From positions 15,373 through 79,372 of the forward strand of contig BTUM01000032.1 in NCBI GenBank assembly GCA_045863235.1: a DNA stretch of 64,000 bases. The letters are read 5' to 3'. Under the pieces are notes generated by a model. The model was not told the origin of the DNA and ran no database searches. It was given only the letters and a program-made list of their open reading frames with translations. A program made the position numbers and the translations under genes. This document shows, piece after piece, positions 1 through 64,000 of this stretch. The number at the start of each line of letters is the position of its first letter. Positions within the stretch are counted from its first letter, which is position 1. The stretch is from Candidatus Xenobia bacterium. GTDB taxonomy: Bacteria; Vulcanimicrobiota; Xenobia; Xenobiales; QWHO01.

Positions 1-180
1 AGCGTCCAGACCCCCGTGGGGCGCTCGGCGAAACCGTTCCACCGCCTGGCGTCGATTGATGGGAGGCCCACCCTCGAGCACCAGCACTCTCAGGCCATGG
101 GCCGCCAGTTGCCAGGCGACCAGCGCTCCGGCAACCCCCGATCCCACCACGGCAACGTCAGCCTCAAGCACCGGGAGCAT
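1..180 (-). CDS. GMC-family FAD-dependent oxidoreductase large subunit, N-terminal part (runs off the left edge)
   Basis: Manual translation from ATG at 180: MLPVLEADVAVVGSGVAGALVAWQLAAHGLRVLVLEGGP, a GxGxxG Rossmann start typical of GMC/sugar dehydrogenases. Not in the ORF track. Confidence 0.8.
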   Translation of the reverse strand, partial: MLPVLEADVAVVGSGVAGALVAWQLAAHGLRVLVLEGGPPINRRQAVERFRRAPHGGLDA

Positions 181-457
181 CTTCCCAGCGGGGACGCCTG
201 GGCGGGCAGAAGGTGGGCTCGACGCTCCACTCCAGGACCTTCCAGGTGATGTGAGGGTACCAGGCCCGGTAGAGGCTGAGCTCGTCGCTCACTCCGCTAC
301 GCCAGATGGACTCGGCCACCGGCCAATCGAGCCAGGACTCAGGCACCTCCAGCACTCGGGCCGAGTGTCGTCGAAAGGCAGCCAGACCGCTCTGGGCCAG
401 CAGGGGAGGGGAGAGGGCCAGGCCCAACAGTCCGCTCAGGAAATCCCGTCGTCGCAC
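164..457 (-). CDS. Tat-signal small subunit of a membrane-bound FAD sugar/sorbitol-type dehydrogenase
   Basis: GTG start, VRRRDFLSGLLGLAL twin-arginine signal, C-terminal PTFCP...W motif; overlaps the start of the GMC gene. Confidence 0.65.
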   Translation of the reverse strand: MRRRDFLSGLLGLALSPPLLAQSGLAAFRRHSARVLEVPESWLDWPVAESIWRSGVSDELSLYRAWYPHITWKVLEWSVEPTFCPPRRPRWEDAPGA

Positions 458-569
458 GGCAGCCAGCTTCGAGTCGGGAGAGGAGTTTCCCGGCCGCTCA
501 CAAAGATGCGCCCCGCCGCCTGAGGAAGTGTCCCTGGTTGAGCATTCAGCAGTCCGCGAGGGAGTTAAG

Positions 570-1637
570 ATGTATCGCATCGCCGTGATTCCGGGGGATG
601 GAATCGGACCCGAAGTCGTCGAGCAGGGTTTGAGGGTGCTCGAGAGCGCCTCGCGTCAGTTTGGATTCGAAGTCAGCCTGCACCGCTATCCCTTCGGGGC
701 CGACCACTACCTGGCCACGGGCGAGCTGTTGCCTGACCAGAACCTGCAGGAGGTCCGCAACCTGGATGCGGTCTACCTGGGAGCCATCGGCGATCCGCGG
801 GTGGAGCGGGGCGTGCTCGAGCGCGGCATCATCGGTCGTCTGCGCTGGGATCTGGACATGTACGTCAATTTGCGCCCGATCCGTCTCTATTCCGAGCTGG
901 TCTGCCCGCTCAAGGGCAAGCAGCCGCGGGACGTGGACATGGTGGTCGTGCGCGAGAACACCGAAGACGCCTATCTCGGGATGGGGGGCTTCTTCAAAAA
1001 GGGCACCCCTGACGAGGTGGCCACTTGCGAGTGCATCTACACGCGGCGCGGCACCGAGCGGGTGATCCGCTATGCCTTCGAGCTGGCTCGCACTCGCCCG
1101 CGCAAGCACCTGACTCTGGTGGACAAGGCCAACGCCGTGGTGGCACACGACCTGTGGCGCCGTACCTTCGAAGAGGTGGCCCGCGATTTCCCGGACGTGA
1201 CCACGGCCACTGCTTACGTGGATGCTTGCGCCATGTGGATGATCAAGAATCCCGAGTGGCTGGACGTGGTGGTGACCACCAACATGTTCGGAGACATTCT
1301 CACCGATCTGGGTGCGATGATCCAGGGCGGGCTGGGCCTGGCCGCCTCGGCCAACCTCCACCCCGGCCAGGTGAGCCTGTTCGAGCCCATCCACGGCTCA
1401 GCCCCGCGCTACGCGGGACAGGGCAAGGCCAATCCCCTGGCGGCCATCCTGGCCGTGTCCATGATGCTCGACTACCTGGGCGAGAAGAAGGCCGCTCAGA
1501 GCATCGAGGGGGCCGTGGAGAAACTCTTCGCCGAGGGAATTCTGACCGATCTTTCCACCTCCAGCGGCCGTTCCACGGGAGAATACGGTGAGCTGGTGCT
1601 GGGCAAAATGAACGAGACTGCTTCGGTGGGAGGTTAG
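570..1637 (+). CDS. leuB: 3-isopropylmalate/tartrate dehydrogenase family decarboxylating dehydrogenase
   Basis: [44 protein letters not shown] before ATG 570. Substrate not certain. Confidence 0.8.
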
Positions 1638-1667
1638 GTCCTCCAGATTTTAAGGGAGCAAGGATAG

Positions 1668-2579
1668 ATGGCAACAGCAACCGCAAATCAAGTCAAGACG
1701 CTCGCCGTGGTGGGCAGCGGCACGATGGGATCGGGAATCGCACAGATCGCCGCCTCGGCTGGCTTCAAGGTGATCATGAACGACGTCGAGACCAGCTTTC
1801 TCGAGCGCGCCGTGAAGACGATCCAGGGCAGCCTGGAGAAGTTCGTGCAGAAGGGGAAGCTGAGTGAGGAGGATCTGAAGGCCACACTTGACCGCCTCAC
1901 CCACAGCGTCGAGCTCGATCAGGTGGCTCAGGCCGATCTGGTGATCGAGGCCGTGACGGAGAGGATCGAGGTCAAGAACGAGCTTTTCGCTCGCCTGGAC
2001 GCCCTCTGTCCCGCTCACACCTTGCTGGCCACGAACACCTCCTCGCTTTCGGTCACCGAGATGGCTCGGGCCACCAATCGGCCCGACCGGGTAGTGGGGA
2101 TGCACTTTTTCAATCCCCCGGCCCTGATGAAGCTGGTCGAGGTGGTGCGCACTCCGCTGACCTCCGAGGAGTCCTTCAAGACGGCCTGGGAGGTCGCTTT
2201 GAAGTTGGGCAAGTCGCCCGTCGAAGCGCGCGACACCCCGGGCTTCCTCTTCAATCGCCTCATCATTCCCTACCTGAACGAGGCCATGTGGGCTCTGTAT
2301 GAGGGAGTGGGGAGCGTGGAAGACCTGGACGCGGCCATGAAGCTGGGCGGCAACATGCCCATCGGTCCCCTGTCACTGCTCGACCTGATCGGGATCGACG
2401 TGCAACTGCACGCCTGCGAGGGGCTGCTGGCCGAGCTGGGCAATCCCAAATTCGAGCCGTGCCCTTTGAATCGGGCCATGGTGAGGGCCGGTTACCTGGG
2501 ACGCAAAGCCGGCAGAGGCTTTTATGACTACTCCAGCGACCCGCCCCGTGGGATCGACCTGTCGGTTTTCCGCCGTTGA
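1668..2579 (+). CDS. hbd: 3-hydroxybutyryl-CoA dehydrogenase
   Basis: VVGSGTMGSGIA, IEAVTE, TNTSSLS, GMHFFNP, PIGPLSLLDLIG, GRKAGRGFY. Confidence 0.9.
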   Translation: MATATANQVKTLAVVGSGTMGSGIAQIAASAGFKVIMNDVETSFLERAVKTIQGSLEKFVQKGKLSEEDLKATLDRLTHSVELDQVAQADLVIEAVTERIEVKNELFARLDALCPAHTLLATNTSSLSVTEMARATNRPDRVVGMHFFNPPALMKLVEVVRTPLTSEESFKTAWEVALKLGKSPVEARDTPGFLFNRLIIPYLNEAMWALYEGVGSVEDLDAAMKLGGNMPIGPLSLLDLIGIDVQLHACEGLLAELGNPKFEPCPLNRAMVRAGYLGRKAGRGFYDYSSDPPRGIDLSVFRR

Positions 2580-2614
2580 GCCCAGTTCTATAGCGAAGGA
2601 GACGATTACAAGCG

Positions 2615-3412
2615 ATGCGTGGCGTGGATATGAAGTACAAGACCCTGATCCTGTGTTACCAGGATCACCTGGCGGTCATGAGTGTCAACCGACCCGACAA
2701 GCTCAATGCTCTCAACAACCAGGTGCTCGATGAGATGGAGCAGGCTCTGGATGAGATCGAAGCCAATCCCCAGTGGCGCGTCTTGCTCATTTCGGGCGGC
2801 GGCGACAAGGCCTTCGTGGCCGGCGCCGACATCGGCGAGCTGAAGGATCTCAACTCGCGCTCGGGCAAAAAGGCGGCCGAGAAAGGCCAGAAGCTTTTCC
2901 GTCGTCTGGAGAAGTCGCATCTGTTCACGATTGCGGCCATCAACGGCTATGCGCTGGGCGGCGGGCTGGAGCTGGCTCTCGCCTGCGACGTGCGGGTGGC
3001 CGCTGACCACGCCGTGCTGGGTTTGCCCGAGGTGACACTGGGCATCATTCCGGGTTATGGCGGAACCCAGCGCCTCCCCCGGCTGATCGGTCGCGGCCAC
3101 GCGATGATGATGCTGGCCACTGGCACCAAGATCCAGGCTGCCCAGGCCGTCCAGATCGGGCTGATCAACCTGGCGGTTCCTCGTGACCAACTGCTCCAGG
3201 TTTGCCAGAGCATCGCCACCGAGGTCTCCAAGAACGGACCGCTGGCTGTGGCCGCAGCCAAGCGTGCCCTGGACCAGGGGCTCGACACCAGCCTGGATGA
3301 AGGGTTGGCCATCGAGGCCAAGGAGTTTGGAAAACTATGCTCCAGCGCCGATCGAACCGAGGGCATGACGGCTTTTCTAGAAAAGCGTCCCCCCGCATTC
3401 ACTGGACGCTGA
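2615..3412 (+). CDS. crt: Enoyl-CoA hydratase (crotonase)
   Basis: NRPDKLNAL, AFVAGADI, GYALGGGLELALACD, PEVTLGIIPGYGGTQRLPRLIG. Confidence 0.9.
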   Translation: MRGVDMKYKTLILCYQDHLAVMSVNRPDKLNALNNQVLDEMEQALDEIEANPQWRVLLISGGGDKAFVAGADIGELKDLNSRSGKKAAEKGQKLFRRLEKSHLFTIAAINGYALGGGLELALACDVRVAADHAVLGLPEVTLGIIPGYGGTQRLPRLIGRGHAMMMLATGTKIQAAQAVQIGLINLAVPRDQLLQVCQSIATEVSKNGPLAVAAAKRALDQGLDTSLDEGLAIEAKEFGKLCSSADRTEGMTAFLEKRPPAFTGR

Positions 3413-3428
3413 AAAGGAGAAGGACAAA

Positions 3429-4616
3429 ATGGCTCTGTTGGACATCGTGATCGCCGGGGGAGCCCGGACCGCATTCGGCAAGTTTGGAGGCTCCTTCCGC
3501 GATCTGTCGGCCGCCGATCTGGCCCTGGCAGCCAGTCTCGAGGCGCTCAAGCGCAGCCAGGTGCGCGCCGAGGACATCGATCACGTCGTCTTTGGGAACG
3601 TGATTCAGTCCAGCGGCGACGCTGCGTACCTGGCCCGCCACGTGGGCCTGCGCGCGGGGGTGCCGATTCCGGTGCCAGCGATGGTGGTCAACCGCCTGTG
3701 CGCTTCCGGCTTCCAGGCCATCGTGACCGGTGCCCAGGAGATCCTGTGCGGCGACGCCGAGGAGGTGCTCGTCGGTGGGGTGGAGTCCATGAGCCAGGCG
3801 CCCCACGTCGTGCGGGGCGCCCGCTGGGGAATCCCCCTGGGCCAGAGCAGCATGGGAGATGCTCTCTGGGACGCCCTGACCGATACCTATTGCGGCTGCA
3901 GCATGTCCAACACGGCCGAGAACCTGGCTTCGCAGTACGGGATCACCCGTGAGGAGACGGATGAGTTCGCTCTACGCAGCCAGAAACTGGCCGCCGAGGC
4001 GCAGAGCTCAGGGCGGCTGCAAGAAGAGATCGTGGGGGTGGAGGTGCGCGGCAAGAAAGGCAGCGTGACCGTCGACAAGGATGAGGGGATTCGTGGTGAC
4101 AGCACCCTGGAAGGTCTTGCCAGGCTCAAGCCGGCCTTTCGGGCCGACGGCGTGGTCACTGCCGGAAACGCTTCGGGTATCAATGACGGTGCCGCCGCCC
4201 TGGTCTTGACCAGTGCCGAGTCAGCGAAGAAGCGTGAGATCAAGCCGCTGGGACGATTGCTGGGCTGGTCGGTCAAGGGCGTGATTCCCGATCTGATGGG
4301 AATCGGGCCAGCGCCCGCCGTACGCGATCTCTTGCAGAAGACGGGCAAGTCGCTGCACGAAATCGATCTGATCGAGGTGAACGAGGCTTTTGCCTGCCAG
4401 TATCTGGCCGTTGAGCGCGAGCTCGGGCTGCCCCGCGAAAAGGTCAACGTGAATGGCGGAGCGGTGGCCATCGGCCATCCGTTGGGGGCGTCCGGGGCCC
4501 GTCTCACCCTGACGCTTCTGTACGAGCTACGCCGCCGGGGAGGCAAGCTGGGCATCGCCACCGCCTGCGTGGGCGGTGGGCAGGGGATGGCCCTGCTGGT
4601 CGAGTCGATCCAGTAG
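3429..4616 (+). CDS. Acetyl-CoA C-acetyltransferase (thiolase)
   Basis: NRLCASG, TAGNASGINDGAAA, NEAFA, NGGAVAIGHPLGASG, CVGGGQG. Confidence 0.95.
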   Translation: MALLDIVIAGGARTAFGKFGGSFRDLSAADLALAASLEALKRSQVRAEDIDHVVFGNVIQSSGDAAYLARHVGLRAGVPIPVPAMVVNRLCASGFQAIVTGAQEILCGDAEEVLVGGVESMSQAPHVVRGARWGIPLGQSSMGDALWDALTDTYCGCSMSNTAENLASQYGITREETDEFALRSQKLAAEAQSSGRLQEEIVGVEVRGKKGSVTVDKDEGIRGDSTLEGLARLKPAFRADGVVTAGNASGINDGAAALVLTSAESAKKREIKPLGRLLGWSVKGVIPDLMGIGPAPAVRDLLQKTGKSLHEIDLIEVNEAFACQYLAVERELGLPREKVNVNGGAVAIGHPLGASGARLTLTLLYELRRRGGKLGIATACVGGGQGMALLVESIQ

Positions 4617-4617
4617 C

Positions 4618-5814
4618 TTGCTGAGCGTCTCCCAGGCGCTGGAGCGCATCCTGTCTCAGGTGGTGCCGCTCGAGCCGCGCTCGCACCCTCTGAGCCAGTC
4701 CCTGGGTCTGGTGCTGGCCCAGGAGGTGGTCAGCCGGGAGGCCCATCCCCCGTTTGACAACTCGGCCGTGGATGGCTTCGCCGTGCGTTCTGCCGAGGTC
4801 GCCGCGGGAACCTGGCTCGAGCTCGTCGGCTCGATTCCGGCCGGCTCGGTGCCCGATTTCGAGCTCGGTCCAGGCCAGGCAGCTGCCATTATGACCGGGG
4901 CCATGCTGTGCCCAGGGGCCGACGCCTGCGCCATGGTCGAGGACTCCGAGCGGCAAGGCGGAAGCGTTCGCTTCACGCGGAGCGTGCGACCGGGGGAGAA
5001 TGTGCGCCGGCGGGGCGAGCACCTCCAGCCCGGCCAGGTCGTCTTGAGGCCAGGTCACCGCTTGCGTCCGGCTGATCTGGGCCTGGCGGCCTCCCTGGGC
5101 TATCCTGAGCTGTTGGGCTTTCCCCGGGCTCGAGTGGCCATCGTGTCCACCGGGAGCGAGCTGGTACCCCCGGGTCAGCCCCTGGGACCGGGCCAGATCC
5201 GAGACAGCAACTCTTATGCCCTCGAGGCGCAGGTGCGAGCCTGCGGGGGAGAGCCGGTGCGCCTGGGTCCGGTGGCCGACGACCGGGACGCCCTCGAGCG
5301 CACCCTGCGTCAGGCTCTCGGGCAGGCGGATGTGCTGGTCACCTCGGCCGGGGTTTCGGTGGGGGAGCACGACCACGTTCGCGACCTGATCGCCCAGCTG
5401 GGCGGAGAGTTGAGCTTCTGGCGGATCAAGATGCGCCCGGGAAAGCCCCTGGCCTTCGGGCTGGCCGGCTCCACTCCCATGTTCGGCCTGCCCGGCAATC
5501 CGGTGTCTTCCATGGTGACCTTCGAGCTGTTCGTGCGGCCTGCCCTGGAGCTGATGATGGGGCGCTCTCCTCAGGAGGGCCGCAAACAGACTGCGCGCCT
5601 GGCTCACGAGGTCACCAAGAAGCCTGGTCTGACAACTTTCCTTCGTTGCCGGCTGGAATCGACCGGGGCCGCTTTCCTGGCCACGGCCACGGGCGATCAG
5701 GGCTCGCATATCTTGCGCTCGATGGTCGAGGCCGATGCTCTGGCGGTGTTACCCGAGGAGCTCGAGCGGCTGGAGGCCGGTCACGAGGTTGAGGTGCTCC
5801 CCCTTCATTCGTGA
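4618..5814 (+). CDS. moeA: Molybdopterin molybdotransferase MoeA
   Basis: PPFDNSAVDGFA, IMTGA, STGSEL, DSNS, GVSVGEHD, RPGKP, GLPGNPVS; TTG start inferred. Confidence 0.9.
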   Translation: MLSVSQALERILSQVVPLEPRSHPLSQSLGLVLAQEVVSREAHPPFDNSAVDGFAVRSAEVAAGTWLELVGSIPAGSVPDFELGPGQAAAIMTGAMLCPGADACAMVEDSERQGGSVRFTRSVRPGENVRRRGEHLQPGQVVLRPGHRLRPADLGLAASLGYPELLGFPRARVAIVSTGSELVPPGQPLGPGQIRDSNSYALEAQVRACGGEPVRLGPVADDRDALERTLRQALGQADVLVTSAGVSVGEHDHVRDLIAQLGGELSFWRIKMRPGKPLAFGLAGSTPMFGLPGNPVSSMVTFELFVRPALELMMGRSPQEGRKQTARLAHEVTKKPGLTTFLRCRLESTGAAFLATATGDQGSHILRSMVEADALAVLPEELERLEAGHEVEVLPLHS

Positions 5815-5882
5815 GGCAGGGCCAGCAAAGTTGCTGTTCTCGGCCCGACCTCCGGGGAGGACGACTCGCTTGGAGTCAGGGA

Positions 5883-6674
5883 TCAGTCGTCCCTTTTCCA
5901 CCGCTCGGCTTCCAGGCCAGTGCCTTCCGTGGTGTTGGTGCTCGCGCCGACGTGGGCGCCAAAGGTCTCCCGATAGAAGGTGCCAGTGATGTGAGCCTGG
6001 ACCAGCATTCCGTAAGTGCACAGAACTCCCCCGAAGAAGAGGCCCAGGATGCCGATCAGGGGGAGGTTGCTGAGAATATTCAGCGGGATGGAGCACACCG
6101 TTCCGATGGCCATGTTGACCAGTACCACGACCGCGTAAGGCTGGAGGTTGGACGTGATCTTCTCGAAGATGTTTCCGACCGCAAAGCCAGAGCCGAGCTC
6201 GTCAGTGGTGGCATAGTTGAGGATGGCCATGGGCAAGATGAAATAGATCGCCAGTCCGACCAGGCCTGCAAGAATCGACCCCAGAATGAACCAGATGCCG
6301 ACGCTGGAGGAGCCATCGGCGGCCCGTGTACCCAGGAGAGAGATGAGCGACCCGCCGATCGTAAACACGGTGATCAGGAACGGAATCGCGTAATAGCCGA
6401 TGAAGATGATCAGGGCCATCAGACCGAAGCGGAAGTGATCGGCGATCAGCTCCCATTCGGGCAACTCGTCTTCCTCGCCCTTGATGACTTTGCGCAGGGC
6501 TGAGATGCCATAGCCGCCCAGGACAACAAATGGGATGGCCAGCAAGAGAATGCCGGGGAAGAAACACGCTCCCCCAAGTGCAAGCTTTTTCTTCGCGTCC
6601 GGGTCGTTGAGCGGATACCGGAACGAGGTTGCAAGGTCGAGGGCCACGTCCACTCCTCTCGGGAGCCAGAACAC
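5883..6674 (-). CDS. DUF4013-like membrane protein
   Basis: Four hydrophobic segments and the GY...LPEW...G motif; true start probably a GTG near 6647-6653. Confidence 0.65.
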   Translation of the reverse strand: MFWLPRGVDVALDLATSFRYPLNDPDAKKKLALGGACFFPGILLLAIPFVVLGGYGISALRKVIKGEEDELPEWELIADHFRFGLMALIIFIGYYAIPFLITVFTIGGSLISLLGTRAADGSSSVGIWFILGSILAGLVGLAIYFILPMAILNYATTDELGSGFAVGNIFEKITSNLQPYAVVVLVNMAIGTVCSIPLNILSNLPLIGILGLFFGGVLCTYGMLVQAHITGTFYRETFGAHVGASTNTTEGTGLEAERWKRDD

Positions 6675-6851
6675 TCCCGTTCTTCAAGGGATAGGAACAC
6701 CAGTTTACCGTTTTGTTAGGTTCGGGCTGGCAGGGGTCGATCCTGCTGCGAAGGGAAGCCCCCCGCCGGGTCGAAGCACTCCAGGACCGCATGCTGTGTA
6801 GCCCGGGGGGCTCACGGTTTCGGCTGAAAATGGTTCAAGAGGAGGTCCGCT

Positions 6852-7031
6852 ATGCCCGGACCGTGGGAATGGGTCTTGATCTTTTTTATCGCGCTCTTGC
6901 TGCTAGGGCCGGGAATTTTCATGCGAGCCGGTGGCTCGCTCGGCTCTGGTGTGGGCGCCTTCAAGCGAGCCCTGAAAGAGGGTGAGCAGAAAGCATCAGG
7001 CCAGAGCCAGAACGAGCCGCCCGCCTCCTGA
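6852..7031 (+). CDS. TatA/TatB-family translocase subunit (59 aa, missing from the ORF track)
   Basis: GAGGAGG SD; MPGPWEWVLIFFIALLLLGPGIFMRAGGSLGSGVGAFKRALKE (TM segment plus amphipathic helix); ends 7 nt before tatC. Confidence 0.8.
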   Translation: MPGPWEWVLIFFIALLLLGPGIFMRAGGSLGSGVGAFKRALKEGEQKASGQSQNEPPAS

Positions 7032-7038
7032 CCCCCGG

Positions 7039-7770
7039 ATGGAAGAGTCCCTGGTCGACGAGACCCCTCACGACCGGCCGATGAGCCTGGTCGATCACCT
7101 TTCGGAGCTGCGCTCGCGTATCTTCTGGTCGCTGCTGGCCTGGGTAGTGGCCTCCACGATCTGCTATTTCTACACTCCGACCCTTCTCTCGCTGGTGCGT
7201 CCCTTGCTCGGCCCCAAGGCAGAACTGATTTTCACGGGCCCGACCGAGGCTTTCTTTGCTTACCTGAAGCTGGCGATGGTGGCTGGCCTCTTCATCGCCG
7301 CCCCCGTCATCCTGTATAACGTGGCCATGTTCGTGCTGCCGGGACTGACCGTGCGCGAACGCCGTTGGCTGATCTCCATGCTGCCGATGTCGATCGTCTT
7401 GTTCGTGGTAGGCGGGGTCTTTGCATACTACGTCGTGCTCCCCACCACGATGGGGTTCTTCATGTCCTATGCCACTCCGGATCTGAAGGCCCAGATTCGA
7501 ATCGATGAGTTCATGGGGTTCGTGACCGGACTTTTGCTGATTTGCGGACTGATGTTCCAACTACCACTGGTCTTGTTGTTTCTGGCCAATCTGGGATTGG
7601 TCAGTTCGCGGGGCCTCTCGCGCCAGCGCCGACTGGCCGTCTTCATCGCGTTTCTGGTGGCCGCCCTGGCCACACCCACGCCCGACGCGATGACCTGCAC
7701 GGTGGTCGCCCTGCCCATCTATCTGCTGTTCGAGTTCAGCCTCATCTTGATGAGGATCACCGGAAAGTGA
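7039..7770 (+). CDS. tatC: Twin-arginine translocase TatC
   Basis: MSLVDHLSELRSR, PTEAFFAYLK, PGLT..E, FQLP, TPTPD. Confidence 0.95.
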   Translation: MEESLVDETPHDRPMSLVDHLSELRSRIFWSLLAWVVASTICYFYTPTLLSLVRPLLGPKAELIFTGPTEAFFAYLKLAMVAGLFIAAPVILYNVAMFVLPGLTVRERRWLISMLPMSIVLFVVGGVFAYYVVLPTTMGFFMSYATPDLKAQIRIDEFMGFVTGLLLICGLMFQLPLVLLFLANLGLVSSRGLSRQRRLAVFIAFLVAALATPTPDAMTCTVVALPIYLLFEFSLILMRITGK

Positions 7771-7865
7771 CCCGGTTGCGCACCTTCTGGGAGGGGCGTA
7801 TACTGGGCGTGGAACAGAGACATCTCTCGTGCTCGCAGCACGAAGCATAGAAGGAGCCAAAACAC

Positions 7866-8093
7866 GTGGAGAACCTGGTTTTTGCCTGGGCCCTGGGCCC
7901 GATGGAGCTGGTACTGTTGCTGGTGGCTGCGCTGATCATCTTTGGCCCTCGTCGTCTGCCGGAGATCGGCAAGGCTGCCGGGGAAGCCATCCACGGCTTC
8001 AAGAACGCCAGCATGGCCCCCCCACCTCCCCCGGCTCAATCGGTCAACGGCCCGTCAGCGGGTCAACCGCCCGAGGAAGTCACCCGAGTATAG
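7866..8093 (+). CDS. tatA: Twin-arginine translocase TatA
   Basis: [37 protein letters not shown]. Confidence 0.9.
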
Positions 8094-8160
8094 CCCCCCC
8101 TGCGGGAACGCTGTATCCTCGCTCCCTCTGGCAGTTTAGACCCTGCATCAAAGAGTCCGC

Positions 8161-8811
8161 TCAGCGAGCCGGACGCTCGTCTTCCCGGCTCAGAGGGCCT
8201 GTGAGGTGGTAGGCCAGAATGGCCAGTTCGTGGGTCATGTCCACGTTGCGTACGACCACGTCGGGATGCCCAAGATTTGAACCGGTGAAATTCAGCAGCG
8301 CTTCCACGCCCGAATCGATCAGCAGCTTGGCCACCGTGCGGGCTCCCGAGGGCGGCACTGCCAGGATGCCCAGTTTCAAACCCAGCGGGCAGGGGAGGTC
8401 AGCTATGTCTCGGATGGTGACTCCGTGCAGGCGTTTGCCGATCTTTTCGGGAGCCTGATCGTAGATTCGAACAATGCGAAAGCCCCAGCGGGAGAAGCCA
8501 GGGAAGTTGGCCAGAGCTGAACCAAGGTTCCCGGCCCCCACGAGCACGACGTCATGGTCCTGATCGAGCTGCATGATGGCAGCGATGCGGTCGAGCAGAT
8601 CGGCCACCGGGTAGCCCAGGCCCTGAATTCCAAATTCGCCGAAGTGGGACAGGTCCTTGCGAAATTGAGAGGCCTTCACACCGGCCAGGGACGCCAGTTC
8701 TTCACTGGAGACGATCTCCTGGTCGGCCTCTTGGAGCTCGACCAGGCATCGGAAGTAGCTCGGCAGTCTCGCGATGGTAGGTTCAGGTATCTTGTCACGC
8801 CTCTCTGACAT
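8161..8811 (-). CDS. rex: Redox-sensing transcriptional repressor Rex
   Basis: IPEPTIARLPSYFR, RKDLSHFGEFG..GLGY, VGAGNLGSAL, LNF. Confidence 0.95.
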   Translation of the reverse strand: MSERRDKIPEPTIARLPSYFRCLVELQEADQEIVSSEELASLAGVKASQFRKDLSHFGEFGIQGLGYPVADLLDRIAAIMQLDQDHDVVLVGAGNLGSALANFPGFSRWGFRIVRIYDQAPEKIGKRLHGVTIRDIADLPCPLGLKLGILAVPPSGARTVAKLLIDSGVEALLNFTGSNLGHPDVVVRNVDMTHELAILAYHLTGPLSREDERPAR

Positions 8812-8828
8812 GGACCAGGGGCCATTCC

Positions 8829-9695
8829 TCAAGAGGCAGCCTTTACCTCTGCCCGCAGGCGGGCAGCCTCGACAACTTGCCAGAGGAGCAGAGCCGTGGT
8901 CACCGGGCCCAGGCCCTCCTTCGGGGGCGAGAGGGCCGAAGCCACCAGGTTCACCCCGGCTTGCTCCACGTCTCCCACGACCTGACCGTCGGGTCCCAGG
9001 TTCGTGCCCACGTCCAGGACCACGGCTCCGGGAGTAACCATCGATGCGGTGACCAGTTCGGGCTTGCCGGCTGCCACGATGAGGATCTCAGCTTGCCTGG
9101 TCTCATAGGCCAGATCGCGAGTTCGCGAGTGGCACAGGGTTACCGTCGCGTCCTCGGCCAGCATGAGCAGAGCGAGGGGCTTTCCGACCACCAGGCTTCG
9201 TCCCACGATCACGACACGTTTACCGGCGATGGGAATCTCGTAGTGATGGAGCAGTTCGACGCAAGCGGCAGCGGTGGCTGGAACGAAGAGCGGGTTGCCG
9301 GCCAGCAGGCGACCCAGATTGACCGGGTGCAGACCATCCACGTCCTTCTCGGGGGGAACGCGAAGATTGAGATGGAGAGAAGAATACTCTTCACTGACCG
9401 GAGCCTCCACGATGATGGCGTGAACCTTCGGGTTCTCAGCCAGCTCGCGGAGGTGCTCGACCAGCTCGCGTCCGGAGCCTGAAGCGGGCAGGGTGAGGAG
9501 CTGGGTCTGAATGCCTGACTGGGCGCAGGCTATCTCTTTGGCCCTGGCACGGAGGGCCGCGGATGGGTCGCTGGTTGCGTCGACAATCGCCAGGGTGGGC
9601 ACGATTTCAATGGAGGTCAGGGCAGCAACCTGCTGTTCGATGTTGCGGTGCAGGCGCTCCACGACCGGTTGCCCTTTGAGAATCCGTGCGGCCAT
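8829..9695 (-). CDS. folD: FolD-family methylene-THF dehydrogenase/cyclohydrolase, divergent
   Basis: KDVDGLHP, GRSLVVGKP, DVGTN retained; cyclohydrolase-side motifs altered (see findings). Confidence 0.8.
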   Translation of the reverse strand: MAARILKGQPVVERLHRNIEQQVAALTSIEIVPTLAIVDATSDPSAALRARAKEIACAQSGIQTQLLTLPASGSGRELVEHLRELAENPKVHAIIVEAPVSEEYSSLHLNLRVPPEKDVDGLHPVNLGRLLAGNPLFVPATAAACVELLHHYEIPIAGKRVVIVGRSLVVGKPLALLMLAEDATVTLCHSRTRDLAYETRQAEILIVAAGKPELVTASMVTPGAVVLDVGTNLGPDGQVVGDVEQAGVNLVASALSPPKEGLGPVTTALLLWQVVEAARLRAEVKAAS

Positions 9696-9945
9696 GCAAC
9701 CCTCTTTCGTTTTGAAATTTTCTTCGCCTTCCAGATCTTTCAAGTTGGGTTGAACGTTCCTCCCCGAGAAAAAATCGCCTGGTTAAGCCATTCATGTCGT
9801 TCGGTCAGGGTCCAAAAAATCTTGAAAAAAGTGCCGATCTTAGAAGGAGGAGGGGCTCGATTCAGGGAAATCCTTCAACGCGGTCAAACGGATTTTCGGG
9901 TCTTCGGGCGCGCCTGGGGACCCCCAACGCAGTGGAGGTGAAACA

Positions 9946-10200
9946 GTGCCGCCTAAGAAGGAGACACCTAAGAAGGCCGATACCAAGAAACCGGCAGCCA
10001 AGCCCGCCGCTAAGCCAGCAGCGAAGCCGGCCGCCAAGCCCGCAGCCAAGCCCGCAGCGAAACCGGCAGCCAAACCGGCTGCCAAGCCAGCCGCGAAGCC
10101 GGCAGCCAAGCCCGCAGCGAAGCCAGCTGCCAAACCCGCAGCAAAGCCGGCTGCCAAGCCCGCCCCGAAAAAGAAGGGCACTCCTGCGAAGGAGATGTAG
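9946..10200 (+). CDS. Small histone H1-like basic protein with 14 tandem KPAA repeats
   Basis: GGAGG SD, GTG start; repeats are conserved in protein with synonymous codon variation; followed by hairpins. Confidence 0.8.
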   Translation: MPPKKETPKKADTKKPAAKPAAKPAAKPAAKPAAKPAAKPAAKPAAKPAAKPAAKPAAKPAAKPAAKPAAKPAPKKKGTPAKEM

Positions 10201-10226
10201 AAGGTTTCGGTCTCCGAAATCTGCGG

Positions 10227-10268
10227 CTGAGGGAGCAGGGTCAGGGACCCGCTCCCTCAGTTGTTTTT
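10227..10268 (+). terminator. Intrinsic terminator between convergent genes
   Basis: ctgagggagc...gctccctcag stem followed by ttgttttt; a second small hairpin tttcgg-tct-ccgaaa at 10205-10219. Confidence 0.7.
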
Positions 10269-11482
10269 CAAGCCTTGGCCGGGGCTGCCACCGTGGCCCG
10301 GATCAACACCAACGGCGTCATTTCGTCGGCATTGCCCTGAGGGTTGGGCTTGAGTGCTTCCACGACCTCTTGCTGACGGGACCTGTCCGACAGGTGGAGC
10401 ACGTCCACCTTTCCGAGGTCATTGGCATCCACGATGGCGCAATCAAGTCCGGTCTCTCTCTTGATCAACTGGACCAGCTCGTCGCCGCGGGCGGGACCGA
10501 GAACCACGTGTTTATCAAACGGGGGTAGTGTCCCCGTGCAGTCATCGATCACGGCCACTGCGCGACCGGCCACCCGATAGAAGTCCCCATCGCGGCGCCG
10601 GAGTTTTCCCAGCAGCCCGGCCGCAAAGGATAGCAGCATGCGAGTTGTACCCACCTCTTGAAAGGCCATCTCGAGGGCGTAGACCGACGAGAGGGAGGAA
10701 TGCATGCCGAACATCCGGTTGAGTCGACGCGCGAGATAGCGGGGCTTGATGTCCTCGCAGTAAACGATGCGACCCTGCATGATGGCCACAGCCGATTCGG
10801 CCACCGCAACCAGATCGCCCGGGCTGGCAACGCCCTGGGCATATTGTTTGACGATCTCGAGCAGGTCGTCACCAGGCCGCAGAAGTTTGGTCCGCAGCGG
10901 CACCACTCGACTGCTCGGGTCGGAGGAGCCCTTCTTCTTCGGCTCCTGGGCGGGTGTCGGGAGCTCGGGATGCTCATCCACAGTCTTGAAGCGGCTCAGA
11001 TCGAGGAAGAGCTCCTCTCGCCGGTAGATCATCGGCGTTCGACCGTAGTATTTGAAGAAAATGTCCAGGCGCAGCTCAGTCAGCGAATTGAGCACGGTGC
11101 GAATGTCGGGCGCCGTCAACCAGAGCTCCACCCAGACCTTGAGCTGCTCGCCCGGGACGATGGTAGAAGCATCCCAGTAGCCGTCTGAGCGCCACTTCAG
11201 GGGATTGATCAGACGGCAGACTGGCTGCAACTCGCTGAAGTGCTCACCGGCTGGCTGGAGGTTGGCGCTGGCGTCGATCAGCAGAGCCTGTTGCGGTCCA
11301 TTGTTGATGAATGAGAACGAGAAGCGCAAGCAGGCATGCGAGTCATCAGCAATGAGCAGGGTGCGGTCGTCGAGCTGCTCGGCAGCCAGGCGAAGCCGGC
11401 AGTCTCCTCGCGTCTGACAAAAGAACTCGAAACCAGCCCAGCCTGCCAGACCTGCTAAACCGATCGCCCATAGCTTCAACAT
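10268..11482 (-). CDS. Membrane-anchored protein with a C-terminal F420-0:gamma-glutamyl ligase (CofE)-like domain
   Basis: N-terminal hydrophobic anchor, ~200-aa unknown domain, then VAVAESAVAIMQGR, IDDCTGTLPPFD, IVDANDLG, NPQGNADEMTP. Confidence 0.65.
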   Translation of the reverse strand: MLKLWAIGLAGLAGWAGFEFFCQTRGDCRLRLAAEQLDDRTLLIADDSHACLRFSFSFINNGPQQALLIDASANLQPAGEHFSELQPVCRLINPLKWRSDGYWDASTIVPGEQLKVWVELWLTAPDIRTVLNSLTELRLDIFFKYYGRTPMIYRREELFLDLSRFKTVDEHPELPTPAQEPKKKGSSDPSSRVVPLRTKLLRPGDDLLEIVKQYAQGVASPGDLVAVAESAVAIMQGRIVYCEDIKPRYLARRLNRMFGMHSSLSSVYALEMAFQEVGTTRMLLSFAAGLLGKLRRRDGDFYRVAGRAVAVIDDCTGTLPPFDKHVVLGPARGDELVQLIKRETGLDCAIVDANDLGKVDVLHLSDRSRQQEVVEALKPNPQGNADEMTPLVLIRATVAAPAKA

Positions 11483-11582
11483 ATTGCTGCTCCGGAAGGA
11501 AGCCACCCATTGGGGGGCAAAGATCAATGCTGTCGAGGGGTTTTCGGGTCGTCTCCCCATATCCTTCTGGAATCGAGCAGGG

Positions 11583-13193
11583 ATGGTTCGTCTTTACGGA
11601 AGCTATAACGGGCGTTACTTCATCGCTCAGTTCCCTGGCGAGGTGCGCATCCACCGCGGCAGCGCCTTCCAGTGGACCCGTCCTGTGGCCAACGTTCGCG
11701 AAACGCTGGCAGTCGGGAACAATGGGGAGGTGTTCTTTCGCACCGAGTCCGGGGTTTTCGTACGCCTGCCCTATGATCGAAATGCACAGCTCACCAAGGT
11801 GGAGTTGTTCCGGGCTCGCCCGGAAGAGAATGTGCGGCTCGGGAAGCTGCGCATCAATGCTGATGGGCGCGAGTTCTGCTATGAGAAGATTCAGCCTGAG
11901 AAGCGCCTCAGCGAGAAGATCTTTCGCCTGTTGGGCAAGAAGGACAGCGATGGCGGGGGAGCCAGCAGCCACTCGCTGAACCTGCTCAACCCCCGCTCGA
12001 GCGAGGCTTTGAGTTTCTTCTCGGCCACCCTGACCCCCGGCAAGGACGATCGCTTTCTGTGGGAGGTCTCGCCCTATTTCATTTACCTGGTTGTAGCCCA
12101 GACCGAGAAAAAGGGACTGGTCTTCCAGGTCATCAACATCCCCGATAAGGCGGTCACGGCCGAGTTCGAGATGGGGGTCCAGAACGTAACCCGCATCTTT
12201 GTCAACGATCAGGGCACCGTCATGCTCGAAGTCAAGCAAGAGAATGCCGTGACGCTGGTCATCGTGAGCGCCAATGGAAAGTTCCTTCTCGAGCCCCCCC
12301 CCAACTATCGGGTTCTCCATCTCGGACCAGACTGGGTGGCCTTTCAGACGATGGTGGACCCGCACATCATCGTCCGGCGTTTCGACAAGTCCCCGGTGGT
12401 CACGGCCGACCTGCGCCCGCTGGCCAAACTCGGGGTCGAGTATCGGTTCCTGGTGAACGATCGGGGAGATCTCGACCTGGTGACCTTCGCCGAGGACGTC
12501 ATGACCGTCCACAACACCGACTTTCGCAATCTGGAAACGGATGCCAAGCGGTGGGAGCTGCTCGCTCGTCAGGCTGCCGCTCAGGAAGAGGGCAAGGTGG
12601 CCCGCAAGGCTATCGAGGAGCACCAGGAGAGGGTCGAGCGAATGGCCCGCGAGGAAAAGCAGCGCGAAATGATGACCGACATCCGGGCCTCGGCGCCGGT
12701 GGCCAGCCTGCCCCTCGAGTTGGAGCCATCCAGCGAATGGCCGCCACGTCTCGAGCTCGGCCTCGAGTTGGAAGACCCTGCCCCGCGCGGCGCAGCCCGT
12801 GGCCCTGAGCCAGCCAGCATTCCCCTGCCCCTGGACCTGCCCGAGGAGACGCCCGCCCAGCTCAAGCTGCAGCCCCAGTCCCCCCCGGCCTCCCAGGCCC
12901 CCGCCATGTCCTCCGACGACATTGCCCGCGAGCTCGAGAAGCTCCAGATGCAGTACATCGCCGGAGAGATCGGGCGCGAAGAGTACTATCGGCGCAAGAA
13001 TGAGCTCGAGTCAGCCCGCAAGAATGTGGCTGCTCGTCCGGCCGCTGCCCCCAAGATGCTCGAGATCGAGCACATCGAGAAGCTCGACGTTCCCAGGTCG
13101 GAGCCTTCGGCCGCGCCTCCCACACTCGGCAAAGGCCCGCGTTTGGAGCTCGGACGTTCACTGCGCCCCCCTCCCGGGGAAGATTCTCGCTGA
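11583..13193 (+). CDS. Hypothetical protein: beta-rich N-terminal region, coiled coil, Pro-rich linker, SHOCT-like helix pair
   Basis: Long ORF with typical codon bias; ELEKLQMQYIAGEIGREEYYRRK resembles SHOCT. Confidence 0.6.
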   Translation: MVRLYGSYNGRYFIAQFPGEVRIHRGSAFQWTRPVANVRETLAVGNNGEVFFRTESGVFVRLPYDRNAQLTKVELFRARPEENVRLGKLRINADGREFCYEKIQPEKRLSEKIFRLLGKKDSDGGGASSHSLNLLNPRSSEALSFFSATLTPGKDDRFLWEVSPYFIYLVVAQTEKKGLVFQVINIPDKAVTAEFEMGVQNVTRIFVNDQGTVMLEVKQENAVTLVIVSANGKFLLEPPPNYRVLHLGPDWVAFQTMVDPHIIVRRFDKSPVVTADLRPLAKLGVEYRFLVNDRGDLDLVTFAEDVMTVHNTDFRNLETDAKRWELLARQAAAQEEGKVARKAIEEHQERVERMAREEKQREMMTDIRASAPVASLPLELEPSSEWPPRLELGLELEDPAPRGAARGPEPASIPLPLDLPEETPAQLKLQPQSPPASQAPAMSSDDIARELEKLQMQYIAGEIGREEYYRRKNELESARKNVAARPAAAPKMLEIEHIEKLDVPRSEPSAAPPTLGKGPRLELGRSLRPPPGEDSR

Positions 13194-13196
13194 CAG

Positions 13197-14051
13197 GTGG
13201 CTCTCGAGAGCCCGACCGGTAACCCGCCCCTGCAGCGGCCCGGGTTGAGGCTTGCTCCCTCGAGCCGTCCGACAACCTCCGACCCCGGGGCCTGGCTCTG
13301 GCTCCTCTCCTGGCTCCTCCTGGCCGGCCTGGGGCCGGTCTTGCCCGGTCCTCTGCTGGAAGCCGCCCGCTTGCTCTGGGTGCTGCTGTTCTCGCTGGTC
13401 CTGCACGACCTGGGTCACGCTCTGGCAGCCGACCGGGCCGGAGATCCCACCGCTCGTATGCAGGGCCGGCTGCGACTCAGTCCCCTGGCCCACTTCGACC
13501 GCCTGGGCTCCTTTTGGCTGCCCTTGCTTTCGACAGTTCTCTCGTCGGCTCAGCTGGTGGTCGGCTGGGCTCGTCCCATTCCGGTGCGATATGAGTCTCT
13601 GCGCGACCCTCGTCAGGACGCACTCAGGGTCGCTGCCTGCGGGCCGCTGGTGAGTCTGGGACTGGCTTATCTCTGTCTGGTCGGCCTGGCCGCGCTCACA
13701 CTGGTGCTGGGCATCCGGATGGAGCTGAATCCCCCGGGAGGCGTCTGGACGGCGTCCGTGCTGGCCCCGAGCCTGGTCGGCTGGGAAGCCGTGGCCTCCA
13801 CCCTGCGCTTTGGTCTGGCGGTCAATCTCGTGCTGCTGGTGGTCAACTGCCTGCCCTTTCTGCCCTTTGACGGAGGGTGGATCCTGAGGCTGATCACCCC
13901 CCGGCCGACCCGGTCGGTGATCGAGCGCTTGCAGGCGGTCTTGTTGCTCCTGGCGGTGGTCCTGACCCTGTTGGGGCGGGGTGGCTTTCTGCTCACCCCG
14001 CTGGGCGGACTCTGGAATCTCAGTCTGAGAACGCTCGAGGCTCTGCCTTGA
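13197..14051 (+). CDS. Site-2 protease (M50) family protein with HDxxH in place of HExxH
   Basis: LHDLGHALAA..AGDPT, GWARPIPV, VAACGP, NCLPFLPFDGG. Confidence 0.8.
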   Translation: MALESPTGNPPLQRPGLRLAPSSRPTTSDPGAWLWLLSWLLLAGLGPVLPGPLLEAARLLWVLLFSLVLHDLGHALAADRAGDPTARMQGRLRLSPLAHFDRLGSFWLPLLSTVLSSAQLVVGWARPIPVRYESLRDPRQDALRVAACGPLVSLGLAYLCLVGLAALTLVLGIRMELNPPGGVWTASVLAPSLVGWEAVASTLRFGLAVNLVLLVVNCLPFLPFDGGWILRLITPRPTRSVIERLQAVLLLLAVVLTLLGRGGFLLTPLGGLWNLSLRTLEALP

Positions 14052-15247
14052 AGCGCCTCTGCTGCGGCGACTGTGGTGCCTGGTATGGAATCGATCTGGC
14101 CTTCTGTCCCGAGTGCGGGACGCTGGGGGAGGGCCAACTGCCCGCTCGCCAGGAGGGGGCACTCCTGCAGAGCTCGGTCTCGACCTGGGCTCACTCCCTG
14201 CGCCGCGGGGTCGCCTGGGTCAACCTGGGGCCGCTGGCCTTTCTCAGCGCGACCGTGGACAGCGCCGTCTGCCTGGCCACCCGGCAACCGCCCTGGTCGG
14301 TGGCCTGGCTGAGTCCGCGGATCTCCTTCTCCAGGCTCCTGCCGGTGCAGATTTTCGGGCTCGACCTGGCTCGATTGGCGAGAGAGACCGCCTGGCTCGA
14401 GCAGGAGGGGTTCCTGCCCGCGTCCGACTTCGTGGTGCCCGAGGAGGGTGCCCCCTGCTTCTACCGCCTGCTGGCCCGCCCGGGGGAGTGTACCTGGGCG
14501 CTCTTGACCGTGCCCCCACCCTCCTCGCCGGAAGCTCAGGATTGGGGCTGGAGCTTCCACAGCCTGCTGACCGGCAACCGCTCCCTGGCCAGTCACCCGG
14601 TGGAGCCGGTGGGGGAGGTGCCCGGACTCGAGGTGCTGGCCGTGCCAGGGTCCTGGCGCGACCGACTGGTTGTCCACCGTCAGGCTCTGCTGGCTCGAGG
14701 TCAGGCCCGACCTGTCGGTGACCTCCCCCGAGTGGGCTGGTTCTATCGGCACTATCAGCTCCTCACGGCCGGTCGAATCGCCTCGGGAATGGCCCGGGGG
14801 AGGCTGGTGCAGGCCCGGGGGGACAGCTATCGCCCTCACTGCCTCCAGCATCCCTGGGCGCCTGCCGTGGCCGAGTGCCATTTCTGTCGCTTGCCTCTGT
14901 GTGATACCTGTGGCGTCAGAGAGGAATCCGTGGTCGGATGTGGCCTGTGTGCAACGCTCAAGCTCGAGGGCCCGGTCTCGAGGCCAGCCGGCCCAACGGT
15001 GGCCCGCCGAACCACCGGAGCAGCCCTGGATGCGCTTCTGGCCGGGTTGGTGTGCTTGCTGGCAGGGAATCTGACCCTGGCCGTGCTGCTGTTTCCCCTG
15101 GCCATGCTGCTGGTTACCTTGCTGGGCAGTCCCGGTCGTCGCCTGGTGGGCCTGCGCCTGCAGGGTGAACCCGACTTTCTCCAGCTCTGGCTGCTGGCCT
15201 GGACCTGTTCTGAGCCTCTCAGCGGCTGCGAAGCTCGAGATAGCTGA
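14048..15247 (+). CDS. Zinc ribbon + B-box-like zinc finger + RDD-like membrane tail protein
   Basis: CGDC..CPEC at the N-terminus; CLQH...CHFC...CDTC...CGLC; RRTTGAALD...PGRRLVGLRL; TTG overlaps the upstream stop. Confidence 0.55.
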   Translation: MKRLCCGDCGAWYGIDLAFCPECGTLGEGQLPARQEGALLQSSVSTWAHSLRRGVAWVNLGPLAFLSATVDSAVCLATRQPPWSVAWLSPRISFSRLLPVQIFGLDLARLARETAWLEQEGFLPASDFVVPEEGAPCFYRLLARPGECTWALLTVPPPSSPEAQDWGWSFHSLLTGNRSLASHPVEPVGEVPGLEVLAVPGSWRDRLVVHRQALLARGQARPVGDLPRVGWFYRHYQLLTAGRIASGMARGRLVQARGDSYRPHCLQHPWAPAVAECHFCRLPLCDTCGVREESVVGCGLCATLKLEGPVSRPAGPTVARRTTGAALDALLAGLVCLLAGNLTLAVLLFPLAMLLVTLLGSPGRRLVGLRLQGEPDFLQLWLLAWTCSEPLSGCEARDS

Positions 15248-15617
15248 GCAGCTCGACCTCCTGGGCAGGGGTTGGCTGGAAGTCGATCTGGCCCGAGTGC
15301 CCGCGCCCTCCCTCGTGAGTCCAGCGCACCGTTCCGTGCAGGCGCAGAGGGCAATCGGGCCGCAGCAAGATGAGCATGGTCAGCTCTTCGCCTGCAGTCA
15401 AACAGGTCGCGCTCTTGAAAAGCAGGCAGCGGGTGTTCATCTCCTGGGTGAACAGTTTGATCTCCCCGCCAGCCGGTCGCGGTACGTGAACCTGCAGCAT
15501 TCGACTGAGCGAGTACATTTTCTCGGGAGTGGCCGCAGGCGCATCAGCCTTCTTGGGCGCCGATCCGAACCCCAGCCAGGTTGCCGTCCAACGGGCGATG
15601 TGGGTCATCGAAGTCAT
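15219..15617 (-). CDS. PilZ-like beta-barrel protein
   Basis: LRLHGTVRWT...GQIDF pattern; no clear RxxxR motif. Confidence 0.45.
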   Translation of the reverse strand: MTSMTHIARWTATWLGFGSAPKKADAPAATPEKMYSLSRMLQVHVPRPAGGEIKLFTQEMNTRCLLFKSATCLTAGEELTMLILLRPDCPLRLHGTVRWTHEGGRGHSGQIDFQPTPAQEVELLSYLELRSR

Positions 15618-15688
15618 CCTTTCCAGTCGTCTACCGGATCAGACCGGCGGGGTAGGGGAACGTTACTCGGGACAGAACCTGATCCAGG

Positions 15689-16261
15689 ATGCAACTCCTG
15701 GCAATGCTTCTGCTCCTGGTTCTGGCCTGCTCTCCCGCACCCGCGCCTTCTCTGTCCACGACCTTCACGTATGACGATGGCCAGGGGCAGCAGGTTCAAT
15801 TGCTGGGAAAGGAGGTAAAAGTGACCTCCCCTCACTTTGAGCCCCTCCAGTACAGCCTGCTCTCCGACAACCCGGCCCAGCGCGTGGCCGAGTTCGAACC
15901 GCGCATCGCGCAGGGTCAGAAGGCCGCGAGCGGTGCGCGCATCGGGGCCGGGCCGAACCAGGTGGCGGCCGACTCGGTGCCGGAGGCCCGAGTGGTGCTC
16001 GAGCAACTCTTGCCGGTGGCTGATGGGATCGGCCCCGACTCGGCCTGGGTGGGGGGACGACTCGGGCGCCAGAGCGCCGAGACCGGTTTTTGGACCCTGA
16101 CGGCGGCAGGTACCGTCTATGTGTTGAGCGACAACCCCCCGGCTGCCATGAAGGCGGGCGACCAGGTGGTGGTGACCGGTCAGGTGGATACCGACCAGAT
16201 GAGCGCGGCCAACGCCGGGCCGGTCTACAAAGCCAGCCAGTGGAGGGTCTGGAAACCCTGA
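15689..16261 (+). CDS. Putative lipoprotein
   Basis: Hydrophobic N-terminus with lipobox VLAC. Confidence 0.6.
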   Translation: MQLLAMLLLLVLACSPAPAPSLSTTFTYDDGQGQQVQLLGKEVKVTSPHFEPLQYSLLSDNPAQRVAEFEPRIAQGQKAASGARIGAGPNQVAADSVPEARVVLEQLLPVADGIGPDSAWVGGRLGRQSAETGFWTLTAAGTVYVLSDNPPAAMKAGDQVVVTGQVDTDQMSAANAGPVYKASQWRVWKP

Positions 16262-17022
16262 ATCGCACGCGCCTCGAGTTGCCGGGGGGCAATTACCTGG
16301 AGGTGGCCCAGGCCGGCTCGGGGCCCAGCTTGCTCTTTCTGCATGGTGGAGCCGGCTCGATCTCCAACTGGCGATACCAGATGGCCGCCTTCCAGGCCGA
16401 CTACCACGTTGTGGCGCTGAATCTGCGTGGACATGGAGGCTCTCCCTGGCCCGGTCCCTCCCACGTGGACGACTTCTTCAGCGACGTCCTCTACGCCCTG
16501 GACACTCTCCCCATGAGCCCGCGGTTAGCTCTCATGGGGCACTCCTTCGGAGGCTACCTGGCCACCCGGTTGGCGGTGACGCGCCCTGAGCGCGTCGCCG
16601 CCCTGGGCCTTTTCAACACGTGCGGTCACCTGCCCAACACGCCCGCGTCCCGGTTCCTGCAGCTCTTTTCGCGACGCTCGGATCTGCTGCGCTACTTCTG
16701 GCCAGGGCGAGTCAACGCCGGTCCCCAGGTCACCTTCGAGCTGATGCATCGCACTTTGAAGGAGTGGCAAGCCTGGACGCTTTACAGCCAGCTCACCATG
16801 CCGGTGCTGGTCGCCCTGGGAGGGTGCGATCTCTTGATCCCCCTCAAGCTGGGGCGGCGCATGGCCGGAGCCATCCCCCGCTGCCGGCTGGAGATCGTGG
16901 CCACGGCTGGGCACGTGCTCCCTATCGAGCGACCCGGGTTGGTCAACTCCTGGATCCGGGCCCTGCTGGCCGAGGCCTTCAGACCAGAGCCGGCTTGCGT
17001 CCCGCCAGGTTCTCCGGGTTGA
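16240..17022 (+). CDS. Alpha/beta hydrolase
   Basis: FLHGGAG, NLRGHGGS, GHSFGG nucleophile elbow, AGH; start uncertain. Confidence 0.85.
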   Translation: MEGLETLNRTRLELPGGNYLEVAQAGSGPSLLFLHGGAGSISNWRYQMAAFQADYHVVALNLRGHGGSPWPGPSHVDDFFSDVLYALDTLPMSPRLALMGHSFGGYLATRLAVTRPERVAALGLFNTCGHLPNTPASRFLQLFSRRSDLLRYFWPGRVNAGPQVTFELMHRTLKEWQAWTLYSQLTMPVLVALGGCDLLIPLKLGRRMAGAIPRCRLEIVATAGHVLPIERPGLVNSWIRALLAEAFRPEPACVPPGSPG

Positions 17023-18118
17023 GCCCGGTGAGCGCGTCCACGACGAAGCGGCCATCCTTGCGCACCAGCACGTCGTCGAACCAGAGCTCGCCGCCCTCTT
17101 CCTGACGCAGCACCAGATCCCAATGGACGTTGGAGCGGTTGTGATTCTGGGTCTCCTCGTAGCACTCTCCCAGAGCCAGGTGCAGGCTGCCCCGAATTTT
17201 CTCGTCAAAGAGGATGTCGCGCATCGGCTTTTCGATGAACGGGTTGAAGGCCACCGCAAACTCCCCAAAGTAACGGGCCCCCTCATCGGAGTTGAGAACC
17301 GCTTCCAGCGCCGCGTCGTTGGAGCACGATGACTTCACCACGCGACCCTTCTCGAAAGTCAGCCGAATGTCGTCGAAAGCCGTGCCCCGGTAGATGGTGC
17401 CGGAATTGAAGTGGATGTGTCCCTCCACGGAATCGCGCACGGGTGCAGTAAAGCACTCGCCGTCGGGGACATTGTGCGTACCGGTGCAGGGAACCACCCC
17501 CACGCCCTTGATCGAGAAGCGAAGGTCGGTATCGGGGCCCACGATGCGCACCTTGTCGGTTTTCGCCATCAGCTCCTGGAGCGGCTTGACGGCCTTCTCC
17601 ATGGCTTCGTAGTCTGCCAGGCAGACCTTGAAGTAGAAGTCTTCGAAAGCCTGGCTGGACATACCGGCCAGCTGGGCCATGGAGGCGTTCGGCCAGCGCA
17701 GCACCACCCAGCGAGTGTGCTTGACTCGTTGCTCGAGGTGGACCGGCTTCATCCATTCCTTCTCGTAGATGCCCATGTGCTCGGAGGGTACGTCGGACAT
17801 CTCGGTGATGTTGTGGGCCCCACGAAGCCCGATGAAGGCCTGCATCTTCTGCATGCGGTTCAGCTCGAGCTGACCCATCAGCTGCATGCGCTGGCGCACT
17901 TGCTCGGCCGTACCGGCCCGGAGGAGAGCCCGCTGAATGGTGTGATCCTTCAGCTCCACGATGCTCACCGCCCCCCGCTCGGTGGCCTCCTCGACCAGGG
18001 CGGTCAGCATCTCGGGAGGCACGTGGGTGGCCTCGATCAACACGTTGTCCCCCTTCTCGAGGCGGGTGGAGTGGGAAACGAGCAGTCGGGCGAGCTCACG
18101 GTAACGAGGATCGGGCAT
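16979..18118 (-). CDS. M29 (AmpS/aminopeptidase T-like) metalloaminopeptidase
   Basis: NVPDGECFTAP, GEFA, LFDEKI..HLALG, NRSNVHWD. Confidence 0.9.
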   Translation of the reverse strand: MPDPRYRELARLLVSHSTRLEKGDNVLIEATHVPPEMLTALVEEATERGAVSIVELKDHTIQRALLRAGTAEQVRQRMQLMGQLELNRMQKMQAFIGLRGAHNITEMSDVPSEHMGIYEKEWMKPVHLEQRVKHTRWVVLRWPNASMAQLAGMSSQAFEDFYFKVCLADYEAMEKAVKPLQELMAKTDKVRIVGPDTDLRFSIKGVGVVPCTGTHNVPDGECFTAPVRDSVEGHIHFNSGTIYRGTAFDDIRLTFEKGRVVKSSCSNDAALEAVLNSDEGARYFGEFAVAFNPFIEKPMRDILFDEKIRGSLHLALGECYEETQNHNRSNVHWDLVLRQEEGGELWFDDVLVRKDGRFVVDALTGLNPENLAGRKPALV

Positions 18119-18273
18119 GTCGGAAGACCTCCAGTGCAGGGTGAGCGGTGTTTATCGAAAGGGCAAGAGGGATCCTGCCTTCGACACGAGCGGGGCTTCC
18201 GGTGCGCGACGCCGGTTTGCGGCCGGGTGACTCGGGCAAGGGGTTTCGGGCTGCGCTCCTAGAACTGCCGCCC

Positions 18274-19065
18274 ATGAGCACCCTGCTGGCTGCCCTGCCG
18301 GCTCCTCAGCGGCTTCACCAGAAAGCCCGTCGTGAGCGTGCGCCGGGCTATCCCGAGCGCTTCCCCGTGCCTGACGACCGGGTGAGCTGGGGAGTGGCCT
18401 TTCCCGAGTATCACCCGCCCGTCTTCACCGACCCGCGCCTGCTCGCTCAGCCCTGGGCCGATCCCGAGTGGAGTCCTTCCCTGGATCGGTTCGCCAGCCT
18501 GGAAGGCGAGTTGGCCCGGGACGGGCAGGGCCGCCCCCTCAACCCGTGGGGGCGCACCGGGCTGGCCGGCCGGGGGCGCCTGGGTCGACATGGGGCCAAT
18601 TTCTCCGCCGATCCCATCTTGACCCGGGTGCGGGAAGGGATCCTGGAAACTGTCTTGATCCAGCGGCGCGACTGCGGTCAGTGGGCCATTCCTGGAGGAA
18701 TGGTGGACCAGGGGGAGGACTTTCGCGCGGCCGCCCGCCGTGAGTTACTGGAGGAGACCGGTCTGGACTTTGATTTCGGGCCGGCCGGCTCAGTCGCCCG
18801 GGGCTATGTGGACGATCCGCGCAATACCGACCACGCCTGGATGGAGTCGGAAGCCTTCCACCTTCACTTGAGCCAGGGTGGGGTGGAGCCAGTGGGCGGC
18901 GACGATGCTCGCGAAGCAGCCTGGGTGCGGGTCGATCGAGGTCTGATGGATCGGCTCTACGCCAGCCACTGGGTCAGTCTTGCCCGGGCGATCGCGAATC
19001 TGGAACGCCTGCTGGTGGCTGAGGTCGCGGTGGATGGGACAGTGACTCAAAGGCCATCGCTCTAG
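18274..19065 (+). CDS. NUDT9-like ADP-ribose pyrophosphatase (Nudix)
   Basis: PLNPWGRTGLAGRG, WAIPGGMVD..E...AARRELLEETG, GYVDDPRNTDHAWME, GDDA, LYASH. Confidence 0.85.
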   Translation: MSTLLAALPAPQRLHQKARRERAPGYPERFPVPDDRVSWGVAFPEYHPPVFTDPRLLAQPWADPEWSPSLDRFASLEGELARDGQGRPLNPWGRTGLAGRGRLGRHGANFSADPILTRVREGILETVLIQRRDCGQWAIPGGMVDQGEDFRAAARRELLEETGLDFDFGPAGSVARGYVDDPRNTDHAWMESEAFHLHLSQGGVEPVGGDDAREAAWVRVDRGLMDRLYASHWVSLARAIANLERLLVAEVAVDGTVTQRPSL

Positions 19066-19098
19066 GCCCGCCCCTGTGGCGGTGTTGACCGCCCGAAC

Positions 19099-21555
19099 TC
19101 AGCCCACGACCAGATTGAGGAGTTTGCCGGGTACGCTGATCACCTTCTTGACCGACTTGCCCTCCAGGGCCGACTGCACCTTCTCCAGCTCCAGGGCCTT
19201 ACGCTGGATGGTGGCCGGATCGTCGGAAGCGGGCACGGTCAACTTGTCGCGCACCTTGCCGTTGACCTGAACCACGATCTCCAGGGTGTGCTCGACCAGG
19301 TAGGCCTCGTCCCAGGTGGGCCAGGAGGCCAGCGTGGGAGCAAAGATGGATCCCTCCTGGCCCAGGCGATTCCACAGCTCCTCGGCATGGAACGGGGCGA
19401 TGGGGGCCATCAGCACGAGGTAAGTCTTGACCGTCTCCAGGGAGATCGAGTCGGGCTCGCTGCGTTTCTTGTCGATCAGGAAGTTGAGCCACTCCATGAG
19501 GGCGGCCACCGAGGTGTTGAGATGCAGCCGCTCGATGTCCTCGGTGATCTTCTTGATGGAGCGATGGGTCCAGCGCAGGACCTCGGGGTCGACCTCGGGC
19601 TCGGCCTTGAAGCTGTGTCCGCCGAGCAGGTTCCAGACCCGCTTGAGCCAGCGCGACACGCCCTCGATGCCCGAGTCGCCCCACTCGGCGTCCACCTCGG
19701 GGGGGCCGATGAAGAGCTCGTAGGCGCGCAGGGCGTCGGTGCCGTAGCGGTTGACCAGCTCGTCGGGGGCAACCACGTTCCCCTTGGACTTGCTCATCTT
19801 TTCGACGCGGCCCGAGCTGCCTTTTCGGCAGATCATGCCCTGGTTGAACAGGCGCTTGAAAGGCTCACGGAAGTCCACGTAACCCAGATCGTAGAGCACC
19901 TTGGTGTAAAACCGTGAGTAGAGCAGGTGCAGCACGGCGTGCTCGATGCCGCCCACGTACATGTCCACCGGCAGCCACTGCTTCATCTCTTCCTGGGTCC
20001 AGGCCACCTCGTCGTTGTGGGGAGAAACGTAGCGCAAGTAGTACCAGCTCGAGCAGATCCACTGGCTGAGGGTGTCGGTGTCGCGCCGGGCCGGGCCCTG
20101 ACAGCTCGGGCAGGTGGTGTTCACCCACTCCTCGACCGTGGCCAGGGGCGATTCCCCCGTGCCCGAAGGCTGGTAGCTCTCCACGTGCGGCAGCTTGACC
20201 GGCAGCTCGGTCTCTGGCACTGGCACCGGCCCGCATTTTTCGCAATGAATCATGGGGATGGGGGCGCCCCAGTAGCGTTGGCGCGAGATCAGCCAGTCGC
20301 GCAGGCGGTAGTTGATCTTCTTGACCCCCAGACCTCGTGTCTCGAGATCCTCGGTGATCTTCGCCTTCCCCTCGTCGGACACCATGCCGTCATAGGGTCC
20401 GGAGTTGAGCATCCTGCCGACTCCCGTGAAGGCTTCTTCAGGATTCCAGTCCGGCGGGGTCTCGATGACCTGCACGATGGGCAATTTGAACTTGTGGGCG
20501 AACTCGAAATCGCGGGTATCGTGGGCGGGCACGGCCATGATGGCGCCCGTGCCGTAGCTGAGGAGCACGTAATCGGAGATCCAGATAGGGATTTTCTCGT
20601 TGTTGACCGGGTTGACGGCGTAGCCACCGGTGAAGACTCCCGTCTTCTCCTTGTGCTCTTGCCGCTCCACCTCGCTTCGAGAGCGGGTCTGCGCGACGTA
20701 CTCCTCCACCTTCGATCGCTGCTCGGCGGTGGTAATCTTTTCCACCATCTCGTGCTCGGGCGCCATCACCATGTAGGTGGCTCCGTAGAGCGTGTCGGGG
20801 CGAGTGGTAAAGATGCGCAGCTTCTGGCCCGTCCCGACGATCTCGAAGTCGACCTCGGCGCCCTCGCTCCGCCCGATCCAGTCCGATTGCATCTTCTTGA
20901 CCTTCTCGGGCCAGTCGAGCTCGGCCAGGTCGTCGATCAGCCGCTGCGAGTAGTCGGTGATCTTGTAGAACCACTGGGGCAGGTACTTCTTGGTGACCTC
21001 GGCGCCGCAGCGCTCGCAAGCCCCGTCCACCACCTCTTCGTCGGCCAGCCCGGTTCGGCAAGAAGGGCACCAGTTGATGGAGGCGGGCTTGCGGTAAGCC
21101 AGGCCGCGCTCGTAGAACTTGAGAAAAGTCCACTGGGTCCACTTGTAGTAGTCGGGCGAGGAGGAGTTGATCTCGCGGTCCCAGTCGTACATGGCGCCGA
21201 TTTCCTGGAGCTGGCGCTTCATGTTGGCGCAGGAGCGACGGGTATACTTTTCAGGATGGTCGCCGTGCTTGATGGCCGCGTTCTCGGCCGGCAGGCCGAA
21301 GGCATCCCAGCCCATGGGATGGAGCACGCTGAAGCCTTTGAGCGCCATGTAGCGGCTCCACACGTCCGAGAGCACGTAGCCGCGCCAGTGGCCCACATGC
21401 AGACCTTCTCCAGAGGGGTAGGGAAACATGTCCAGACAGTAATAGTTGGGCTTGCCCGGACGGGGCCTGGCCTTGTGCAGCTCGTGCTCGTGCCAGTAGG
21501 CTTTCCAGCGCTCTTCGATGGCCTTGAGGTTGTACTCGGTGGTGATGGTGCTCAC
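19099..21555 (-). CDS. leuS: Leucine--tRNA ligase
   Basis: MFPYPSG.GLHVGH, GWDAFGLPAENAA, WLISRQRYWG, KMSKS, VQVNGKVR. Confidence 0.98.
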   Translation of the reverse strand: MSTITTEYNLKAIEERWKAYWHEHELHKARPRPGKPNYYCLDMFPYPSGEGLHVGHWRGYVLSDVWSRYMALKGFSVLHPMGWDAFGLPAENAAIKHGDHPEKYTRRSCANMKRQLQEIGAMYDWDREINSSSPDYYKWTQWTFLKFYERGLAYRKPASINWCPSCRTGLADEEVVDGACERCGAEVTKKYLPQWFYKITDYSQRLIDDLAELDWPEKVKKMQSDWIGRSEGAEVDFEIVGTGQKLRIFTTRPDTLYGATYMVMAPEHEMVEKITTAEQRSKVEEYVAQTRSRSEVERQEHKEKTGVFTGGYAVNPVNNEKIPIWISDYVLLSYGTGAIMAVPAHDTRDFEFAHKFKLPIVQVIETPPDWNPEEAFTGVGRMLNSGPYDGMVSDEGKAKITEDLETRGLGVKKINYRLRDWLISRQRYWGAPIPMIHCEKCGPVPVPETELPVKLPHVESYQPSGTGESPLATVEEWVNTTCPSCQGPARRDTDTLSQWICSSWYYLRYVSPHNDEVAWTQEEMKQWLPVDMYVGGIEHAVLHLLYSRFYTKVLYDLGYVDFREPFKRLFNQGMICRKGSSGRVEKMSKSKGNVVAPDELVNRYGTDALRAYELFIGPPEVDAEWGDSGIEGVSRWLKRVWNLLGGHSFKAEPEVDPEVLRWTHRSIKKITEDIERLHLNTSVAALMEWLNFLIDKKRSEPDSISLETVKTYLVLMAPIAPFHAEELWNRLGQEGSIFAPTLASWPTWDEAYLVEHTLEIVVQVNGKVRDKLTVPASDDPATIQRKALELEKVQSALEGKSVKKVISVPGKLLNLVVG

Positions 21556-21632
21556 GGGAGAATTCCTTACTTGGTGTCAAGATTGGGCTGCTATTTCCGT
21601 GGCTCGGGACGGAAAATCCTTCAGGGCGGGGC

Positions 21633-22391
21633 TCAGGCTAGCTGAACCGGCCTGGCCTCGCGGAGCATGGCGCGAATGGGGTCATAGTCGGCGTCCGTGA
21701 CGGCCGCAAAGCGCACCATCGGCAGGTTCTCCAGTTTCAGCTCCAGCAAGGTGTCGCGCAGTAAAGCTCTCAGGTCAGGCTGAAGGGCCAGGCTGGCCAC
21801 CGCCGGCTGAATGGGGCTGGGGCCCAGCCGCTCCAGCACGCGAATCTGGCTCAGCAACTCAGGCCGAGCCTCGAGCTCGGTGTCCAGAACCGTGCTGTCC
21901 AGGGCAGACGCATCCACTCGTCCGGTCAAGATCCAGTCCAGCGAGGTCAAATGGGCGCCGGACTCCTGGCTGGATCCGAAAAACCGGTCCTGCCAGCCGC
22001 GTCGGGCCAGGTGGGCCCGAACCACATTGTATCCCGAGTGCGACTCGGACTCGTTGTAGGCCCAGCGCGCACCCCTCAGGTCGGCCAGGGTCTGAAATGG
22101 GCTGTTCGAGCGCACCACCACGTCCGAAAAGTAGACGGGTCTGTCCCGGTAGCGCGCACCTTTCATCACCGGAGCGGCCAGGAGCTCGAGCCGGTCCGCT
22201 TTCTCCACGTAAGGCAGGCCGCACAGAAAGCCAAGATGTGCTTCCCCAGCCAGCAGACGGCGCTGGCGCTGTCGCCAGGGAACTTGCTCCTCGAGCTGGA
22301 CCGGCATCCCGAGTCGGTCGGCGAGCCTGCGGGTGACCTCGCGATAGGCGGGCGCATGGTTCTCCGAGAGCATGGAAACGGCCTTGAGCAT
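21633..22391 (-). CDS. PhnD/SsuA-type phosphate/phosphonate-binding fold protein (orphan)
   Basis: CGLPY, YFSDVVVR, S.SGY, H..S...ILTGRVD; no signal peptide and no adjacent ABC genes. Confidence 0.7.
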   Translation of the reverse strand: MLKAVSMLSENHAPAYREVTRRLADRLGMPVQLEEQVPWRQRQRRLLAGEAHLGFLCGLPYVEKADRLELLAAPVMKGARYRDRPVYFSDVVVRSNSPFQTLADLRGARWAYNESESHSGYNVVRAHLARRGWQDRFFGSSQESGAHLTSLDWILTGRVDASALDSTVLDTELEARPELLSQIRVLERLGPSPIQPAVASLALQPDLRALLRDTLLELKLENLPMVRFAAVTDADYDPIRAMLREARPVQLA

Positions 22392-22452
22392 ACCAGGTGT
22401 ATTCTGGAAACTTGCTCGAGAGCCTCGCGCTCTCCGAGCGACCGGAGGGAGA

Positions 22453-23169
22453 CTAGACCCGCAGGTACATCTCGAAGCTCTGGCAGGTGCCGTCGGCCTG
22501 AGCCACGACCAGATTGCCGTCCGCTCCGATTGTGGCCTCCAGGGCCGCCCCCTGGGAGGTCTCGCCCCGCTTGTTGCCGGACATCTCGTAGGCTACCGGG
22601 GCCTCGCCCTTGCGCAGCTGAGTCTCCTGCCAGGTGCTGTCGTCCTCCACCACCACGGGCATAGCGCTGACCATTCCCGTGGGAGGCCCGGAGACGATCA
22701 CCGTCTCGCGCTCGCCGCGCAGGTTGCTCAGATAACGGCTGTTGCCCTGGCTGTCGAGCTCCTGGCGGGCGGTCCGCTGATAGCTTTCGCGATAGGCGAG
22801 CGCGCCTTGTTGGGCCGGGATCTCCTGGCTGGTCTCCGGAGTCGAGACCGTCACGGTCTGCTCTCGCGGATCGAGCACGGTCTCCAGTCCCGTCTGCGGG
22901 TCTTTGGTGACCACCGTGCGATGAAAGCCTTCCCAGCCGCGGTAGGCCTCGAGCCGGGTCCCCTGGCTGTCGGTGGCGACCACTTCCTTACCCAGGATTC
23001 CCCACAGGATCGGCTTGAGCTCCACTCGAGCCGCCACCCCGGGTGCGGCGGTGGGAATCTCGTAGACATCGGTCTCTCCATCGCTGTGGACGACGCCGTT
23101 CTTCCAGGTCTGGGTGGCGGCCGAGCTCGGGGCCAGGCTGGGTCGGAACGCGAGGCTGGCAGTCTGCAC
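22453..23169 (-). CDS. Hypothetical protein
   Basis: 238-aa ORF with GGAGGG SD and an upstream TAGACT; low-complexity N-terminus. Confidence 0.6.
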   Translation of the reverse strand: MQTASLAFRPSLAPSSAATQTWKNGVVHSDGETDVYEIPTAAPGVAARVELKPILWGILGKEVVATDSQGTRLEAYRGWEGFHRTVVTKDPQTGLETVLDPREQTVTVSTPETSQEIPAQQGALAYRESYQRTARQELDSQGNSRYLSNLRGERETVIVSGPPTGMVSAMPVVVEDDSTWQETQLRKGEAPVAYEMSGNKRGETSQGAALEATIGADGNLVVAQADGTCQSFEMYLRV

Positions 23170-23263
23170 GAGAAATCCCTCCGGCGATTGGTTTCCTCAA
23201 CAGTCTACGTCTTGGCGAGGTAACTTGTGCAAACTTGCTGTAAACCAGGTGTGAACGTACCGC

Positions 23264-24265
23264 TCAGGTCGGTCGAGCTTCCAGAATCGAGTAGAAGCCA
23301 TGGGTGGGGATCACCCGCTCGAGCTTCAGATCCGCTGACGCGAGGAGCTTGCCATACTGCTCAGCGGTCCGCTCCCGGCCGCCGGTCATGACCAGCATGT
23401 TCAGATCCATCAGGTCGGCCATCCCGGGCTCGGCCGCCAACAACATCTCCAGGACCAACACCTTGCCGCTCTTGTCCATGGCGGTTCGGATGCTCTTGAG
23501 GATGGCCGTGCACTGCTCGTCGTTCCAGTCATGCAGGATGTGCTTGAGGAGATAGAGGTCACCCGAAGGAACCGACCTGAAGAAGTCACCGCTGATCTTG
23601 TCGGTGCGCTCGAAGATGCCGTGTCGGCGCAATTCCTCGTCGGCCTCGGTCAGCACGTGAGGCAGGTCGAAGAGCACGCCCCGAGCGTGGGGAGCCCCCT
23701 TCAGGGCCGCTGCCAGCAGAATTCCGTGATTGCCTCCCACGTCCACGATGGTCTGGCAGCCCGAGAAGTCGTAGAACTGCGCCAGTTGCTCGGCCCAGGC
23801 CGAGGACATCGAAGCCATAGCCCGGTTGAAGTTGCTGCCCTCTTCGGGATGATGCTTGTAGTATTCGAAGATCTCCTCGGCCTGAACGCCCGGCAACACG
23901 CCTGTCTTGCCTGTTCTAACACAGTGAGGCAACTGGCCCCAACTGTTCCAATGGCCCGGGTCAGTTATCATGATAGCCAGCCCGGCCAGCGAGCCTGGTG
24001 CGCTGGAGGTCAGCAAGCGGCCCAGCGTGGTCAGTTCGAACCGTTCGCCGTCGGCGGTGGAAACCGCTTCCAGGGCGGTGCAGCCGCGCAGCAAGCGACG
24101 CAAGGCCTCAGGGTCGAGCTTGAGCTGATGGGCCAGGTCACCGACCTGGGCGGGCAAGCCGTCGAGCACGCCCAGGCGGGCGGCGGTGGAAAGGGTCTGG
24201 CTGGCCCAGTACCCGGTCAACATTTGCATCAACTTGATTTCTGGGGGATGGGTCGTCGTACTCAT
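23264..24265 (-). CDS. SAM-dependent O-methyltransferase (Methyltransf_2 plus dimerisation domain)
   Basis: VDVGGNHG, LFDLP, GDFF, LKHILHDW, GGRERT. Confidence 0.9.
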   Translation of the reverse strand: MSTTTHPPEIKLMQMLTGYWASQTLSTAARLGVLDGLPAQVGDLAHQLKLDPEALRRLLRGCTALEAVSTADGERFELTTLGRLLTSSAPGSLAGLAIMITDPGHWNSWGQLPHCVRTGKTGVLPGVQAEEIFEYYKHHPEEGSNFNRAMASMSSAWAEQLAQFYDFSGCQTIVDVGGNHGILLAAALKGAPHARGVLFDLPHVLTEADEELRRHGIFERTDKISGDFFRSVPSGDLYLLKHILHDWNDEQCTAILKSIRTAMDKSGKVLVLEMLLAAEPGMADLMDLNMLVMTGGRERTAEQYGKLLASADLKLERVIPTHGFYSILEARPT

Positions 24266-24286
24266 GGGCCCCAGGTTTAGCCGAGC

Positions 24287-25333
24287 TCAGCGCGGGCTCC
24301 TCTTGCGAGGCGATTTGCGGAACAAGAAAACATACTCGTGCTTGAAGACGTAGAAGCCGCCGGCCAGCGCCCGGTAGCGCCACAGCTCCTTCTGGTGCCT
24401 CTTGCCGGCTGTGTCCTCGAAGTTCTTGACGACGATGCTCTTGAGCGAGAAACCCAGATTGCAGATCTCCTGCATACTCTGGAAGCCCAGCGGGATCCAC
24501 TCGCCCTCGGCATACTTGTCCCCGATGACCAGCACCAGGTAGCGACCCGCGTCCAGCACACGCGACACGTTGGAAACGACCGCGCGCAGCCGTTGCAGGA
24601 AATTTGTGACATCGGTGGCGCGGGACAGATCGTCGGGATTCTCGGAGAACTGGATGATGTCGAAGTAGGGGGGGTGCAGGATGGCCAGTTGCACCGAACT
24701 GGCGCCCACTGTCTTCAATTCTTGGGCCAGGTCGACCCGGCTCGAGTCGCCCTGGACGATGACCTGAGAAACACTGTGTGGATTAGGCTCGGACTTTATC
24801 AGTCCACGGGCGTGCTCGACCATGTCGGCCCGGAGCTCGACCCCAAGCGTGTGCCGCCCCAGCCGCTGGGCCTCGATGGGAGTGGTGCCCGAGCCGCAAA
24901 AGGGATCCAGGACCCACTCGCCCGCTCGGGTGTAGCGCTGGATCATCTGCTGGGGAATCTGGGGCACGAAGTTTCCCCAGTAGTCAGCCTTGTGCACGCC
25001 GGTCCCGTCACGTCGGGGGATGATCCAGAGGCTGTCGGTCTGGATCTCGGTGTACTCCTTCCAGCGATTCAAGTTGAGATCGCTGACCTCGGGAGTGCGC
25101 ACCACCGTCAGCCCCTTGATCAAGCGATCGACATAGTAATGAGCCCGTTCCAGTGTCTGGGAAGCCTGAATCTGCTTGAGCTCGCTCACCAGAAAGCGAT
25201 CGTCTTGCACCTGACGTGCCAGTTGCTCGACAGCTTTCTGGACTCCAGCCATGGCCGTCGTGCCGCGCACCTCCCGCAGGCGTGCCACCAGCTCGGAGGG
25301 GTTGTGGCGGTTATGAGGTTGAGGCTCCAACAT
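24287..25333 (-). CDS. Orphan N6/N4 amino-methyltransferase (DNA MTase-like)
   Basis: VLDPFCGSGTT (motif I) followed by HPPY (motif IV); KHEY near the C-terminus; no endonuclease nearby. Confidence 0.8.
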   Translation of the reverse strand: MLEPQPHNRHNPSELVARLREVRGTTAMAGVQKAVEQLARQVQDDRFLVSELKQIQASQTLERAHYYVDRLIKGLTVVRTPEVSDLNLNRWKEYTEIQTDSLWIIPRRDGTGVHKADYWGNFVPQIPQQMIQRYTRAGEWVLDPFCGSGTTPIEAQRLGRHTLGVELRADMVEHARGLIKSEPNPHSVSQVIVQGDSSRVDLAQELKTVGASSVQLAILHPPYFDIIQFSENPDDLSRATDVTNFLQRLRAVVSNVSRVLDAGRYLVLVIGDKYAEGEWIPLGFQSMQEICNLGFSLKSIVVKNFEDTAGKRHQKELWRYRALAGGFYVFKHEYVFLFRKSPRKRSPR

Positions 25334-25402
25334 CGAACAGTTGAGAAGAATTCCATGGGAATCCTTCGAACTCCTGTTCGAGAAAAAAGTTCATGGGCCT
25401 AC

Positions 25403-26143
25403 TTACAGGACGTTGACCTCAAACTTGGCCAGGTCGAAATTCAGGAACGGGAACTCGGGGGGGAGGTCGGGTTGGACGATGAAATCATTGAGGGGATCGT
25501 CGGGGAAGAACTGGGGAATCGGATCCTGGATGCCCAGCGACTTCTCCAGGGTCATCGTTTGCAGGGCGTTGCCATTGATGTCCGGACCCTGGCCCGGAGT
25601 GTCGAGCACGCGACCGATGAAGGATCCCTGGAAGTTATCGGTAGTGAGCACGTGGGCCGTAAAGCGAGTGGCAGAGATGAACTGGTTGAGGAGATTGTTG
25701 GGGTCGTTGGGATCGAGCACGATCTCCAGGCCCGTGCCATCGGTCGTCAAATTCCAGGCATTGTTCATGCTTCCCGCCAGGGTGAAGGTGAAGCCCGGAT
25801 TGGGGAGATTGGCCTGGCGGTGGTAGAAGTCGAGACTGCGACCGTCGAACCGGAGAAAATCGGTGAAGGTATCGATGTCGGTGATCTCGATCGGTTGCCC
25901 TGTGGCATTGAACAGGATAAGGTAGTACCCGACTCCGGAAGTGTCGATCCGGCCATTCGGGTTCACCCGCAGGGTGAAACGCAGCAGCGCAGGTGTCGCG
26001 TCAGGCTGCTGGGTGGTCGGGTTGGAGGAGGAAGGTCCGCTGGCGCAACCGGTTGACAGGATTGGCACGAGCAGGCAGGAACCGAGTGCGAGGCCCAGGG
26101 CCGCGCGGGATGTCCATGAGCGAAAGTAAGAAAACCAGGTCAT
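25403..26143 (-). CDS. Putative lipoprotein, hypothetical
   Basis: Hydrophobic leader ending LSTGC; divergent from lnt. Confidence 0.6.
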   Translation of the reverse strand: MTWFSYFRSWTSRAALGLALGSCLLVPILSTGCASGPSSSNPTTQQPDATPALLRFTLRVNPNGRIDTSGVGYYLILFNATGQPIEITDIDTFTDFLRFDGRSLDFYHRQANLPNPGFTFTLAGSMNNAWNLTTDGTGLEIVLDPNDPNNLLNQFISATRFTAHVLTTDNFQGSFIGRVLDTPGQGPDINGNALQTMTLEKSLGIQDPIPQFFPDDPLNDFIVQPDLPPEFPFLNFDLAKFEVNVL

Positions 26144-27651
26144 CAAAAGCCTCAGAAACCAGGAAACGATTGGGATTGCCCTTCGGGGCCGCCTGCCTTC
26201 TTGCCTTTCTCTCGGCATTCCTGCTGTATCTTGCCTTCCCGCATCCCCACATTTCAGGCTTCGTCTGGGTGGCCGCCCTCCCGTTCTATCTCGCCTGTCG
26301 CTTTCAGGGTCCGGTCCGGGGAGCTGTGCTCGGGCTCCTGTTTGGTTGCGCCTTCCAGTATTCGTTGCTATCCTGGGCCACCGTTTTTGGGACCGCCGCC
26401 CAGGTCGCCCTGGTGCTTTATAAGGCCGTCGCTCCCGCCCTCCTGGGCGCTCTTTTGGGCTCCTACCGTCCTCCCACTCCCCTTCATGGCGCCCTCTTTG
26501 GCGCGGCTGCCTGGGTGGGCATGGAGTACTTCCAGATCCTGGGTCCTCTGGGCATGACCTGGGGCATGCTGAGCCATACTCAGTCTCGAATTCTGCCCTG
26601 GATTCAGATCGGTGAGCTGTTTGGTCCCTGGGGACTTTCCTTCGCCATCGCCTTCTGGAATGCGGCCCTGGCTGAATTGTTCTGGCGACGCAAGCGAGCC
26701 CTTACGACGGTGGGTGCTGCGGCTGGCCTTCTGGCAGTCATCTTCTCCTACGGAATCGTGCGCCTGCAGCATCCATGGGGAAACGGCCATTCACTGACAT
26801 GGGGAGTGGTCCAGACCTCCATGCCCCAGGATCAGCGCTGGGACCCGAGCTTTCGCGAAGAGATCATGGGCCGGCTCGACCGGTTGACCCGAGAATCCGC
26901 CTCTCAGGGCGCGCGTCTAATTCTCTGGCCGGAGACCAGCGTGCCTTATCCTTTCTTTTTGGAGACCTGGCCCCTGCGCTCCCGCGTGGGCGGGCTGGCC
27001 CAGAGCCTGCAAAGCTTCATTCTGACCGGCTCCATCGAGCGCGCCTCCGAGCCCAACGCCACTCGCAACGTGGCCACCCTGGTCGCTCCTGACGGCGAGC
27101 TTCTGGCCACCGCCGAGAAAATCCGGCTGGTGCCATTCGGCGAGTATCTGCCGTTGCCCCGTTTCATGCGCGACTGGCCGATCTTCGACCGGGTCATGCG
27201 CTACGTTCCCGGCACGCAGCACGTCATTTTTCCCGACCCCACATCCTTTGGCGTTCTCATCTGCTACGAGTCCATGGTGCCTCACGAGCCGCGCAAGAAG
27301 GTCGAGCGTGGTGCCGGGGTGCTGGCTGTGATCACCAACGACGCCTGGTTTGGAAAGTCGTCGGCCGCCATGCACCACTTCGAGATGGCCATCATGCGGG
27401 CGGTGGAGATGCGCAGGCCGGTCGTCCAGTGCGGCAACAACGGTATCTCGGGCTTCATCCTTCCGACCGGCGAGGTGATGGTCGAGTCGGGTCTCGATGA
27501 AGTCGTTCAGTTGACCCGTGAGGTTCGGCCCGAGACCTACCGAACGATTTACAGCCGTACTGGCGATCTGCTGGCTTATCTGTGTCTGGCCATGATGCTC
27601 TGGCTCATCAGGTTGCAGTTGGGCGAGCGAACGCAATGCGTGAAGAGCTGA
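26116..27651 (+). CDS. lnt: Apolipoprotein N-acyltransferase
   Basis: Multiple TM segments; WPET, KIRLVPFGEY, ICYE, TNDAWFG, RAVE; start uncertain. Confidence 0.92.
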   Translation: MSESKKTRSSKASETRKRLGLPFGAACLLAFLSAFLLYLAFPHPHISGFVWVAALPFYLACRFQGPVRGAVLGLLFGCAFQYSLLSWATVFGTAAQVALVLYKAVAPALLGALLGSYRPPTPLHGALFGAAAWVGMEYFQILGPLGMTWGMLSHTQSRILPWIQIGELFGPWGLSFAIAFWNAALAELFWRRKRALTTVGAAAGLLAVIFSYGIVRLQHPWGNGHSLTWGVVQTSMPQDQRWDPSFREEIMGRLDRLTRESASQGARLILWPETSVPYPFFLETWPLRSRVGGLAQSLQSFILTGSIERASEPNATRNVATLVAPDGELLATAEKIRLVPFGEYLPLPRFMRDWPIFDRVMRYVPGTQHVIFPDPTSFGVLICYESMVPHEPRKKVERGAGVLAVITNDAWFGKSSAAMHHFEMAIMRAVEMRRPVVQCGNNGISGFILPTGEVMVESGLDEVVQLTREVRPETYRTIYSRTGDLLAYLCLAMMLWLIRLQLGERTQCVKS

Positions 27652-28472
27652 CCCGGCTTGAAAGAGTCTTCCTGGCGATGATCGCCCGGGCCCAATCTCT
27701 GACCCAGCTCGAGCAAACGAACCGACACATCTTTGGGCGACGTGGCCAGCTGACTCTTGCGCTGCGTTCGCTGCGCGATTGCCCGGAGAGGGAGCGACCG
27801 GCTCTGGGAAAGCTCGGCAACCGGATCAAGGAGAGCCTGCAACACGCCATCGGGCAGAGACGCGAGGAGTTGCGCCAGGTCAGCCAGGTCCAGCGCCTGG
27901 AGTTCGAGCAGCTTGATGTCACCCTGCCAGGCATTCGGCCCGTCAGTGGACGCCTTCATCCCCTGCGCGAGCTGGAAGCGGAAAGCGGTCACTGGCTTCG
28001 TCTGCAGGGCTTCCTGCCCGCGCGGGTTGGACCCCTGCCGGATCGGCTGGGGGAATTGAGTGGGCGGCGCTACGGCTCTCGGCTGGTCTGCAGCCCTGAA
28101 TGGGGAGGCTGGGGGCATCAGGAAGGGATGCCCACTCCTCCCGTCGACCCGGCCTGCGGACACCTGCTGGAGGCGATTGCCACGGGTGAGCAGTGGACTG
28201 TCGGTCAGCTCAAGGGCTGGCTGGAGACCTGGGGCAGGCAGTTCCTGGGCTATGTTTCGCTTCGATGCGTTCCCGGCTCGGTTACGTGGGCCAGCCCTTC
28301 GCTGCACCTGCTGGGGCCTTTCCGGGGGGGCTGGCTGGCGGTTGCCAGCGCCGGCCTGCTCGAGCACGGGGCCTGCCTGGCAATCTCTCTCGAGCGGGCC
28401 GCGGCCGTTCGCTACAATCTCGACCCGGGTGTCTTTCAATCCCTCGACTGGCGTTTCGTGGCTCAATTCTGA
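27636..28472 (+). CDS. PheS-like protein (PheRS alpha fold), catalytic motifs degenerate
   Basis: N-terminal coiled coil, LDVTLPG...GRLHP, LKGWL, LER..., C-terminal DWRFVAQF; lacks RTHTS, motif 2 and FPFTEPS; 278 aa. Confidence 0.8.
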   Translation: MREELTRLERVFLAMIARAQSLTQLEQTNRHIFGRRGQLTLALRSLRDCPERERPALGKLGNRIKESLQHAIGQRREELRQVSQVQRLEFEQLDVTLPGIRPVSGRLHPLRELEAESGHWLRLQGFLPARVGPLPDRLGELSGRRYGSRLVCSPEWGGWGHQEGMPTPPVDPACGHLLEAIATGEQWTVGQLKGWLETWGRQFLGYVSLRCVPGSVTWASPSLHLLGPFRGGWLAVASAGLLEHGACLAISLERAAAVRYNLDPGVFQSLDWRFVAQF

Positions 28473-30604
28473 TGCGAGTACCGTTTGTCTGGCTCAAGGA
28501 GTATGTCGAGATTTTCGAGCCCCTGACTCAGGTTGCCGAGGAAATCAGCTCGCTGGGCTACCCGGTGGCCGGGACCGGAACCGTGGGAGCACCCGTGCGC
28601 GGCGTTCTGGTGGGTCAGGTGAGCAGTATCGCGCCTCACCCCAAAGCCGATTTGATGAAGGTTTGCCAGATCGATCTCGGAGACGAAGGAGAAGCCCAGA
28701 TCGTGACCACGGCTGGGAACGTGCGCCTGGGGCAGAAAGTCGCTGCCGCCTTGCACGGAGCGGTTCTGGCCGGGGGAACTCGCATCAAGCGAGGGCGCTT
28801 GCGCGGGGTTCTCTCCGAGGGAATGCTGTGCTCGGCTGACGAGCTGGGTCTGTCGGCTCTCGACCTGCCCCACGAGCAGCGTCACGGACTCATCGAGATG
28901 CCCGAGCAGAGCGAGCCGGGAACTGATGTCATGGACCTGTTGGGCCTGGACCAACAGGTGATCCTGTTGACGCCCTGGCCGGAACGAAACCCCGGTGGGC
29001 TGATTGGACTCGCACGTGAGCTGGCGGTTCGGATGGAGCGAAGCCTCGAGAGCCCCTCTCTTGCTCCGGCCGAGACCAGCGCTACGGGCTGGTTCGAAGA
29101 GCCCGATCCGGCTGCCGTCTGCGAGCTCGGAGTCTGCCTGCTGCAGGGCGTCAAGCTCGAGCCTTCCCCGGCCTGGATGGCTCGTCGCTTGCGAGCAGCC
29201 GGGCTGCATACGGTCATGAACGTGCTCGACATCGTGCGCTACGTGATGGTGGAGACCGGTCAGCCCTTGCACGTCTATGATCTGGACCGACTGCGACCTC
29301 CGCTGAGTATGCGCCCAAGCACGCCGGGCGAGTCCCTGCGGCTTGGAGAGACGGTGCGCGAGCTTCCTCCTGGCACCTGGGTGGTCTGCGACGGGAGAGG
29401 CCCCGTAGCTGTTGCCGGTGTGGCTGTGGGCAGCGATTTTCAAGTGCATCCCCGGACCCGACGCGTACTGGTCAAGGCGGCTCGCTATCGGCCAGGCCTG
29501 GTAGAGGAGAACGGTCGCCTCCTGGGGGTCGCTACGGAGTCGTCGCGGCGCTTTGTGGCTGGCCCCCGGGGCAGCCACCTGACCCTGGCTCTGCAGCGCG
29601 CGAGCTGGTTGCTTCAGAGGCTGGCTCGGGGGCGATTGCAGGCCGTACAAAGCTGGCGCTGTGACGATCAACCCGAGTTTGAGCTCGACCCGGCCTTTCT
29701 CGAACGCCATCTCGGGCCTCTTGACTCGGGCTGGCTCGACCAGGCTCTGGTGGCCGCTGGTATCGGCTATCATCGAGTGGGCAGCCAGTTGCGAGTGAGC
29801 GTCTCGGCTCACCGGGTCCTGGAGGACCTGGTGCGTCTTCGCGGGGTGGACCGTCTCGAAGCAGTGCCTGCGACCCTGCGGGCCTCCCCAACCGATGAGC
29901 TGGATGTGCGACGTCGACTGGCGATGATGGGATTTTCGGAAGTGGTGTCCGGCTCTCTGCCTCAGCCCTGGTTGGGATTGCTCGAGCTGGCTGGTCGGCG
30001 CGGTCAGGACGAGCTAAGGCTGATGGAGCAGGTCGAGAGTGAGCTTTGTTTGCTGGTTTCGGGACACGATTCAGCCTATCTTCACTTGAAAGGTCTTCTT
30101 GAAATGCTTGCCGAACTCGCCCAGGCCGAGCTGTCTTTCGAGCCTGCCGAGTTGCCCTGGCTGCACCCGGGTAGCTCGGCGAAGATTAGCCTGGGTAATG
30201 CTCCTCTGGGCTGGTTGGGGGAGCCGCATCACGGGCACGAGGACCGGGTTCAATCGACCCTCGCGGTAGCACTCATCGACAAGGAGCGACTGGCTGCTCG
30301 AGCCCGCCCTCGGGGGCTCTTCAATCCGGATGAAGTCCGTTGGGTCGAGCGAGATCTTGCGGTGCTGGTGCCCGAGCAAGTCTGGGCCGGGAAGGTAGTC
30401 GACCAGGCCCGTCAGGCAGGGGGGGCCATGCTGGTTTCGATCCGGTGCTTCGACGTCTATCGAGGGAGCCAGATTCCCGAGGGATGGAAGAGTCTGGGGT
30501 TGAGGATCAGGTTGCAGTGCGATCGGGAGGCCGAGATCAAGTCCATTCTGGGCCGGATCCTGGGGCAACTGGAACAGAATCTTGGTGCTCGCTTGCGGGC
30601 TTGA
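28472..30604 (+). CDS. PheT-like protein (PheRS beta), shortened
   Basis: WLKEYV, HPKAD, LRGVLSEGMLCSADELG (B2), DIVRYVMVETGQPLHVYD (B3/4), RDLA...FDVYRG...KSL (B8); TGATG coupling with pheS-like; 710 aa. Confidence 0.85.
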   Translation: MRVPFVWLKEYVEIFEPLTQVAEEISSLGYPVAGTGTVGAPVRGVLVGQVSSIAPHPKADLMKVCQIDLGDEGEAQIVTTAGNVRLGQKVAAALHGAVLAGGTRIKRGRLRGVLSEGMLCSADELGLSALDLPHEQRHGLIEMPEQSEPGTDVMDLLGLDQQVILLTPWPERNPGGLIGLARELAVRMERSLESPSLAPAETSATGWFEEPDPAAVCELGVCLLQGVKLEPSPAWMARRLRAAGLHTVMNVLDIVRYVMVETGQPLHVYDLDRLRPPLSMRPSTPGESLRLGETVRELPPGTWVVCDGRGPVAVAGVAVGSDFQVHPRTRRVLVKAARYRPGLVEENGRLLGVATESSRRFVAGPRGSHLTLALQRASWLLQRLARGRLQAVQSWRCDDQPEFELDPAFLERHLGPLDSGWLDQALVAAGIGYHRVGSQLRVSVSAHRVLEDLVRLRGVDRLEAVPATLRASPTDELDVRRRLAMMGFSEVVSGSLPQPWLGLLELAGRRGQDELRLMEQVESELCLLVSGHDSAYLHLKGLLEMLAELAQAELSFEPAELPWLHPGSSAKISLGNAPLGWLGEPHHGHEDRVQSTLAVALIDKERLAARARPRGLFNPDEVRWVERDLAVLVPEQVWAGKVVDQARQAGGAMLVSIRCFDVYRGSQIPEGWKSLGLRIRLQCDREAEIKSILGRILGQLEQNLGARLRA

Positions 30605-30619
30605 AGGAAGGAGGAACGT

Positions 30620-31159
30620 ATGACCGGCCTCGATATGCTGCTGCTGATCTTGATCGTCGCGTTTATCTATCTCGGTTACCGCCGAGGCGTGATCGGCGAG
30701 GCATTCGATATCATTACCGGCATCGTGACGGGCATCGTCGGGGTCATCGTCTACGCTCCCCTGGGAAAGATGATCGATCAGTGGACCGAATGGGGAGTCG
30801 GCCCATCTCAATGGCTGGCTTTCTTTCTGGTCGGGTGCCCGGTGGCCGTGTGCCTGTTGATTCTCGGCATGCACCTCGATCGAATCGCCCGCGATGACAA
30901 GAAGATTCCCGACGCCATCATGGCCTATGGTGGGCTCTTCTTGAGCATCTTCAAGTCTCTGTTCGTGCTCTGGCTGGCCCTGATGCTGCTGAAAGCGAGT
31001 CCTCTTTACAGCAAAACGACCCGTGAAGAGTTTACCAATGCTCCCGTCGTCAATTTCATTGAAGATACTGGCGGAACAGCCGGGAAGGCCATCTTCGGCG
31101 TCATGGCACCGGGCAATGTCCAGAAGCAGTTGGGGCCCTTCCTGCAATCGGGATTCTAG
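30620..31159 (+). CDS. cvpA: CvpA/colicin V production family membrane protein
   Basis: LD.....YLGYRRGVIGE, later D...GG..S; located after pheT-like. Confidence 0.7.
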   Translation: MTGLDMLLLILIVAFIYLGYRRGVIGEAFDIITGIVTGIVGVIVYAPLGKMIDQWTEWGVGPSQWLAFFLVGCPVAVCLLILGMHLDRIARDDKKIPDAIMAYGGLFLSIFKSLFVLWLALMLLKASPLYSKTTREEFTNAPVVNFIEDTGGTAGKAIFGVMAPGNVQKQLGPFLQSGF

Positions 31160-31163
31160 GAGG

Positions 31164-31619
31164 ATGGCCTGCTGGTTGCTCAAGAGTGAGCCCGAGGTAT
31201 TCTCCATCGACGACCTTCAGCGCAAGAAGGTCGAGGGCTGGGACGGTGTGCGCAACTACCAGGCGCGCAACTATCTCAAGAGCATGCGCAAGGGCGATCA
31301 AGCCTTCTTCTATCATAGCCGTGAGAAGCCCCCGGGCATCGTGGGGATCTGCAAAGTAGTGCGCACTGCTTACCCTGACGATACGGCCAGCAATCCCAGG
31401 AGCCCCTATTATGATCCTCGCCACACTGCCGAAAACCCTGTCTGGTTTCGGGTGGACGTCGAGTTCGTGGAGAAGTTCTCGCGCTTGCTCTCCCTCGATG
31501 AGCTCAAGGCTACCCGTGGCCTGGAGCAGATGGTCGTGACGCGCAAGGGCAGTCGCCTTTCGGTGCAGCCAGTGACACCGAAGGAGTGGAAGACTGTGCT
31601 CAAGCTGCTCGAGTCGTGA
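31164..31619 (+). CDS. EVE domain protein
   Basis: WLLKSEP, WDGVRNYQARN, FYHS, YYDP, RLSVQPV. Confidence 0.95.
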   Translation: MACWLLKSEPEVFSIDDLQRKKVEGWDGVRNYQARNYLKSMRKGDQAFFYHSREKPPGIVGICKVVRTAYPDDTASNPRSPYYDPRHTAENPVWFRVDVEFVEKFSRLLSLDELKATRGLEQMVVTRKGSRLSVQPVTPKEWKTVLKLLES

Positions 31620-32305
31620 TCGAGCTGGTTCTGGTGCGCCACGCGCAGCCGATGTGGGAACCCGGTGGGCGGGCGGTGGACAACCCTGAGTTGACCGAGT
31701 TGGGACTGCAGCAGGCCAACCGGTTGGCAGAGTGGCTTTCGGGCGAGCACTTTGACGCCTTCTATTGCAGTCCCTTATTGCGTTGCCGCCAGACGGCCGC
31801 CCCTCTGGAGGCCCTCTGGCGGCGCTCGTGCACCATTTTGAGCTGGTTGGAGGAGATCAGGCTGCCCACCCTGGAGGGCCAACCATCCGCCCAGGTGCAC
31901 GAGTTTCTGGCTCAAGTTCGAGCCCGCGACCTGGAAGATTGGTGGGAGGGGGCTCCAGGCGGGGAGTCCTTTCGCCACTTTCACGAGCGAGTTGTGGGTG
32001 GTCTGGAGCCCCTGCTGACTCGCGACCATCGCGCGGAGCTGCACTCCGAGGCTTCCTACCGACTGTGGCAGGTACCTTCGGAAAGCGAGCGCATTCTGGT
32101 GGTGGCCCACGGGGGCACGATCGCTGTCATGCTCAGCTTCTTGCTCGGAATCGAGCCGGTTCCCTGGGAGTGGGAGCGTTTCAAAGTCGGCTGGTGTGGC
32201 CTGTCGGTCGTACGCTCGGTCGAACTGGCTACGGGAGCTCTGTGGTCTCTGACCAGTTTCAATGCCCGCGGCCACCTGGCCGGGCTACCCGACCCATGGG
32301 GTTAA
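31616..32305 (+). CDS. Histidine phosphatase family protein
   Basis: LVRHAQ, SPLLRCRQTA, GGES, VAHGG. Confidence 0.85.
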   Translation: MIELVLVRHAQPMWEPGGRAVDNPELTELGLQQANRLAEWLSGEHFDAFYCSPLLRCRQTAAPLEALWRRSCTILSWLEEIRLPTLEGQPSAQVHEFLAQVRARDLEDWWEGAPGGESFRHFHERVVGGLEPLLTRDHRAELHSEASYRLWQVPSESERILVVAHGGTIAVMLSFLLGIEPVPWEWERFKVGWCGLSVVRSVELATGALWSLTSFNARGHLAGLPDPWG

Positions 32306-32308
32306 CGG

Positions 32309-32776
32309 TCAGGGAACCTCGATCTTCCAATCGGTCAGTTCGACGGGGGGGGTGAGCTTGGCGCCCGAGGCTCGAAACTGGACAAAGACCGAGCTCTTTG
32401 CGGGTAAGGCGACGTCTCTGGCCGTGAAGAAGTATTCGGTCACCGCTTCTTCGCCTTCGCCCAGAACCTTCTCGGTCCGTTCCATCTTGGTGTAGGCGGC
32501 GCTGGAGCCGGCCTCATCGACCACACGATATTCCAGATCCTCGACGATCGGTTTCTCATTGCCCCAGTCTCCCAGGCCGTTGTTGGCCTCAAGGGTCACC
32601 TTGCCGTTGCTCGGGGGCCAGGGAGACATCTTGACGGACAATTCCGAGTCGTCGGAAAGCTGCCAGAAGGTTTCCGATGGCTTCTCTTCTCCGCTCTGGC
32701 TGGAGTCAGGAGCGGGGGGCGAGGAGCAGCCCAGGAAAAGCATGGCAGACACGAGCACGGTGAGCAATCTTCGCAT
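32309..32776 (-). CDS. Putative lipoprotein
   Basis: MRRLLTVLVSAMLFLGC lipobox. Confidence 0.7.
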   Translation of the reverse strand: MRRLLTVLVSAMLFLGCSSPPAPDSSQSGEEKPSETFWQLSDDSELSVKMSPWPPSNGKVTLEANNGLGDWGNEKPIVEDLEYRVVDEAGSSAAYTKMERTEKVLGEGEEAVTEYFFTARDVALPAKSSVFVQFRASGAKLTPPVELTDWKIEVP

Positions 32777-32811
32777 GCCTGGCTTGATGCGACGGACCTT
32801 CGGCAGGGTCC

Positions 32812-32832
32812 TTTTTCAGGGATTTTTCAGGG
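32812..32832 (+). promoter_or_regulatory. TTTTTCAGG-N2-TTTTTCAGGG direct repeat (11-bp period)
   Basis: Near-identical element at 37994-38014 and, on the minus strand, at 54896-54915. Confidence 0.6.
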
Positions 32833-32906
32833 CTTGTGCATACAACAAGCGGGCTTTCTGGGGTTCTGTCCCCCAGCAGCAATCTCTCGATCGAGGAGCA
32901 CTCATC

Positions 32907-33497
32907 ATGGTCATCACCCAGACTGCCCCCCAGCTCAACGCCGTCCGCGCTGCCTCCAGCGCCCCGGTGGAGGCTCCTCCGGACCAGGACAAAGACCAGG
33001 ACAAGGCCGAGCTGAAAGCCCTGTGGAATGAGGTCAGGACTCCCACCCTGATCGGGACCGGCGCAGGTTTTGCCGCGGGTGCTGCCGCCGGCTCGGTTGG
33101 TGGCATCCTGGGTGGCATCGCTGGAGCTGGAACCATGGTGGCCGGCACGGTGGCCGGTGCGGCCCTGGGCGGATATCTGGGCCTGCAGCTGGGGATGAAG
33201 ATCGGTGAGAACAAGGACCTTCTGGGAGTGCTGCTGGTCATGGGCACCACTTCGGCTGGCCTGGTGCTGGGGGGTTATGCCGGTTTTTATGGCGGGCTGG
33301 CCCTGGGCGCGGTGGCCGGTGCCTCGGGTGGGGTTCTGGGCGCTGTGGCAGGCGGTCTGGGAGCCGCTCCGGTAGCCGGGCTGGTGACCGGGGGCGTGGC
33401 CGCCTTCCGCGAGGTCAAGGCTCACCCCGAGAAGTACCCCACCCTGATCAAGAACTGGCAGGAGGCTGGCAAGTCCAAGGACGAGCCCAAACCCTGA
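32907..33497 (+). CDS. Glycine-zipper membrane protein
   Basis: GAGGAG SD; repeated GxxxG hydrophobic segments. Confidence 0.7.
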   Translation: MVITQTAPQLNAVRAASSAPVEAPPDQDKDQDKAELKALWNEVRTPTLIGTGAGFAAGAAAGSVGGILGGIAGAGTMVAGTVAGAALGGYLGLQLGMKIGENKDLLGVLLVMGTTSAGLVLGGYAGFYGGLALGAVAGASGGVLGAVAGGLGAAPVAGLVTGGVAAFREVKAHPEKYPTLIKNWQEAGKSKDEPKP

Positions 33498-33563
33498 GCT
33501 CTGCCCGTCTGAACGAACAACTATTCTCCAGGAAACCAATGTACCGCGCAGAAAACCGATCCC

Positions 33564-35990
33564 ATGTGGGAAGAAATTCTGGCCGGTCTGAATCCTCCTC
33601 AACACGAAGCGGTCGTGACCACCGAGGGTCCGGTGCTGATCCTGGCCGGCGCGGGCAGCGGCAAGACCCGGGTCTTGACCCGTCGCATCGCCTACATCCT
33701 GGCTCAAAAACTGGCATGGCGAAACCAGATCCTGGCTGTAACCTTCACCAACAAAGCAGCTCGCGAGATGAAGGACCGCATCGAGGAGCTCTGTGGGGCA
33801 GGTCGTTTTCCTGATCTGGGCACCTTTCACTCGGTCTGCTCCCGCTGGCTCCGCGTGCACTCCGAGAGTCTGGGCCTGTCCTCACGATTTGCCATTTACG
33901 ACACCTCCGAGCAGACCATGGTCATGCGTGAGGTGGTGCGAGAGATGCGCCTGGACGAGAAACGCTTTCCGCCCACGGCCTTCTTGCACCAGGTCTCCAG
34001 TTGGAAGAACAGCCTGATCCTTCCCCCGCAGGCTCAGCGCGAAGCGAAATCACCCTATGAGCGGGACGTCTCCACCGCCTATGAGCTTTATCAGAAGAAG
34101 CTCAAGCTCAATCAGGCGGTAGATTTCGATGACATTCTGGTTTACGCGGTGGAGCTGTTTCGCCACGATCCGGCTCTGCTCGAGCGTTACCAGGAGCGTC
34201 TTCGCTACATCCTCATCGACGAGTATCAGGACGTGAATCCGGTGCAGTATGAGCTGGTCCGCCTCCTGGCTGGCCGCCATCGCAACCTGTGCGCGGTGGG
34301 TGACGATGACCAGAGCATCTATGCCTTTCGTGGCGCTGACGTGTCCATTTTGCTGCGTTTTGAAGAAGACTTTCCCGAGTCCAAGATCATCAAGCTCGAG
34401 CAGAACTATCGCTCGACCCGCTTCATCCTGGAAGCCTCCAATGCGGTGGTTGCGAACAATCGAGGTCGCAAGGCCAAGGCCCTCTGGACCGACAAGCCGG
34501 GTGGGGAGAAGCTCCAACTCTACTCGGCAGCCGACGGACGCGACGAAGCCCGTTATGTGGCTCGAAGCATTCGCGATCTGGGAGGGGGATCGCGGCGTCC
34601 CTACGGAGACTTCGTGCTGCTCTACCGCACCAACTCGATGTCTCGGCTCCTGGAAGAAGCCCTCATCCAGGCCGGCATCCCCTACAAGATCATCGGAGGG
34701 CTGCGCTTCTTCGAGCGCAAGGAGATCAAGGACGTGCTGAGCTACCTGCGCCTGCTGGTCAACGAAGCCGACTCGATCTCACTGCGCCGCATTCTCAACG
34801 TGCCACCGCGAGGCATTGGCGATACCACTTTGCAGAAGCTCGAGCGCTTCAGCCAGAGCCAGGAGATCTCCCTTTACGAAGCCATGCGCCGGTCAGGCGA
34901 AGCAGGCCTGACGGGTAAGGCCAAGGAGGCCCTCGAGGGCCTGGCGAGCTGGCTCGACAGGTTGCGCGACAGGTTACGCTCGGGTGGAAAGCCCGTCGCC
35001 CCGGCCGAGTCGCTCTTCGACGAACCGGTGGCTCTGGAGGCGGTCAGCGTGACCGGCACTCTCAGAGAGGTGCTTAAAAAGAGCGGCTACCGTGACTGGC
35101 TGGGAGCCGATCAGAAGGTCGAAGCCCAGGCCCGTCTCGAGAACCTGGACGAACTCGAGAACGTCACCACGGAATTCGACCAGAATGCCGAGGATCCGTC
35201 GCTGGAGACCTTTCTGGCCGAGGTCTCCCTGCTGTCTGATCAGGATACCTACCAGGATTCCAGCCAGGCGGTCACGCTCATGACGTTGCACGCGGCCAAG
35301 GGATTGGAGTTCCCGGTGGTGTTCCTGGCCGGGTTGGAGGAGGGCACCTTTCCCCACCAGCGTTCCATCGACAACCCCGATGAGTTGGAAGAGGAGCGGC
35401 GCCTGTGCTACGTGGGGATGACCCGCGCTCGGCAAGTGCTGCGGCTGAGCCGGGCTCAGACCCGAGATGTCCACGGCACCCGCATCCCAAAGATGCCTTC
35501 CCGATTCCTGGCCGAGATCCCTCAGGAGTTGCTGTTGCAGGCCCGCAGCGAGTACTTTGTGCCCGAGCAGCGTCGAGAGCGCGAGAGTCCCAGTGTGGGC
35601 TCGGGCAAGTTCGCAGGCTGGGGAAAGTCCAGTCCGCCTGCGCGGGTCACCCCCCCGGCCGAGAAGCCTCGTCCCGTGCGCTCCGAGCTGCCGGCCCGCT
35701 TTCGGCCCGGCCAGAGGGTGATCCACAAGGTATTCGGCCAGGGTTCGGTGGAGAAGACCGAGCGCGATCTGGTCACGGTGAACTTCGACGAGAAGGGCGC
35801 CAAGACGGTTCAGGAGAGTTTTCTCTCACCCATGGCCTCTGATCCCCTCGGCGTCGGCGATCGGGTGTTTCACTCGCGCTGGGGCAAGGGCGTCGTCAAG
35901 ACGGCCGACCCGGGTGCGGTCACGGTCGTGTTCCCCGGTATGACCTTGCACCTGTCTCCGGAAGAGGCAGCCAAAACCCGCCGGCTTTAG
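33564..35990 (+). CDS. pcrA: ATP-dependent DNA helicase PcrA/UvrD
   Basis: AGAGSGKT, TFTNKAAREM, DEYQD, VGDDDQSIYAFRGA, LEQNYRS, MTLHAAKGLEF, EEERRLCYVGMTRA. Confidence 0.97.
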   Translation: MWEEILAGLNPPQHEAVVTTEGPVLILAGAGSGKTRVLTRRIAYILAQKLAWRNQILAVTFTNKAAREMKDRIEELCGAGRFPDLGTFHSVCSRWLRVHSESLGLSSRFAIYDTSEQTMVMREVVREMRLDEKRFPPTAFLHQVSSWKNSLILPPQAQREAKSPYERDVSTAYELYQKKLKLNQAVDFDDILVYAVELFRHDPALLERYQERLRYILIDEYQDVNPVQYELVRLLAGRHRNLCAVGDDDQSIYAFRGADVSILLRFEEDFPESKIIKLEQNYRSTRFILEASNAVVANNRGRKAKALWTDKPGGEKLQLYSAADGRDEARYVARSIRDLGGGSRRPYGDFVLLYRTNSMSRLLEEALIQAGIPYKIIGGLRFFERKEIKDVLSYLRLLVNEADSISLRRILNVPPRGIGDTTLQKLERFSQSQEISLYEAMRRSGEAGLTGKAKEALEGLASWLDRLRDRLRSGGKPVAPAESLFDEPVALEAVSVTGTLREVLKKSGYRDWLGADQKVEAQARLENLDELENVTTEFDQNAEDPSLETFLAEVSLLSDQDTYQDSSQAVTLMTLHAAKGLEFPVVFLAGLEEGTFPHQRSIDNPDELEEERRLCYVGMTRARQVLRLSRAQTRDVHGTRIPKMPSRFLAEIPQELLLQARSEYFVPEQRRERESPSVGSGKFAGWGKSSPPARVTPPAEKPRPVRSELPARFRPGQRVIHKVFGQGSVEKTERDLVTVNFDEKGAKTVQESFLSPMASDPLGVGDRVFHSRWGKGVVKTADPGAVTVVFPGMTLHLSPEEAAKTRRL

Positions 35991-36070
35991 GCAACTCCGC
36001 CTGCCGCCGAGAGCGCCAGGGACACGAAGGCCCTGTCTGGGCGCACCCCTCCGCGAGCTGAGCCAGGCTA

Positions 36071-36096
36071 ATGTGCTCGCACTTTGGTTTTGCCCA
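36071..36096. repeat. 26-nt dispersed intergenic repeat, copy 1
   Basis: atgtgctcgcactttggttttgccca; 24/26 identical to 45961-45986. Confidence 0.75.
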
Positions 36097-36103
36097 TCAG
36101 CCT

Positions 36104-37927
36104 TCACCCTCGGCGAGGTACTCGCACGCCGCCGATGACCACCGCGTCCTCCTGCTGGGCGACGCTGCCCTGACTGGTCGGCCCACCGAAGGAGGCCTTC
36201 AGCGCCTTCTCCACGTCGTCGTGAAGGACCAGATTCTGCAGGAACTGAGTGACCCGCTGATCGGTCTGGCGGGGGTCGCTCTTGCCCTCGCGCAAATCCT
36301 GCTGAAAGTAGGTGAAGACCTCGGTGGCGCGGTCCTGGTGGCGACCTACGGCCATGCCTTCCAGCAACTTGCAAAAGCGTTCGCCGGTAGTCGCCAGACT
36401 CTCCGAGCCGGCCCGCTCGGCCAGGATGGTGCGGTAGCAAAAGCTGGTCTGATCGGTGCTCCCGGCGGGCAGGCGGCGAGCGATGTCGGTGAAAAGCCGG
36501 GTGCGGTCTTCCTGGCTCTCCGCGCCCACGGTGATGCGGACCAGGTCCATCCCTTCACTGGCGGCGGCGATCGAGCCGCTGGCCGACAGCAAGCTGAAGA
36601 ACAGGTCTTCGAGTTGCTCCTGGCGCTGGGGATTGTTAGCCGCTCTGGCGGCGATCACTTCCTGGGTCTGGCTGAGCACCCGATTGGCCTGCTCGTAGCC
36701 CTGGCGGGCGTAAGTCGTGCTGACCAGGGCTGTCTTGCGAGCCAGCTCGAAGGGGGTGGCGCACTCGGCGAACAGCTTCTTGGTCAGCCCACCAACGCGC
36801 TCGCTGACCCGATAGTTGTCATCGTCCCCCTTCTTGCTGCCCCGAAGCAGTTCTGCGTAAACGGCTGCAGCCACACGCAGCGGGAACTTTTCGCCCCCCT
36901 GGATCACGATCTGAGGAAAATAGACGTTGTCGCGCTCCCATCCCGCCTCGGCATAAGCCCCCGACAGAACCTCGCGATAGACGGCATCGTATTCAGCCAG
37001 GCGTCGAGAGAGCCCGGGCAGGTTGGCAAGCTCGTCGCGACTGACGCTCAGCAGGACCCCCTTTCCTTCGCGCGCCCATACGTTCTTGGCTTCCTGCAAG
37101 TAGACCGAGCGTGCATCGATCTTGTTGCGGTCGCTGTAGAACTCGAAGCCCTTCTCTTGCGCTTGCTTCAAATCTTCCGCCAGTGCCGGATCCTTGAGCC
37201 CGCGGTCCGTCCCGGAGCCGCAAAAGTAGTCGAGTGCGGACAGGGTTTCGGCGTTGGCCGCCACTCTGTCGTTGCCGGGGGCGGCGAAGTAGATGTCCTG
37301 CCCGGCAGCGAGTCCGCGCAGGTGCTCCAGGGTGTCGCTGGGGCGCCTCTCGTCCTCGTCATAGTAGTAGGAGGAGCTGGAGGTCGGCTTGTAATCCTTG
37401 GCTTGGAGACTGCGCAGGGTCTCGAGCCGGGTCTTGTCCTCACCGGTGAGGACGTCGTGGCCCAGGACAGCGTCGGCAAACTGCAGATCGCGCAGGGCGG
37501 TCACCTTACGTCGGTCGGTGCCGGGCATGGTGATCTGCAGACGGTCCAGTTTGTCAGCTTTCTGTTTCAGGACGTGCTCGCAGGCTTTGTCGGCCGTCAG
37601 CTCCTGGTGTCTGGGACGGAGCCCGAAGGGGAGCACGAAGCGTCTTCGATACTCGAACCTGGCTCCGCCCTGCTCAAGCCTGCGGAAGGCCTGGAGCAGG
37701 TCCTGGCGGGCAGTCTCGCTGATAACAGAGCCAATTGGCCCACCCACGGTCGAGCCGGCCACCAACACTCCCGCCTGCGCGAGCTCGGGCCAGGGATTGG
37801 CCAGGGGAGTGGACTGCAGTTGAACCTTATCGCCGGGGTCGGCCGGTGTCGTCTCGGCCGCGGCGGCCGGTCGCGAAGCTACGAATGTCGGTCGGGAGGT
37901 CAGGCTCTGGAGCGAGGTGATCATCAC
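36104..37927 (-). CDS. Hypothetical protein with N-terminal D-x-V-x-L motif and C-terminal VVIGGVRV motif
   Basis: 607-aa ORF; TAGACT 7 nt upstream of the GTG start. Confidence 0.75.
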   Translation of the reverse strand: MMITSLQSLTSRPTFVASRPAAAAETTPADPGDKVQLQSTPLANPWPELAQAGVLVAGSTVGGPIGSVISETARQDLLQAFRRLEQGGARFEYRRRFVLPFGLRPRHQELTADKACEHVLKQKADKLDRLQITMPGTDRRKVTALRDLQFADAVLGHDVLTGEDKTRLETLRSLQAKDYKPTSSSSYYYDEDERRPSDTLEHLRGLAAGQDIYFAAPGNDRVAANAETLSALDYFCGSGTDRGLKDPALAEDLKQAQEKGFEFYSDRNKIDARSVYLQEAKNVWAREGKGVLLSVSRDELANLPGLSRRLAEYDAVYREVLSGAYAEAGWERDNVYFPQIVIQGGEKFPLRVAAAVYAELLRGSKKGDDDNYRVSERVGGLTKKLFAECATPFELARKTALVSTTYARQGYEQANRVLSQTQEVIAARAANNPQRQEQLEDLFFSLLSASGSIAAASEGMDLVRITVGAESQEDRTRLFTDIARRLPAGSTDQTSFCYRTILAERAGSESLATTGERFCKLLEGMAVGRHQDRATEVFTYFQQDLREGKSDPRQTDQRVTQFLQNLVLHDDVEKALKASFGGPTSQGSVAQQEDAVVIGGVRVPRRG

Positions 37928-37993
37928 GCCTTCAAGTCTACGATCTTCCGGCCAGCACGGGGTGAAGGTCGTGTTAACAGCTCGCCGGGCCCG

Positions 37994-38014
37994 TTTTTCA
38001 GGCTTTTTTCAGGG
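37994..38014 (+). promoter_or_regulatory. TTTTTCAGG-N2-TTTTTCAGGG direct repeat (11-bp period)
   Basis: Same element as 32812-32832, in a divergent intergenic region. Confidence 0.6.
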
Positions 38015-38108
38015 TGCACGCGGCAGCGAACTGTGTCCGCAGGAGAACCACGATACCCTTCGAATCGAATTTACGTCAAGAATTTGCAAAGCGAGGGCAG
38101 AAATCTTG

Positions 38109-38492
38109 TTGAACGCCAGGAACCTGGTCGCCGCGGTGGCCGGAATCGTGCTCAGCCTGGGGATGGTGGCGCAGGCCGAGCAGGAAGACTATTGCGTCCT
38201 CTCGGTGGACAAGGGCAATGGCACGCTGACCGTGGTCGAGGCCGACGAGTTGTCGATCCGGAATGTAGGGTGCGACCCGGCCAACTACCAGTCGGCTCCC
38301 AAAGTCACCGTCAAGCTGGCCCCGCACACCAATTATATCCAGGCTCACGCGCTCGAGAACGAGCAGGAGCACGATGAATGGTACCATACCGAGGAGGACT
38401 TCCTGTTCAATGTCCGACCGGGGGATCTGATCGAGGTCGAGGGGAATGTTTCCAGTCCTGATCAGATCTGGCTCCACCGCATTCGGTACTGA
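38109..38492 (+). CDS. Small secreted hypothetical protein
   Basis: Signal-like leader ending AQA; TTG start inferred. Confidence 0.55.
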   Translation: MNARNLVAAVAGIVLSLGMVAQAEQEDYCVLSVDKGNGTLTVVEADELSIRNVGCDPANYQSAPKVTVKLAPHTNYIQAHALENEQEHDEWYHTEEDFLFNVRPGDLIEVEGNVSSPDQIWLHRIRY

Positions 38493-38516
38493 CCTTCGAA
38501 ACGGCGGCCAACGCCG

Positions 38517-40085
38517 ATGATCGAGGAAGTCTTCGAGAATCTGGTCGATCAGTTCAGCGATCCCTTTACCTTTTATCGCGAGCTGATTCAGAACGCCATG
38601 GACGCAGGCTCCAATCGCGTCGAGGTTCGGGTGGAGTATCGCCCGGCTGAGCAGCGTGTGGTGGTGGATGTGGTCGACTTCGGCGAGGGGATGAACCAGC
38701 GCATCATCAACACCGAGCTGACCAGGCTGTTCTCTTCCAGCAAAGAAAACGACCTCACCAAAATCGGAAAATTTGGTATCGGCTTCGTGTCGGTTTTTGC
38801 CCTCAACCCTGAAGTTGTGACCGTGGATACGGGCCGCGACGGAGAGTACTGGCGAGTGGTCTTCCAGGGGGGCACCAACTTCGAGTGTCTCAAGCTTGAC
38901 CATCCGGTCGAGGGCACCCGGGTGCGACTCTACAAGAGGCTCCAGGCTGACGAATTCGACCATTTCCTGACCAAGTCGCGGGATACCATCTCGTTCTGGT
39001 GTCGTTTCTCCGATACCGAGGTGCTCTTCAACGGGCTCAAACTGAACGAGCCTCTGGCGGTCGACTCTCCCTGCCAGGTGCGCCATACCCGACCGGGCAC
39101 CGAGCTGGTGGTCGGGGTCACCTCGGTCAAACCTCCTCCTTTCGGGATGTACAATCGCGGTCTGACCCTCAAGGAGGCTGCCCAGGAGTTCTTTCCCGGG
39201 GTTTGCTTCCGCATCAAATCTCGCTATCTCGAGCACACCCTCACCCGTGACAACGTCATTGTCGACGAGAATTACCATAAAGCTTTGAAAATCTTGCGCG
39301 AGTGCGTGCGCAACCATCTGCCCGAGGAGATGTTTGCGCGGATCAAGAGCTGGCTATACGACTCGGCCAGCTTTGACAAGCTCGACGAGCTGCTCGGGGA
39401 GGCCGCCCCTTACCTGAGCAACTACCGCGAAGGCATGGCCAAGAAGTTTCGCACGATGCCGCTCTTTCCCACTCTTCACGGTGCTCCTCTCAGCCTTTCT
39501 CAGCTCCGCTGGGCCAGTTTCTTCGAAGGAGCCGTTTACCTCGAGCTCGAGCCGAACCGGGTCTCCAGTGAGCTGGCCCGGGTCGGAATTCCCGTCTTGA
39601 AGGGGGAGGTCGGCTCGGGGATCGCCCTGGCTGCTCAGGCCGTGACCGGACGGAGTCCCCTGGTCGCTTCTCACTCGGTCGCGGTGCCCATCGTGCGAAC
39701 GCGCCAGGCTGCCCGGCGCGAGCTCAGCCGGCTGGGCGGGGCCATCAAGACCATCTTGAAGCGGGGCAAGGTCAGCATTCAGGAGGTGCGCCTGGCTTCG
39801 TTCGACTACCCGGGCTCGGTGGTGGAGAAGTTGCCAGCCCTCCTTCAGTCGGGAGAGGGCGTCCCCATTCGGCTCTTCGACCGCGGTATCTTGCGCAGTC
39901 TGCGCGTCAAGCCCGGCTTGTTACTGCTCAACGAAAGCCATCCCCTGGTGGCTCGGGCTCTGGCACGCGCCGAGCATACGCCGTTGCTGGCCAGCTTCGT
40001 CCTGGCCAAAGCTGCTCTGCTCAACGACGGATTGTCCAGCGAAACGGAAGCCAGCCTGGTGGGCCAGGCCCTCAAACTGGCGTGA
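38517..40085 (+). CDS. Hsp90/HtpG-like GHKL ATPase
   Basis: FYRELIQNAMDA, D.GEGM, IGKFGIGFVSVF, GTRVRL; C-terminal LNESHPLV. Confidence 0.85.
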   Translation: MIEEVFENLVDQFSDPFTFYRELIQNAMDAGSNRVEVRVEYRPAEQRVVVDVVDFGEGMNQRIINTELTRLFSSSKENDLTKIGKFGIGFVSVFALNPEVVTVDTGRDGEYWRVVFQGGTNFECLKLDHPVEGTRVRLYKRLQADEFDHFLTKSRDTISFWCRFSDTEVLFNGLKLNEPLAVDSPCQVRHTRPGTELVVGVTSVKPPPFGMYNRGLTLKEAAQEFFPGVCFRIKSRYLEHTLTRDNVIVDENYHKALKILRECVRNHLPEEMFARIKSWLYDSASFDKLDELLGEAAPYLSNYREGMAKKFRTMPLFPTLHGAPLSLSQLRWASFFEGAVYLELEPNRVSSELARVGIPVLKGEVGSGIALAAQAVTGRSPLVASHSVAVPIVRTRQAARRELSRLGGAIKTILKRGKVSIQEVRLASFDYPGSVVEKLPALLQSGEGVPIRLFDRGILRSLRVKPGLLLLNESHPLVARALARAEHTPLLASFVLAKAALLNDGLSSETEASLVGQALKLA

Positions 40086-43000
40086 GCCTGCCCCAAGAGA
40101 TCCTTGCGGGGGCCCAGAAGGGCTACAAGGGCTCTTTCACCCTGGCTGTCGAGAAGGCGCGCGAGAAGCTCAAGCGCTTTCAGCTCACCGACCCTCGCTA
40201 CTACATCCTGCAGGTCATCGAGGCCCTGCTGGCTTCCGGGGCGACCGACATCCGAGTTTCTCACGAGGTCGTGCTGAGCGTCGATCTCACGCTCAGCTCG
40301 TACATCCTGGTCATCGAGTTCGATGGGCCTGGCTACACCCGCGAGGAGCTCGAGCAGCTCTATGACTTCCTGTTCATCTCTCAGGCTGACCGACAGCGGG
40401 ATCGGTTGCGCGAGCTGGCTCTCGCCCTGATGAGTTGCCAGGCCCTGCGGCCCACCGTCATCAAGCTCGAGAGTCAGGGGGCCGTCTGGCAGCGCTGCGT
40501 TTCCGACAAGCCGGAAGAGCACCTCAAGGAGCGCGTGCTCGAGCGAGCCACGCAGGCGGGCAGTCGACTCGAGATTCGCGGGCCTGGCAAGGGTAGTGAA
40601 ATCGAGCTGTTGCGGTCTTACTGCACCCTGGTGCAGGTGCCGATCCTGGTGAACGGGGACCAGATCAGCGCCACCCCGAAAAGCTTGACCGGAGTCTGTC
40701 CCTGGCCGAACTATCGCTTTACCCGGGGCCAGCTGAGCGGATGGATCGGTCTGCCCTATGCCGAGATGGCTCGTTCCTCGCTCACCTTCCTGCGCTACGG
40801 GGTGCAGTTTGCCCGGCGGCTCGAGCACCGACTCACTCCCGCCGTTTCGGTCGTGCTCGAGGACCCGCGTATCCGCAAGAATGCCAGCCAGACCGACGTG
40901 GTCGAGGATGACGGCTACTTCGAGGTCCTCCAGGAGGTCCAGCAGGTTCTCTTTGAGTTCGCGCTCGAGTTCAGCCGCAAGTACATCCCCGGCTACCAGC
41001 GCCAGGCAGTGCAGAACTTTCTTTCCCAACTTTTGTGTGACTGGATGAGCCCGGAGGTGCTGCTGTCAGCCGAGCAGGACTCGACTCCCGAGCTTCAGCA
41101 ACTGCTCAACCTGCCTCTGTTCACCGACCGCCTGGGCCAGATGTGGCCCCTCAAGGAGGTGGTGGCTCAGTACCGCAAGGACGGATTCGTGAGCATTTGC
41201 TCGCGGCGGATGCCCCACGCTCACCGGGTCGACTGGTTGGTGCTCAACCCGGGCGCCGATGAACTGAGCTTGCTCAAGTCGCTCTTTGATCGCATTCGCA
41301 ACGTGGACGAGGAGATCAAGCGCATTCAGGCCCTGGGCACCGGGCGAGCCACGCCCGCTCCGGCCCCCAACACCAGTCCGGCGCTGGCCGAGCGGGCCGT
41401 GACCGGGGGGGGGTTTTCCTGCGTTCTGCGCATTCCCAACGACTACCCGGTAGGCTCTCTGGAGCTCTTTTTCCCTGCTCAACAGGGTTGGGTGCGCCAT
41501 ACGGACTACTTCAACGGTCTTTCCATCCAGGTCGAGATCACCGGTCCCTGGCGAGCGGATGCGGTGCGACTGGCCAGAACGGCGGTCGAGGAGAACCATA
41601 TCGAGCTCTATCGGCACCTGCTGGCCCGCCTGCTCAAGAGCCACCGTACTCCCCAGCACCGCCAGCCCATCCTGAGGGCCCTCGAGCACCTGCTGGCTTA
41701 CTGGTCGAGTCTGTTTCCCACGGGCTGGCCAGGGGTGCGCAAGTTCAACGAGCGGGTGATCAGCGCACGGACCGCGGTGGGGGAGGAGATCTGGCAGGCT
41801 CAGGTCTTTGCCACCCGCTCGGGCAGTCTGGTCAGTCTGAATGATATGTCCGTCTGGTTAGGGAGCTTCGAGAGCCTGGCCCTGGCTTACGGGGGACGGC
41901 CCATTGAAGGGGACCACGCGATCGATGGCAGTCCGGCCGTGGCTCGCTTTCTCAGCCTGATCTTCGGTACCGAGCGGATTCAGCGGGTGACGCTGGGCAC
42001 CGCCCTGCTGCCTCAGCGCCAGAAGCAGCGTCTGTTGCCCGGCGCGGCTGAGAACCCGGCCCAGCTCGTGGAGGTAGAGACCGCGGTTGAGGCCGATCCC
42101 GAGTTGGAGGAGATCTCCCTGGACGCGCTGAGAGCGGCCATGGAAGCCGAGATGCCCGCCCCCGAGCCCCCGCCTCCCCCTCCGCAACAGCCGCAGGTGG
42201 AGACAGAAGAGCTGCCTGGACCCGACGAGAGCGACGAGCCCGAGGAGATCCCTCCGTCGGCCGACAGCGAGTCGCTCCCCCCTCCCGAGTTCAGCCCGGT
42301 GCCCGAGCCGGTGCGCACCCAGAGTGAGCAGACGACCACCCTGGTGGCCATCTCTTTCAGTCAGGAAGGCCTGGCCGGCTGGCTTGGCCTGACGGCCCAG
42401 GGCTCGGGCATTGTCAGCGTCTGTCAGGGCGGGCATGAAGTGGCCGGCGGGCCCCTGCTCGAGTTGCCCGTTACCGGCTGGGTGGTGGCGGCGGACAATC
42501 GTTCGCTGGTCGTGGAGAACGGCGTCGTCTTTTGGACCGAGGACCAGGGCGCCGTCTTGCTCGGCCACCTCGAGCGTCTCTATGAGGAACTGGCCCAGTG
42601 GATGGCCGACAAGCACCCGCAGGGGCGCGAGTTCCGACGCGGGCGCGAGCTGTTGGTCCACTTTCTGGGGCGTTTCCCGGATCTGACTCGCAGTCGGCTC
42701 GGGCGCGGTCGCCCCGACGACCCCATCGGCTCGCTCAAGTTCTTGCCGGCGGCCGGGGGAACCTTGAGCTCGTTGGCGACCTTCTATGAGGAGACGCGAA
42801 CTCGAGGCTCCTTACACGTCATTCAAGAGTTCGGGCTCAATCCGGATATGGCCTACCCGGTGGCGGTGGTCGGGCGGACCGTGTCCGAGTCCTTTTACCG
42901 CGAGCTTCTGGGTGTGGAAACCCTGCATCCCTTTCGCGAGTCCGAGCGACCCATCGAGGAGCGCTTTCTTCAGGTGCTGCGCCGAGAGCTTCGCCTTCTG

Positions 43001-43330
43001 CGCGAACGGGGAGACTTTCGTCTATCAGACGAGATTCTGGCGGGGATCGATTGGCAGGCCAACGCGGCCCATTTCGTAGAGCACAACCCGGCCACTCGCA
43101 CCACCGGCCTCGACCTCGAGCACCGTATCGTACGCGAGGTGCTGCGTCGCTTTGATCACGATCGACGTCTTCTGCCCATGTTGCTCAGCTCTCTTTACAC
43201 CGCCATCAATCGGGCTCTGGAGGAAGTGGGCGACGAGGATGAGCTCGAATTTCTGGAGACCCTGCTCGAGGTCTACCCGGATGAGCAGGCTCGCCAGCAG
43301 CGGACCGGGAGTCTTCTGAAAGATTCCTGA
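40082..43330 (+). CDS. Large protein with a degenerate GHKL-like N-terminal domain
   Basis: GTGA overlap with the upstream ATPase; GSFTL..KAREKL..FQL..P.YY.LQ.IE; VPILVNG; C-terminal LDLEHRIV. Confidence 0.7.
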   Translation: MSLPQEILAGAQKGYKGSFTLAVEKAREKLKRFQLTDPRYYILQVIEALLASGATDIRVSHEVVLSVDLTLSSYILVIEFDGPGYTREELEQLYDFLFISQADRQRDRLRELALALMSCQALRPTVIKLESQGAVWQRCVSDKPEEHLKERVLERATQAGSRLEIRGPGKGSEIELLRSYCTLVQVPILVNGDQISATPKSLTGVCPWPNYRFTRGQLSGWIGLPYAEMARSSLTFLRYGVQFARRLEHRLTPAVSVVLEDPRIRKNASQTDVVEDDGYFEVLQEVQQVLFEFALEFSRKYIPGYQRQAVQNFLSQLLCDWMSPEVLLSAEQDSTPELQQLLNLPLFTDRLGQMWPLKEVVAQYRKDGFVSICSRRMPHAHRVDWLVLNPGADELSLLKSLFDRIRNVDEEIKRIQALGTGRATPAPAPNTSPALAERAVTGGGFSCVLRIPNDYPVGSLELFFPAQQGWVRHTDYFNGLSIQVEITGPWRADAVRLARTAVEENHIELYRHLLARLLKSHRTPQHRQPILRALEHLLAYWSSLFPTGWPGVRKFNERVISARTAVGEEIWQAQVFATRSGSLVSLNDMSVWLGSFESLALAYGGRPIEGDHAIDGSPAVARFLSLIFGTERIQRVTLGTALLPQRQKQRLLPGAAENPAQLVEVETAVEADPELEEISLDALRAAMEAEMPAPEPPPPPPQQPQVETEELPGPDESDEPEEIPPSADSESLPPPEFSPVPEPVRTQSEQTTTLVAISFSQEGLAGWLGLTAQGSGIVSVCQGGHEVAGGPLLELPVTGWVVAADNRSLVVENGVVFWTEDQGAVLLGHLERLYEELAQWMADKHPQGREFRRGRELLVHFLGRFPDLTRSRLGRGRPDDPIGSLKFLPAAGGTLSSLATFYEETRTRGSLHVIQEFGLNPDMAYPVAVVGRTVSESFYRELLGVETLHPFRESERPIEERFLQVLRRELRLLRERGDFRLSDEILAGIDWQANAAHFVEHNPATRTTGLDLEHRIVREVLRRFDHDRRLLPMLLSSLYTAINRALEEVGDEDELEFLETLLEVYPDEQARQQRTGSLLKDS

Positions 43331-43567
43331 AAGGCGAAGTTTTGCCAGGACGTAAACCTGGTTACCGGAACTTTAAGGACTCATGCTCGGGCTGTGAACT
43401 GACGGCCTGGTTACAGCACTTTTTGCGATTGGACGCGGTCTGATCCTTGCTATCGCTGTGTTCACACCCCGGCAACATCCAGTTCATCTTCCTTACTTTC
43501 TCCACTCATATAGTGACCGCGGAATTCATCCCCGTCGGGGACAAAAAGAGGAGAGAAAAAAGTCACC

Positions 43568-45904
43568 ATGATGATTCGCGATCTTAGCAGCAATTTCAGC
43601 ACCCAGCGGCCCCAGTCAGCCGGCAAGCCCGATGCGGCTCCGGCTGCGCCGTCGGATACGGCGCAGCTGTCTGGTGCGCGACCAGAAGCCTCGATTAACC
43701 TGGCCTCCGTGCTGGCCGCCACGGCCGCCGAGGCCAACTCGCTCGCCGGCAAGCTGCCCGAGCACGTGGAAGGTGAAGTGCTGGTCAAGCTCAAGCCTGG
43801 AATGGACCTCCAGGGCATGGAGGACTTCGCCTCCACTTACGGCGGCAAGCTGATCGAGAAGATCGCGATGCCCGACAACATGTACAAGTCCTTCGGCGGC
43901 GACCTGCTCCACATCAAGTTGCCGGCCGGTATGAGCACCGCCGAAGCCATGGCCGCCATGGGCAAGGACGACCGCGTGGCCTACGCTGCCTCCAATGACA
44001 TCATGAAGCGCATGGAAGGCACCACCGTGCCCAACGACCTCGACCCGCGCCTCTGGGGCCTCAACAACACCGGTCAGGACGGCGGCACGGCCAACGTCGA
44101 CATCGACGCCCCTGAGGCCTGGAACGTCAGCACCGGCGCCAAGGCCGCCAACGGTGGACCGGTCATCGCGGTCATCGACACGGGCCTGGACTACACCCAC
44201 AACGACCTCAAGAACAACAGCTGGGTCAATGCCGGTGAGATCCCGGGCGACGGTATCGACAACGACGGCAACGGCGTCATCGACGACGTGCACGGCTTCA
44301 ACGCCATCAACGACTCGGGCGACCCGATGGACGACCACGGCCACGGCTCGCACTGCTCCGGCACCATCGGCGGCGAGGGTAACAACGGCGACGGCGTCGT
44401 CGGCGTCAACTGGAACGCCTCCATCATGGGCGTGAAGTTCCTGTCCGCCTCCGGCGGCGGCACCCTGGCCGACGCGGTCAAGGCCATCAGCTACGCCACG
44501 GCCAACGGCGCCCGCATCACCTCCAACTCGTGGGGCGGCGGCGGTTACAACCAGGCCCTCAAGGACGCCCTGGCTGCTTCCCCCGCGCTGCACATCTTCG
44601 CGGCCGGCAACGAGTCCAACGACAACGACGCCAGCCCTGCCTACCCGGCCAGCTACGACCTTCCGAACATCGTGTCCGTGGCTGCCGTCGACCGCAACGG
44701 CAACATCGCTGACTTCTCCAACTGGGGAGCCACCGCGGTCGACCTCGGGGCCCCTGGCGTGGACATCTACTCCTCCATCCCGGGCAACCAGTACGACTCC
44801 TGGAGCGGCACTTCGATGGCGACCCCGCACGTCTCCGGCGTGGCCGGCCTGATCGCCACCGTCTATCCCGACGCCTCCAACGAGCAGATCAAGTCCCGCC
44901 TGATGAACGGCGCTCGCCCGCTGGACTCACTGGCCGGCAAGACCGTCAGCGGCGGCATGCTGAACGCTGCCAACTCGCTGGAGAACGACTCCACGGCTCC
45001 GGCCGCTCCCAACGACCTGCGCGGCACCCGCGCCACCACCAAGTCGGTGGATCTGAGCTGGACCGCCACCGCCGACGACGGCTGGTGCGGCGGCTCGGCT
45101 GCCGGCTACAAGCTGGTCTACTCGGACCGTCCCATCGTCGACGGCCAGGCCAACCAGGGCGAAGTGAGCTTCGACCAGGCTAACCGCGTGGCCACCGGCG
45201 CCGCCAGCGCCACGGGCACCATCGAGGGCGCCACCATCAACGTGACCCCCTCGGGCCAGGAGCGCACGCTCTACGTCGGCCTGAAGGTCTATGACAACGT
45301 GGGCAACCTGTCCGAGATGCGCACCGCCCAGGTGAGCGTCCCGGCCGCCAGCGTGGCCTTCGAGGACAACAAGGACGCCGGCAACTTCACCGCCGAGGGC
45401 GCATGGGCCCAGAGCGAAGTCGAGGGCCGCGGCCTGGTGTGGACCGATAGCCCGAACGGCGAGTATGGCAACAACGAGAACCGTTCCTTGACCTCCAAGC
45501 CGATCGACCTCTCGGCCGTCGCCAACCCGACCATGATGTTCGACGCGAAGTTCGACCTCGAGCGCCGCTACGACTTCGTCCAGGTCGAGGTGTCCGAGGT
45601 GCCGGCCGAGCCGCCCACCCCGCCCACCCCGCCCGAGGACGGCCAGCCGCCCGAGGGTGCCAACGAGCGCCAGTGGACTGAAGTCGCCAAGTTCAACGGA
45701 ACCAGCGATTGGGCCACCCAGAGCATCGACCTGTCGGCCTTCGACGGCAAGAACGTCCAGGTTCGCTTCCGCATCACCTCTGACGGCAGCGTGACCAAGG
45801 ACGGCTTCTCGATGGACAAGCTGGTCGTGGTGGGCGATCCTCGTCCCGCCCCGCCCGCTCCCGAGCCCCCGGCCCCGCCGGCTCCCGAGCCTCCTACCCG
45901 CTAA
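43568..45904 (+). CDS. Subtilisin-like S8 serine protease with prodomain, FN3-like and C-terminal beta domain; no Sec signal peptide
   Basis: VIDTG, HGSHCSG, SGTSMATPHV catalytic triad; DGIDNDGNG..DD calcium loop. Confidence 0.95.
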   Translation: MMIRDLSSNFSTQRPQSAGKPDAAPAAPSDTAQLSGARPEASINLASVLAATAAEANSLAGKLPEHVEGEVLVKLKPGMDLQGMEDFASTYGGKLIEKIAMPDNMYKSFGGDLLHIKLPAGMSTAEAMAAMGKDDRVAYAASNDIMKRMEGTTVPNDLDPRLWGLNNTGQDGGTANVDIDAPEAWNVSTGAKAANGGPVIAVIDTGLDYTHNDLKNNSWVNAGEIPGDGIDNDGNGVIDDVHGFNAINDSGDPMDDHGHGSHCSGTIGGEGNNGDGVVGVNWNASIMGVKFLSASGGGTLADAVKAISYATANGARITSNSWGGGGYNQALKDALAASPALHIFAAGNESNDNDASPAYPASYDLPNIVSVAAVDRNGNIADFSNWGATAVDLGAPGVDIYSSIPGNQYDSWSGTSMATPHVSGVAGLIATVYPDASNEQIKSRLMNGARPLDSLAGKTVSGGMLNAANSLENDSTAPAAPNDLRGTRATTKSVDLSWTATADDGWCGGSAAGYKLVYSDRPIVDGQANQGEVSFDQANRVATGAASATGTIEGATINVTPSGQERTLYVGLKVYDNVGNLSEMRTAQVSVPAASVAFEDNKDAGNFTAEGAWAQSEVEGRGLVWTDSPNGEYGNNENRSLTSKPIDLSAVANPTMMFDAKFDLERRYDFVQVEVSEVPAEPPTPPTPPEDGQPPEGANERQWTEVAKFNGTSDWATQSIDLSAFDGKNVQVRFRITSDGSVTKDGFSMDKLVVVGDPRPAPPAPEPPAPPAPEPPTR

Positions 45905-45917
45905 GAGCAGCGGATTC

Positions 45918-45950
45918 AAAGCCCCCGGTCGTGAGACCGGGGGCTTTTTT
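45918..45950 (+). terminator. Rho-independent terminator of the subtilase gene
   Basis: aaagcccccggtc-gtga-gaccgggggcttt followed by ttt. Confidence 0.9.
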
Positions 45951-45960
45951 GTGGTGGGTC

Positions 45961-45986
45961 ATGTGCTCGCACTTCGGTTTTGCACA
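45961..45986. repeat. 26-nt dispersed intergenic repeat, copy 2
   Basis: atgtgctcgcacttcggttttgcaca. Confidence 0.75.
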
Positions 45987-46003
45987 GGTGGAGCGGCGGC
46001 GCC

Positions 46004-46396
46004 TTAGCGCACTCGGTGCAGCTCGAGGTGAAAGCCCCCCTGTGCCTTCTCGAGCTGGATGTGAAGCCTGTCACCATCTCTGCGGTAGATCAGCCTCTCG
46101 GGGACATCCTGGCGAGCAAACTCCACTTCCTGGTGGGAATGTCGCTCTGGCTTGAAGATCATGGTTTTGTTCTTCTCGGGCAGATAGAGCTTGAGGAACA
46201 AGCCATCGGGTGTCTCCTCGAGCAGCATGAACTCCTTGTGGACTGTCTGGCCGTTCTCGACGGCCCGGGAGGTGCCCAGCATGGTTCCACCCAGGGCCGA
46301 TCCCCAGGATTCCTCGAAGCCCTGACCTTGCCATTCCCCCGTGAGAAAGCTCAGGTCGGCGAGCGTCTGGGCCCGGGCCGAGAGGCTGAGCAGCAA
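46004..46396 (-). CDS. DUF6265-like secreted protein
   Basis: LSFLTGEW, EESW, MLG, E.., P.RL.Y pattern; start uncertain. Confidence 0.6.
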   Translation of the reverse strand: MLLSLSARAQTLADLSFLTGEWQGQGFEESWGSALGGTMLGTSRAVENGQTVHKEFMLLEETPDGLFLKLYLPEKNKTMIFKPERHSHQEVEFARQDVPERLIYRRDGDRLHIQLEKAQGGFHLELHRVR

Positions 46397-46407
46397 GACC
46401 AGCAGGA

Positions 46408-47388
46408 TCAGCCGAATAGCTTGCTCACCGACAGGTTGAAGTAGTTGCGCCGAATGGCCTCGCCCAGCAGAGCGTCTACGCTCAGCACGGTGATCTTGCC
46501 CTGGCGGGCCGAGGAAGGCACCGGAATGGTGTCGGTCACCACCAGCTCCTTCACGCGCGAACTCTCGATGATGTTGATGGCGTCTCCAGCCAGCACCGGG
46601 TGGGTGGCGGCCGCGTAGACTTCGCGCGCGCCCAGGTTGAGCAGCGTGTCCACAGCCGCCGAGAGGGTTCCGCCGGTGGAGATGATGTCGTCAATGATCA
46701 GGCAGGTGCGGCCCTCGATCTCACCCACGATCTCGGTCACCTCGGCCTTGTCCGGCTCGGGGCGGCGCTTGAAGATGATGGCCAGGCCGCAATCGAGCCG
46801 CTCGGCGTAAGCCCGGGCCCGATTCACGCCGCCGGCGTCGGGTGAAACCACCACCAGCTCTTCGCGCTTGAGGTTCTTGCGGTGGAAGTATTCCACCAGG
46901 ATCGGCATGGCGTACAGGTTGTCCACCGGGATGTCGAAGAAGCCCTGAATGGCACCCGCGTGGAGGTCGATGGTGATGACCCGGTCGGCTCCGGCGGTGG
47001 TGATCAGGTTGGAAACCAGCTTGGCGGTAATGGGCTCGCGCCCTGAAGTCTTGCGCTCCTGCCGGGCATAGCCGAAGTAGGGGATGACGGCCGTGATGGT
47101 GCGCGCCGAGGCCCGCGAGAGGGCGTCGATCATGATCAACAGCTCCATCAGGGTGTCGTTGACGTTTCCGCAGGTGGGCTGGATGACGTAAGCCTCCGCC
47201 CCGCGCACGTTCTCTTCGATGCGCACGCGCGTCTCGCCATTGGTGAAGCGCCCTACCAGGGCGCTGCCCAGCGGCAGCCCCAGATACCGCGCGATAGCCT
47301 GCGCCAGTCGCGGATTGGCGTTGCCTGTGAAGAGAACGATGTTCTCGTTTTCCAGGGTCGGTTGGGCTGCTTCCTCGAGCACCAGCAT
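46408..47388 (-). CDS. prs: Ribose-phosphate pyrophosphokinase
   Basis: PYFGYARQ, DLHA, VSPDAGG, DDIISTGGT. Confidence 0.97.
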   Translation of the reverse strand: MLVLEEAAQPTLENENIVLFTGNANPRLAQAIARYLGLPLGSALVGRFTNGETRVRIEENVRGAEAYVIQPTCGNVNDTLMELLIMIDALSRASARTITAVIPYFGYARQERKTSGREPITAKLVSNLITTAGADRVITIDLHAGAIQGFFDIPVDNLYAMPILVEYFHRKNLKREELVVVSPDAGGVNRARAYAERLDCGLAIIFKRRPEPDKAEVTEIVGEIEGRTCLIIDDIISTGGTLSAAVDTLLNLGAREVYAAATHPVLAGDAINIIESSRVKELVVTDTIPVPSSARQGKITVLSVDALLGEAIRRNYFNLSVSKLFG

Positions 47389-47471
47389 GGCAGGGCCTCC
47401 CGCATCGTCTCGTAAGCCGCCGGCTTGTTCGGCCGGATGGATCGCGAGTCCTCCAGGTAGAGTCGATGAAT

Positions 47472-48827
47472 TCACGGCGTCGTGCTCGATTTCTGGCGCA
47501 GGGGTCGGGCAGGCACCCCCACTACCGTGCTGCCCGGCTCTACATCCCGATTGACCACCGAGCCCGCGCCTGTTCTGGCCCCCGCTCCCACCCGGACGGG
47601 GGCCACCAGGCTGGTGTTGGAGCCGATGAAGGCTCCCTCCTCAATAATCGTCTTATGCTTGGCTTTGCCATCGTAGTTGCAGGTGATGGTGCCGCAGCCG
47701 ATGTTGACCTTCGCTCCCACCTCGGCGTCGCCCACGTAGCTCAGGTGGGGCACCTTGGCCCCGGCCTCGATGCGGGAGTTCTTGATCTCCACGAAGTCGC
47801 CCACCTTGCTGCCCGGGCCGAGATCGGCTCCGGGACGAAGATAAGCGAAGGGACCGACGTTCACCTTCTCCTCCAGGCGGGCTTCGGTGAGAACCGAGTT
47901 CTGGATGGTGCATCCGTTCCCCACCATGCAAGAAACGATGCGAGTCTGAGGCCCGATCTGACAGCCTTCCCCGATCACGGTCTCGCCCTGCACCATCGTC
48001 TGGGGAAGAATCACTGTATCTACGCCGATCCTGACACTCGGCTCAATCCAGGTGCTGGCCGGATCGAGAATGCTGACGCCAGCCAGCATCCACTTGCGAT
48101 TGATGCGCTCGCGCAGCACCTCGCCGGCTCGAGCCAGGTCGGCCCGGGTGTTGACGCCCAGCGACTGGTCCAGATCCTCGATCTTGACCGCCTCCACGCG
48201 GTGTCCCCCCTGCACGGCGAGAGAAACGATGTCGGTCAGGTAGTACTCACCCTGGTCGTTGGCGGTTCCCAGGCGAGGCAAAAGCCCGCGCAGCAGCCCG
48301 GCCTGCACGCAGTAGCAGCCCATGTTGACCTCTCGCACCATCAGCTGCTCGGGAGTACAGTCGCGCGCTTCAACGATCCCGATCACCCTTCCCTCGCCAG
48401 AGCGAATGACCCGACCAAAGTCGGCCGCTTCGGGGAAGTCGGCGCTTAGCAGGGCTACATCGGCCCCGGCATCGAGCAGCTTCTGCAGAGAGTCACCGGT
48501 CAGCAGGGGCATGTCGCCATAGGTGATCAGAACCGGGCCCTCAAACCCCTCCAGCCCCGGAGCGGCCATCATGACCGCATGCCCCGTGCCCTTCTGCTCG
48601 GTCTGCTCGGCAAAACGGGCCCGATGTTCCACCGCTTGCCGCACCGCCTCGGCCTCGTGACCCACGACCACGAGCAAGGGATCGGCAGCCAGGCCCTCCA
48701 GGGCATCCAGAGCGTACTCGAGCAGAGGCCGTCCCAGCAGGGGATGAAGCACTTTGGCCCGGTTCGACTTCATGCGAGTGCCTTTACCGGCAGCCAGGAC
48801 AATCGCAGCGGGGCGAGGCGAACTCAT
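47472..48827 (-). CDS. glmU: Bifunctional GlmU
   Basis: LAAGKGTRMKS, GTGHA, EYYLTD, GPFAYLRP, HLSYVGD, CNYDG. Confidence 0.97.
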   Translation of the reverse strand: MSSPRPAAIVLAAGKGTRMKSNRAKVLHPLLGRPLLEYALDALEGLAADPLLVVVGHEAEAVRQAVEHRARFAEQTEQKGTGHAVMMAAPGLEGFEGPVLITYGDMPLLTGDSLQKLLDAGADVALLSADFPEAADFGRVIRSGEGRVIGIVEARDCTPEQLMVREVNMGCYCVQAGLLRGLLPRLGTANDQGEYYLTDIVSLAVQGGHRVEAVKIEDLDQSLGVNTRADLARAGEVLRERINRKWMLAGVSILDPASTWIEPSVRIGVDTVILPQTMVQGETVIGEGCQIGPQTRIVSCMVGNGCTIQNSVLTEARLEEKVNVGPFAYLRPGADLGPGSKVGDFVEIKNSRIEAGAKVPHLSYVGDAEVGAKVNIGCGTITCNYDGKAKHKTIIEEGAFIGSNTSLVAPVRVGAGARTGAGSVVNRDVEPGSTVVGVPARPLRQKSSTTP

Positions 48828-48940
48828 GATCGGTTCCTCCGTGAGGGCTGGCCTCGGTTTCGGCGATCTTGGTCCGAGTCCTACCGCTTTTCGTGCGGTA
48901 TTGCTCGCCTCCCCCGCAGGAATGTAGACTGAAGACCTCG

Positions 48941-50728
48941 ATGCTGGAGCGAACTCGACTGCTCGGTCGCTTGTCCCCTCGCTGGCTGCGCCTGGCGACC
49001 GCCCGCGAGCTGGGTCAGCGGGGCGATCTGGCCAGTCTGCGGGCGGTCTTGAGGCACGCCTGGTCGGAGGGCGCCGCGGCCATGGCCCGGGCCTGGCCGC
49101 CCGAGCAGCGGGTGCGCCTGTGCGCCGTGCTGCTCGACGATCCCACCGGGTGGGAGACCGCTCGCGAGCTCCTGGCCGAGGACGCCTGGCGGGTGGCGGC
49201 CGCCTGGTCGGTGCTGCAGAATCGCCCTGCCTGCCTCGATGAGCTGGTCGCTTCCTTTCCGCCAGCCGATCCGGTTTCCCGCAGCCTGCTGCTGCTCTTT
49301 GCAGGAAGGTTGGAGGAGTACGAGCGGCTCGATTTTGACCATCGCCATCTGCAGAACGCGCTGGAGACCGCTCCCTCGGGAGTGCGCACCCTGCTGCTGC
49401 GGCACGCCGCCGGTCTGGGACGACCCGATCTGGTCACCCACCACCGGGTTCCCTGGTGTGAGCTCTCATGGCCGGAGTTCGAGGCCCGACTGGAGTTGAT
49501 GGCCCGCTCGGGCGGGCTGGAGAAGGTGCTGCCAGACCTGCGTGCCGATCAGGCCGTGCGCGCCCTGGAGCTCTTGCGCGAGCGCTCGGACCCGGCCGCT
49601 GAAGAGCTCGGGCGCGAGCTGGGCGGACTCATCCCCTCGCTGGAGCAGGTGCGCGCCTGGCTCAGCGTTCCGGTGGAGCAAGGTCGCCTCCCAGCCGACT
49701 ATGTAGCAGCCGACCGCCTGGCGGTGGTCACCGGCACCGGGCTCCGGGTGCGCAGCTGGGACGCGCCTGGCGATTGCTCGCTTCCGGCCGAAGGCCTGGT
49801 GGAGGCGGTCTTCTCGCCCGATTTCAGCCGGCTGGCGCTGGCTGGACTGAGGAGCCTGCGCCTGTTCGACCTGGCCGACGGCCGCCAGGTGGGCGAATGG
49901 ACTGACGTGGAGTGCTTTCGTTTTGGCCCGGATCAGAACCTGGCGGTGGTGTGCCGGTCCGGGGTGGGCACCCTCTTCACGCCACAGACGAACTCCGACG
50001 ATCCTCCCCTGATTCCCCCAGGGCGCGTCAACAGTATGGCGGTGCGTCCGGACCGGGTGGCCATGGGCCTGGAGACGGGAGAGATCGGCCTGTGGTGGGG
50101 TAGCGAGTGGACCCTGCCTCACATGATTGCCGACCAGCATCGGGAAGCGGTCATCTTTCTGGAGTTTCTGCCGGGCGAGATGCTGCTCAGCGCCACCCGA
50201 CACGAAGTCTTCTTGTGGCGCATGAAAAGACCCGGCCTTCCGGAGCGCCTGCAGGTGGTCGCGCGGGGCGAGTTCACCTGCTTTGACTATCGGGGAGGAC
50301 GGCTGGCTCTGGGCCAGGAGCGCGGCCTGGCCCTGTGGACGCTCTCCGAGCCCGGCCGGCTCGAGCAGTGGGTCACAGAAAGGGTCCAGCATATCTGTCT
50401 GACTTCGATCGGCGTGACTGCCTGCGATCGAGACGGACGGGTGACGGTCTACTCTGCCGAAGGCCAGCGCCTGCTGGGCTTACTCGGCCCGGGGGTGCGC
50501 GCCCTGACGACCTGCCGGGACAGTCTGGTGGTGCTGACTCGCTCCGAGGCGGTGCGCCTGTCGCTGCGCCAGAACCTCATCGACCTGCCCCTTTCCGAGC
50601 TGCGCCGCCAGGGCGGAAAGCTCGACGGCGAGGGCTTCTTGAGCCGGCTGTTCAGCCATCTGCACCGATTCTCGATCGAGTTGGGGGAGGAGCGTCCCGT
50701 CACCCGGCCAGACGACGTGATGCTCTGA
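48941..50728 (+). CDS. Hypothetical protein, helical N-terminus and WD40-like beta-propeller C-terminus
   Basis: FSPD..RLA...LRLFDL, IGLW, VFLW, LALW repeats. Confidence 0.55.
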   Translation: MLERTRLLGRLSPRWLRLATARELGQRGDLASLRAVLRHAWSEGAAAMARAWPPEQRVRLCAVLLDDPTGWETARELLAEDAWRVAAAWSVLQNRPACLDELVASFPPADPVSRSLLLLFAGRLEEYERLDFDHRHLQNALETAPSGVRTLLLRHAAGLGRPDLVTHHRVPWCELSWPEFEARLELMARSGGLEKVLPDLRADQAVRALELLRERSDPAAEELGRELGGLIPSLEQVRAWLSVPVEQGRLPADYVAADRLAVVTGTGLRVRSWDAPGDCSLPAEGLVEAVFSPDFSRLALAGLRSLRLFDLADGRQVGEWTDVECFRFGPDQNLAVVCRSGVGTLFTPQTNSDDPPLIPPGRVNSMAVRPDRVAMGLETGEIGLWWGSEWTLPHMIADQHREAVIFLEFLPGEMLLSATRHEVFLWRMKRPGLPERLQVVARGEFTCFDYRGGRLALGQERGLALWTLSEPGRLEQWVTERVQHICLTSIGVTACDRDGRVTVYSAEGQRLLGLLGPGVRALTTCRDSLVVLTRSEAVRLSLRQNLIDLPLSELRRQGGKLDGEGFLSRLFSHLHRFSIELGEERPVTRPDDVML

Positions 50729-50730
50729 TG

Positions 50731-51525
50731 TCAGAGCGGCTCGAACTGCTGGCGCGGCACGTTCTGACGCCAGTCTCCGAAGACCTGGCTCACGGCCTGC
50801 TTCAGCTCTGCCAGGGCCGGCTCCATCTGCCCCTTGAGGCTGAGGAGTTGAGCCTTGCGCAGCCGTCCGCGGGCGTCCTGGGGATCGCCCAGGGCCTTGA
50901 TCTCGTCCCAGGTGGGATTGGAGGACAACCCGTCCAGGGCATTCTTGAGCGTCTCGGTCTTGGTGAGGGCAAGCTTGTAGGCCGTGACTGCCTCGGCGGG
51001 ACGGTTCTGAGCTTCGTGGATCAGCCCCAAAAAGAGATACAGGTCGGACCGATAGGGAGCGTAATCGGCGTAGTCGCGCATGGCCTCCAGACTGGCCTCG
51101 AGCTCGCCCCACATGAGTCGAAGCTGGCCGATCCACCACAGGGCCTCGGGCTGGCGGGGCAACCCTGAGGCCGCCTCCTCCAGCAGGGGCAAGGCTGCGC
51201 GATAGCGTCCCTCCAGCACCGCCTGGCGACCGTTTTCGAGCAAGAGTCGGGTGGAGGGCTGCAAACGGATGTCCAGGTGAGCTCGATCGCCCGGCAGTGC
51301 CTCGTACTCCTCGATGATATGGGGCCGGTAGTCCTCGCCAGCCGACAGACGCAGGTGGTGCAACCCGGGACGCAGGGGGTCGATGCGCAGAGGCGTGTGT
51401 CCGAGCACCCGGCGGTCGAGCACCACCAGGGCACCGGGCGGGTCGGTGGTGATCTCCAGGCTGGCCGCCTGCCCCTGAGCCAGGCCCGGCAGGGCCAGCA
51501 GCAAGAGCAGAAAGAGCCTTGTCAC
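50731..51525 (-). CDS. Secreted PEGA + TPR protein
   Basis: Signal peptide; ITTDPPGA.V.LD....G.TP (PEGA); TPR-like helices; GTGA overlap with the hppD stop. Confidence 0.75.
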   Translation of the reverse strand: MTRLFLLLLLALPGLAQGQAASLEITTDPPGALVVLDRRVLGHTPLRIDPLRPGLHHLRLSAGEDYRPHIIEEYEALPGDRAHLDIRLQPSTRLLLENGRQAVLEGRYRAALPLLEEAASGLPRQPEALWWIGQLRLMWGELEASLEAMRDYADYAPYRSDLYLFLGLIHEAQNRPAEAVTAYKLALTKTETLKNALDGLSSNPTWDEIKALGDPQDARGRLRKAQLLSLKGQMEPALAELKQAVSQVFGDWRQNVPRQQFEPL

Positions 51526-52637
51526 AGGTTGCCCCGCAGCGCCTGCTCGCGTTCGATAGCCTCGAAGAGCGCTTTGAAATTGCCCTTGCCAAAGCCCTGG
51601 CAACCCTTGCGCTGAATGATCTCGAAGAAGACCGTGGGGCGATCCTGCACCGGCCGGGTGAAGATCTGCAAGAGGTAACCCTCGTCGTCACGATCCACCA
51701 GGATGCCCAGCTCTTCCAGCGACTGGAGGCTCTCGGCGATGGGACCCACCCGCCGGGGTACTTCTTCATAATAGGTGCTGGGTACCCGCAAGAACTCCAC
51801 GCCCCGCTCGCGTAACTTGCGGACCGTCTTGAGAATGTCGCCAGTCAAGAGGGCGATGTGCTGCACGCCGGCTCCGCGGTAATATTCCAGGTACTCGTCG
51901 ATCTGCGACTTGCGCCGGCCCTCGGCCGGCTCGTTGAGGGGAAACTTGATGCGACCCTTGCCGTCATGCACCACCTTGGACATCAGCGCGCTGTATTCGG
52001 TAGAGATGTCCTTGTCGTCGAAGTGAACCAGCTGCGAGAAGCCAAGAATGCGCTTGTAGTAATCGACCCAGACGTCCATTTTGCCAAGCTCGACGTTGCC
52101 CACGATGTGATCCACCGCCGCCAGGCCGACGCCGCCCCCCTTCATCGTACGGGGTTGGTAGCCGGGAGCGAACAGACCGTGGTAGTCCTTGCGCTGCACG
52201 AAGGTGTGCAGGGTGTCGCCGTAAGTGGCGATGCTGGCAGAGCGGTAGGTGCCGTGCTCGTCCTCGAGCTCGCTGGGGGGCTCCACCCCCACCGCCCCGC
52301 GCTCGGTAGCCAGGCGGTAAGCCTCGGCCGCATGATCGACCTCGATGGCGATGCGCTTCACCCCGTCGCCGTGGCGGGCGATGTGCTCGGTCATGGGGTG
52401 CTCGGGCGCGAGCGGAGTGGACAGCACCAGGCGGATCTTGCCCTGACTGAGAACGTAGGAGGCTCGATCGCGCACCCCGGTCTCCAGCCCCGAGTAGGCT
52501 ATCAGGTCGTAGCCAAAGGCGTGCACATAGTAATAAGCAGCCTGCTTGGCATTGCCGACCCAGAGCTCGATGTGGTCGATGGCCTTCAGGGAGAGATCAG
52601 TTGAGGTCTTTTCACGGGCAGAGGCGGTTTTAGGCAT
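51522..52637 (-). CDS. hppD: 4-hydroxyphenylpyruvate dioxygenase
   Basis: DHIVGNV, SALMSKV, NEPA, GVQHIA, LLQIFT, FFEIIQR, GFGKGNFKALFE. Confidence 0.97.
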   Translation of the reverse strand: MPKTASAREKTSTDLSLKAIDHIELWVGNAKQAAYYYVHAFGYDLIAYSGLETGVRDRASYVLSQGKIRLVLSTPLAPEHPMTEHIARHGDGVKRIAIEVDHAAEAYRLATERGAVGVEPPSELEDEHGTYRSASIATYGDTLHTFVQRKDYHGLFAPGYQPRTMKGGGVGLAAVDHIVGNVELGKMDVWVDYYKRILGFSQLVHFDDKDISTEYSALMSKVVHDGKGRIKFPLNEPAEGRRKSQIDEYLEYYRGAGVQHIALLTGDILKTVRKLRERGVEFLRVPSTYYEEVPRRVGPIAESLQSLEELGILVDRDDEGYLLQIFTRPVQDRPTVFFEIIQRKGCQGFGKGNFKALFEAIEREQALRGNL

Positions 52638-52671
52638 GATAGAGGCTCCTTGGCTAAGACTGGGCGCAATC

Positions 52672-54870
52672 CTACTGCAGGGGCGAGGTTCCGGTCGAGG
52701 ACAGCGTGGCCGCGGCCGGATCGGTGTGCACCGCTGCGATGGCGGCTGAATAGGAGGTCACGAAGCGAAAATCCTCCCGCTGGGGGTCGAAAACTCCCGA
52801 ATTGCAGCCCGAGCTGCACGACTCCCAGTGCTCGCGCCCGTTGAGGGGGTTGACCGCGCCCGGTCGCGTTCCGGTGAAGGCCGCCTCGAAACGTGAGCGC
52901 CCGGTGACCGGATTGGAGAGCCCCTGCAGCGAGCCCCTGCCAGTCTTGAAGAGCACCTTGCCCTGAGCGGGGTCATAGAGGGCAGCGATTCCGCCTCCCC
53001 GGGCCTCCTGCCACTCTACCTCCCCGGTCCGGGGATTGTAGGCCCCGGCCAGGTTGCGGTGGGGGTGGGTGCGCCACTCTACTTCGCCCAGGTTGGGGTT
53101 GTAGACGCCCTGGATGCAGCCCACCTCCTGGTGACGCGGCTCGAAGGCCGCGCTCAGGTCGGAAGACGGGGTCGGAACGAGCTCCAAATCGGGCCAGTCC
53201 GTCCTGGCGGTCGTCTCCTGGTCGGCCTCTCCCGCCCGGGCAGCGCGCCGGTCCTGGCCCCGCCTGGCCACCTTGACCCCACCGACGATGACCGACTCGG
53301 CTTCCTCGGCGATCCCGTGTCGGCGCTCGCCCTGGCTGAAGCGATAGGGAGCCGATTCGAGCAGGTCTTTCAGCTCGACAAGCACCTGGCGAGCCTGCTC
53401 GGGCTGAACCCGGCCGGTCAGCTTACGGCGCTGGGTCTCCAACAGACTGGCCTCGAGCTCGCTGGTGCTGCTCTCTTGCAGCGTCTCCACCACGGTCATG
53501 GCCGCCGGGGCGAACCAGGAGGGCACCATGAAGGGCGCATCGAGCATCTTCAGGCCCAGCTCCACCAGGCCCCGAGGCGAGGTGGGCAGCTCCTGGCGGC
53601 TGGCCAGCGCAAGGCCGTGCAGGGCCAGCGCGTTGCGCAGCCAGAGAGCGTTGGGATGGGGGGTCTTCTGGTGCAGCCGGGTCAGGTTCCAGAGCAGGCG
53701 CGTGGCCGGTTTGCGGTCGGGATCGGCGGCCCGGTCCAGCTCGATCAGGCCCAGCTGGGACAGGGTCAGCTTGGGGCCCAGGCGAGGCTCGGCGCCAGCG
53801 CTGCGAAAGGCGATAGCGGCCAGGTTGCCGGGCTGCTCCCCGGAGGCCTTCCGACAGCGCTCCAGCACCACCTCGGGGACCTCTCGCGCGGTCAGTAGCT
53901 TGAGAAAGCCCTCGCGGGGCGCGATGGCTCGCAACTCGGGGAAGTGGCTGGCCAGAGCATCGGCGTTGGCTCCCTGGGAAATCTTCTGCAAGGCTTCGCG
54001 CAGGCGCTCGGGGGCCAGTTGCGCCGCCAGTTCCAGGGCCCCGGCCTGGGGACGGTGGCGAGCGGAATCCTGCAACTCGCCCAGCCACAGCTCGGGATGC
54101 TCCGAATGCAGGCTGACTCGCAACAGAGATTCCACTCCGTGGGGCTGGTGGGCCTCCAGGGCGATGGCAACCGGGTCGTCGATCCGCTCGGACAGCTCCT
54201 TCCAGGGAGACGGGGGGGCCTGGCGCAGAGCCCACTCACAGACCCGGCGCACCTGAGGATGGGCCCGATTGTCTTGAGCCCAGCTGGCCACCCAGTGGTC
54301 GGGATGTCGGAGATAGCAGCGCGCCAGCGCGTGCTCGTCAGGCTCGTCGAGCTTCAGCTCGGCCAGGGCTGCAAAGCCCGGGTGCTTGCTGGCCAGCTCG
54401 CGCGGAGCCGGATCAGGCAAAAGCAGGGCCACACCGGTCTCATTCTGGCCCTGCTGCAGCAGGCTCAAGCGCTGCTCGGGCTCGGTCTCGGCCAGGATGG
54501 TCTGGAGCACGGGCGTGGCCAGAGGGGTGAACAGCTCTCGGGCCGCCTGGGAGCGGGCTTCCCCCTCGAGCTCGGACTGGTGCAACAGCTTGAGGGCCAG
54601 CCCGGCCAGGGGGCCGGCGGTCATGCTGGCGGTGGCCTCGGCCAGGGTTTCCAGAGCAGTGCGGTACAGCTCGAGCTTGCGCTCGGGAGCGCGAGCGGCC
54701 ACCACGCGGGTCATTTCGACGATGGGTCGAGCCTCAGGCCGGGGCTCGAGTCGGTCCAGAGCCTGCTCCGCGGCCCGGGTGCGGGTCTCTCTCGCCTGCC
54801 AGAAGCGCAAAGGCGTAGCCCAGGAGGCCTCAAGGCCCTGTTGCGCCTGCCGAGAGATGGACGGATCCAT
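52672..54870 (-). CDS. Hypothetical protein with internal VIVGGVKV motif and C-terminal G-x-Y-N/D-P repeats
   Basis: 732-aa ORF; six ~20-aa repeats near the C-terminus. Confidence 0.7.
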   Translation of the reverse strand: MDPSISRQAQQGLEASWATPLRFWQARETRTRAAEQALDRLEPRPEARPIVEMTRVVAARAPERKLELYRTALETLAEATASMTAGPLAGLALKLLHQSELEGEARSQAARELFTPLATPVLQTILAETEPEQRLSLLQQGQNETGVALLLPDPAPRELASKHPGFAALAELKLDEPDEHALARCYLRHPDHWVASWAQDNRAHPQVRRVCEWALRQAPPSPWKELSERIDDPVAIALEAHQPHGVESLLRVSLHSEHPELWLGELQDSARHRPQAGALELAAQLAPERLREALQKISQGANADALASHFPELRAIAPREGFLKLLTAREVPEVVLERCRKASGEQPGNLAAIAFRSAGAEPRLGPKLTLSQLGLIELDRAADPDRKPATRLLWNLTRLHQKTPHPNALWLRNALALHGLALASRQELPTSPRGLVELGLKMLDAPFMVPSWFAPAAMTVVETLQESSTSELEASLLETQRRKLTGRVQPEQARQVLVELKDLLESAPYRFSQGERRHGIAEEAESVIVGGVKVARRGQDRRAARAGEADQETTARTDWPDLELVPTPSSDLSAAFEPRHQEVGCIQGVYNPNLGEVEWRTHPHRNLAGAYNPRTGEVEWQEARGGGIAALYDPAQGKVLFKTGRGSLQGLSNPVTGRSRFEAAFTGTRPGAVNPLNGREHWESCSSGCNSGVFDPQREDFRFVTSYSAAIAAVHTDPAAATLSSTGTSPLQ

Positions 54871-54895
54871 GGTAGCCTACAGGGTAGCTCCAGAG

Positions 54896-54915
54896 CCTGA
54901 AAGGAACCTGAAAGA
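54896..54915 (-). promoter_or_regulatory. TTTCAGG-N4-TTTCAGG direct repeat upstream of the 52672-54870 gene
   Basis: cctgaaaggaacctgaaaga on the + strand; 9 nt further on the minus strand is TACCCT. Confidence 0.55.
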
Positions 54916-54920
54916 CCCGT

Positions 54921-54949
54921 TTGACACTCGCGGGGGCGGGCCCTATAAT
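54921..54949 (+). promoter_or_regulatory. Consensus sigma70 promoter of tRNA-Gln
   Basis: TTGACA-17 nt-TATAAT, exact consensus. Confidence 0.92.
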
Positions 54950-54961
54950 CTTTTGGTACAT

Positions 54962-55035
54962 TGACGCGTGGCCAAGCGGTAAGGCAGCGGACTTTGGATC
55001 CGCCATCCTAGGTTCGAATCCTAGCGCGTCAGCCA
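54962..55035 (+). tRNA. tRNA-Gln(TTG)
   Basis: Acceptor stem tgacgcg/cgcgtca, D-arm gccaagcggtaaggc, anticodon arm gcgga-ctTTGga-tccgc, T-loop ttcgaat, encoded CCA. Confidence 0.97.
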
Positions 55036-55039
55036 CCTG

Positions 55040-55066
55040 AAAAACCCGCAGCAGAGCGGGTTTTTT
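55040..55066 (+). terminator. Terminator after tRNA-Gln (probably bidirectional)
   Basis: aaaaacccgc...gcgggtttttt. Confidence 0.85.
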
Positions 55067-55087
55067 GCTGTAACAAGCAGACCAGGC

Positions 55088-55999
55088 TCAGAGCAGCTTT
55101 CTGGCCACCCGCAGGGCCAGGCGTGACAGGCCCTTCATCATCTGCGCGCTGCCGCGGGCGAGGCGGCGAGGGTTTTTGTGCTTGACTCCGCTGGCGACGG
55201 TCAGGGCTCCTTCGGCGATCAGTTCGAGCTCACCGTGGCGGTTGTCTTCCAACGGAAGGTCGGCGGCCTGGCTCCTGGGAGCGACCGCCAGCAACTGACG
55301 GCTCGGACACTTATCCAGTGGATCGACTGTTTGCCAGCGCTGCTCGAGTTGCTCGGGTGTGATGTGCTCCACCCGGCCCCACGGATTGTGCAGGGTCCAG
55401 CCTGTCACCTGACCCGAGGCGTCGGCGCTGTAGCCGGAGACCACCACGTCATGGAAATAGCTGTCGCCTGGATTGAGGACCGTGCTGATGGTCGAAGGAA
55501 TGCCTCGATCGATCAGTCTCTTGAGCTCATCCTGAGTCGCGTGGTTGACCAGGCTGGTTGCATACCCCAGACTGCGGGCGTATTGACTCATTCCGATCAA
55601 AGTCTGACCGTCAAGGTGCAGCACTTTGCGATCCTGGTCGATGTCCACGGTGACCACGTCGCCGTCGCAGCCCACTTCCAGCCGGTGGCCAGCCACCTCG
55701 AGCTTGACGGCCTTGCGCTCAAACTTGATGGAGTCGAAGGGGTTGATCACATCCGCAATCTCGTCCTTGCTACGGGTCGGATTGGCGGCCTCGCGAAGGT
55801 TCCAATACTTGAGCACCATGGCCAGACAGGTCGCCCCGCACTGGTTGCGGTCCTGGCGCAGTAAGGGCACATCGAGCTGGCTTGAGCGCTGAGACAGGGT
55901 CACCGAGTCGACCGGACCTTGCAGACCAGAAGCGGCCTGCAAAGCCAGAGGGCCTGGAGGACCCTGGTAAACGGTGGGCCAGGAAGACACGCATCTCAT
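55088..55999 (-). CDS. C39-like cysteine peptidase
   Basis: Q..NQCGATCLAMVLKYW, HDVVVSGY, HNPWG; N-terminal VDSVTLS. Confidence 0.75.
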   Translation of the reverse strand: MRCVSSWPTVYQGPPGPLALQAASGLQGPVDSVTLSQRSSQLDVPLLRQDRNQCGATCLAMVLKYWNLREAANPTRSKDEIADVINPFDSIKFERKAVKLEVAGHRLEVGCDGDVVTVDIDQDRKVLHLDGQTLIGMSQYARSLGYATSLVNHATQDELKRLIDRGIPSTISTVLNPGDSYFHDVVVSGYSADASGQVTGWTLHNPWGRVEHITPEQLEQRWQTVDPLDKCPSRQLLAVAPRSQAADLPLEDNRHGELELIAEGALTVASGVKHKNPRRLARGSAQMMKGLSRLALRVARKLL

Positions 56000-56067
56000 T
56001 CCGACCCAAAATAGGCCATGATGGGTCGGTACAGGTTAAATCGAGGTTACAGGTTAACACAGAATCT

Positions 56068-56382
56068 TCACATCTGTGTGCCTGCCTGGAGGAATCCTCG
56101 TTTGATGGCCTTGATGACCCGCTTCTCGAGCTTCTCCAGCGAGCGAGAGGTCATCTGATCCCACTCCAGCGTGTCGTCGCGGACCAGAATCGGCTTGGAC
56201 CAGCCCTCTCGGACCTGAGAGGTCTCCCAGCGCAAGACCTTCAGGTGATACCCCCCCGTGGTCCGTGAATGGTAGAACTCGACCCGGAAGAGCCATGGCT
56301 CCGAGCCATCTCGAACGCTCTGGATAGGAGCGAACTCGATCGTTTTCACCAGCTCAAAAACTTCTAGCTTGGGTTTCCTCAC
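56068..56382 (-). CDS. Small hypothetical protein
   Basis: 104-aa ORF with plausible composition. Confidence 0.5.
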   Translation of the reverse strand: MRKPKLEVFELVKTIEFAPIQSVRDGSEPWLFRVEFYHSRTTGGYHLKVLRWETSQVREGWSKPILVRDDTLEWDQMTSRSLEKLEKRVIKAIKRGFLQAGTQM

Positions 56383-56562
56383 GTGGCCTGCTTTGCCAGG
56401 AAGGACTCGGACTCTTGCCTTTCTCAGCCGTTTTCAGTGAGATTGGCCCAGCCTTGCTGCAGGAGGGGGAAAAATTGCTGCTCACGCCACTAAACAGCAA
56501 CCGGTCACGAGACTGGTTCCGATCAGGAACCGGGCGTAATGCGTTGGGATCCTGGCAGTCTG

Positions 56563-57573
56563 TCAGACGAAGGTGAACGCCTGGGTGAGTCGACCGCCTT
56601 TCGTATCCGTCCCATCGGCCGCTTTTGCCTGACCGTAGCCGTCAGCTTTGGTACCGTCGTCGATGTAGACCGCGTGCTTGTCGTTCCACGCAACCACGGC
56701 CTCCTGACCCTTCTCGTTGGGGTTCACGTCCCGAATCTTGCTGCCCAGGCCCAGCCACTTCGCCACCTGGCGGGGGTCCTTGCCCTTGCCCAGGCTGGAG
56801 AGGGCTGATTCGAAGTTGCCGCCGTTCTCCTTGGCCGCCTGCTTGCCGATCACGGCATACATCAAGATCGCCATCGACTTGGCTTCACTGGGCTTGCTGC
56901 TCTTGAACTTGGCGTGCTTCGCGGCAGTGGCCAGATCAGCCTTGCTGACCTGAACGCTCCCCCCGTCCTGCAAAGTCACGTTGTATCCGTCGCCCGATTT
57001 GCTGACCGAGTTGAACACCTTGCCTTTGTACTTGTCCATGGCGGCCTTGATGACCGCGATCGAGGCGCAATTGCCTTCCTGGCTCTGGGCGAACTGGTCG
57101 AAGATGTGGTTGAACGATTCCTTACCATCGGCTCCGGTGGGCCCGGCTCCGGCACCGGGAGCTCCGCCGTTCTGGCCTCCACCCGTGTCAGAAATTGCCT
57201 TCTCGAGCATCTGCTCATCTTCCGGGCCCCACTGGCCTTCACCGCCCATCGGGGCAGCGCTCTGAGGCCCGCCGGCTGGAGAGGCGCTCTGGGGTGCGCC
57301 AGCAGGGGACGCGCTCTGAGGCCCGTTCGAGCCGTTGGCCGGGGCCAGCCAGCTCAACATGCTTCCCAGGTTGGGGATCGCGCCGTTGGAAGGCGACTGA
57401 GAGAGGCTCGTGTCGCAGTTCCCGCCGCAGCATCCGGTGCTGCAACCCGACGCGGGCTGGTTGCCCTGCAGTCGGGCCAGGGCCGATCCCAGGCCGGACA
57501 GGTTGAGATTGTTCAGAGCACCCGGGTCGCCGGTCTGGAGAAGGGCCTGAATTTCCCGCACGTCATTGAGCAT
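56563..57573 (-). CDS. Gly/Ser/Pro-rich hypothetical protein with a papain-like Q...GNC motif domain
   Basis: GGAGG SD; FAQSQEGNCASIAVIKAAM...KHAVYID; PQSA[S/A]P repeats. Confidence 0.7.
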   Translation of the reverse strand: MLNDVREIQALLQTGDPGALNNLNLSGLGSALARLQGNQPASGCSTGCCGGNCDTSLSQSPSNGAIPNLGSMLSWLAPANGSNGPQSASPAGAPQSASPAGGPQSAAPMGGEGQWGPEDEQMLEKAISDTGGGQNGGAPGAGAGPTGADGKESFNHIFDQFAQSQEGNCASIAVIKAAMDKYKGKVFNSVSKSGDGYNVTLQDGGSVQVSKADLATAAKHAKFKSSKPSEAKSMAILMYAVIGKQAAKENGGNFESALSSLGKGKDPRQVAKWLGLGSKIRDVNPNEKGQEAVVAWNDKHAVYIDDGTKADGYGQAKAADGTDTKGGRLTQAFTFV

Positions 57574-57687
57574 GTTTGATCCTCCTGGAGCCAGGATAGA
57601 GCAACGGCCAGGCTTCTGACGCGGGCGGAATGTTTCGGTTGTGTTTCCTTTGTGGCCAGCTTGTGAACGATTGCTTCCTAAAGAAAC

Positions 57688-57709
57688 GGGCCCCGGTTGC
57701 CCGGGGCCC
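57688..57709 (-). terminator. Terminator downstream of sulP
   Basis: gggccccgg-ttgc-ccggggccc followed by a T-rich tract on the minus strand. Confidence 0.7.
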
Positions 57710-57737
57710 AGCCCTCACCTGTCCTGGACAGGACGGC

Positions 57738-59132
57738 TCAGTTGCGACTTGCCAGCCCGACGAGCTCGGGAGTTGCCTGCACCGGGTCGGGCAAGCGCCA
57801 CTCGTCCTCGCCCTCGGCCTGCGGGGCGGCCTGGCTCTTACGCCCGAAGCGGCTCAGGACGCCCCAGACGACCAGACCGCTCACGACGCCTACCAGGAAG
57901 TCGACCACCACGACCATGACGGCGGTCACAATCATGACCGTGCGGTCCTTGCTTCCTTCGGCCCACACTTCGCTCACCTCGGCCTTCTTGACCATCCCGG
58001 AGGCAACGAACAGCAGAATTCCGGCCAGGCAGGCCATGGGAACAATCTGCAGCACGCTGGCCAGGTAGGCGGCCATGATCAGCTTCAGTGCGAACTTGAA
58101 GATGCCGGCCAGGGGAGACAGGGCACCCACCTTGATGTTGGTTGCGGTGCGGGCCAGTGCTCCCGTGTGCGGGAACCCGTTGAACAGCACCACCGTGGAG
58201 TTAACCAGGCCCTGTCCCCACAGCTCCTTGTTCGGGTCGAATGGCTGGCCTTTGTTGCCAGCCAGGCGGTCGGCCATGCGCGAGCACAGCAAGCTCTCGA
58301 CGGCGGCCACGAAGACGATGGCAGCCGTGAAGTAAATCAGATCAAAGCTCCACTTGGGCCAGGTCGGAGTGGTCAGCACCAGGAAGTTGGTGGGAATAGC
58401 TCCAAACCGGTCCTGCACCAGCACCAGCCCCTTGCTGGCCCAGGCGGTGGCCGACACCAGGGTGGCCACGCCCAGGGCGATCAGGGGAGCCGGCAGAAAC
58501 GGAGAGACCCGCAGCAAGGTGCGGGTCATGAAGAAGGTGGCCAGGCCGAGAGCGATGGCGAAGAGGTTGAGCTCGCCCAGATTGGCCAGGATACCACTGA
58601 CTTTGGAGAAGAAGGTGGGCCCGAGCTTGGCTTTCAAACCCAGCAACTCACCGATCTGCGAGGTGGCGATCACCACCGCGATGCCGATGGTGAAACCCAC
58701 CACGATGGATTGAGGTACTTTGGCCACGATGCTACCTGCTCGGGCCAGGCCGAGCAGCATCAAGATGACGCCGGCGGCAAGCGAGCAGACGATCAGGGCC
58801 TCATACCCATGTGTGCCTACGATGGCGGCGATCAGGGGAATGAACGCGGCGGTCGGACCGTAGACCTGATATTTGGAGCCTCCGAAAAGGGCCCCGATCA
58901 GGCCGGCCACGGCGCCGCCCACGATACCCTGTTCAGGCCGCAGGCCGCTGGCCATGGCAAAACCCATCGCCAGGGGGATGGCGACCATGGCCACGATCAG
59001 GCCGGCGGTGAAGTCGCGAAAGATGTTCAGGGCGAGAGAGCCGCGCTTGAGGTCTTCAAAGCGGCCATCCCATGGGGTCATGTAATAGAGAAACCGATGA
59101 AAAAGCGAGAGATTCTCGCTGTTGCGACGCAT
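57738..59132 (-). CDS. SulP/SLC26 anion transporter lacking a STAS domain
   Basis: DFTAGLIVAMVAIPLAMGFA, QVYGPT, ESLL, PNKELWGQG, TGALARTATN. Confidence 0.9.
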   Translation of the reverse strand: MRRNSENLSLFHRFLYYMTPWDGRFEDLKRGSLALNIFRDFTAGLIVAMVAIPLAMGFAMASGLRPEQGIVGGAVAGLIGALFGGSKYQVYGPTAAFIPLIAAIVGTHGYEALIVCSLAAGVILMLLGLARAGSIVAKVPQSIVVGFTIGIAVVIATSQIGELLGLKAKLGPTFFSKVSGILANLGELNLFAIALGLATFFMTRTLLRVSPFLPAPLIALGVATLVSATAWASKGLVLVQDRFGAIPTNFLVLTTPTWPKWSFDLIYFTAAIVFVAAVESLLCSRMADRLAGNKGQPFDPNKELWGQGLVNSTVVLFNGFPHTGALARTATNIKVGALSPLAGIFKFALKLIMAAYLASVLQIVPMACLAGILLFVASGMVKKAEVSEVWAEGSKDRTVMIVTAVMVVVVDFLVGVVSGLVVWGVLSRFGRKSQAAPQAEGEDEWRLPDPVQATPELVGLASRN

Positions 59133-59140
59133 GGATAGGG

Positions 59141-59194
59141 GACCTCCGGAAAATGGGCTCAGATGGATGATCTGGCGAGGACTGTGCGGAGGTC
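59141..59194 (-). promoter_or_regulatory. Anti-SD/SD stem predicted to sequester the sulP ribosome-binding site
   Basis: In the mRNA, GACCUCCG (59194-59187) is exactly complementary to CGGAGGUC (59148-59141), which contains the GGAGG SD. Confidence 0.6.
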
Positions 59195-59472
59195 TACGCG
59201 GGCGGGCCGCGACGTGCGATGGGGAGGGTGCGGATACGACTGCGCTTGCAGCCGGGCTCGAGGTCGGGACGCCGATCCGAAGAGGGTGTGGCGAAACGAA
59301 CCAGGCTTGCAGGTGTGGCGGTGGCGGTCATCCGTCCATGCCGCTCGACCAGGTTCTGCTCTTGAACAGCAGTATGGTCGTGAACCAGCTCCTCCACGAG
59401 ACCGGTGGGGAAACCGCCGCAGAGGATCAGCCAGCTCAGGCTCGTCAGGAGTATGAGCGCCGTACGCTTCAC
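59194..59472 (-). CDS. Leader ORF with N-terminal hydrophobic segment and C-terminal RGPPA (candidate arrest peptide)
   Basis: VKRTALILLTSLSWLILCGG...LPIARRGPPA*; TTGCCA-18 nt-TACCCT-6 nt-GTG. Confidence 0.6.
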   Translation of the reverse strand: MKRTALILLTSLSWLILCGGFPTGLVEELVHDHTAVQEQNLVERHGRMTATATPASLVRFATPSSDRRPDLEPGCKRSRIRTLPIARRGPPA

Positions 59473-59618
59473 GCAGACAGGGTAGCAGTAAACCCCCCCC
59501 TCTGGCAACCCAAACAGGGGTCTTTCATGTAAAAAAATCTGCACGTATACACCAGACGACCAGATGCCCGCCTTTCGTTCCGAGCAGGGGATCTTCGGCC
59601 CGGCACGCAGCCCACAGC

Positions 59619-60482
59619 ATGAAGATTGGCGTCGTTTTTCCTCAGCTCGAGATCGGCTCGGACCCGGGAGGATTGCGCGAATATGCCGCTGCCGTCCGGG
59701 AGCTCGGATTCTCGCATATCCTGGCTTTCGACCATGTGCTGGGGGCTGACCCGGCCGGACATCCCGATTTCTCAGGCCCCTACACGGTACAAAGCAGCTT
59801 TCACGAGCCGTTTTCCCTGTTCGGCTATCTGGCCGCCGTGGTCCCTGAGCTCGAGCTGGTCACCGGGGTCATCGTGCTGCCCCAGCGCCAGGCGGTTCTG
59901 GTGGCCAAGCAGGCAGCCGAGGTCGATCTGCTGACCCGGGGTCAATTCCGCTGCGGAGTGGGGCTGGGCTGGAACCGGGTCGAGTTTGAGGCTCTGGGGA
60001 TGTCGTTCGGCAACCGGGCCAGCCGTTTCGAGGAGCAGATCGAAGTGCTGCGCCTCCTCTGGAGCCAGCCCTCAGTGACTTTCGAAGGCCACTATCACCG
60101 CATCCAGGCTGCGGGACTCAACCCCCTGCCCGTGCAGCAACCCATCCCACTCTGGTTCGGAGCCGTAGCCGAGCCAGCTCTGCGTCGGGCTACCCGGCTG
60201 GGTGATGGACTGTTCACTCTGGTCCCGCTGCGCAAGAGCTGGCGCTATACCCTGGAATGCCTGCGCCGGTGGCGCGAGGAGGCCGGCCTGAGCTGGGAGA
60301 GCTTCGGCATCGAATCGCGTCTTCAGGCCGCCCGGGGCGACGCCGACCATTGGCGCTGCAAGGTCGAGGAGTGGAAGGCCCTGGGAGCCAGCCACATGAG
60401 CGTCAACACCATGGGAGCCGGGCGGGAAGGTCCGGGCGAGCAGATCGCCTTCCTCCAGGAGGTGGCTCGAGCCATCCTTTAG
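59619..60482 (+). CDS. LLM-class (F420-dependent-type) oxidoreductase
   Basis: FDHVLG, HEPF, VLPQRQAVLVAKQAAEVD, GVGLGWNRVEF. Confidence 0.9.
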   Translation: MKIGVVFPQLEIGSDPGGLREYAAAVRELGFSHILAFDHVLGADPAGHPDFSGPYTVQSSFHEPFSLFGYLAAVVPELELVTGVIVLPQRQAVLVAKQAAEVDLLTRGQFRCGVGLGWNRVEFEALGMSFGNRASRFEEQIEVLRLLWSQPSVTFEGHYHRIQAAGLNPLPVQQPIPLWFGAVAEPALRRATRLGDGLFTLVPLRKSWRYTLECLRRWREEAGLSWESFGIESRLQAARGDADHWRCKVEEWKALGASHMSVNTMGAGREGPGEQIAFLQEVARAIL

Positions 60483-60516
60483 GGAACTTTCAGCACCTGG
60501 CGCTAGGCTGGAAGGG

Positions 60517-61371
60517 ATGCAAGTGATCCCCACGCGAGCCAACGCCCTGCGTGCTCTCGAATCAAAGCGCAACCAGTTGCTTGTCGAGGACAGGCGAGCC
60601 GAGGCTCATCAGGTCGAGCAAGACCGCCGGCTGATCGCCCGCGCCCCCGGCCAGGACCTTTATCAGATGGCTCAGCTCTCGCAAGAGCGGGCCCGTAGCC
60701 TGCAGAATTCGGTGCTGGCAAAGGATGCCCGGGCTGGCTGGCCCATGGGGCCGATCGGGATGGGGCTGGGCCTGCTGGGAGGCGGACTGGGCGCCGCGGT
60801 GGGCATCGCCCTCGAGAGTTTCCATGCCCCCATCGAAATCGCTCTGCCACTGGGTTTGCTGGCGGTCGGCGGGGGTTTGAGCCTGGCCCTTCTGCCAGAA
60901 CTGGTCTACCAGCGCGGCGAGCGAGCCGCCGAGACCTCCCGGGCCATCGAGCGCAACTTCAGCTACATCCAGTCTTTCACCCCGCCCGAGCAGGGAGCAG
61001 GACAGCTGCCCATGGCCGATTTCTTGCGCCTGGCAGCCCGGCGCGAAGGCGAGTTGCTCAGTGAAGGCCACCCTTTGCGCGCGGCCGACCTCAAGCTCGT
61101 CTCTCAGAGCCTGCAGAGCCTCAACTGCCCCAGCCTCGAAGAGGGCCTGGATGAAGTCTTCCGAAGGGCCCACGACGGGCCCGACGAGAAGCGCTGGGGC
61201 ACCGTCCTGGGCATCGTGCAAGACTCGCCCGATGTGCTCCGTCTGGTGCGATCGATGATCCAGGTGGACAACCTGGTCGGCGGGCTGAACGGGTCGGGTG
61301 GCGCTCTCGAAGTGCGCCCCGACGCCGTGCGCATCGGCTCGGTGGTGCTGCGCCCCAAGGCCGCCGAATAA
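60517..61371 (+). CDS. Two-TM hypothetical protein with C-terminal VRIGSVVL motif
   Basis: 284-aa ORF; TAGGCT 7 nt upstream of the ATG. Confidence 0.7.
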   Translation: MQVIPTRANALRALESKRNQLLVEDRRAEAHQVEQDRRLIARAPGQDLYQMAQLSQERARSLQNSVLAKDARAGWPMGPIGMGLGLLGGGLGAAVGIALESFHAPIEIALPLGLLAVGGGLSLALLPELVYQRGERAAETSRAIERNFSYIQSFTPPEQGAGQLPMADFLRLAARREGELLSEGHPLRAADLKLVSQSLQSLNCPSLEEGLDEVFRRAHDGPDEKRWGTVLGIVQDSPDVLRLVRSMIQVDNLVGGLNGSGGALEVRPDAVRIGSVVLRPKAAE

Positions 61372-61373
61372 AC

Positions 61374-62000
61374 TCAGGCTTTGACCGGCGTTTCCTTCTC
61401 CAGCACCCGCTGCACCGCCGAACGATTCTCCATTCGCTCACGGAACTTCAACAGGTTGGGCCAGCGGCTCAGATCGATTTTGACCAGCTCCGCCCAGATC
61501 ATGATCGTGTAGAGATAAGGGTCGGCGATGCTGTAGTCGCCCATCAAATAGTCGCGGTCGCGCAGCTGGTCGGAGATGGTCGCCCAGCGGAGCTCCAGGC
61601 GCTTGCGGAAGTAGTTGGAGAGCTCTTGCTGCGCGCTCTGCTCCGAGACCATGTTGCTCGAGAAGAAGACCGGGTAGAAATTGCGGTGCAGCTCGGTGGA
61701 GAGAAAGCTGAGCCACTGCATCAGCTCATAACGCTCGACCGTGCCCCACTCGGGAGCCAGTTTCTTCTCAGGCTGAAGATCGGCCAGGTACTGCAGGATG
61801 ACCTGCACCTCCTTGAGCCGCCTTCCAGGCTCGATTTCCAGCACCGGCACGGCTCCAATGGGATTGATGGCCAGGAAATCCTCGGACTGGCCCTCGCCGC
61901 GGCGAAGGTCGATGTGGTGCAGATCGAAGGGGATTGCGAGCTCCTCGAGCACGATGTGGGGAGCGCGAGAACAGGTGATGTTGCAGTAGTAAAGCTTCAT
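61374..62000 (-). CDS. Glutathione S-transferase (beta-class-like)
   Basis: MKLYY...CS, INPIGAVPVL, I..YLAD, WLSF..TELH, YSIAD. Confidence 0.9.
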   Translation of the reverse strand: MKLYYCNITCSRAPHIVLEELAIPFDLHHIDLRRGEGQSEDFLAINPIGAVPVLEIEPGRRLKEVQVILQYLADLQPEKKLAPEWGTVERYELMQWLSFLSTELHRNFYPVFFSSNMVSEQSAQQELSNYFRKRLELRWATISDQLRDRDYLMGDYSIADPYLYTIMIWAELVKIDLSRWPNLLKFRERMENRSAVQRVLEKETPVKA

Positions 62001-62045
62001 GGGGCGCGTTTCCCGATTGAAGGAAAAACTCCTGGTACAACCTGG

Positions 62046-64000
62046 TCAGGCGGGCAGGTGGCTGTGGGGATAACGGCGCCGCAGCACCTGACGGAATGCA
62101 TCCACGAGCAGAGGGTCAAAGTGGCTTCCCCGGCCGTCACGAAGGATCTGCCAAACCTGCTCGACCTCCATTCCCGGCTTGTAGGGGCGGGGGGCGGCCA
62201 GAGCGTCGAAGACGTCGGCCACGGCGATGATGCGCGCGGCCAGGGGAATCTGCTCCGCCTGCAATCCGTCCGGGTAGCCCTTGCCGTCCCAGCGCTCGTG
62301 ATGGCCGCGAATGGCCGGGCAGAGATGGCGCAACGAGGGGATGGGGTGCACCATCTCCTCGCCGTAGACGGGATGCATCTTCATGATCTGGAACTCGTGC
62401 TCGGTCAGTTTGCCCGGCTTGAGCAGGATGCTGGCGGGGATGCGGGTCTTGCCGATGTCGTGCAGCATGCCGGCCCGGCGCACGTCCTGACCGGCCAGAA
62501 AGCCGCCCACCTGGTCGAGCGTCTCCTCGCTCTGGTAGGAGAAGCGCAGGCCCACGTCGCCGATGTCCTTGAGCAGGGCGCCATAGCGCACCTGGCTCAA
62601 GGTGCGCCGATCGGTGACCCCGACCTGATCGGCCAGGTCGACCGCGTACTCGAGCACCCGCGAAGAGTGGTCGAAGGTGAACTCGCCCCCCAGACGCAGC
62701 AGCACGCCCAGGCTGTTCAAGGCGGTCTCCACGTCCATGCTCTCGATCTCTTGCTGGCGGTAGACGCGGCGCAGCACAGAGGTCATGGAATGGCTGACGT
62801 GTCGACTGACCAGAGCGTCGCTGGTGCGCGTGGCCGCCATCAAGTCAAGCTTTCGCAAGGACAATTGGAAGGATTCTCGGCTCACGGCGATGCGCCTGGC
62901 AGGGGAGGAGGGGACCTGAGACTCGCTCTCCTTGCCGGCCGCCTGGAGTTGAGCTTCGGCCTTCTGACGCTGCTCACTATTCGTGCGCGCTTGCTCGCGT
63001 CGATCTGAACCGTCGGAGTCACCGCCTCCACCCGAGGAGCCTCCTGTGTCTCCCCCCTGACCGGGCGCCGATTCGTTGACCCGATCCTGGCGCTGGGGGT
63101 CGTCGCTCTTGGGAACGAGTGTCTGCGATTTGTCGCGCGTGGTCGTGACCGGACGCTCGCGTTCGGGAAGCAGGCGCTCGGCCCTTTCTTCCAGATCGTT
63201 TCGCCGTGAGGATCGGTCGGGGTCGATGGGCGTGACAGCGCTCTCGACCGGCGGGATAGTGGTCCGTCGCTGGCGATGAAGACTTTGGAGCTCGCTCACC
63301 TCGCGCTCGCCTGTGCGGGTAGAGCGATTGGGATCGCTGGGCTCCACCCGTTGCCTGTCCGGCGTGTGCAGGCGAAAATCGCGCGGCGGCTGAGGTGGTG
63401 GTTGCACCCCGCGAGTTGCCGGCGACGGGGCATGCTCGCGCGCGCCCGAGGCAGGCTCGGCTGGACGGGCCAGTTCGCGCTGGCTCGACTGCAAGGGAAA
63501 GTCGGTGCGCACCGGTCCTTGCAGGCCGGGCCGCGGGGGAGCTTCCCCACGCAGCCTGGACTCCAGATTCCGCAGGCGATTCAGCTCCTCGCTCCTGGTT
63601 TCTGTAGGAGACGTATGGTCTTCCGTACGAACTTGAACCGGCTCGAGAGGGGTCGGCTTGGGAACCTGGGCGGAGGGAACACCTGGGCGTGGGACCCCGG
63701 GCTCGTGCAGGACCCGACCGCTCGGCCCCGGCCGTTCGGTCGCTCCTCCTTCGATCTGCCTTCGGGCAGCGGCCTCCCAGCCGCGTACCTCGGGTGCGTG
63801 GATGTGGCCAGGATCACGAGCCGACCCCGGACGAGGCGCGGACTGCTCGGCGCGAGTTGCCTCGCGGGCCGAATCGCGGCCCGGTTCGCGGACCTGTTCG
63901 GGCCTGCTCGAAGCTGAACCGGTGCGAGCCTGCTCGAGACGAGCAGGAGCCGACTCGGTGCGGCCAGGCTCGCGGGCCTGCTCGAGGCGAGCCGCCTCGC
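62046..64000 (-). CDS. HD-GYP phosphodiesterase with a long disordered N-terminus (5' end beyond the window)
   Basis: HDIGK, KPGKLT, HHERWDGKGYPDGL, RPYK; manual translation shows the frame open from the window edge to 62046. Confidence 0.9.
   Translation of the reverse strand, partial: EAARLEQAREPGRTESAPARLEQARTGSASSRPEQVREPGRDSAREATRAEQSAPRPGSARDPGHIHAPEVRGWEAAARRQIEGGATERPGPSGRVLHEPGVPRPGVPSAQVPKPTPLEPVQVRTEDHTSPTETRSEELNRLRNLESRLRGEAPPRPGLQGPVRTDFPLQSSQRELARPAEPASGAREHAPSPATRGVQPPPQPPRDFRLHTPDRQRVEPSDPNRSTRTGEREVSELQSLHRQRRTTIPPVESAVTPIDPDRSSRRNDLEERAERLLPERERPVTTTRDKSQTLVPKSDDPQRQDRVNESAPGQGGDTGGSSGGGGDSDGSDRREQARTNSEQRQKAEAQLQAAGKESESQVPSSPARRIAVSRESFQLSLRKLDLMAATRTSDALVSRHVSHSMTSVLRRVYRQQEIESMDVETALNSLGVLLRLGGEFTFDHSSRVLEYAVDLADQVGVTDRRTLSQVRYGALLKDIGDVGLRFSYQSEETLDQVGGFLAGQDVRRAGMLHDIGKTRIPASILLKPGKLTEHEFQIMKMHPVYGEEMVHPIPSLRHLCPAIRGHHERWDGKGYPDGLQAEQIPLAARIIAVADVFDALAAPRPYKPGMEVEQVWQILRDGRGSHFDPLLVDAFRQVLRRRYPHSHLPA

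Follow-up and report, generated by a model that had tools for sequence, protein, structure and literature searches.

The window analysed here, a 64,000-nucleotide stretch of a genome whose genus is placed in Candidatus Eremiobacterota, harbors on its forward strand two consecutive genes resembling pheS and pheT of phenylalanyl-tRNA synthetase (PheRS), located between lnt and a cvpA-family gene. A sequence-only reading had described both frames as uninterrupted, coupled by TGATG and lying ahead of cvpA, and both were indeed found open at the coordinates listed below; the 3' end of lnt (27651) overlaps the start of the alpha-like gene (27636).

26122..27651, + strand: lnt (apolipoprotein N-acyltransferase), upstream of the ancestral pheST slot; the start codon is our choice
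27636..28472, + strand: pseudo-PheS, the alpha-like protein P0001 (278 aa), with intact coiled coil and linker and a shrunken class II core
27636..27911, + strand: alpha coiled coil (residues 1-92), keeping 7/8 canonical invariants, the eighth being K or R
28026..28163, + strand: remodelled alpha segment (residues 131-176), replacing the 3'-end gate and motif 2
28281..28301, + strand: VTWASPS in the place of FPFTEPS (Phe pocket), located by alignment
28368..28397, + strand: GACLAISLER for motif 3 GFAFGxGxER, with E-R kept and the small pocket-floor residues replaced
28472..30604, + strand: pseudo-PheT, the beta-like protein P0002 (710 aa), translationally coupled to P0001 via TGATG
28592..28927, + strand: B2 OB fold (residues 41-152), the best-kept large domain, with 13/15 invariants
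29072..29647, + strand: B3/B4 (residues 201-392), with its fold retained and its editing residues exchanged
29648..29875, + strand: B5 (residues 393-468), acidic Mg-binding motif partly deleted, 4/14 invariants kept
29876..30316, + strand: B6/B7 catalytic-like module (residues 469-615), about 50 residues below canonical length
30317..30601, + strand: B8 anticodon-binding domain (residues 616-710)
30620..31159, + strand: cvpA-family gene, downstream of the ancestral pheST slot

An open 278-aa alpha was also found in 4/4 other genomes of the genus, and a compensated frameshift behind its odd middle part was rejected, as a profile of 25 canonical alphas gave no match in the other two forward frames (genomes G000 and G004); since the same open alpha recurs and the missing part has no counterpart in another frame, chance or assembly error is excluded. 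A promoter and terminator scan of positions 25300-31800 returned one promoter-like site against 0.9 expected, and nothing useful. Four RNA-labelled runs, available as contigs only, displayed low, patchy cover of genes of both strands, in which RNA is inseparable from DNA.

Lost and retained residues of the pair

The aminoacylation, editing and Mg-site residues have been lost from the pair. P0001 matches the Pfam family Phe_tRNA-synt_N (E 1e-14), reaches only 17.9 bits with tRNA-synt_2d (cut-off 19.8), and falls below the TIGR00468 (pheS) cut-off with 37.9 bits versus 237.45. Motifs were compared with those of 25 canonical relatives and E. coli. RTxTS and the ATP-binding Arg, His and Phe of motif 2, invariant in canonical rows, stand opposite gaps in 5/5 and 9/9 rows, and the Phe pocket and motif 3 carry the changes F248V/T, F250W, Q208L, A294C/V and G298S/A, leaving a shrunken class II core devoid of ATP- and Phe-binding residues. 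Thus, the alignment confirmed what had been read from the letters alone, namely the absence of RTxTS and of the motif-2 YR and H..F, the substitution of FPFTEPS and motif 3, and the retention of DVTLPG, LHP and D.RF..QF. The remodelled segment contains lineage-specific invariants (R144, G147, R149, G157-G-W-G-H161, P172 and G175). That the pair is a very divergent yet active PheRS is hardly credible: the class II fold of alpha is kept (TM 0.78 over 164 residues), as are H207, E210, E300 and R301, but RTxTS, the motif-2 Arg, H202 and F206 are deleted, Q208, F248, F250, E252 and E268 are replaced, and the genome encodes a complete second PheRS.

P0002 scores 376.8 bits with TIGR00472, below the cut-off of 402.65. 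Pfam-type domain matches supported the earlier view that B2, B3/4 and B8 are retained and that B5 and B6/7 are eroded: B5 gave no match, with D454 and D460 deleted, E463 retained and E464 being D or E, and B6/7 gave a weak match over 151 residues versus 204 in one canonical relative. For B2, 86/112 residues are identical between P0002 and the distant beta P0016. A fold search with the beta model returned PheT only. AlphaFold models built from shallow alignments reached a mean pLDDT of 47.5 for alpha, confident at residues 1-84 only, and 59.4 for beta, values that are not evidence of unfolding.

The available portion of PMC8599791 names seven PheRS editing residues, R244, N254, H265, G318, E334, T354 and A356 (E. 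coli numbering). Four of these are replaced in 7/7 dead sequences, including 5/5 genus genomes (R244H, N254R, G318V and E334K, corresponding to H246, R256, V319 and K335 of P0002), at positions invariant in 25/25 canonical relatives and with synonymous variation only across the 5 genomes; H265 (H267 in P0002), T354 and A356 are the only ones reading as in relatives. Further, the net charge of B3/B4 is +9 to +12 in the 7 dead betas versus -3 to +4 in 25 canonical ones (-1 to +3 in 6 GC-rich canonical betas), and the other six beta segments lack a comparably clean charge shift. The earlier statement that the editing module is kept is true of the fold only (TM 0.94 to PheT models), since the editing residues are replaced, and by PheRS-type residues an intact hydrolytic pocket is absent.

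A trans-editing factor for mischarged tRNA-Phe, possibly with altered amino-acid specificity, would make use of the retained B3/B4 fold, P263, H265 and T/S354, and its basic pocket might accommodate an acidic aminoacyl moiety. We consider this very improbable: Lys stands at E334, which reads the Tyr hydroxyl, Arg at N254 (catalytic water), His at R244 (C75), and Val at G318, whose change to Trp gives the standard editing-deficient mutant (same portion of PMC8599791). Moreover, a B3/4 is present in the working archaeal-type enzyme itself, and contig C125 carries a further, free-standing B3/4 gene. Trans-editing of Tyr-tRNA-Phe, which had been proposed for the pair, did not stand up to these four replacements and to the presence of a working beta with its own B3/4.

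The residues touching tRNA-Phe in solved structures are retained. R54 and N62 of the coiled coil, invariant in 27/27, correspond to Arg56 and Asn64 of the M. tuberculosis enzyme, which contact the D and T loops; for M. tuberculosis Arg45 and Asp37, the same offset yields no identical residues. B8 retains D628, F660, D661, Y663, S674 and R709, its T-L invariants having been removed by a 4-residue deletion, and the G34/A36 anticodon contacts named in the available portion of PMC8136816 are invariant in 9/9 aligned rows. Besides the coiled coil, B2 and B5 (see list), the canonical invariants kept are 5/5 in the linker and 19/66 in the core of alpha, and 4/4 in B1a, 2/5 in B1b, 22/34 in B3/4, 7/11 in B6/7 and 5/8 in B8 of beta.

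Archaeal-type PheRS, descent and selection

The 97.6% complete genome has only two PheRS loci: besides the dead pair, contig C37 carries an archaeal-type pair (P0003/P0004) with all motifs, which scores 533 bits with PRK04172 (cut-off 350) and 491 with pheT_arch (cut-off 283). The search for a second pheS/pheT suggested by the sequence-only reading was therefore positive, and the claim of a dead aminoacylation site is upheld by the loss of ATP- and Phe-binding residues together with this complete enzyme. The archaeal type of the second enzyme, and the origin of the dead pair as a displaced native copy, went beyond that reading. The archaeal-type enzyme was found in 4/5 genus genomes, the remaining one being 65% complete; contamination was discarded, as orthologues of 87-96% are present in 3/4 genus genomes. 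By domain reading P0003/P0004 have neither B2 nor the coiled coil, and archaeal-type PheRS lacks B8 (PMC3275996); the best-kept modules of the dead pair include these three.

The dead pair is the bacterial-type pheS/pheT of the lineage itself, a displaced native copy in the ancestral slot. Descent is documented by the beta tree and gene order. In the tree, the 7 dead sequences are monophyletic and have canonical PheT of the same order as their sister group (support 100/99); their stem branch measures 1.41 changes per site. The lnt-pheS-pheT-cvpA slot is shared with 3/6 loci examined (G037, G039 and G030) of a third family, f3. In the sister family f2, 15/16 genomes contain the archaeal-type enzyme and the alpha query had no match in 16/16, with lnt joined directly to cvpA in 6/6 of genus g4. 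Apparently, the archaeal-type PheRS was acquired before the dead-pair family (f1) split from f2, which then deleted the old pair. A pheT fragment in one f2 genome (G025) was rejected as a relic: it lies next to an N gap where a contig ends, off the cvpA locus, and looks foreign.

The pair is under purifying selection and is not a pseudogene. Omega was 0.051 for alpha and 0.101 for beta, versus 0.017-0.079 in 8 control genes, with all 8 pairwise 95% intervals below 0.31. No frameshifted orthologs, the sign of an early pseudogene, were found in the 5/5 genus genomes, which are also free of stops (one beta is cut by a contig end), and relatives reach down to 48-56% identity. With open frames, purifying selection and constraint on all domains, the proposed selective retention, as opposed to random decay, was corroborated. 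Domain rates were 0.08-0.30 for B8, 0.05-0.19 for the coiled coil and 0.05-0.12 for the alpha core; neither B8 nor the coiled coil is among the slowest parts, which are the dead alpha core, B1 and B2. Relative to RpoB within the genus, dead beta evolves at 10.4 versus 1.9-3.4 for canonical pairs, which indicates a 3-5 fold relaxed constraint. The dead clade has 43 invariant positions in alpha and 55 in beta at which it departs from canonical, many of them by shared ancestry only, given the high overall invariance (108/278 alpha and 301/700 beta positions). Other dead-PheS families were sought with a profile against 1.84 billion representatives; the two matches below 1e-30 both belong to this clade, and the other matches listed, three of which were read, cover mainly the coiled coil.

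A slowly decaying relic, maintained only through weak forces like folding cost or an operon link with lnt and cvpA, would accord with an omega and rate above those of true housekeeping genes, a GC3 of 0.71-0.74, lower than the 0.88 of the working pair, and the clean loss in f2. We judge it improbable: stops and frameshifts are absent from 5/5 genomes and from additional database proteins, 6 for alpha and 6 for beta (partly overlapping with the genomes), dS reaches 1.15 at a dN of 0.20, and operon coupling has no need of the pair, since g4 joins lnt to cvpA directly.

Putative function in tRNA-Phe binding

Our favored reading, to which we give roughly an even chance, is that the selected function would be specific, non-catalytic tRNA-Phe binding by a pseudo-synthetase like SLIMP or LeuRS2; a preference for uncharged tRNA-Phe would hold about half of that likelihood. 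Acquisition of the archaeal-type PheRS would have made the native enzyme redundant, and the pair would then have been remodelled into a non-catalytic complex. Alpha and beta would still assemble and grip tRNA-Phe at anticodon position G34 through B8 and at the D and T loops through the coiled coil, and the blocked, now basic former editing cleft may take the tRNA 3' end, probably without amino acid, so that the complex would hold, escort or report uncharged tRNA-Phe. With pseudo-synthetases of this kind the pair shares a dead catalytic site, conservation, and the presence of a working enzyme alongside. Its predicted 2+2 core scored 0.50, the best of 3 controls 0.00, a weak grade (31% or more of the contacts recur between runs, and partner pLDDT is 59 or higher); the score mark is reached by 116/157 solved and 2/215 mismatched pairs (18/157 and both mismatches at or below 0.60), and the score may reflect likeness only, since canonical rows are in the alignments and like complexes are already solved. 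Against this reading, the function is dispensable, as f2 gives no match to the alpha query in 16/16 despite the same archaeal-type enzyme (15/16) and the same U20/GAA tRNA-Phe; the lowest rates fall outside B8 and the coiled coil, and dead beta is under relaxed constraint; B8 lacks 3/8 invariants and the remaining ones may serve the fold; and all evidence on dead pairs comes from one clade, a single origin. Tentatively, the displaced heterotetramer may have been rebuilt as a reader of uncharged tRNA-Phe, or as a tRNA-presenting partner of the foreign enzyme, its clefts closed and recharged for RNA and its anticodon reading kept.

A function off tRNA-Phe, involving another nucleic acid, a small anionic ligand, a protein, or new chemistry at WGGWGHxEG..DP..GH, is unlikely but retains appreciable weight. 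The 43 alpha and 55 beta clade-specific invariants, the WGGWGHxEG segment kept in P0077 at 48% identity, the long stem branch, the basic B3/B4 and the strongly retained B2 would suit it; however, all modules including B8 and the coiled coil keep tRNA contacts, the locus has no new neighbour gene, many new invariants are merely shared ancestry, and adenylation chemistry is unlikely because the motif-2 Arg is gone.

Regarding the host tRNA-Phe, 30 loci were read in a survey with matches in 36/40 genomes. U20 is present in 3/3 f1, 15/15 f2 and 12/12 f3 loci, and an identity switch at position 20 was thus rejected. The T-stem reads GCCAG in f1 (3/3), CCCAG or ACCAG in f3 (12/12), and GGCGG or GCCGG in f2 (15/15), f1 resembling f3 and not f2. 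These data bear on a SLIMP-like helper, to which we assign a small chance, in which the dead pair would associate with the archaeal-type enzyme or pass tRNA to it, lending coiled coil and B8 and leaving catalysis to the foreign subunits. Within PheRS, one alpha-beta unit recognizes tRNA and the other acylates and edits (available portion of PMC8136816), and SLIMP does the same for SerRS2 with a retained coiled coil (available portion of PMC10570016). Cross-reaction between archaeal and bacterial PheRS/tRNA pairs is said not to occur (PMC3275996), and U20 is retained in the host tRNA-Phe; constraint is strongest in the dead alpha core, and the T-stem of f1 is of the f3 kind. Conversely, the archaeal-type alpha of f1 shows no domain loss versus f2, unlike SerRS2-alpha, f2 charges a near-identical U20/GAA tRNA without the pair, and the T-stem difference is one event.

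The pair descends directly from bacterial (alpha-beta)2 PheRS (E. coli 3PCO, T. thermophilus 1EIY, M. tuberculosis 7K98), sharing domain order, gene order and tRNA-contact residues, and differs in lacking the synthetic site, the editing site and the B5 Mg motif, and in size (alpha 278 versus about 342 aa, beta 710 versus about 785-805 aa, both below family cut-offs). HisZ, a bacterial class II paralogue without adenylation activity that has lost its anticodon domain, is used as a regulator; HisZ acts on HisG via histidine, whereas the dead pair keeps tRNA modules and loses amino-acid pockets. According to the available portions of PMC10570016 and PMC9437257, SLIMP, an invertebrate mitochondrial SerRS-like protein, likewise has a dead class II core and a coiled coil and is fast evolving but conserved beside a working enzyme; it arose from duplication and is the obligate partner of a crippled SerRS2, whereas here a complete foreign enzyme took the place of a native one with two subunits, and the sister family lives without the pair. 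Halobacterial LeuRS2 and Sulfolobales LeuRS-I, per the same part of PMC9437257, are second copies with charging reduced or absent and tRNA affinity kept; they are class I single chains, LeuRS-I still making adenylate, whereas the dead pair is of the heterotetramer type with both sites gone. In Spirochaetaceae the bacterial PheRS was replaced by the archaeal form, an end state that f2 resembles; the available portion of PMC3191353 speaks of replacement without mention of a retained native copy. A literature search, thin on subscription journals and on tables of AARS paralogues, found no paper on such a pair.

Our results also represent a warning for annotation, as P0016 is labelled phenylalanine--tRNA ligase subunit beta by its source. 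One bacterial order displays three fates of an essential enzyme: f3 has kept it, f2 has deleted it following its replacement, and f1 retains it in disarmed form. This amounts to a natural experiment on the remaining uses of a synthetase when another enzyme charges and proofreads in its stead, with relevance to non-catalytic roles of bacterial PheRS, to the purpose of the dispensable B2 domain, and to how an archaeal-type synthetase manages bacterial tRNA. It suggests that an old translation enzyme may have been given a new role as a tRNA-binding protein.

Reading frames and lost motifs of the dead pair

The two genes lie between lnt and cvpA in the window and are coupled by TGATG:

27636-28472, alpha-like open reading frame P0001 (dead alpha, pseudo-PheS), 278 aa
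28472-30604, beta-like open reading frame P0002 (dead beta, pseudo-PheT), 710 aa

When P0001 was aligned with 25 canonical PheS of the same phylum and that of Escherichia coli, the coiled coil and the DVTLPG, LHP and D.RF..QF motifs were found retained, gaps fell at RTxTS, Y194-R195, H202 and F206 (E. coli numbering, as hereafter), residues Q208, F248, F250, T251, E252, E268, A294 and G298 were substituted, and H207, E210, E300 and R301 were still present. The sequence-only reading had described frames, joint, losses and retentions accurately. By motif mapping, most Phe/adenylate-binding residues of Mycobacterium tuberculosis PheRS, as given in part of PMC8136816, are among the lost positions. 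The alpha core is still modelled as a class II PheS core (TM 0.78 over 164 residues), and both proteins fall below the bacterial family models (38 vs 237 bits for P0001, 377 vs 403 bits for P0002). They are PheRS by descent and, judged by sequence, stand outside active PheRS; that the complex still activates Phe, with the four surviving alpha residues set beside these losses, is scarcely credible.

A CxxC...CxxC insert of canonical PheS of the class (L024:832-1857, minus strand, and other loci) is deleted in the dead alpha, at window 28310-28330. Elsewhere in the window, a gene at 24287-25333 (minus strand), presumably DNA-methyltransferase-like, has DPFCGSG and HPPY motifs and is conserved in the genus (omega 0.035).

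The working PheRS and the history of the locus

The proposed search for a second canonical pheS/pheT did uncover a second, working PheRS with all motifs in the source genome, but of archaeal rather than bacterial type:

C37:59742-61271, minus strand, archaeal-type PheRS alpha P0003, 509 aa
C37:57922-59751, minus strand, archaeal-type PheRS beta P0004, 609 aa

Motifs RTHTT, FRRE, HQVDG, FPYTEPS and WGLGLERL are present, and the archaeal-type models are passed (533 bits over 350; 491 over 283). The PheRS core family had one match in this genome (97.6% complete, 2.6% contamination), on contig C37, and a relative's canonical bacterial pair used as query found only two loci, the dead pair and the C37 pair. 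P0004 carries an N-terminal insert at residues about 46-69 (L003:547-2376, minus strand) with two CxxC pairs, zinc-finger-like by motif reading. A 203-aa free-standing B3/4-domain gene above the Pfam cut-off (contig C125, L004:1390-2001, minus strand) is possibly a separate trans-editing factor.

The archaeal-type alpha occurs in three of four genus relatives (87-96% identity; the one without it is a 65% complete genome) and in 15/16 genomes of the sister family f2 (62-67% identity where full length). Among 61 genomes, the dead alpha query gave full-length matches in the other four genus genomes (96, 94, 92 and 74% identity) and none in the 16 f2 genomes, and a dead-core profile matched 5 of the 44 genomes of the class, all of this genus. 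All 19 genomes of family f3 have a canonical-length PheS, with canonical motifs checked for the aligned ones. Identical lesions were found in six further alphas (277-278 aa, 73-93% identity over full length) and six further betas (56-92%), some from genomes already counted, and a partial, distant alpha (P0077, 48% identity) shows the same deletions plus the segment WGGWGHxEG..P.DP..GH. Close database relatives of both subunits carry the source name Candidatus Eremiobacterota. The dead pair is real and conserved.

An RpoB tree of 13 genomes placed the pair's own family, f1, and f2 as sisters (support 98), with f3 outside. The archaeal-type alphas of f1 and f2 formed one FastTree clade, joined by one Myxococcota and one Pseudomonadota row, with Acidobacteriota and Planctomycetota as neighbours and Thermoplasmata outside; on the simplest reading, this enzyme would have been gained once, before the f1/f2 split. 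Such replacement has precedent in spirochaetes (PMC3191353, in part). Two more families of the phylum, f13 and f14 (G057, G051, G052, G058; L086-L089), carry a different archaeal-type PheRS that shares 33-35% identity with P0003 and branches apart from it, marking an independent replacement.

The lnt-pheS-pheT-cvpA slot, found in three (G037, G039, G030) of six f3 loci examined, is ancestral. In f2, all 16 cvpA loci lack pheS and pheT in their 1.5-kb flanks, and the gene directly adjoining cvpA on the upstream side is lnt in 6 and a divergent gene in 10; lnt is also absent from the cvpA locus in f2 genera g2 and g5 (L127-L134, L115, L120). At the end of contig C42 of one f2 genome (G025, L101:7676-8769), a canonical-looking pheT 3' fragment beside an N gap looks foreign or misjoined. 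In a tree of 39 beta rows, from which the truncated G001 and seven near-identical f3 rows were left out, the seven dead betas grouped together as the sister clade of f3 PheT (support 100/99), and the stem leading to them measured 1.41 changes per site.

The pair might act as a SLIMP-like helper of the foreign, archaeal-type enzyme, an unlikely reading. What weighs most against any essential role is family f2, which has an archaeal-type PheRS and a U20 tRNA as f1 does and survives with no such pair.

Among other tRNA observations, eight genomes of f3 genus g3 (L156-L163) have the tRNA-Phe T-loop TCCGAAT, not TTCRANT, and G016 has three tRNA-Phe matches 215 bases apart. In the source genome (C2, C4, C8, C12, C23, C51), ARAGORN predicted long tRNAs of 91-97 nt whose anticodons are unusual (Arg-GCG, Val-AAC, Gly-ACC, Ala-AGC), together with an atypical second Tyr tRNA and one SeC tRNA; these odd calls are possibly false.

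Selection and the editing site

The suggested check of conservation and dN/dS in relatives revealed, beside the full-length alpha in 4/4 other genus genomes, purifying selection (codon-model omega 0.051 for alpha, 0.101 for beta). Eight omega controls were run from 14 aligned genes: leuS 0.024, pcrA 0.017, archaeal-type alpha 0.022, cvpA 0.041, lnt 0.062, the methyltransferase 0.035, and two others 0.075 and 0.079. Pairwise dN/dS against the source genome was 0.054-0.086 (G001-G003) and 0.18 (G004) for alpha, and 0.089-0.128 and 0.25, for the same genomes in that order, for beta, resembling lnt and cvpA, with all upper bootstrap limits below 0.31. Constraint was seen in every domain, most strongly in the dead alpha core, B1 and B2, and slow decay appears improbable. 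Because the dead beta evolves within the genus at 10.4x the RpoB rate (canonical PheT pairs, 1.9-3.4x) and GC3 is lower (0.71-0.74 vs 0.88 in the working pair), the dead pair behaves like accessory genes of the usual sort rather than like core genes.

Editing roles assigned in part of PMC8599791 concern R244 (C75; H246 in P0002), N254 and T354 (catalytic waters; R256 and T/S355), H265 (aminoacyl group; H267), E334 (Tyr hydroxyl; K335), and G318 and A356 (pocket access; V319 and S357). R244, N254, G318 and E334 are invariant in 25/25 canonical relatives and switched in 7/7 dead betas, with only synonymous change at the switched residues among five genomes. The sequence-only claim of a kept editing module thus holds for the B3/B4 fold (TM 0.94, Atlas model) and fails for four of seven editing residues; by its residues the site is dead as well, and a trans-editing factor, as had been suggested, is very unlikely. 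B3/B4 net charge is +9 to +12 in the seven dead betas vs -3 to +4 across the 25 canonical rows, some of which are GC-rich; the other beta segments overlap, or nearly overlap, the canonical ranges. The four fixed switches would point to a new site, which is suggestive rather than proof because about 43% of beta positions are invariant in the dead clade; a new ligand or new chemistry is a minor possibility.

Retained tRNA contacts and a possible role

Counterparts of the M. tuberculosis B8 anticodon residues Asp745, Phe777, Asp778, Phe780 and Arg830 (PMC8136816, in part) are D628, F660, D661, Y663 and R709, invariant in 9/9 beta rows; those of the D- and T-loop residues alpha Arg56 and Asn64 (same source) are R54 and N62, offset by 2 and invariant in 27/27 rows. 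Canonical invariants, scored on 24 and 25 canonical rows with truncated ones dropped, are retained in alpha at 7/8 (coiled coil), 5/5 (linker) and 19/66 (core), and in beta at 4/4 (B1a), 13/15 (B2), 2/5 (B1b), 22/34 (B3/4), 4/14 (B5), 7/11 (B6/7) and 5/8 (B8). A 2+2 model of alpha core with B5-B7 scored 0.50 vs 0.00 for the best of three controls (contacts shared between runs, 31% or more; partner pLDDT, 59 or more), a weakly supportive score that may reflect likeness, since solved relatives exist. In the benchmark, 116/157 solved and 2/215 mismatched pairs reached the mark, with only 18/157 and both mismatches at or below 0.60.

A literature search found no paper on a dead PheRS pair; there is no PheRS row in most of Table 1 of PMC9437257, and the main texts of PMC5388404, PMC11580382 and PMC3275996 do not mention such a pair in the parts covered. 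The pair is proposed to work like SLIMP (PMC10570016, in part) and halobacterial LeuRS2 (PMC9437257, in part), known synthetase-like tRNA-binding proteins. The likeliest reading, with about an even chance, is that the complex is a tRNA-Phe clamp without chemistry, in which B8 would read G34, the coiled coil would hold the tRNA elbow, and a closed basic cleft would take the 3' end, plausibly uncharged. Such a clamp could buffer, escort or report tRNA-Phe.

Follow-up and report, generated by a model that had tools for sequence, protein, structure and literature searches.

The window analysed here, a 64,000-nt stretch of Candidatus Xenobia DNA, raises the question of whether the short open reading frame placed before a sulP gene encodes a ribosome-arrest peptide and whether its arrest gates the translation of SulP. 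We consider it probable that this leader is an export-coupled RGPP arrest peptide that gates SulP translation via a stem hiding the SD, perhaps backed by termination.

The leader ORF, the transporter gene and the promoter-like element

Three features define the locus:

57738..59132, minus strand: SulP/SLC26 anion transporter, 464 aa, matched by PF00916 only
59194..59472, minus strand: leader ORF ending in RGPP; GTG start, 92 aa, C-terminus RRGPPA-stop
59479..59508, minus strand: sigma-70-type promoter-like element, recognised by sequence pattern

The leader is as the original prediction described it: 92 codons ending in RRGPPA, on the minus strand, with 61 nt between the ORF and the sulP ATG (59132). 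Pairwise codon comparisons gave 13 synonymous and 3 non-synonymous codons with G003, 19 and 5 with G002, where third codon positions take 23 of the 28 base changes, and 20 and 5 in a third pair. This excess of synonymous changes indicates, at the sequence level, that the leader is a real coding sequence under purifying selection. A longer, 116-aa version starting at 59544 is not preferred, because the conserved promoter hexamers fall within its additional codons and these show no conservation in the copies preceding universal stress protein (USP) and carbonic anhydrase genes.

The same genome holds a paralog (47% identical, E 8e-14) whose tail is the same. The family was aligned with 11 sequences, 33-97% identical; a frameshifted copy (L055/P0008), which carries RGPS in place of RGPP, was excluded. 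The leader matches no Pfam or NCBIfam model, and a Pfam search with it and five homologues returned nothing at E ≤ 1, DUF2946 included. Among the named clusters of the ESM Atlas, DUF2946 and SecM_small come nearest (0.91-0.92), to be taken as leads only. Strong family matches were confined to the genus of the window, both among 301 genomes of the phylum, where the remaining 14 matches have E-values of 0.001-0.008, and among 40 genomes of the order. Seven matches were found among 1.84 billion representatives, and four loci in each of the metagenome and genome collections, all from close relatives. One of the seven matches, a 1035-aa protein, was discarded as a repeat artefact made of 15 short matched stretches. 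In G001, a genome of the same genus that is 90% complete, no leader match was found and a frameshifted sulP relic lies at the same place; the module is thus dispensable.

The start of sulP is supported by its homologues, which align from residue 8. Pfam detected the transmembrane domain only, and no STAS domain. The best PDB match is 6ki1 (E 6e-25). The protein scores below the curated cut-offs for DauA (241 of 614 bits), sulP (196 of 380) and BicA (129 of 880), and on such sequence scores we would not class it as an orthologue of BicA or DauA. Of 8000 proteins scored, at least 3088 reach E ≤ 1e-100 and form its clade, whose best 120 listed members are 431-489 aa long. At E ≤ 1e-90 the clade is present in 6 of 401 genomes of the phylum and was not found in the plasmid collection, and homologues 63-68% identical occur in other phyla. 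A literature search found nothing useful on SulP proteins devoid of STAS.

The promoter predicted before the GTG was found as described. Its -35 hexamer TTGCCA (59508-59503) is followed by an 18-nt spacer ending in the TG of an extended -10, then by the -10 hexamer TACCCT (59484-59479), 6 nt from the start codon. With this short distance the mRNA is predicted to be leaderless or nearly so. In the 8.36-Mb genome the pattern has exactly two occurrences, each upstream of a family leader, and it is present in the seven family loci checked, 6-9 nt before the start and always with the extended -10 TG. More generally, 334 of 4029 long ORFs have TAnnnT at 5-9 nt upstream of an early start, vs 63 in a control taken inside genes and not matched for composition. 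A generic sigma-70 scan reported no promoter and left this element unflagged. Two RNA-library contigs extend 15-18 nt 5' of the GTG, which, DNA carry-over aside, fits poorly with a leaderless start.

Conserved motifs of the leader

Four elements of the peptide are needed for what follows:

59422..59457, minus strand: hydrophobic signal-like segment, residues 6-17, after Lys-Arg (Kyte-Doolittle, AlphaFold helix)
59389..59418, minus strand: post-signal motif, residues 19-28, candidate sensor or processing site (alignment)
59200..59250, minus strand: predicted arrest module C75-x-R-x-R-I-R-x-L-P-x-x-x-R88-G89-P90-P91 (invariant columns)
59205-59203, minus strand: predicted stall codon, Pro90 in the P site and Pro91 in the A site (analogy)

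The signal-like N-terminus that had been read from the single sequence holds for the family: the best 12-residue Kyte-Doolittle mean is 2.2-3.4 in all 11 aligned homologues, and in the AlphaFold leader model a pLDDT of about 75 is reached by helix 2-17 alone. Just after it, the five named residues of the motif G19-x-x-P22-x-G24-x-x-E27-E28 are invariant in 11/11. The distance from the first Glu of EE to the last Pro of RGPP is 63-65 residues in every sequence, a constant spacing although the linker diverges (33-55% overall identity). The HDH patch fared less well. It is present in the window at residues 31-33, as claimed, but in only 3 of the 11 sequences (His31 in 7), and was therefore rejected as a ligand site of the family.

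At the other end RGPP is invariant in all 11 leaders and is followed by one to seven residues, one in the window. The strongest conservation of the peptide is in the 17 residues of the C-terminal motif, which would lie in the tunnel at the predicted stall. The sole invariant Cys precedes the last Pro by 16 residues in 11/11 and would be inside the tunnel too; the family alignment contains no CXXC or other Cys-rich metal motif outside it. The long ORFs of the genome contain RGPP 25 times, compared with 87 for AGPP, 81 for LGPP, 107 for GRPP, 108 for PPGR and 138 for RPGP. RGPP is thus scarce in long ORFs. At the ends of short ORFs with a hydrophobic start, in the same genome, it is the common motif, with counts of 6 for RGPP, 1 for AGPP and 0 for both RGPA and KGPP.

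The stall geometry at RGP/P is taken by analogy to ApdA/ApdP (PMC10951233) and CruR (PMC12992588). According to the latter source RGPP gives the strongest arrest in several contexts, and seven of seven tested S. lividans proteins ending in RAPP or RGPP arrest; RAPP-like motifs by themselves are insufficient. We also considered a direct electrophoretic pull on the EE pair. The published force peak was obtained with five Asp at about 50 residues (bioRxiv 10.1101/310698), while the 45-55 zone of the leaders holds 0-3 acidic residues and the invariant EE stands at 63-65. This geometry is off the force peak, and we set the candidate aside as a poor fit.

Downstream genes and the predicted stem covering the SD

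The original prediction tied the leader to SulP. This specificity did not hold: members of the family precede genes for SulP (PF00916), for a beta-carbonic anhydrase (PF00484; G004) and for universal stress proteins (PF00582; G000, G003 and metagenome loci). For all three types the leader and its own promoter-like element come first, with the co-oriented target some 52-155 nt downstream. None of the targets is secA, secDF or yidC, nor are copper or metal homeostasis genes among them. We inspected 29 distinct SulP loci, including one close to a contig end (L021), and three have the leader, namely the window and two orthologues of the same genus; it is absent at three loci of SulP homologues 53-56% identical. 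For carbonic anhydrase the link was seen at 1 of 30 loci examined; a genus search gave 1 of 17. A general association of the leader with either gene was thus not found in the order. At one locus in each of two further genomes of the order (L004, L005), SulP homologues are preceded by small membrane ORFs.

The proposed switch consists of three RNA elements:

59187..59194, minus strand: anti-SD arm GACCUCCG, +12 to +19 when counted from the codon predicted in the P site
59157..59176, minus strand: inner hairpin CAGAU/AUCUG (59174-59160) plus flanking GC pairs
59141..59148, minus strand: arm CGGAGGUC bearing the SD GGAGGU, 9 nt before the sulP ATG

The anti-SD arm begins on the last base of the leader stop codon. 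As predicted, it pairs perfectly with the SD arm (8/8; 59194-59187 with 59148-59141) around the inner hairpin, and MFE and centroid predictions both give this fold (z -3.4; none of 200 shuffles as stable). In the background set, 14 of 108 gene pairs have their RBS closed as tightly as that of sulP, or more so. Conservation at the sulP orthologues, proposed as a check, was borne out for the leader within the genus and not for covariation: none of 31 pairs covaries among the three close loci, because the stem is invariant there. The inner hairpin is likewise unchanged in these loci, and the unpaired bases next to it vary. No riboswitch or known RNA family was detected at E ≤ 1 within 58900-59700.

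We modelled the cost of opening the sulP RBS with a ribosome on the leader. It falls from 14.2 to 6.3 kcal/mol with the ribosome at RGP/P, a gain of 7.9. Codon by codon, the cost stays at 12-15 kcal/mol with codons 63-88 in the P site, then drops to 11.8 at Gly89 and 7.5 at Pro90. At the last sense codon, Ala92, it is 6.4 kcal/mol. A ribosome at the last codon thus opens the stem equally, and folding alone cannot tell stalling from ordinary termination.

In all six intact family loci modelled, the helix covering the SD is weakened by the RGP/P footprint (+15), and these helices differ in sequence between target types. The gains are 7.9, 9.4 and 8.4 kcal/mol for the near-identical sulP loci, 2.8 for carbonic anhydrase, and 4.7 and 4.4 for the USP loci. 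The background gain is -0.6 ± 2.5 kcal/mol, with 1, 3 and 8 of the 108 pairs reaching 7.9, 4.4 and 2.8 respectively. The frameshifted copy L055, which has lost RGPP, shows no such gain (-0.8 kcal/mol). When the footprint ends at +12 instead of +15 the gain falls to 2.4 for sulP and 0 for carbonic anhydrase; these two switches therefore depend on the reach of the ribosome.

Proposed mechanism, other explanations and known systems

Translation gating would proceed as follows. The ribosome translating the leader, an ORF under purifying selection with an invariant RGPP, would halt with Pro90 in the P site, as in ApdA, ApdP and CruR. Its leading edge is predicted by folding to cover the first half of the anti-SD arm, so that the RBS opens and SulP would be made only for the duration of the stall. 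Meanwhile the hydrophobic N-terminus would engage the Sec pathway. During the stall G-x-x-P-x-G-x-x-E-E would sit immediately outside the membrane with the chain stretched tight, and ordinary export would pull the nascent chain free. A speculative and somewhat doubtful further step is that acid, CO2/bicarbonate or energy stress slows this release, which would fit the nature of the three targets. Finally, and also speculatively, a closed RBS may leave an untranslated mRNA that ends within sulP or via Rho. Two features bear on this last step:

59096..59120, minus strand: terminator-like hairpin with U-rich tail, in sulP codons 5-12; 7 bp, -9 kcal/mol
59100..59340, minus strand: C-rich, G-poor stretch, possible Rho loading region; up to 37 C vs 16 G per 78 nt

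The hairpin is not significant by itself, since four such sites occur in 4 kb vs 2.1 ± 1.4 in shuffles. It is a possible second, transcriptional layer. The first 12 codons of sulP are identical in three genomes, elsewhere 149 of 408 codons vary, and 5 of 396 other 12-codon windows are as invariant. The C-rich stretch spans the 3' half of the leader and the intergenic region, and the genome has a Rho gene. Contigs covering the leader were found in all four RNA libraries, from three studies (contigs, not ribosome profiling). They end at 59118, 59125, 59156 and 59238, and none of the four runs bridges the hairpin (59104-59120); the cover being patchy and unstranded, we do not count these ends as evidence of attenuation.

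These observations could also be read with transcription attenuation as the main output and the stem as secondary, a stalled ribosome either shielding the C-rich Rho site or keeping translation coupled over the hairpin. The base composition, the Rho gene and the invariant sulP start agree with such a switch, whose mechanism has been demonstrated for CruR (PMC9426467). But the C-richness comes in part from Pro, Arg and Ser codons, the terminator scan is at shuffle level, conservation of start regions commonly has other causes, and a purely Rho-based switch would have no need of the SD-covering helix predicted near the stall site in all three target types. We regard attenuation as the main output as unlikely; as a second layer it is compatible with translation gating.

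Decidedly unlikely in our view is constitutive coupling or damping, in which translation of the leader, with a pause at RGPP or plain termination, keeps the RBS open at a constant rate without sensing anything. The similar opening by ribosomes at Ala92/stop and at Pro90 would agree with it, as would the loose functional relation of the three target types and the lack of a ligand motif such as CXXC. It leaves unexplained the post-signal motif, the hydrophobic N-terminus and the constant spacing in 11/11. That the leader is instead an exported peptide with its own function, e.g. a small membrane partner of SulP, with RGPP and stem incidental, would suit a hydrophobic N-terminus followed by a conserved motif and the small membrane ORFs of L004 and L005, but is highly improbable given that the family is found before the genes of three proteins unrelated to each other, of which two are soluble, that conservation peaks in the tunnel-located residues, that the model is largely unstructured (mean pLDDT 60, pTM 0.21) and that RGPP is scarce among the long ORFs of this genome.

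Translation gating, which we prefer, would place the leader among known arrest peptides. It resembles the RAPP/RGPP uORF peptides (Fujiwara et al. 2025, PMC12992588) in being a small ORF with a putative N-terminal localisation-type segment, an RGPP one residue from the C-terminus and a co-oriented downstream gene, and differs from them in lacking a Pfam or NCBIfam model. With CruR (Bp2923, DUF2946) of Bordetella pertussis (PMC9426467) it shares the C-terminal RxPP, a constant spacing between upstream and arrest motifs, and a C>G stretch before the intergenic region, and its hydrophobic N-terminus would correspond to the CruR signal peptide. In CruR the motif spacing matters for regulation and the signal peptide is not required for release. 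The two differ in that the CruR CXXC lies 45 residues from RAPP, vs 63-65 for G-x-x-P-x-G-x-x-E-E, and in that CruR acts by Rho-dependent termination whereas an anti-SD helix is predicted here. Unlike CutF of Rhodobacter capsulatus (DUF2946-like; bioRxiv 10.1101/2022.11.11.516240, 10.1101/2025.02.05.636593), the leader has an RGPP tail, no DUF2946 match and no Cys-rich copper motif, and its family targets anion, CO2 and stress genes rather than copper genes. SecM, ApdA, ApdP and other Sec/YidC monitors (PMC10987492, PMC10951233) have a signal-like N-terminus, an RxPP-type arrest motif and an SD-sequestering stem adjoining the arrest site, an arrangement predicted here too; given its downstream genes, the present family would not, as they do, feed back directly on the export machinery.

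The original prediction was made with no known description of such a leader paired with SulP. This stands for the main text of PMC12992588 and its RAPP top 30, where SulP, carbonic anhydrase and universal stress protein do not appear, and not for the source table of its Fig. 4B, where at least 15 RAPP ORFs stand before SulP genes, the motif being near the C-terminus in 13 of them. In the parts of that article available to us no mRNA switch is described for the three targets, and its RGPP table (Fig. 4A) or Appendix may list the locus or an RGPP-SulP class. By term search, SulP and carbonic anhydrase are absent from the main texts of PMC9426467 and of the 2022 CutF preprint, and our literature search found no paper linking an arrest peptide to SulP, carbonic anhydrase or bicarbonate.

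A broader reading, tentative and distinctly doubtful, is that the leaderless promoter and the arrest peptide form a portable cassette, sensing pH, CO2/bicarbonate or membrane energisation at the outer face via G-x-x-P-x-G-x-x-E-E kept at constant distance from the stalled ribosome, which one lineage would have re-wired onto three targets with new anti-SD stems. If so, inorganic carbon or acid stress would be sensed by a nascent chain, which would extend the class beyond secretion, metals and redox. A pH or CO2 signal would mean a new sensing mode and a pointer to the substrate of the large STAS-less SulP clade; with another signal, the leader would still add a well-supported member to a class known to be widespread. 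The discussion of PMC12992588 leaves open whether non-Sec RAPP/RGPP peptides regulate downstream genes, by which mRNA mechanism and under which releasing force. For these questions the family offers a compact test case: 92 aa, two conserved motifs at fixed spacing in under 400 nt, three unrelated targets with separately built stems, and one naturally decayed copy that can serve as negative control. Further leaders of this genome stand before genes for TolC, CBS-domain and cation:proton antiporter proteins, which are enriched classes in PMC12992588.

The leader gene and its sulP locus

All sequence elements of the original prediction, a ribosome-arrest peptide with an anti-SD switch upstream of sulP, were found on the minus strand where it had placed them.

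Features of the leader-sulP region (basis in brackets)
59508-59479, minus strand: promoter-like TTGCCA-18-TACCCT (sequence)
59472 (GTG) to 59194 (TAG), minus strand: leader ORF, 92 codons, C-terminus RRGPPA (sequence)
Minus strand: leader-to-sulP gap of 61 nt (sequence)
Start 59132, minus strand: sulP, 464 aa (sequence)
Minus strand: SD-covering 8-bp helix GACCUCCG/CGGAGGUC with an inner hairpin (MFE and centroid fold)
59619-60482, plus strand: luciferase-like monooxygenase gene (PF00296)

The leader is a real feature and its ORF is a gene. The leader-sulP arrangement is also present in two other genomes of the genus, and codon changes relative to two same-genus genomes (13 synonymous/3 non-synonymous and 19/5) fall mostly at third positions. 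The window's own genome carries a paralog (G000:C17, 47% identity, E 8e-14). Profile searches confined further members to the window's genus among 301 genomes of the phylum, and returned six proteins in a 5.8-billion set and seven matches among 1.84 billion representatives, one of them set aside as a repeat artefact. No match to the leader was found in Pfam, NCBIfam or Rfam; the closest named ESM Atlas clusters, DUF2946 and SecM_small (0.91-0.92), are leads only.

The alignment comprised eleven intact sequences with 33-97% identity to the window's leader. Two blocks are invariant: G19-x-x-P22-x-G24-x-x-E27-E28, immediately past the hydrophobic segment, and P69, C75, R77, R79-I80-R81, L83-P84, R88-G89-P90-P91. 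The linker between them varies in sequence and keeps its length, the first Glu lying 63-65 residues from the last Pro in all 11. The HDH patch that had been singled out in the window's leader is present in 3 of the 11 and is not a family feature. A naturally decayed copy before a universal stress protein (USP) gene (L055:3960-4340) has a frameshifted linker and RGPS in place of RGPP; its 59-aa product is recorded as hypothetical protein P0008.

PF00916 is the only Pfam domain of the window SulP, which scores below the curated cut-offs for DauA, sulP and BicA. The clade of short SulP proteins to which it belongs is large: at least 3088 of 8000 scored reach E <= 1e-100. An AT-rich element at 59520-59550, between the leader promoter and the divergent monooxygenase gene, is kept in three sulP loci and is possibly the promoter of that gene or a regulator site. 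Elsewhere in the window a tRNA-like stretch (55036-54960 region, minus strand) entered the ORF list, with a translated pattern typical of an opposite-strand tRNA.

The cassette, its targets and the predicted switch

The leader is a cassette and not an appendage of sulP, to which it had been tied: family members also precede a beta-carbonic anhydrase (PF00484; gap of about 50 nt) in G004, a same-genus genome, and a USP (PF00582) in the own genome, in G003 (same genus) and at metagenome loci. At the seven family loci checked, TTGCCA, 17-18 nt ending TG-n, then TA(C/A)CCT are always kept, and the start codon lies 6-9 nt past TA(C/A)CCT without an SD. The own genome has just two occurrences of this promoter pattern, each before a family leader. 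Near-leaderless starts appear common there (334 of 4029 long ORFs vs 63 in an imperfect control).

Across the order, just 3 of the 29 distinct SulP loci carry such a leader, as does 1 of the 30 carbonic anhydrase loci, and G001 (same genus) has lost it together with most of sulP; these results speak against generality. In G001 the same flanking genes enclose no leader, luciferase-like gene or most of sulP, about 250 nt of frameshifted sulP being left (L080, G001:C169, ~2690-2940). The more distant leaders P0007 and P0009 have longest contigs of 10415 and 19199 bases, as do SulP homologues 79% and 75% identical to the window's, which hints at a leader-sulP link in other species. In another genus of the order, a conserved Trp-rich membrane ORF of 41-42 aa, itself behind a response regulator, precedes SulP homologues (L004 ~1369-1497, L005 ~1356-1484).

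Folding predicts that the SD is occluded and that a ribosome at RGP/P relieves this. The SD-covering fold has a z of -3.4, and 0 of 200 shuffles were as stable. We forced the bases under the ribosome unpaired, with its P site at the first RGPP proline and its leading edge at +15, and then computed the cost of opening the target RBS. For the window sulP this cost drops from 14.2 kcal/mol to 6.3. The gain is 9.4 and 8.4 kcal/mol in two sulP orthologues, 4.7 and 4.4 at two USP loci and 2.8 at the carbonic anhydrase locus; the decayed L055 gives none (-0.8). Among 108 ordinary gene pairs separated by 40-90 nt (mean -0.6, sd 2.5), gains of 7.9, 4.4 and 2.8 are reached by 1, 3 and 8 respectively. 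With the footprint slid along the window leader the cost is 12-15 kcal/mol up to Arg88, 11.8 at Gly89 and 7.5 at Pro90. The anti-SD helices differ in sequence among target types, and lie past the stop codon at sulP and carbonic anhydrase, inside the Pro-Pro-Ser codons at USP. No covariation appears across the three sulP loci, which are not independent. A leading edge at +12 leaves a sulP gain of only 2.4 and none for carbonic anhydrase. A modelled terminating ribosome opens the sulP stem equally well, so that stalling would work by prolonging the open state.

A second layer of control beyond this stem is possible. Codons 5-12 of sulP contain a 7-bp hairpin followed by a U-rich tail; three genomes agree in all of codons 1-12, vs 149 variable codons of 408 elsewhere. 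The 3' half of the leader is C-rich and G-poor, like that of CruR, and the own genome has a Rho gene. Contigs of all four RNA libraries (unstranded, possibly including DNA) cover the leader; two extend past the GTG by 15-18 nt on its upstream side, and this argues against a start there unless DNA was carried over.

Proposed arrest and export, and the candidate signal

The ORF is coding, its motifs and spacing are invariant and the cassette is reused. We consider arrest-peptide gating of SulP translation, the main reading, to be probably right. Arrest would occur with Pro90 in the P site, given the analogy with ApdA/ApdP (PMC10951233), the arrest by RGPP, the most robust one in PMC12992588, and the scarcity of RGPP in the own genome's long ORFs (25, vs 87-138 for AGPP and shuffled orders). 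Export of the N-terminus would set the arrest duration, as in SecM and CutF. In published force profiles a chain is mid-membrane at a length of about 50 residues and has crossed completely at 67 (bioRxiv 10.1101/310698); the EE pair, at 63-65 residues, would then sit just outside the membrane, which would suit an outer-face sensor or a processing site. EE at this distance does not suit a direct electrophoretic handle.

Under arrest-based control, the signal suggested by the targets is pH, CO2/bicarbonate or energy stress, a proposal we hold as tentative because the carbonic anhydrase link comes from a single genome. SulP transporters and beta-carbonic anhydrases often act together. Adjacent pairs of other such genes in the genus echo this pairing: a beta-carbonic anhydrase directly follows a different SulP at G000:C22:55213-57489 (minus strand), G001:C32 and G002:C137, and no RxPP leader was found in the 800 nt checked in G000. 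That the leader itself senses pH or CO2 is doubtful; if true, its interest would be greater.

The predicted switch is like that of CutF, where a stall opens an RBS-shielding stem, and its proposed way of working resembles that of SecM and ApdP; by sequence the leader falls among the RAPP/RGPP uORFs that PMC12992588 treats as a class. It does not belong with DUF2946/CruR, having no Pfam match, CXXC or copper genes, and with no sec gene behind it the leader is no Sec monitor either. The supposed novelty of an arrest leader paired with SulP holds in part: in PMC12992588, SulP is absent from the main text and the RAPP top 30, but the RAPP source table, as counted over 8,420 of its rows, has at least 15 ORFs before SulP genes, at least 13 with a near-terminal motif. 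Carbonic anhydrase and USP were not found in the covered part of the supplements, and our literature search found no report in which an arrest peptide controls SulP or carbonic anhydrase. What is new is a leader family whose non-metal motif is unusual and which recurs ahead of three genes unrelated to one another.

Other RAPP/RGPP leaders in the genome

The host organism uses this class widely: its genome has 10 short hydrophobic-start ORFs ending RAPP/RGPP, of which the one on C26 is probably spurious. They are followed by TolC-type efflux operons, a cation:proton antiporter, a CBS/hemolysin-like gene and small exported proteins.

RAPP/RGPP leaders of the own genome and their targets
G000:C5:49172-49492 (plus), C13:118745-118407 (minus), C87:13831-13481 (minus): before TolC-type and CusB/CzcA-like efflux operons (names from sequence inspection, not a family scan)
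G000:C15:23499-23750, plus strand: before CBS/hemolysin-like membrane protein
G000:C51:16499-16852, plus strand: before very Cys-rich exported protein
G000:C56:24440-24733, plus strand: before short signal-peptide ORF
G000:C114:2521-2228, minus strand: L082, separate 97-aa leader before cation:proton antiporter (PF00999 + TrkA_N + TerB)

The seven other leaders modelled all give an RBS gain (1.9-15.1 kcal/mol), and C56, at 15.1, has the strongest of all the predicted anti-SD switches. His residues abound in the C5 and C13 leaders and Cys residues in the C87 leader, as expected of metal-sensing leaders. L082 shares with the window's family only its last residues, P-I-A-R-R-G-P-P (hhalign 78%, 22 columns), where its DNA resembles the tail of the USP leader; this suggests that the arrest tail is exchanged between leaders as a module. 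The L082 leader is conserved in G002, and in G001 its first 78 codons continue directly into the C-terminal part of the antiporter, as after a deletion.
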